Assembly: GCF_003334815.1 (NCBI RefSeq)
Contig: NZ_QOWO01000134.1
Reading direction: 5' to 3' (one strand)
DNA length: 353 bases
Source of the DNA: Escherichia coli
GTDB taxonomy: Bacteria > Pseudomonadota > Gammaproteobacteria > Enterobacterales > Enterobacteriaceae
Part shown: in pieces, positions 1-353 of the stretch
Layout of the letters: the number at the start of each line of letters is the position of its first letter
Position numbering within the stretch: the stretch's first letter is position 1
Made by a program: the position numbers and the translations under genes
Notes under the pieces: model-generated
The model's database searches: none
What the model saw: only the letters and a program-made list of their open reading frames with translations
Told to the model about the DNA's origin: nothing

Positions 1-353
1 CCAGCCACAGAAATCACAGCCCTGTTCGGCATACCAGTGCTCCAGCGTGCAGCTGAAACGGCGGCTTAATTCTGCAATAACGTCGCTTTCCGGCTGACAC
101 CACGGCGTGTCGAAATCAACCTGAATGAAGTTGTCTCCCTGACTACTGATATTCAGGTCATACCCACAAGGCCACTTCACGCCATACCGTTCTGTATACC
201 AGTGATATGCAGAAGGAACACCGTTCAGAACACCGCCGTTAAAGCCATTCACTTCAATATCCAGGCGGGTCGGCAAAACCGTCAGCAGGTCAAACGGCAT
301 GGTTTTTTCCGGCAGTACGTTGTCACACAGACGGTTCCACCACACCGATACAT
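1..353 (-). CDS. Partial CDS for a hypothetical Trp/Cys-rich protein of unknown family; open across the whole window, truncated at the 3' end and probably at the 5' end
   Basis: Seen in sequence: the minus-strand frame with codons at 349-351, 346-348 ... 1-3 has 117 consecutive sense codons and no stop. Codon choice is typical of E. coli-like coding sequence (CTG Leu, CCG Pro, GGC Gly, GAA Glu, AAC Asn, GAC Asp dominate). The other two minus-strand frames are closed by stops (TGA at 282-284 and TGA at 323-325 on the minus strand). The in-register antisense frame on the plus strand is full of rare codons (ATA x4, CGG x5, AGG x2, AGA, CGA) and has no in-frame ATG. An in-frame ATG lies at 300-298; the 17 codons upstream of it (VSVWWNRLCDNVLPEKT) share the Trp/Cys-rich character and preferred-codon usage of the rest, so I favour a start beyond position 353, but a start at 300 cannot be excluded. 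Product family not recognised. Confidence 0.8.
298..310 (-). promoter_or_regulatory. Possible translation initiation site (alternative start): weak GGA Shine-Dalgarno-like element, A-rich spacer, then ATG at 300-298
   Basis: Seen in sequence: the minus strand reads CCGGAAAAAACC-ATG, with GGA seven nucleotides upstream of the ATG and an A6 spacer. The GGA is only a 3-nt match to the Shine-Dalgarno consensus, and the frame stays open and coding-like upstream, so this is more likely an internal Met codon than the true start. Confidence 0.25.

Follow-up and report, generated by a model that had tools for sequence, protein, structure and literature searches.

A DUF1281 gene of enterobacterial conjugative plasmids forms a separate leading-region unit preceded by a relative of validated single-strand promoters

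The 353-nucleotide stretch of Escherichia coli DNA analysed here (the window) lies within a plasmid gene for a DUF1281/Api92-like protein of 308 residues, of which it encodes codons 147–263 (window 1–353, minus strand). The gene is already known: it belongs to a catalogued DUF family with a solved structure, which the literature has flagged as an uncharacterised leading-region family. To this we add a corrected start codon, a map of the conserved tryptophans and cysteines, evidence that the gene is a transcription unit of its own, and the presence of a relative of validated single-stranded DNA (ssDNA) promoters ahead of that unit in all plasmid lineages examined. We propose, with confidence that falls a little short of even, that the gene is expressed early from the incoming strand and that its product helps the plasmid to establish itself by acting on a host factor, most plausibly a defence system, so as to neutralise or reprogram it.

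A single open reading frame fills the window, as the original prediction had stated: frame 3 of the minus strand is the only one of six that is fully open, and stops are present in the other five across the 353 nt. The chance of an open 117-codon frame is about 0.004 per frame, and coding is supported independently by homologues down to 24% identity and by dN/dS values of 0.13–0.38. The residue counts reported earlier are exact, the 117-residue translation containing 7 Trp (6.0%), 6 Cys (5.1%), 5 Tyr and 6 Phe, with WWNRLC, WPC, PWC and CGW starting at fragment residues 4, 60, 83 and 115, respectively. Relative to approximate E. coli background frequencies (our own figures), Trp and Cys are each about fourfold enriched (binomial P about 0.002 each), whereas Tyr and Phe occur at ordinary frequency (P 0.24 and 0.30); the composition is thus unusual in the first pair of residues and not in the second. 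The enrichment in Trp extends to the 300-residue annotated protein, which has 15 (5.0%, P about 8e-5). This form is predicted to be acidic, with a pI of 4.46 and 45 acidic versus 21 basic residues. An Rfam search with both strands of the window gave no match.

The fragment had been described as having no recognisable family, a view overturned by the HMMER search against Pfam that had been suggested as a check, in which both DUF1281 models matched the 117-residue translation significantly. Residues 3–60 of the fragment match PF06924 (DUF1281; hmmscan i-E 1.7e-13) and residues 63–116 match PF18406 (DUF1281_C; i-E 2.1e-12), a model described as a "ferredoxin-like domain in Api92-like protein"; for the full protein the corresponding values are 1.6e-46 and 2.9e-15. 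The full protein also matches the structural genomics crystal structure of Api92 from Yersinia pseudotuberculosis (2IJR) at E 9.4e-44, and is equivalent to this crystallised member in sequence and fold. PHROG 37043 is an unannotated full-length match to the family, and two further PHROGs (20518 and 12644) match the C-terminal part weakly; a search of NCBIfam with the protein gave no match. RefSeq names the product "DUF1281 domain-containing protein" on thousands of plasmids, and it also appears as YccB, YfdA, YfcB, YfaB, "YubB ferredoxin-like domain-containing protein" and, in the revised annotation of pESBL, "Hp8". All of the family motifs are present (MPNWCxN, DW, NGFNG, KWP, DFDTPW, FCG and GP..I..N..H.GG), with NGFNG, KWP, DFDTPW and FCG lying inside the window.

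The window is 100% identical to positions 9816–10168 of pM217_I1 (locus L001), inside a CDS annotated at 9404–10306 (WP_001739825.1). An in-frame ATG at L001 9380, 24 nt (8 codons) 5' of the annotated start, has GAGAGGAG before it, and translation from this codon begins MPNWCSNRMYFSG, which supplies the MPNWC start; MPNWCxNRL is the N-terminus of most relatives. The 300-residue RefSeq model cuts off the near-invariant C5 and N7. Judged from the sequence, the RefSeq start of WP_001739825.1 is therefore 8 codons short, and with the start moved to 9380 the protein has 308 residues, as the pESBL copy is annotated.

Conservation was counted in a 48-sequence alignment with identities down to 24%, using the numbering of the 308-residue protein. 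Trp is conserved at W4, W84, W116, W138, W151, W206 and W230 (36–45 of 48), and other aromatic residues substitute at W106, W252, W263, W281 and W298. Because Trp is kept at these seven positions in most of the sequences, the Trp richness is a real, conserved trait of the family. The conserved Trp residues fall in helices and strands of a confident AF2 model, a placement consistent with core packing. Among the Cys residues of the window, C261 alone is conserved family-wide (42/48); C247 (29/48) and C258 (24/48) are partially conserved, position 155 is Cys in 17, Asp in 12 and Glu in 4 of the 48 sequences, and neither C208 of WPC nor C231 of PWC is conserved, the latter being Ser in most relatives. 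The repeated adjacency of Trp and Cys pointed out in the original prediction is thus present in four motifs but is largely coincidental for the clade. The family-wide polar set comprises C5 (44/48), N7 (47/48), D137 (44/48), D227, T228, H251, E255 and C261. An exact C-terminal Gly-Gly follows a conserved GPxWIxxNxxH(Y/F) tail in 34 of the 48 members; the Gly-Gly codons of the 308-residue protein are at L001 10298–10303.

In the predicted structure, the N-terminal strand (MPNWCxN) and the C-terminal strands together form a ferredoxin-like "YubB" sheet domain, into which a Trp-rich helical domain of about 190 residues is inserted. The window, read on its minus strand throughout, covers the end of the helical insert (172–345; PF06924 model positions 123–177, coinciding with AF2 helices) and the first two thirds of the YubB domain (4–165; PF18406 model positions 1–54), in which the AF2 model places beta strands at residues 210–217, 221–229, 248–255 and 260–267. 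WWNRLC lies at 325–342 and contains the near-invariant W151 (44/48) and the clade-specific C155. NGFNG follows at 235–249 with the near-invariant G182, and KWP at 169–177 with W206 (36/48), next to the non-conserved C208. DFDTPW occupies 100–117 (D227 45/48, T228 44/48, W230 40/48). The segment EHWYAEQGCDFCGW at 1–42 holds H251 (43/48), E255 (41/48), C258, C261 and the near-invariant G262, and carries a CxxC in the IncI/IncF clade. Among alleles that are 91–98% identical overall, KWPCGYDLNISSQG alternates with KWPVGYEVNISRQG (P0002, P0010, P0015); the alternating segment comprises window 163–171 (residues 207–209, PCG) and adjoining codons, holds one of the non-conserved Cys residues of the window, and looks, from the alleles compared, like a small recombination patch.

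Many plasmids carry the window unchanged (100% identity). Of 5,426 complete E. coli genomes, 3,032, or more than half, gave a match to the window, in 3,855 records altogether, and 3,873 of the 3,921 matched places are on plasmids. In PLSDB, 4,787 plasmids from Escherichia, Salmonella, Shigella and Klebsiella match, of which 3,805 are predicted to be conjugative; the carriers are IncI1, IncF and related enterobacterial conjugative plasmids. The family is nevertheless small in sequence space, with 390 clusters (50% identity, E up to 1e-3), many of them fragments, among 1.84 billion representatives. No family in the PADLOC defence-system models was matched (0), and the best 50 AFDB50 matches listed are all DUF1281-type or unnamed proteins with no characterised function. 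A literature search under DUF1281, Api92, YccB, YfdA and YubB found no functional study; a 2026 preprint on F uses yfdA only as a locus marker. A high-identity relative of characterised function, which would have made this an ordinary annotated gene, was thus sought and not found.

The flanks are those of a plasmid leading region with anti-restriction and conjugation genes rather than of a core-genome operon, which bears out the suggestion of a poorly characterised accessory gene on a mobile element. In both pM217_I1 and pESBL, the gene diverges from impCAB and is co-directional with the leading array, pointing towards oriT-nikAB. It is the first, oriT-distal member of that array, which continues with the ssDNA methylase M.EcoGIX, YubE, DUF1380, KlcA/ArdB, SSB, a ParB-like protein, PsiB/PsiA and ArdA. 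In Salmonella, Klebsiella and Pantoea plasmids, whose DUF1281 proteins are 44–60% identical, the position in the array is unchanged (DUF1281, a small ORF or spacer, an N6_N4 methylase, YubE, DUF1380, Antirestrict), and the module on the opposite side varies: umuDC, dinI, parA, or parM/stbB (the latter on either side). The survey of Samuel et al. 2024 (PMC11541004) includes this family, as family 27, among the 100 largest leading-region families. It comprises 1,949 ORFs (FDR-corrected p-value 0), which lie at a median distance of 22 ORFs from oriT and on the strand of the leading genes; it is labelled "Uncharacterized; DUF1281", and Foldseek matched it to none of the anti-CRISPR or anti-restriction structures. 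In line with that description, the pM217 and pESBL genes lie on the leading side of oriT and are co-oriented with ssb, psiB and ardA.

More distant relatives occupy related surroundings. On an ICE-like contig (L002 1662–3700), an ArdC-type gene (ArdcN + MPTase-PolyVal) and an Api92-like DUF1281 gene run in the same direction, the former 114 nt upstream, and the same pairing of ArdC-type and DUF1281 genes occurs in the Pantoea pPATHpag ICE fragment (PMC10425158). One remote relative adjoins ParA and an orphan N6 methylase, and others lie in long one-directional arrays with SSB, RecT, YqaJ, Toprim or KfrA. In many database ORFs, the N-terminal half of DUF1281 is joined to PsiB, an N6/N4 methylase, TraV/TrbC, FinO or IS66 TnpB (for example P0017, P0029, P0007, P0101 and P0109); either, it seems, recombination or IS junctions often fall within the DUF1281 gene in IncF-type plasmids, or these fusion ORFs are assembly chimeras.

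Folding of the flanking spacers separates the gene from the methylase downstream. In pESBL, a strong stem-loop and T-run come just after the stop codon (−25.3 kcal/mol, z −3.9); an intrinsic-terminator consensus scan did not flag this stem-loop, and we call it terminator-like from reading the sequence and from the RNA fold. The 350 nt between it and M.EcoGIX form a template-strand hairpin of −97 kcal/mol (z −5.9). According to the available text of Wen et al. 2025, a "class 3" single-strand promoter was mapped 5' of M.EcoGIX, and the 350-nt hairpin is most likely that promoter. Since the terminator-like hairpin and then the 350-nt hairpin intervene before M.EcoGIX, the DUF1281 gene is a separate unit. 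We also considered whether DUF1281 is the first cistron of the M.EcoGIX operon, and rejected this because both hairpins lie between the two genes. The RefSeq "hypothetical protein" WP_001310011.1 (L011 4495–4806; pESBL 54394–54705) overlies both the terminator-like and the 350-nt hairpins; this ORF is probably spurious, given that the hairpin beneath it is most likely the class 3 promoter.

Upstream of the gene, a scan of the 390-nt spacer for a sigma-70-like site on the gene's strand found none. The spacer contains a long template-strand hairpin (−70 kcal/mol, z −4.8), and each of its arms has homology to the "class 2" hairpins that precede klcA and ardA. An element common to all three hairpins, TTGCAT-N15-TAACGT here, is TTGCAT-N15-TAAGAT in the two validated ones; TTGCAT and TAACGT may be the −35 and −10 boxes. 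The hairpin is therefore homologous to a validated ssDNA promoter and lies on the transferred (template) strand. A class-2-related element also precedes the gene in F, with 94–96% identity; a diverged Salmonella plasmid has it there with 83% identity, and a Pantoea plasmid in a more remote form. The lineages of this type are pESBL, F, pM217, L013 and the Pantoea plasmid. In three Salmonella/Klebsiella loci (L014, L015 and L017), the gene is instead preceded by a second class-3-type copy, 72–89% identical to that of pESBL, which ends about 48 nt before the DUF1281 ATG, while another copy remains 5' of the methylase. The upstream elements are located at L011 3300–3571, L014 5677–5952, L015 5735–5953, L017 5756–5952 and L016 5788–5960. 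RNAalifold applied to nine class-3-type copies gave 83 pairs, of which 16 are kept through changes on both sides. In total, 8 of the 8 plasmid loci examined have, ahead of the gene, a relative of one of the experimentally validated ssDNA-promoter classes.

The gene is under purifying selection. dN/dS is 0.13–0.38 across all allele pairs (0.25 for the closest pair), with dS saturated between lineages, and the unit made up of hairpin, gene and terminator is at least 80% retained in 4,466 of the 4,983 plasmids that match. The copy in the F reference NC_002483 is frameshifted near codon 162 (L012 12856–13778; record about 52855–53777) and is missing from the PLSDB gene table, and many DUF1281 ORFs in databases are truncated or chimeric. 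Such frameshifted and truncated copies probably account for the historical YccB/YfcB ORFs of about 168 residues and for the PF06924 model, which has 177 positions and covers residues 30–206. In the Tn-seq analysis of pESBL (PMC4288162), Hp8 was classed as "non-essential", with a score of 1.00, both for plasmid maintenance and for transfer into E. coli K-12, and M.EcoGIX and KlcA/ArdB scored identically. The phenotype of M.EcoGIX, of up to about 1000-fold, appears solely with restriction-bearing recipients; the neutrality of Hp8 was recorded with a K-12 recipient that has no relevant defence system.

In the reading that we favour, the incoming single strand would serve in the recipient, soon after transfer, as the template for transcription of the DUF1281 gene, and the resulting protein would then aid establishment: a host factor, most likely a defence system, would be neutralised or reprogrammed, whether by binding of the protein to that factor or via the conserved C5/N7/D137/D227/T228/E255/C261 cluster. 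The benefit would be conditional on the recipient, as with the neighbouring M.EcoGIX. That ICEs (beside ArdC) and a jumbo phage (described below) also carry members of the family argues for a function useful to invading DNA generally. A bolder version, which we regard as possible but doubtful, is that DUF1281/YfdA/Hp8 constitutes a seventh ssDNA-promoter unit and encodes a new anti-defence or host-takeover effector of otherwise unique fold, recruited by ICEs and a jumbo phage, which would act via the Cys/acid cluster and/or the terminal Gly-Gly, e.g., by inhibiting a host defence enzyme or serving as its decoy. The main caveat on early expression is that, in the available text of Wen et al., six operons are described as induced and hp8 is not mentioned, as might be expected if the gene were rather a factor of the established plasmid, accessory to stability or SOS-mutagenesis modules (impCAB/umuDC, parA, parM-stbB) and expressed from double-stranded DNA. 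Such a role would also suit the arrangement whereby the gene abuts and diverges from impCAB/umuDC or par modules in all plasmids examined, and the LexA-box-like palindrome CTGTATGCATATACAG, read by eye, in the shared spacer. We consider it rather improbable, however, because the imp, dinI, parA or parM-stbB partner varies whereas the linkage to and co-orientation with the methylase and KlcA are constant, the ICE and metagenomic relatives keep ArdC, methylase or SSB neighbours in the absence of imp and par, Tn-seq gave no role in maintenance, and the promoter scan found no sigma-70-like site on the gene's strand. The palindrome itself is at L001 9010–9025, in the divergent spacer near the start of impC (DinI-like), and by its sequence presumably marks the SOS operator of impCAB.

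Two further alternatives concern the mode of action and descend from the original prediction, which had suggested a small metal- or nucleic-acid-binding domain. That idea lost ground in the form in which it was put, given that the Cys residues of WPC and PWC are not conserved, that Api92 lacks the CxxC and that the pI is 4.46. A more concrete version, unlikely in our judgement yet compatible with an anti-defence role, is that the protein is an enzyme or metalloprotein in which the conserved Cys, acidic and His residues make up a catalytic or metal (Zn/Fe) centre, taking the form of a four-Cys site (C5/C155/C258/C261) in the IncI/IncF proteins. C5, N7, D137, D227, T228, H251, E255 and C261 are each present in 41–47 of the 48 sequences, a possible ligand (Cys, Asp or Glu) occupies position 155 in 33, and ferredoxin topology should place C5, the end of strand 248–255 and the turn at 256–259 with C258 and C261 at one edge of the sheet. 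All four Cys residues occur together in 14 of the 48 sequences, and Api92 has C-S-H-Q at these positions; a family-wide set of four Cys/His ligands was sought in the 48-sequence alignment and not found, just C5 and C261 being conserved. Binding to nucleic acid, e.g., to the incoming single strand or to the hairpins, would suit a setting of ssDNA biology with SSB, ArdC and an ssDNA methylase close by, and Trp and other aromatic residues can stack on bases. It is nonetheless very unlikely for a protein this acidic (45 acidic versus 21 basic residues in the 300-residue form), with no match to an OB, HTH, KH or zinc-finger domain and with conserved Trp positions that, in the confident model, are consistent with core packing. 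Least likely of all, though by a narrow margin, is a dispensable passenger that is decaying without current function: the frameshift in the F reference, the many truncated or chimeric copies and the neutrality in Tn-seq would fit, but the constraint on dN/dS with dS saturated between lineages, the motifs retained down to 24–26% identity, the phage homologue included, and the retention of the hairpin–gene–terminator unit by 4,466 of 4,983 plasmids speak against it.

Among the main carriers of ESBL and other resistance genes in Enterobacteriaceae are IncF and IncI plasmids. Should the protein prove to act in establishment or against defences, it would bring a new fold to the counter-defence repertoire of plasmids and might help to explain their host range.

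Among known proteins, the nearest comparison is Api92 itself, from the YAPI island of Y. pseudotuberculosis, which has the same two domains, DUF1281 and DUF1281_C. Api92-type proteins differ in lacking C155, the CxxC and the terminal Gly-Gly and in carrying a different C-terminal extension, and their genes lie in ICE-type elements beside ArdC, whereas the window's gene lies in IncI and IncF leading regions. More remote are the "YubB ferredoxin-like" proteins that BFVD matches in tailed phages and giant viruses (Foldseek E 1e-7 to 1e-3), which share the beta-sheet domain and are likewise uncharacterised and encoded by invading elements; they are mostly of 170–260 residues, appear to lack the long helical insert, and give low full-length TM-scores (0.24–0.34). 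The DUF1281 family proper is nearly absent from phage genomes, the exception being the Erwinia jumbo phage pEa_SNUABM_54, whose full-length homologue of 345 residues (L018 814–1851; 26% identity, pairwise E 5e-25) keeps PNWCSNRLYF, NGFNG, KWP, DFDTAW, FCG and the terminal YGG and is without H251 and C258.

With ArdA, KlcA/ArdB, M.EcoGIX, PsiB and ArdC, the comparison is one of setting. The DUF1281 protein is acidic and its gene shares their array and orientation, its upstream hairpin is homologous to those that drive klcA, ardA or M.EcoGIX, and it is dispensable in K-12 matings, as M.EcoGIX is. No similarity to these five in sequence or fold was found, nor was any found to characterised anti-restriction or anti-CRISPR proteins (ArdA, KlcA/ArdB, ArdC, Ocr, Acr). 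HerB (YfjB) of F, a ParB-like protein, offers a parallel of another kind. We considered whether YfjB/HerB is the DUF1281 gene under another name and rejected this, as it is a distinct ParB-like gene; it has a ParB/CTPase fold with an HTH and binds DNA, whereas the DUF1281 protein is acidic and has no DNA-binding motif. HerB is also a conserved leading-region protein, long uncharacterised, for which zygotic induction and reprogramming of the host were recently demonstrated, and it thus provides a precedent for an establishment function outside defence.

Follow-up and report, generated by a model that had tools for sequence, protein, structure and literature searches.

Which of the cysteines encoded by this stretch of Escherichia coli DNA, if any, belong to a metal-binding or redox site? 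The window, by which we mean the whole stretch of 353 nucleotides that was analysed, encodes a CxxC pair and several further cysteines, and a preliminary description made from the letters alone had proposed the CxxC plus three of these as a candidate site, with zinc ribbons, treble clefs, rubredoxin-like knuckles and thioredoxin-like motifs as models. To judge from an alignment of homologs, the five cysteines so named do not form one site: C261, the second Cys of the CxxC, is old and family-wide, while C208 and C231 are recent and variable.

Identity of the gene

Reading the minus strand from position 351 to position 1 gives a single open frame of 117 codons (VSVWWNRLCDNVLPEKTMPF...SRRFSCTLEHWYAEQGCDFCGW), and the remaining two minus-strand frames of the window carry stops throughout; the frame on which the preliminary description relied is real coding sequence. 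The program-made list of open reading frames for the window holds just two short ORFs, both out of frame. The window is an internal piece of its gene and corresponds to residues 147-263 of a 308-aa DUF1281 plus DUF1281_C (YubB/YccB, Api92-like) protein. Its 353 bases are 100% identical to plasmid pM217_I1 and to many other E. coli plasmids, with the annotation 'DUF1281 domain-containing protein' on every match listed. Among the complete E. coli genomes, the window matches 3855 records in 3032 out of 5426, and the match sites number 3873 on plasmids versus 48 on chromosomes.

Pfam assigns the window fragment to PF06924 (DUF1281; E 1.7e-13) and PF18406 (DUF1281_C; E 2.1e-12), the latter described as a 'ferredoxin-like domain in Api92-like protein', and both domains are carried by the full-length homologs. 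The protein is 100% identical to RefSeq proteins of the WP_001739825.1 type, whose annotated start (MYFSG...) probably leaves out the first eight codons. Starting instead at an upstream ATG, with AGGAG 5' of it, gives the N-terminus MPNWCSNRMYFSG and a protein of 308 residues. M1, W4, C5 and N7, which are near-invariant among the aligned homologs, are all supplied by this upstream start, and with it the DUF1281/YubB signature is entirely present (the M-x-N-W-C-x-N start, D-W, FDTPW, H251, G262 and G269). The copy on the F plasmid has A5 where the coding strand here has a run of A6 (Table 1), and the F copy is therefore frameshifted.

The window is a plain member of the catalogued DUF1281/YubB family and, as an object, already known; with respect to Pfam PF06924 plus PF18406 there is no family-level difference. 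Samuel et al. 2024 (PMC11541004) list it as leading-region family 27, with 1949 members, under 'Uncharacterized; DUF1281' and the names YubB, YccB, YfdA and YfaB. The literature searched on DUF1281, YubB, Api92 and their synonyms describes neither a function nor a metal site. YfjB, a leading-region protein characterised in 2026, is the product of a different, ParB-like gene. NCBIfam holds no family for either the fragment or the full protein, PADLOC gave no match, PHROGs gave matches only to function-unknown families (phrog_37043 and others), and Rfam gave no match to the window on either strand at E up to 1. The phage collection yielded a single match, to a 1.8-kb record without annotation.

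Cysteine content

The five Cys positions given in the preliminary description are exact (7-9 and 16-18 for C-D-F-C, 49-51 for FSC, 97-99 for PWC and 166-168 for WPC, all on the minus strand), and the CxxC is C-terminal-proximal as it had said, at residues 258-261 of 308. On the + strand of the window, the Cys codons TGT and TGC appear as aca and gca. A sixth window Cys, C155, had been missed. Cytoplasmic proteins of enterobacteria contain about 1% Cys; with 6 Cys in the 117 aa of the window (5.1%) and 10 in the 308 aa of the full protein (3.2%), this protein is Cys-rich relative to them. The whole family is Cys-rich as well, with a median of ~9 Cys per protein and 7 Cys-prone columns.

When a 117-aa stretch shifted by one residue relative to the window, with the same six Cys, was shuffled, 23% of the shuffles had a CxxC, as did 26% of those of the full protein, so that the motif alone is not beyond chance and its significance must come from conservation. 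There is exactly one CxxC in the 308 aa, and the other eight Cys are isolated. Downstream of the window, the full sequence has no further Cys and one His only; further candidate ligands, namely C5, C63, C99, H103 and C139, all lie upstream of it. The guess that more ligands could lie outside the window was borne out in so far as the conserved candidates C99, H103 and C5 do so.

Conservation among homologs

Full-length homologs from two database searches, together with Api92, were reduced to 52 representatives with less than 70% mutual identity. The homologs listed are 150 of the 712 or more family representatives, many of their sequences come from metagenome and read-archive assemblies, and below 30% identity both the alignment and the neighbour-joining tree become approximate. 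The features of the window and of the full protein are collected in Table 1.

Table 1. Features of the window and of the 308-aa protein. Positions refer to the 353-nt window, residue numbers to the full protein, and fractions to the 52 representatives.
Feature	Window position	Strand	Evidence and conservation
Internal coding segment of DUF1281/YubB (YccB, YfaB, YfdA) gene, plasmid leading region	1..351	-	Open frame; 100% match to pM217_I1; Pfam
C5	outside window		Cys in 46/52; most conserved Cys; rare replacements Y, F, L
C48 column	outside window		Cys in 28/52; Ser in the protein studied
C63	outside window		Cys in 7/52
C99	outside window		Cys in 30/52; commonest replacement Ser, 10/52
H103	outside window		His in 18/52
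C139	outside window		Cys in 4/52
C155 (NRLCDN)	325..327	-	Translation; in helix 147-156 of helical insert
A6 run of coding strand (T6 on + strand)	303..308		A5 in the copy on the F plasmid
C208 (WPC), just before strand 210-217; lineage-specific, polymorphic	166..168	-	Cys in 5/52
D227-T228, end of strand 221-229, FDTPW motif	106..111	-	Weighted conservation: D227 0.89, T228 0.91
C231, in TPWC loop after strand 221-229; lineage-specific	97..99	-	Cys in 3/52, Ser in 27/52
C247, residue just before strand 248-255	49..51	-	Cys in 35/52; replaced by V, A, G, L
H251...E255, on strand 248-255, near-invariant polar	25..39	-	Weighted conservation: H251 0.85, E255 0.83; H251 in 45/52
C258-D-F-C261, the CxxC	7..18	-	Translation; AlphaFold DSSP; 52-representative alignment
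G262, Gly after the CxxC; kept even in homologs without Cys there	4..6	-	Weighted conservation 0.94; Api92 has GIRGY

The preliminary description had held that a lack of conservation among homologs would argue against a site. By that standard C208, C231 and C247, which vary among homologs, are not ligand-like; C261 holds up as a family-wide Cys (44/52), and C258 (only 23/52) is labile. Val takes the place of C208 in P0002, P0009 and P0014, representatives with 90-97% identity to the query whose clusters comprise thousands of member sequences, the family consensus around C231 is TPWSPP, and C247 is V, A or G throughout one clade of the alignment. Judged by these sequences, C247 behaves like a buried small-hydrophobic position that is unlinked to the CxxC. 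C155 is Cys in 17 of the 52 representatives, with D, G, S or E elsewhere. H251 and E255 are better conserved than most Cys of the protein, the weighted conservation of N7 reaches 0.98, and D137 is near-invariant too. Inferring a site from 'a CxxC plus several Cys' in one sequence over-counts ligands: only C261, plus C258 in the plasmid clade, survive the comparison with homologs.

The two Cys of the CxxC have different histories. Replacements of C261 are always polar or charged (R, Q, H, T, E, N or S), so its conservation is not explained by hydrophobic packing, and almost any residue can stand in for C258 (N, G, M, E, L, S, R, K and others). Parsimony on the neighbour-joining tree gave 5 changes for C261, about 12 for C258 and 2 for H103. 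On the tree H103 has a single origin, so that its presence alongside the Cys counts as one phylogenetic event and not as independent support. C258 makes a CxxC with C261 in only part of the family, and, on the evidence of the alignment, an intact CxxC does not characterise the family.

Almost every plasmid-clade homolog between 44% and 98% identity has C99, H103, C258, C261 and G262 together, as does the ICE homolog P0157 (35% identity). Single losses occur inside this clade (C99S in P0041, P0058 and P0119; C258G in P0063 and P0070; C258E in P0119; C261S in P0096), and the candidate ligand positions are looser than the truly invariant N7, G262 and T228. Of the four, many deeper homologs have C99 and C261 alone, with L, I or V at 103 and M, N, S or G at 258, which makes a four-ligand site impossible there. 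The Api92 clade has other residues at all four positions at once; in Api92 itself they are I99, D103, N258 and R261. Invariance of the four candidate ligands was thus not found across the family (the fractions for C99, H103, C258 and C261 being 30/52, 18/52, 23/52 and 44/52).

Co-variation of the candidate ligands

Co-occurrence was assessed over the 52 representatives by Fisher tests and by phi compared with frequency-matched control column pairs. C99 is never present without C261 (counts 30/0/14/8; Fisher p 0.0004, such co-occurrence values being inflated by shared ancestry), and the phi of 0.50 for this pair lies in the top 0.8% of the matched controls. By contrast with this pair, the frequency-matched control and the parsimony counts removed most of the apparent signal, leaving C99-C261 as the sole pair. 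The phi for C258-C261 is 0.17, which 35% of the matched control pairs exceed and which is not unusual, and the pairs 103-258 and 99-258 are not unusual either once column frequencies are matched. The CxxC claimed in the preliminary description is a real motif, kept in nearly all homologs down to 44% identity, but the co-occurrence of its two Cys is unremarkable and Api92 does without it.

C5 shows a phi of about 0.18-0.20 with C99, C258 and C261, which is within background, and it is retained in the Api92 clade, where the others are lost. A Cys4 site made of C5, C99, C258 and C261 was dropped for these two reasons. For C247, phi is 0.04 with C261, which amounts to no association, and -0.20 with C258, among the lowest 3% of the controls; the either/or relation that this seems to show between C247 and C258 is weak. 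A swap of ligands between C247 and C258 is unlikely, C247 lying, by topology, at the other end of its strand.

Predicted structure and known folds

An AlphaFold2 model built from a 77-sequence alignment (mean pLDDT 94.7, pTM 0.90; secondary structure by DSSP) has strands at 4-12, 210-217, 221-229, 248-255, 260-267 and 270-277, with helices filling 15-201 and 235-244. Its architecture is that of strand 1 and helix 1, a helical insert of ~180 residues, beta2-beta3-alpha2-beta4 and two extra strands, the ferredoxin-like sheet being made of strand 4-12 plus strands 210-277, with the helical insert between them. The model shares its three-dimensional fold with Api92 of Yersinia pseudotuberculosis (PDB 2IJR), which places the protein in the family by structure; Api92, whose crystal structure was solved in 2006, is the only solved DUF1281 protein, and a PDB profile search gave no match beyond 2IJR. 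Api92 differs from the protein studied here in having no CxxC (VNGIRGY in place of GCDFCGW) and in having Ser or Tyr at the positions of C208 and C231. To judge by its name, Api92 presumably comes from a chromosomal pathogenicity island, as opposed to the plasmid leading region here.

In the model, the CxxC sits in a tight beta-hairpin turn, with C258 in the four-residue loop 256-259 between beta4 and beta5 and C261 as the second residue of beta5; followed by the near-invariant Gly, it takes a knuckle-like 'CxxCG' shape. C99-x3-H103 is on the first turns of helix 96-109, outside the window. From the canonical 4-1-3-2 strand order, we infer that C5, C208, the segment T228...C231 and the C258/C261 loop are at the same end of the sheet. 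The beta-alpha-beta-beta-alpha-beta topology further suggests that the helical insert leaves and re-enters at the sheet end of the 256-259 loop, and that C247, at the start of beta4, would be at the opposite strand end from this loop. That helix 96-109 is near the 256-261 hairpin is our assumption about the model.

Note that 'ferredoxin-like' is the name of the beta-alpha-beta-beta-alpha-beta fold only and that there is no Fe-S motif here, the Fe-S type of motif (CxxCxxC...CP) being absent from the full 308-aa sequence. Ferredoxin-like plaits such as ACT domains and ribosomal protein S6 share 4-14% sequence identity with this protein, which differs from them by its ~180-residue helical insert after helix 1 and its two extra strands. 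Among the structural neighbours of the model there was neither a zinc finger match nor a thioredoxin fold. The zinc ribbon and rubredoxin models of the preliminary description cannot be sustained, as they need two knuckles and the 308 aa hold a single CxxC, and structure comparison found no matching fold.

The candidate ligands recall structural Zn sites of the C2H2 and treble-clef type in that a CxxC occupies a hairpin turn, with Gly after it, and a Cys-x3-His pair the first turns of a helix, giving four candidates of the Cys3His type. In a knuckle-plus-helix site of this kind, the candidate ligands would be C258 and C261 of the hairpin and C99 and H103 of helix 96-109, which are kept in the plasmid clade. 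However, unlike in the canonical motif, the helix does not follow the knuckle in sequence: its pair is 155 residues upstream, in a different sub-domain. Furthermore, conservation of the putative ligands is incomplete, and there is no structural match to zinc fingers.

A putative zinc site and its alternatives

We propose, tentatively and with a chance that we would place somewhat short of even, that the plasmid clade has a putative accessory structural Zn2+ site formed by C258/C261 and C99/H103. In this clade, i.e. among homologs of at least 44% identity, this protein included, two ligand pairs would bind one structural Zn2+. The hairpin C258-x2-C261, with the invariant G262 after it, would provide the first pair and the helix C99-x3-H103, outside the window, the second, with the metal holding the helical insert to the end of the beta-sheet. 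Zinc sites of the knuckle-plus-helix kind take their ligands from just such a Cys-x2-Cys hairpin and an i/i+4 pair in a helix. The candidate Zn would be an accessory stabiliser, neither a catalytic nor a redox centre. Since Api92 has the same fold with I99, D103, N258 and R261, the candidate site is not needed for the fold. In families such as adenylate kinase, polar networks take the place of structural zinc sites, and the replacement in the Api92 clade resembles such a swap; Api92 itself has an Asp/Arg pair at 103/261.

The same residues might have no metal or redox role at all, and we regard this as a real possibility, if clearly less than an even one. In such a Cys-rich family, C5 and C247 would be buried small-hydrophobic residues, C99 and C261 neighbouring free thiols at the interface of insert and sheet, C258, C208 and C231 neutral lineage-specific residues, and the CxxC a by-product. 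The median of ~9 Cys per member over 7 Cys-prone columns fits this idea, as does the CxxC in 23-26% of shuffles. So do the ~12 state changes and almost unrestricted replacement of C258, as expected of an exposed loop position, the background level of the 258-261 association, the same fold in Api92 without the candidate Cys, and the losses of single ligands inside the plasmid clade. Against it, C261 is kept in 44/52 and gives way to polar residues alone, a pattern that packing cannot account for, C99 depends strictly on C261, which points to a role in common, and C99, H103, C258, C261 and G262 are kept jointly over 44-98% identity. The original proposal, in which C208, C231, C247, C258 and C261 would together make a zinc-ribbon, treble-clef, rubredoxin-like or thioredoxin-like site, is largely refuted by the homolog alignment and can hardly be right. 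All five are present in this protein and in relatives of >90% identity, and C208, C231, C258 and C261 could share a sheet end by topology, yet common variants with >90% identity have Val in place of C208, most homologs have Ser in place of C231, a whole clade has V, A or G in place of C247, which lies at the far strand end, and a single CxxC in 308 aa goes together with no matching fold.

It would be tempting to see in C258-C261, or in C99-C261, a reversible disulfide serving to switch or to protect the protein upon entry into the recipient cell, as the CxxC is present, the C99-C261 co-variation is the pattern expected of disulfide partners and Ser is the commonest replacement of C99 (10/52). 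We consider this improbable. With thioredoxin-fold CxxC oxidoreductases the protein has only the four-residue pattern in common: here it occupies a hairpin loop and strand, not the helix N-terminus of a thioredoxin fold, and the PDB thioredoxin matches are insignificant (E 0.5-0.9), which also disposes of the thioredoxin-like motif suggested in the preliminary description. Moreover, C258 is too labile for a conserved redox motif, and the sequence opens straight into the conserved core strand, with no obvious signal peptide. The reducing cytoplasm seldom contains stable disulfides, which likewise counts against such a pair. There is equally little to be expected of a functional thiol cluster in which the N-terminal C5 (N-W-C-x-N), with C99 and C261, would act as a nucleophile or as a three-Cys metal or Fe-S active site together with D137, D227, T228, H251 and E255. 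Against it, C5 does not co-vary with C99, C258 or C261, stays in the Api92 clade that lost the others, and has rare hydrophobic replacements (Y, F, L) that fit a core position; no match to an enzyme family was obtained in Pfam, NCBIfam, PADLOC or PDB, and an Fe-S-type CxxCxxC is missing. The attraction of this cluster lies in the conservation of its members (C5 in 46/52, N7 at 0.98, and D137, D227, T228 and H251 near-invariant) and in the shared sheet end at which ferredoxin-like topology would place C5, D227/T228, E255 and the 256-261 hairpin.

A more demanding statement is that plasmid-clade YubB/DUF1281 proteins have a putative, previously undescribed site that is required for activity, whether the discontinuous Cys3His zinc site (C99, H103, C258, C261) or a reactive thiol cluster of C5, C99 and C261; this we hold to be rather unlikely. 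If true, point mutants and metal dependence would for the first time make a protein found in over half of the complete E. coli genomes accessible to biochemistry. The candidate Cys3His site was not found in the literature searched and, if confirmed, would add modestly to what is known. Point mutants of a confirmed metal or thiol site could also serve to probe the role of the protein in plasmid establishment.

Genomic context

The gene is located in the leading, first-transferred region of IncI1 and IncF conjugative plasmids. It is ubiquitous in clinically relevant IncF/IncI plasmids, among the anti-restriction, SOS-inhibition and establishment genes that enter the recipient first. In the IncI1 plasmid pM217_I1, it lies in the leading region between the divergent impCAB operon, which encodes DinI-like, UmuD and Y-family polymerase proteins, and a block running from parM/stbB to ssb (parM/stbB, a DNA methylase, DUF1380 genes, an antirestriction gene and ssb). 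DUF1281/YubB travels with the anti-restriction and establishment genes of conjugative elements, which is a statement about its context, not its function. A Pantoea homolog (49% identity) has the same gene order as the plasmid locus, with polymerase V genes, DUF1281, a methylase, YubE, an antirestriction gene, DUF1380, DUF905 and a ParB-like gene, and a 35%-identical homolog is found in an integrative element, adjoining ArdC, a CbtA toxin, a TraI_2 relaxase and an integrase.

Cysteine pattern of the DUF1281 family

The cysteine pattern of the DUF1281 family is fluid. Across the family, Cys247 and Cys258, the latter belonging to the CxxC pair, tend towards mutual exclusion (phi -0.20, within the lowest 3% of control column pairs matched for residue frequency): in the Pantoea/Klebsiella clade Cys258 is found together with Val, Ala or Gly at position 247, and many deep branches combine Met, Gly or Asn at position 258 with Cys247. 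Judged by topology, the two residues stand at opposite ends of strand 248-255 of the AlphaFold model. Position 48 is Cys in 28 of the 52 family representatives, including Api92 (PDB 2IJR), the homolog of solved structure, and is Ser in place of Cys in the window's protein and its closest relatives. A sixth in-frame cysteine, Cys155 (NRLCDN), was absent from the list in the preliminary description; this position is Cys in 17/52 representatives, and otherwise Asp, Gly, Ser or Glu.

Coordinates of the features discussed (L001, locus on an IncI1 plasmid with an intact DUF1281 gene; L002, corresponding locus of the F plasmid)
Feature	Window	L001	L002	Sequence
Residues 247 and 258	49-51 and 16-18			
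Residue 155	325-327			NRLCDN
Residue 48	outside	about 7706-7708		FLAGCAGLL in family
N-terminus of DUF1281 gene	outside	7565-7591		
A-run of coding strand: A6 in window (T6 on + strand), A5 in F	303-308		8330-8365	CCGGAAAAAACC
GC-rich stretch, ~230 nt, directly 5' of DUF1281 gene		7300-7564	7588-7855	
60-nt direct repeat, copies 92% identical		8523-8582 and 10702-10761		
Two arrays of 8-bp tandem unit		4027-4119 and 5131-5223		AAGATAAC

Reading frame of the DUF1281 gene

The start codon annotated in RefSeq (L001 7589, giving a product of 300 aa) is probably wrong. An alternative ATG, preceded by the Shine-Dalgarno motif AGGAG, lies 24 nt before it, and the extension that it adds, MPNWCSNR, carries W4, C5 and N7, the most conserved residues of the family. 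Because the RefSeq start excludes this extension, the annotated protein lacks the best-conserved cysteine, C5.

The frame is altered in the classical F plasmid, which has A5 where the coding strand of the window has A6. The gene is therefore split there into two ORFs, one ending in ...LPEKPCRLTC* and the other beginning with MPFDLLTV, which makes F a natural DUF1281 knock-out; in the PLSDB table no gene is entered at the split site. A shift of this sort may also explain many of the family's database entries that are truncated or fused.

Hairpin and repeats around the gene

When the strand bearing the DUF1281 coding sequence was folded as single-stranded DNA, the GC-rich stretch upstream of the gene formed a single long hairpin (dG -61.2 kcal/mol, z -3.84), the stability of which was equalled in 0/200 shuffles. 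The IncI1 and F versions of this stretch share 96% identity. Its resemblance to the sequence preceding the antirestriction (KlcA-type) gene is only weak (74% over 73 nt). The stretch is a candidate single-stranded-DNA promoter, resembling the Frpo/ssi type known from leading regions.

Elsewhere on the IncI1 locus, the 60-nt repeats flank a segment of ~2.2 kb comprising a small reverse-strand gene and parM/stbB, and each copy falls within a fragmentary ORF whose annotation is a partial or frameshifted hypothetical protein. The arrangement points to insertion of the parM/stbB partition module into the small ORF located after the DUF1281 gene in F, or to duplication of a part of this ORF by the module. 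The AAGATAAC arrays enclose the gene of a ParA-family ATPase together with a small ORF, and look like candidate centromere or iteron-type repeats of the partition locus of this ATPase.

Follow-up and report, generated by a model that had tools for sequence, protein, structure and literature searches.

An A6 run inside a DUF1281/Api92-like gene of Escherichia coli plasmids and its A5 allele, yubA/yubB of F

The closest described counterparts of the gene considered here are yubA and yubB of the F plasmid and Api92 of Yersinia pseudotuberculosis (2IJR), the latter known from a structural-genomics entry under the bare name 'hypothetical protein api92'. Nothing relevant to DUF1281, yubA/yubB or api92 was found in the literature. 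Runs of comparable form occur in contingency loci of Neisseria, Haemophilus and Campylobacter, where a change in the length of a mononucleotide run within the coding region shifts the reading frame; six bases is below the typical length of a contingency tract. Another comparable system is -1 frameshifting of the dnaX type, which involves A AAA AAG and flanking stimulators. As regards the genomic setting, early transcription once a plasmid has entered by conjugation is described for the methylase homologue M.EcoGIX and for several further leading-region operons (PMC9849209, PMC12672017). The DUF1281/Api92-like gene is absent from the discussion in these two papers.

The gene containing the window

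The window, that is, the whole stretch of 353 nt that was analysed, had been read in three ways from its letters: as a part of one continuous gene with an internal Met, as two overlapping genes, or as a slippage-prone homopolymer that could imply phase variation. The minus-strand frame of the ATG at positions 300-298 is open over the whole window (VSVWWNRLCDNVLPEKTMPFDLL...CDFCGW), and stops are abundant in the remaining two minus-strand frames. The window is 100% identical to genes annotated on E. coli plasmids as 'DUF1281 domain-containing protein'. Matches were found in 3,855 records, covering 3,032 of the 5,426 complete E. coli genomes; in these genomes the places of the matches are overwhelmingly plasmid-borne (3,873 plasmid versus 48 chromosomal).

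The reverse complement of the window corresponds to positions 4001-4353 of a locus from the IncI1 plasmid pM217_I1 (locus L001). The whole gene occupies L001 3565-4491 and has 308 codons, the annotation of this locus giving 3589-4491; window positions 1-351 (minus strand) are codons 147-263. Extension of the sequence beyond position 353 had been proposed as a check, and the favoured frame stays open up to an ATG at L001 3565, 436 nt upstream of window position 353. This start-codon region (L001 3520-3590, sense strand, 412-436 nt beyond window position 353) contains a strong ribosome-binding site: the sequence ahead of the ATG is GAGAGGAGAATTCCC, with GAGGAG 7 nt before the start, and the anti-Shine-Dalgarno duplex has an energy of -9.1 kcal/mol, compared to the gene-wide median of -3.1 kcal/mol over all 20-nt segments. 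Both the ATG and the Shine-Dalgarno sequence are kept across alleles. The resulting N-terminus, MPNWCSNR, lies outside the window. Given the GAGGAG duplex and the family-invariant MPNWCxNR, the ATG at L001 3565 is very likely the true start of a 308-aa protein. Existing annotations of the start disagree: RefSeq gives 300 aa (ATG 3589) or 308 aa, and there exist clusters of 323-aa proteins.

The protein belongs to the DUF1281/Api92-like family. It matches the Pfam domain PF06924 (DUF1281) with an E-value of 1.5e-46 over model positions 1-177 of 177, followed at the C-terminal side by PF18406 (DUF1281_C, YubB ferredoxin-like domain; 2.7e-15). The phmmer comparison with Api92 aligns residues 3-274 in a single chain (3.1e-47), and Foldseek, applied to an AlphaFold model with mean pLDDT of 91, yields E 3.8e-26 and TM 0.83/0.91 at 32% identity. 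Neither the PDB sequence search nor Foldseek gave a match other than Api92. In Salmonella, Klebsiella, Pantoea and Kosakonia there are full-length homologues of 304-312 aa, and the protein has the usual family length (about 305-312 aa). The N-terminal pattern M-P-x-W-C-x-N-R, in which 38 homologues all agree at M1, P2, W4, C5, N7 and R8, is present here. Thus the window-wide frame, the strong start upstream and the end-to-end family match bear out the reading favoured in the original prediction, and we consider the window to be the interior of one intact 308-codon DUF1281/Api92-like gene, whose A-run, ATG and short ORF are ordinary, with a probability of about 0.9.

The gene is located at the distal end of the IncI1/IncF leading region; on one side of it are the partition genes and on the other an orphan DNA methylase gene. 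Just upstream of its ribosome-binding site, at L001 3370-3534, there is a large imperfect hairpin with 27-nt arms 111 nt apart, whose single-strand DNA fold has an energy of -76 kcal/mol (z = -4.4). The hairpin is nearly identical in pM217_I1 (IncI1) and upstream of yubA in F (L006, approximately 840-1005). It looks similar to the leading-region stem-loop single-stranded DNA promoters (Frpo/ssi; PMC9849209, PMC12672017).

Several rearranged copies were observed as well. In pO157 (L018 1-190; NZ_CP017441.1 58073-58262), ltrA, which encodes the reverse transcriptase of a group II intron, ends 76 nt ahead of the annotated gene start, and the first eight codons (MPNWCSNR) together with the ribosome-binding site are swapped for unrelated sequence; this copy has the A6 run and lacks the invariant N-terminus. 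In the predicted proteins P0017, P0024, P0033, P0054 and P0081 an N-terminal part of DUF1281 is fused to PsiB (PF06290) or to a DNA methylase domain (PF01555), which suggests leading-region deletions joining the DUF1281 gene to distant genes of the region.

The A5 allele and the yubA and yubB genes of F

The A6 homopolymer was observed at positions 303-308 (minus strand) of the sequence. It is part of codons GAA-AAA-ACC (Glu161-Lys162-Thr163), and the in-frame ATG at 300-298 is Met164. Both elements are thus present where they had been predicted, whereas the GGA described as a separate upstream element consists in fact of GG at 310-309 and the A with which the run begins. In a different frame, a 23-codon ORF (MYRCGGTVCVTTYCRKKPCRLTC) runs from an ATG at 353-351 to a TGA at 284-282 (minus strand, 282-353) and overlaps the stretch starting from the internal ATG by 19 nt. 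This TGA is unused in the window.

The reference F plasmid NC_002483.1 carries five A residues in this run (A5). Its upstream frame, ...NVLPEKPCRLTC, ends after 168 aa (...PEKPCRLTC) at the TGA matching window positions 284-282, and the ORF starting from the window's ATG, at 298-300 on the minus strand, has 145 aa. These ORFs are exact matches to YUBA_ECOLI and YUBB_ECOLI, respectively, and each product is found on at least 1,000 contigs. The two halves are annotated as two ORFs with the 19-nt overlap in AP027449 (GenBank), and RefSeq/PGAP calls the A5 allele a frameshifted pseudogene. A single DUF1281/Api92-like gene, interrupted where one A has been lost, gives rise to both YubA and YubB. 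A by-product for annotation is that each of these two UniProt entries for the reference F plasmid describes half of a gene. The suggestion of two overlapping genes fails for the A6 window, which has no stop in the upstream frame, but it exactly describes the A5 allele, that is, yubA/yubB.

The A6 run behaves as an ordinary 6-nt homopolymer with a low background gain or loss of one base, and one A6 to A5 loss became established in a lineage that includes the classical F plasmid. In the A5 state the upstream frame enters the alternative frame of the window and terminates at the TGA, producing the 168-aa YubA, and gene callers restart at the window's ATG, producing the 145-aa YubB.

It is unlikely, although conceivable from the layout of the site, that the split is tolerated, with YubB produced by termination-reinitiation, or with a -1 slip of tRNA-Lys on GAA-AAA-C restoring the full-length protein. 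The ATG of YubB lies 16 nt upstream of the yubA stop within the overlap, and with a -1 slip on A5 the translation would again read exactly ...PEKTM.... Both halves are open in the sampled F-type alleles. In the F-type A5 clade pN/pS has a value of 0.26, no different from that of intact A6 alleles; it is based on about 7 differences per pair, and recombination may import intact sequence. The A5 alleles, once repaired, have no extra stops, and, except in F and PEC240, their mismatches at 97 family-conserved positions are no more numerous than in the A6 alleles, substitutions being few. However, the site contains no Shine-Dalgarno signal and no in-phase slippery heptamer X XXY YYZ: the zero frame is CCG GAA AAA ACC, and neither G-GAA-AAA nor A-AAA-ACC fits the pattern. 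No significant RNA structure was observed downstream of the run (113 nt, z = -1.34, 17 of 200 shuffles folding as well), as measured on the A6 window sequence. There was no Rfam match for the window at E <= 1. A programmed -1 frameshift was thus rejected, the heptamer phase, the downstream folding and the comparison with known RNA families all giving no support.

The state of the A5 records also argues against a functional split gene. Several of them contain further indels. In F and the near-identical PEC240 allele (loci L006 and L023) the protein has the substitutions P173F and W206G at positions conserved in at least 90% of the 38 homologues, which hints at decay of the C-terminal half in F itself. 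This matters for the use of F as a model of the leading region, as it carries the broken allele, and its YubB is also altered at two nearly invariant residues. Slightly more improbable still is a composite arrangement in which the A-run acts as a low-frequency toggle (ON/OFF or split/unsplit) and the A5 state of F continues to work, either with YubA and YubB both made, the latter via reinitiation, or with some full-length protein restored by a -1 slip; if it were true, the gene would still function, in two pieces or by recoding, on the many F-like plasmids with A5. The loss of one A most probably leaves the gene in a loss-of-function (pseudogene) state.

The A6 run and the internal ATG in the intact gene

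In the intact protein, the codons of the A6 run fall within a coil, residues 157-167, between helices (AlphaFold model, pLDDT 91), and the encoded residues are variable in distant homologues. The run simply encodes Glu-Lys-Thr in a variable loop. There are 13 homopolymers of at least 6 nt in the 8.35-kb locus, approximately 0.55 per 353 nt, and 27% of shuffled windows contain a run of at least 6 nt. The alternative sense frames of the DUF1281 gene have stop-free stretches of 57-68 codons. The coordinates of the 23-codon ORF had been given correctly; its start is not the start of a genomic ORF, since it is set by the edge of the window, the ORF being the tail of a 66-codon out-of-frame ORF (L001 3872-4072). 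It is a chance open stretch and not a gene in the A6 allele. None of the three elements, the A6 run, the ATG and the short ORF, exceeds chance expectation.

That the ATG at 300-298 also serves as a genuine start within the intact gene, so that a separate YubB-like C-terminal protein of 145 aa is made beside the full-length product, is very improbable. The GG preceding the A-run does place a GGA about 7 nt ahead of the ATG, the A-rich spacer is likely to be unstructured, and gene callers choose this ATG when the gene is frameshifted. On the other hand, the anti-Shine-Dalgarno duplex in the 20 nt upstream of it has an energy of -3.5 kcal/mol, which is close to the gene median and far from the value at the true start, and by these duplex energies no Shine-Dalgarno signal above the gene background is present at the Met164 ATG. 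Homologues with 44-60% identity have C, Q, E, R, A or F in place of Met164. Moreover, the residue is situated inside the Pfam DUF1281 domain, 45 residues ahead of the C-terminal domain. An internal start is supported neither by the duplex energies nor by conservation of the Met, and Met164 is an ordinary internal Met that, within the family, is peculiar to the branch from E. coli plasmids.

The same data bear on translational coupling. In the A6 window the frame of the upstream gene is the frame of the ATG and has no stop, and no ribosome-binding site was observed for a start at Met164; the overlap expected of a coupled pair exists only in the A5 alleles. Taken together, the open frame, the start, the family match, the non-conserved Met and the lack of a Shine-Dalgarno signal show that one continuous gene with an internal Met is the correct reading of the A6 sequence. 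The original prediction had added that a clear upstream start with a good ribosome-binding site and an A-tract of invariant length would reduce the feature to an ordinary Met and a chance homopolymer. The start was found; the tract is not invariant, A5 occurring in 198 of about 3,700 records, and thus only half of this expectation holds.

Length variation of the run and comparison with known systems

Sixty records evenly spaced down the similarity ranking were sampled first. In four of them the match was 1-2 bases shorter than the query; PGAP labels all four as 'frameshifted', and the alignments place A5 exactly at the A6 run in each. Tract lengths were then counted in assembled consensus sequences by short BLAST queries, with the 28-nt megablast word forced to span the run, which makes the search specific for tract length; about 140 of 3,876 records with a substitution inside the 28-nt core fall outside this census. 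A7 is masked by the low-complexity filter and was therefore counted by a word-11 search on the invariant flanks.

Among complete E. coli genome records, the census found A4 in none, A5 in 198 and A6 in 3,524, that is, about 5% A5 and about 95% intact A6 among records carrying the tract. A7 was found in six full-length exact matches and in 11 matches of the >=99% band. In PLSDB, A5 is present in 254 plasmids from four genera, including the reference F plasmid and a few plasmids of Klebsiella, Salmonella and Shigella. The A5 records are very unevenly distributed: 190 of the 198 share one exact 41-mer context, GTCCTGCCGG-A5. Within this F-type context there are 190 A5 and 370 A6 records (560 in total), and the six sampled F-type A5 alleles form one tight clade together with pO157. 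The A5 allele in the F context is likely to derive from one or a few ancestral events.

Outside this context, A5 is as rare as one-base losses at control runs. There are 8 A5 versus 3,154 A6 records in the non-F contexts (8/3,162 = 0.25%). Two runs of six bases served as controls: the G6 run of the same gene (L001 4391-4396) with 8 G5 versus 2,749 G6 records (8/2,757 = 0.29%), and the A6 run of the neighbouring methylase gene (L001 7240-7245) with one -1 variant versus 790 intact records (1/791 = 0.13%). At least five allele backgrounds carry A5 and at least two carry A7, with one A7 allele identical to the pO145 allele but for the extra A, and thus slippage recurs. Half of the sampled A5 records have further one-base indels in nearby runs, and the six exact A7 records have names and accessions of one style (2013C-, 2015C-, 2014EL-, M9682; CP024xxx, CP027xxx). 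Assembly errors may account for some of these scattered variants; the rate of the variants equals the background either way. The overall pattern fits one successful inherited frameshift allele plus ordinary slippage or error.

The control G6 run, 38 nt beyond window position 1 (sense strand), is a second frameshift site in the gene. The eight E. coli records with G5 include plasmids of JJ1886 and JJ1887; G5 occurs together with A5 in SME173 and AVS0947, and G7 was observed in OkiPb01677. A different kind of change is seen in locus L010 (CP042640.1 82225-83465), which combines A5 with two separate TA insertions at alignment columns 108-109 and 372-373, each converting CTGGCCAG to CTGGTACCAG and creating GGTACC. 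These insertions, both at one motif, look like a systematic artefact of assembly or polishing.

Phase variation, with a contingency switch at which slipped-strand mispairing, at an elevated and selected rate, would turn the gene ON (A6) or leave it OFF or split (A5, A7), is very improbable here. It could draw on the existence of length variants in both directions on several allele backgrounds and on the share of A5 among the E. coli records. However, the concentration of A5 in one sequence context fits inheritance, the rate of -1 variants outside it is the same as at the two control runs, and the A6 run merely supplies the Glu-Lys-Thr codons of a variable loop, whose residues are missing in distant homologues. 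Tract variation clearly above that of comparable runs, as expected of a contingency locus, was not observed in the census. Because nearly all A5 records share one context and the rates elsewhere are at the control level, the database counts lend no support to phase variation, and what had been proposed as a slippage-prone switch comes down to one inherited allele and control-level events.

The converse explanation, that the length variants are nothing but homopolymer errors of sequencing or assembly, may be suggested by the additional indels in nearby runs, the single assembly series of the A7 records and the control-level rates outside the F context, but it is the least probable of all and could hold only for the scattered variants, as the F-context A5 is present in the reference F plasmid, in F and F' strains whose sequences were determined independently (EMG2, DHB4, TG1) and in many plasmids and contigs.

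We conclude that there is nothing unusual about the A-run feature and that existing annotation already covers it. As originally formulated the finding matters little: it comprises the interior of an annotated gene, a chance ORF and an unremarkable homopolymer.

Comparison with the known systems leads to the same picture. The A6 run resembles dnaX-type sites in being an A-rich run of Lys codons on which tRNA-Lys could slip, but it lacks the in-phase heptamer, the upstream Shine-Dalgarno stimulator, a significant stem-loop (z = -1.3) and an Rfam match, and the shifted frame of the A6 allele ends after six codons. As in contingency loci, it is a mononucleotide run within a coding region where a length change shifts the frame, and both -1 and +1 alleles are found in the databases; unlike them, it has only 6 nt, and outside one inherited lineage its variants are as frequent as those of the control runs. 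Api92 has the same fold and the same domain order, whereas its residues equivalent to the A-run read ...MQEHACN.... Finally, yubA/yubB of F are the same gene in the same place, after a partition gene and before an orphan DNA methylase gene; the DNA is about 94% identical, the yubB start is the ATG of the window and the yubA stop is its TGA. The difference is that F has A5 and a split gene, whereas with the A6 of the window the 308-aa protein is encoded intact.

Follow-up and report, generated by a model that had tools for sequence, protein, structure and literature searches.

The 8-bp direct repeat in a plasmid DUF1281/Api92-like gene is very probably a coincidence of codon choice

Gene and plasmid context of the window

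The window, i.e., the whole 353-nt stretch of DNA that was analysed, lay inside a single gene. Frame 2 of the minus strand was the sole frame open across all 353 bases, and its translation contained EVNGFNGGVLNGVPSAY and RLDIEVNGFNGGVLNGVPSAYHWY. The window was 100% identical to part of the CDS of WP_001739825.1 on the IncI-gamma/K1 plasmid NZ_CP023362.1, where this CDS of 300 aa was annotated as "DUF1281 domain-containing protein". The following features were defined in the window.

1..351, minus strand: codons 139-255, an internal part of a DUF1281/Api92-like plasmid gene annotated as 300 aa and belonging to the YfaB/YubB/YccB/YfdA family (open frame, identity match, Pfam and PDB)
235..267, minus strand: family motif R167-L-D-x-E-[IV]-N-G-F-N-G177, directly upstream of the repeat (29-sequence alignment)
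211..246, minus strand: ordered loop G174-S185 (GFNGGVLNGVPS) holding both repeat copies (DSSP on the AlphaFold2 model, match to 2IJR)
228..235, minus strand: first (upstream) copy of the 8-mer CGGTGTTC as the gene is read, running from the third base of G177 through G178 (GGT) and V179 (GTT) to the first base of L180
216..223, minus strand: second (downstream) copy of the 8-mer CGGTGTTC as the gene is read, running from the third base of N181 through G182 (GGT) and V183 (GTT) to the first base of P184

The 117-aa fragment encoded by the window matched the Pfam families PF06924 (DUF1281; E=1.7e-13) and PF18406 (DUF1281_C, ferredoxin-like domain in Api92-like protein; E=2.1e-12), and the homolog clusters of the protein carried a precomputed PF06924 assignment. 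The three characters of a DUF1281/Api92-like protein, i.e., PF06924, PF18406 and a fold equivalent to 2IJR, were all found.

Close copies of the gene were present in nearly 4,800 plasmid records, mostly conjugative and mostly from Escherichia, Salmonella, Shigella, and Klebsiella, and the gene was present in 3,032 of 5,426 complete E. coli genomes. One IncI1 record gives its name as yfaB. A single E. coli genome carried the gene in as many as 6-7 places; 48 of the places were chromosomal rather than on a plasmid, which suggests integrated plasmid segments or islands. Several database "fusion" proteins, with DUF1281 joined to PsiB, FinO, TraV, or methylase domains, probably result from frameshifts or assembly errors.

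The neighbours of the gene (L001) included umuDC-like genes, a DinI-like gene, parM (ParM), a DNA methylase gene, and an antirestriction gene. This neighbourhood is typical of a plasmid leading region, and the gene would be one carried there by conjugative plasmids of the IncI and IncF groups. In the survey of leading regions by Samuel et al. (2024, Nature; PMC11541004, supplementary file 3), the same family, labelled "Uncharacterized; DUF1281" (YubB/YccB/YfdA/YfaB), was number 27 of the 100 largest leading-region families; its 1,949 members lay at a median of 22 genes from oriT (FDR p=0). That source gave no sequence or structure match of family 27 to anti-CRISPR or anti-restriction proteins, and its content has nothing on the 8-mer repeat (PMC11541004).

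Searches of NCBIfam and PADLOC with the protein gave no match, and its PHROGs matches were to families of unknown function only. Similarity to a known anti-defence protein was found neither in supplementary file 3 of PMC11541004 nor in PADLOC or NCBIfam, and no functional study on DUF1281 or Api92 was found in the literature. The host gene belongs to a known, catalogued family of unknown function.

On the opposite strand, a stop-free frame of about 95 codons (window 70-353, plus strand frame 0) ran off the window end, and a 155-aa GTG-started version of it was present in L132. This antisense frame, which had neither family nor RNA evidence, probably arises just from the codons used in the sense gene.

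Predicted fold, loop and conserved motif

An AlphaFold2 model built on 29 homologs had a mean pLDDT of 89.5 and a pTM of 0.86, and the pLDDT over residues 171-190 was 93-94. The model matched 2IJR with TM-scores of 0.84/0.90 and an rmsd of 1.7 A over 270 columns (Foldseek E=1.3e-21), and 2IJR was the sole match found by Foldseek against the PDB. DSSP on the model showed that G174-S185 formed neither helix nor strand and lay between a short helix (168-173) and a second helix (186-193). The sequence-only reading had proposed a "Gly-rich turn or loop" at the repeat, and this was supported, with residues 174-185 being a confidently predicted coil in a model that matched an experimental entry, 2IJR.

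The 2IJR entry is a structural-genomics structure of Api92 from Yersinia pseudotuberculosis, which has the same two-domain architecture (PF06924 + PF18406). Compared with the full protein, it gave a phmmer match of E=9.4e-44 over residues 13-266, with about 31% identity. The R-L-x-I-E-x-N-G motif before the loop was common to Api92 and the window protein; however, the Api92 loop was one residue shorter (NG-NSQLLTGV vs NGFNGGVLNGV, with the gap inside NGFNGG) and was without the first Gly-Val. Api92 had no cysteines at the positions of C250-x-x-C253, whereas this pair was conserved in the plasmid clade. No function is known for either protein.

In the 29-sequence alignment, R167, N173, N176, and G177 were invariant, and L168, D169, E171, G174, and F175 were at least 93% conserved; RLDxE[IV]NGFNG was the third most conserved 12-residue block. 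It is conceivable, though rather doubtful, that this motif together with the fixed-length loop forms an active or ligand-binding site in a protein acting early in conjugative establishment, e.g., an anti-defence factor. If so, the strict length conservation among orthologs described below would reflect that function.

A C-x-x-C pair, C250-D-F-C253, was found at window 7-18 inside the second most conserved block, EHWYAEQGCDFC; C253 was invariant and C250 was 93% conserved. C147 (window 325-327), H95, and H243 were also invariant. To judge from the alignment, C250 and C253 with C147, H95, and H243 may form a metal-binding or redox site in proteins of the plasmid clade.

The 8-bp repeat and its codons

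On the plus strand, GAACACCG occurred at 216-223 and 228-235, with 12 nt from start to start. In the coding orientation, the region read AAC GGC GGT GTT CTG AAC GGT GTT CCT, encoding N176-G-G-V-L-N-G-V-P184. The peptide NGGVLNGVP that had been assigned to the repeat was therefore correct, and it is read from minus-strand frame 2. On the coding (minus) strand, the repeat was C-GGT-GTT-C, present twice, and at the protein level it was just a Gly-Val dipeptide used twice with identical codons, four residues apart. The two 12-nt units were identical at 8 of 12 nt and at 2 of 4 residues. In the codon usage of the gene, GGT was the commonest Gly codon and GTT the second-commonest Val codon (6 uses vs 7 of GTG).

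The frequency of such repeats was estimated in three ways. When the window was shuffled by mononucleotide, 11% of the shuffles contained an 8-mer direct repeat within 30 nt; for synonymous recodings that kept the same peptide and the gene's own codon usage, the figure was 14.6%. For real sequence, 1.03 Mb of related enterobacterial plasmid DNA was divided into 2,841 non-overlapping windows of 353 nt, with the 59 copies of the locus itself removed, and 22% of these windows held an equivalent repeat (0.31 events per window, or 0.028 when the spacing had to be exactly 12). Tandem Repeats Finder reported nothing at a minimum score of 30, its lowest threshold. In the whole protein, dipeptides recurred within 2-6 residues 4 times, compared with 4.9 +/- 2.3 in shuffles. 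Thus the sequence and positions of the repeat as first described were exact, but the repeat was at chance frequency and was not statistically unusual.

The window also contained a longer exact direct repeat. The 9-mer ATACCAGTG occurred in frame at window 31-39 and 196-204, 165 nt apart, and the extended copies were identical at 16 of 19 nt. Both copies encoded His-Trp-Tyr, as H243-W-Y and H188-W-Y. H243-W-Y belonged to a strand within the EHWYAEQGC block, which was strongly conserved, and H188-W-Y was in a helix and poorly conserved (H 17%, W 41%). An internal duplication as the origin of this pair was rejected, since the copies lay in different secondary-structure elements and H188-W-Y was not conserved; the 9-mer repeat looks coincidental.

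Conservation of the repeat among alleles and homologs

In five aligned alleles of the E. coli/Shigella/Salmonella clade (L004-L008), the segment read GGT-GGT-GTT and the repeat was reduced to a 7-mer, or to a 6-mer in L008. In the next allele (L009), the repeat was broken, and it was absent from the Klebsiella-type alleles (L010/L011), which read GGC GGT CTG CTG GAC GGC ATC CCG. Among the 120 metagenomic copies listed, the exact 8-mer pair was present in 59, and nearly all of the others were the GGT allele. The difference lies in one base: the first base of the upstream copy is C in the GGC allele and T in the GGT allele, so that a 7-mer is left in the latter. Nearly all variation in the 22-nt core of these 120 listed copies was synonymous, which is the pattern expected when constraint acts only on the protein.

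In the alignment of 29 homologs, residue 178 was G, R, or K, and residue 179 was L in 24 of the 29. Residue 182 was G in 24 of 29 (83%), and residue 183 was I or V about equally (52% I/V; I in 15 of 29), while P184 was kept in 93%. The Gly-Val/Gly-Val pairing was almost confined to the clade of at least 87% identity; the distant homologs had G-L...G-I without a DNA repeat. On these alignments, the DNA repeat is an allele-specific character that is not conserved beyond the close clade.

These data bear on the reading that the repeat is a signal within the coding sequence acting at the nucleic-acid level, e.g., an RNA element, an antisense feature, or a direct repeat bound by a protein. Two points are in its favour, the presence of the repeat and the long stop-free antisense frame on the plus strand. 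However, a search of both strands of the window against Rfam gave nothing at E<=1, the first base of the repeat varied synonymously in about half of the alleles, and the repeat was absent from more distant alleles that kept the protein motif. A signal of this kind is extremely unlikely.

Length of the segment across the family

The length of the segment was constant in the 58 homolog clusters down to 42% identity, save for one singleton with a 35-residue deletion, so that no homolog was found without a four-codon unit. The singleton (cluster P0021) was the allele at L133:301-1152 in the IncI1 plasmid of E. coli UMNK88 (CP002731.1), which carried a 105-nt in-frame deletion. This deletion removed residues 165-199, comprising the conserved motif, the loop, and the following helix; the microhomology at its junction was at most about 1 nt, and it was unrelated to the 8-mer. 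The CP002731.1 allele is probably defective.

In the deep family, 39 representatives at 24-43% identity were compared. Twenty-one had the same segment length and 18 differed; 10 were one residue shorter, 4 had +3/+4 residues, and 4 had +13 to +16 residues. Most of the insertions directly followed the P184 position, where the next helix has its N-terminal cap. The insertions of 13-16 residues, found in P0147, P0159, P0222, and P0250 (27-33% identity) at about the equivalent of window 211-216, are exemplified by DGTPSPEGWLAFQPGY. The inserted residues were not copies of their neighbours, and these proteins were without the DNA repeat. The alignments mark the loop/helix boundary as the variable site of the family. 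Over long evolutionary times, the loop edge is thus an unremarkable surface site that tolerates indels, and such differences in length are frequent in surface loops. Since loop length varies in the deep family, the site is not absolutely intolerant of indels. Length variation in the deep family was never by the repeat unit and gives no support for a repeat-driven mechanism or for an ancestral four-codon duplication.

The idea of such a duplication is that the repeat is the relic of an in-frame 12-nt tandem duplication, which lengthened the loop by four residues in the ancestor of the clade. The G-V-x-x-G-V pattern with identical codons in this allele agrees with it. However, no homolog four residues shorter was found in either the 58 clusters or the 39 deep representatives, where the changes were -1, +3/+4, or +13 to +16 with insertions after P184, and the two units shared only 8/12 nt and 2/4 residues. 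As most homologs have G-L and G-I at these positions, the similarity of the units is attributable to recent convergence by V/L and V/I substitution and is not ancestral. The "small in-frame duplication" suggested from the window was thus unsupported, in view of the same length in the homolog clusters, the partial identity of the units, and the lack of an array by Tandem Repeats Finder, and a relic of this origin is very improbable indeed.

Search for 12-nt length variants

The sequence-only reading had also considered the repeat a possible "indel hotspot", to be recognised by 12-nt length variation among orthologs. In this reading, slippage between the 8-bp copies would recurrently delete or duplicate four codons and so give loop-length variants. 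Short direct repeats can mediate deletions, and the two copies here are exact, 12 nt apart, and in frame; the tolerance of loop length change at deep divergence and small indels (+1 and +3 nt) beside the upstream copy in two records are further points in favour.

A synthetic 12-nt deletion allele (68 nt) and a synthetic duplication allele (92 nt) were searched for in the plasmid and E. coli genome collections. The deletion allele was found in none of 4,816 plasmid and 3,911 E. coli genome records. The best match to it was 85.0%, which was the wild type aligned with a 12-nt gap over an 80-nt span. The duplication allele was found in none of 4,852 plasmid and 3,919 E. coli records, with a best match of 87-88%, which was the gapped ordinary allele. 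As there is overlap between the two collections and phylogenetic redundancy within them, the number of independent lineages is far below that of the records (about 8,700). In metagenome contigs, the exact deletion junction gave 0 matches. The variable-gap pattern, which allowed any spacing of 5 to 35 nt, found at least 120 loci, which are a sample and also served as the positive control for the deletion-junction search; all 120 metagenomic copies listed had the wild-type 22-nt spacing.

Apart from the 105-nt deletion, two rare small changes were found, in near-identical copies of the gene. Both lay within or next to the upstream copy of the repeat, at the equivalent of window 229-240. NZ_CP024279.1 (L002) had an additional T in GGTGTTTCTG; this was a change in a T-run and caused a frameshift. 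NZ_CP053253.1 (L003/L132) had 3 additional nt in the CGGCGGTGGTG run (CGG-CGG-TGG-TG), which gave one more Gly codon (NGGGVL). The NZ_CP053253.1 copy also had an upstream frameshift near LPEK and other substitutions, and, being frameshifted upstream, it may be a pseudogene or come from an error-prone assembly. Both NZ_CP024279.1 and NZ_CP053253.1 are linear records, and the changes in them may represent pseudogenes or assembly errors. The +1, +3, and 105-nt changes were the only exceptions found, and none of them involved the 8-mer pair.

Against a slippage-prone site, therefore, no 12-nt variant was found in the ~4,800 plasmid records, the ~3,900 E. coli genome records, or the 120 metagenomic copies listed. 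The +1 was a T-run change and the +3 a change in a run of GGY codons in a copy that was already frameshifted upstream, neither of them at the 8-mer pair, and the deep-family insertions were not copies of neighbouring residues. The expected 12-nt variation among orthologs was thus missing, with no deletion or duplication allele in any collection searched. With no ortholog length polymorphism and a repeat not conserved beyond the close clade, the proposal of an indel hotspot was largely contradicted, and recurrent slippage at this site is very unlikely.

Replication-slippage hotspots at short direct repeats, such as the classical ones in lacI, show recurrent gain or loss of the repeat unit. The window repeat is like them in having identical short copies close together, in coding sequence and in frame. 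Unlike them, it has only two copies of 8 bp at chance frequency, with no gain or loss of the unit in thousands of copies.

Interpretation of the repeat

It is very probable that the 8-bp repeat is a coincidence of codon choice and is neither functional nor mutationally active. Two Gly-Val dipeptides lie in the ordered glycine-rich loop just after RLDxE[IV]NGFNG; both use GGT-GTT in this allele, and chance flanking Cs extend the identity to CGGTGTTC twice. The resulting 8-mer pair would have no function and no detectable mutational consequence. The constant length of the segment in orthologs would be kept by purifying selection on a functionally important loop beside a conserved motif, and an 8-bp repeat with a 4-bp spacer would be too weak a slippage substrate to leave a trace. 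It is conceivable that slippage at the repeat is modestly raised and its products are purged by selection.

The repeat is literally present in the sequence but is not a real biological feature. Since it behaves as chance codon reuse in a catalogued family, it can be dropped from follow-up. The loop beside RLDxE[IV]NGFNG, which was length-invariant across thousands of plasmid copies, would be a reasonable target for mutagenesis in any study of the protein. This abundant leading-region protein is still uncharacterised, and the motif and the fixed-length loop are plausible candidates for a functional site.

Annotated start codon

The RefSeq start of the 300-aa CDS was the ATG at L001:5589. An in-frame ATG was present 24 nt upstream of it (L001:5565-5591), was preceded by GAGAGGAGAA, and would add MPNWCSNR to the protein. 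As the distant homologs had the N-terminus MPNWCANRL and most database clusters were of 308 aa, the annotated start is probably too far downstream by 24 nt.
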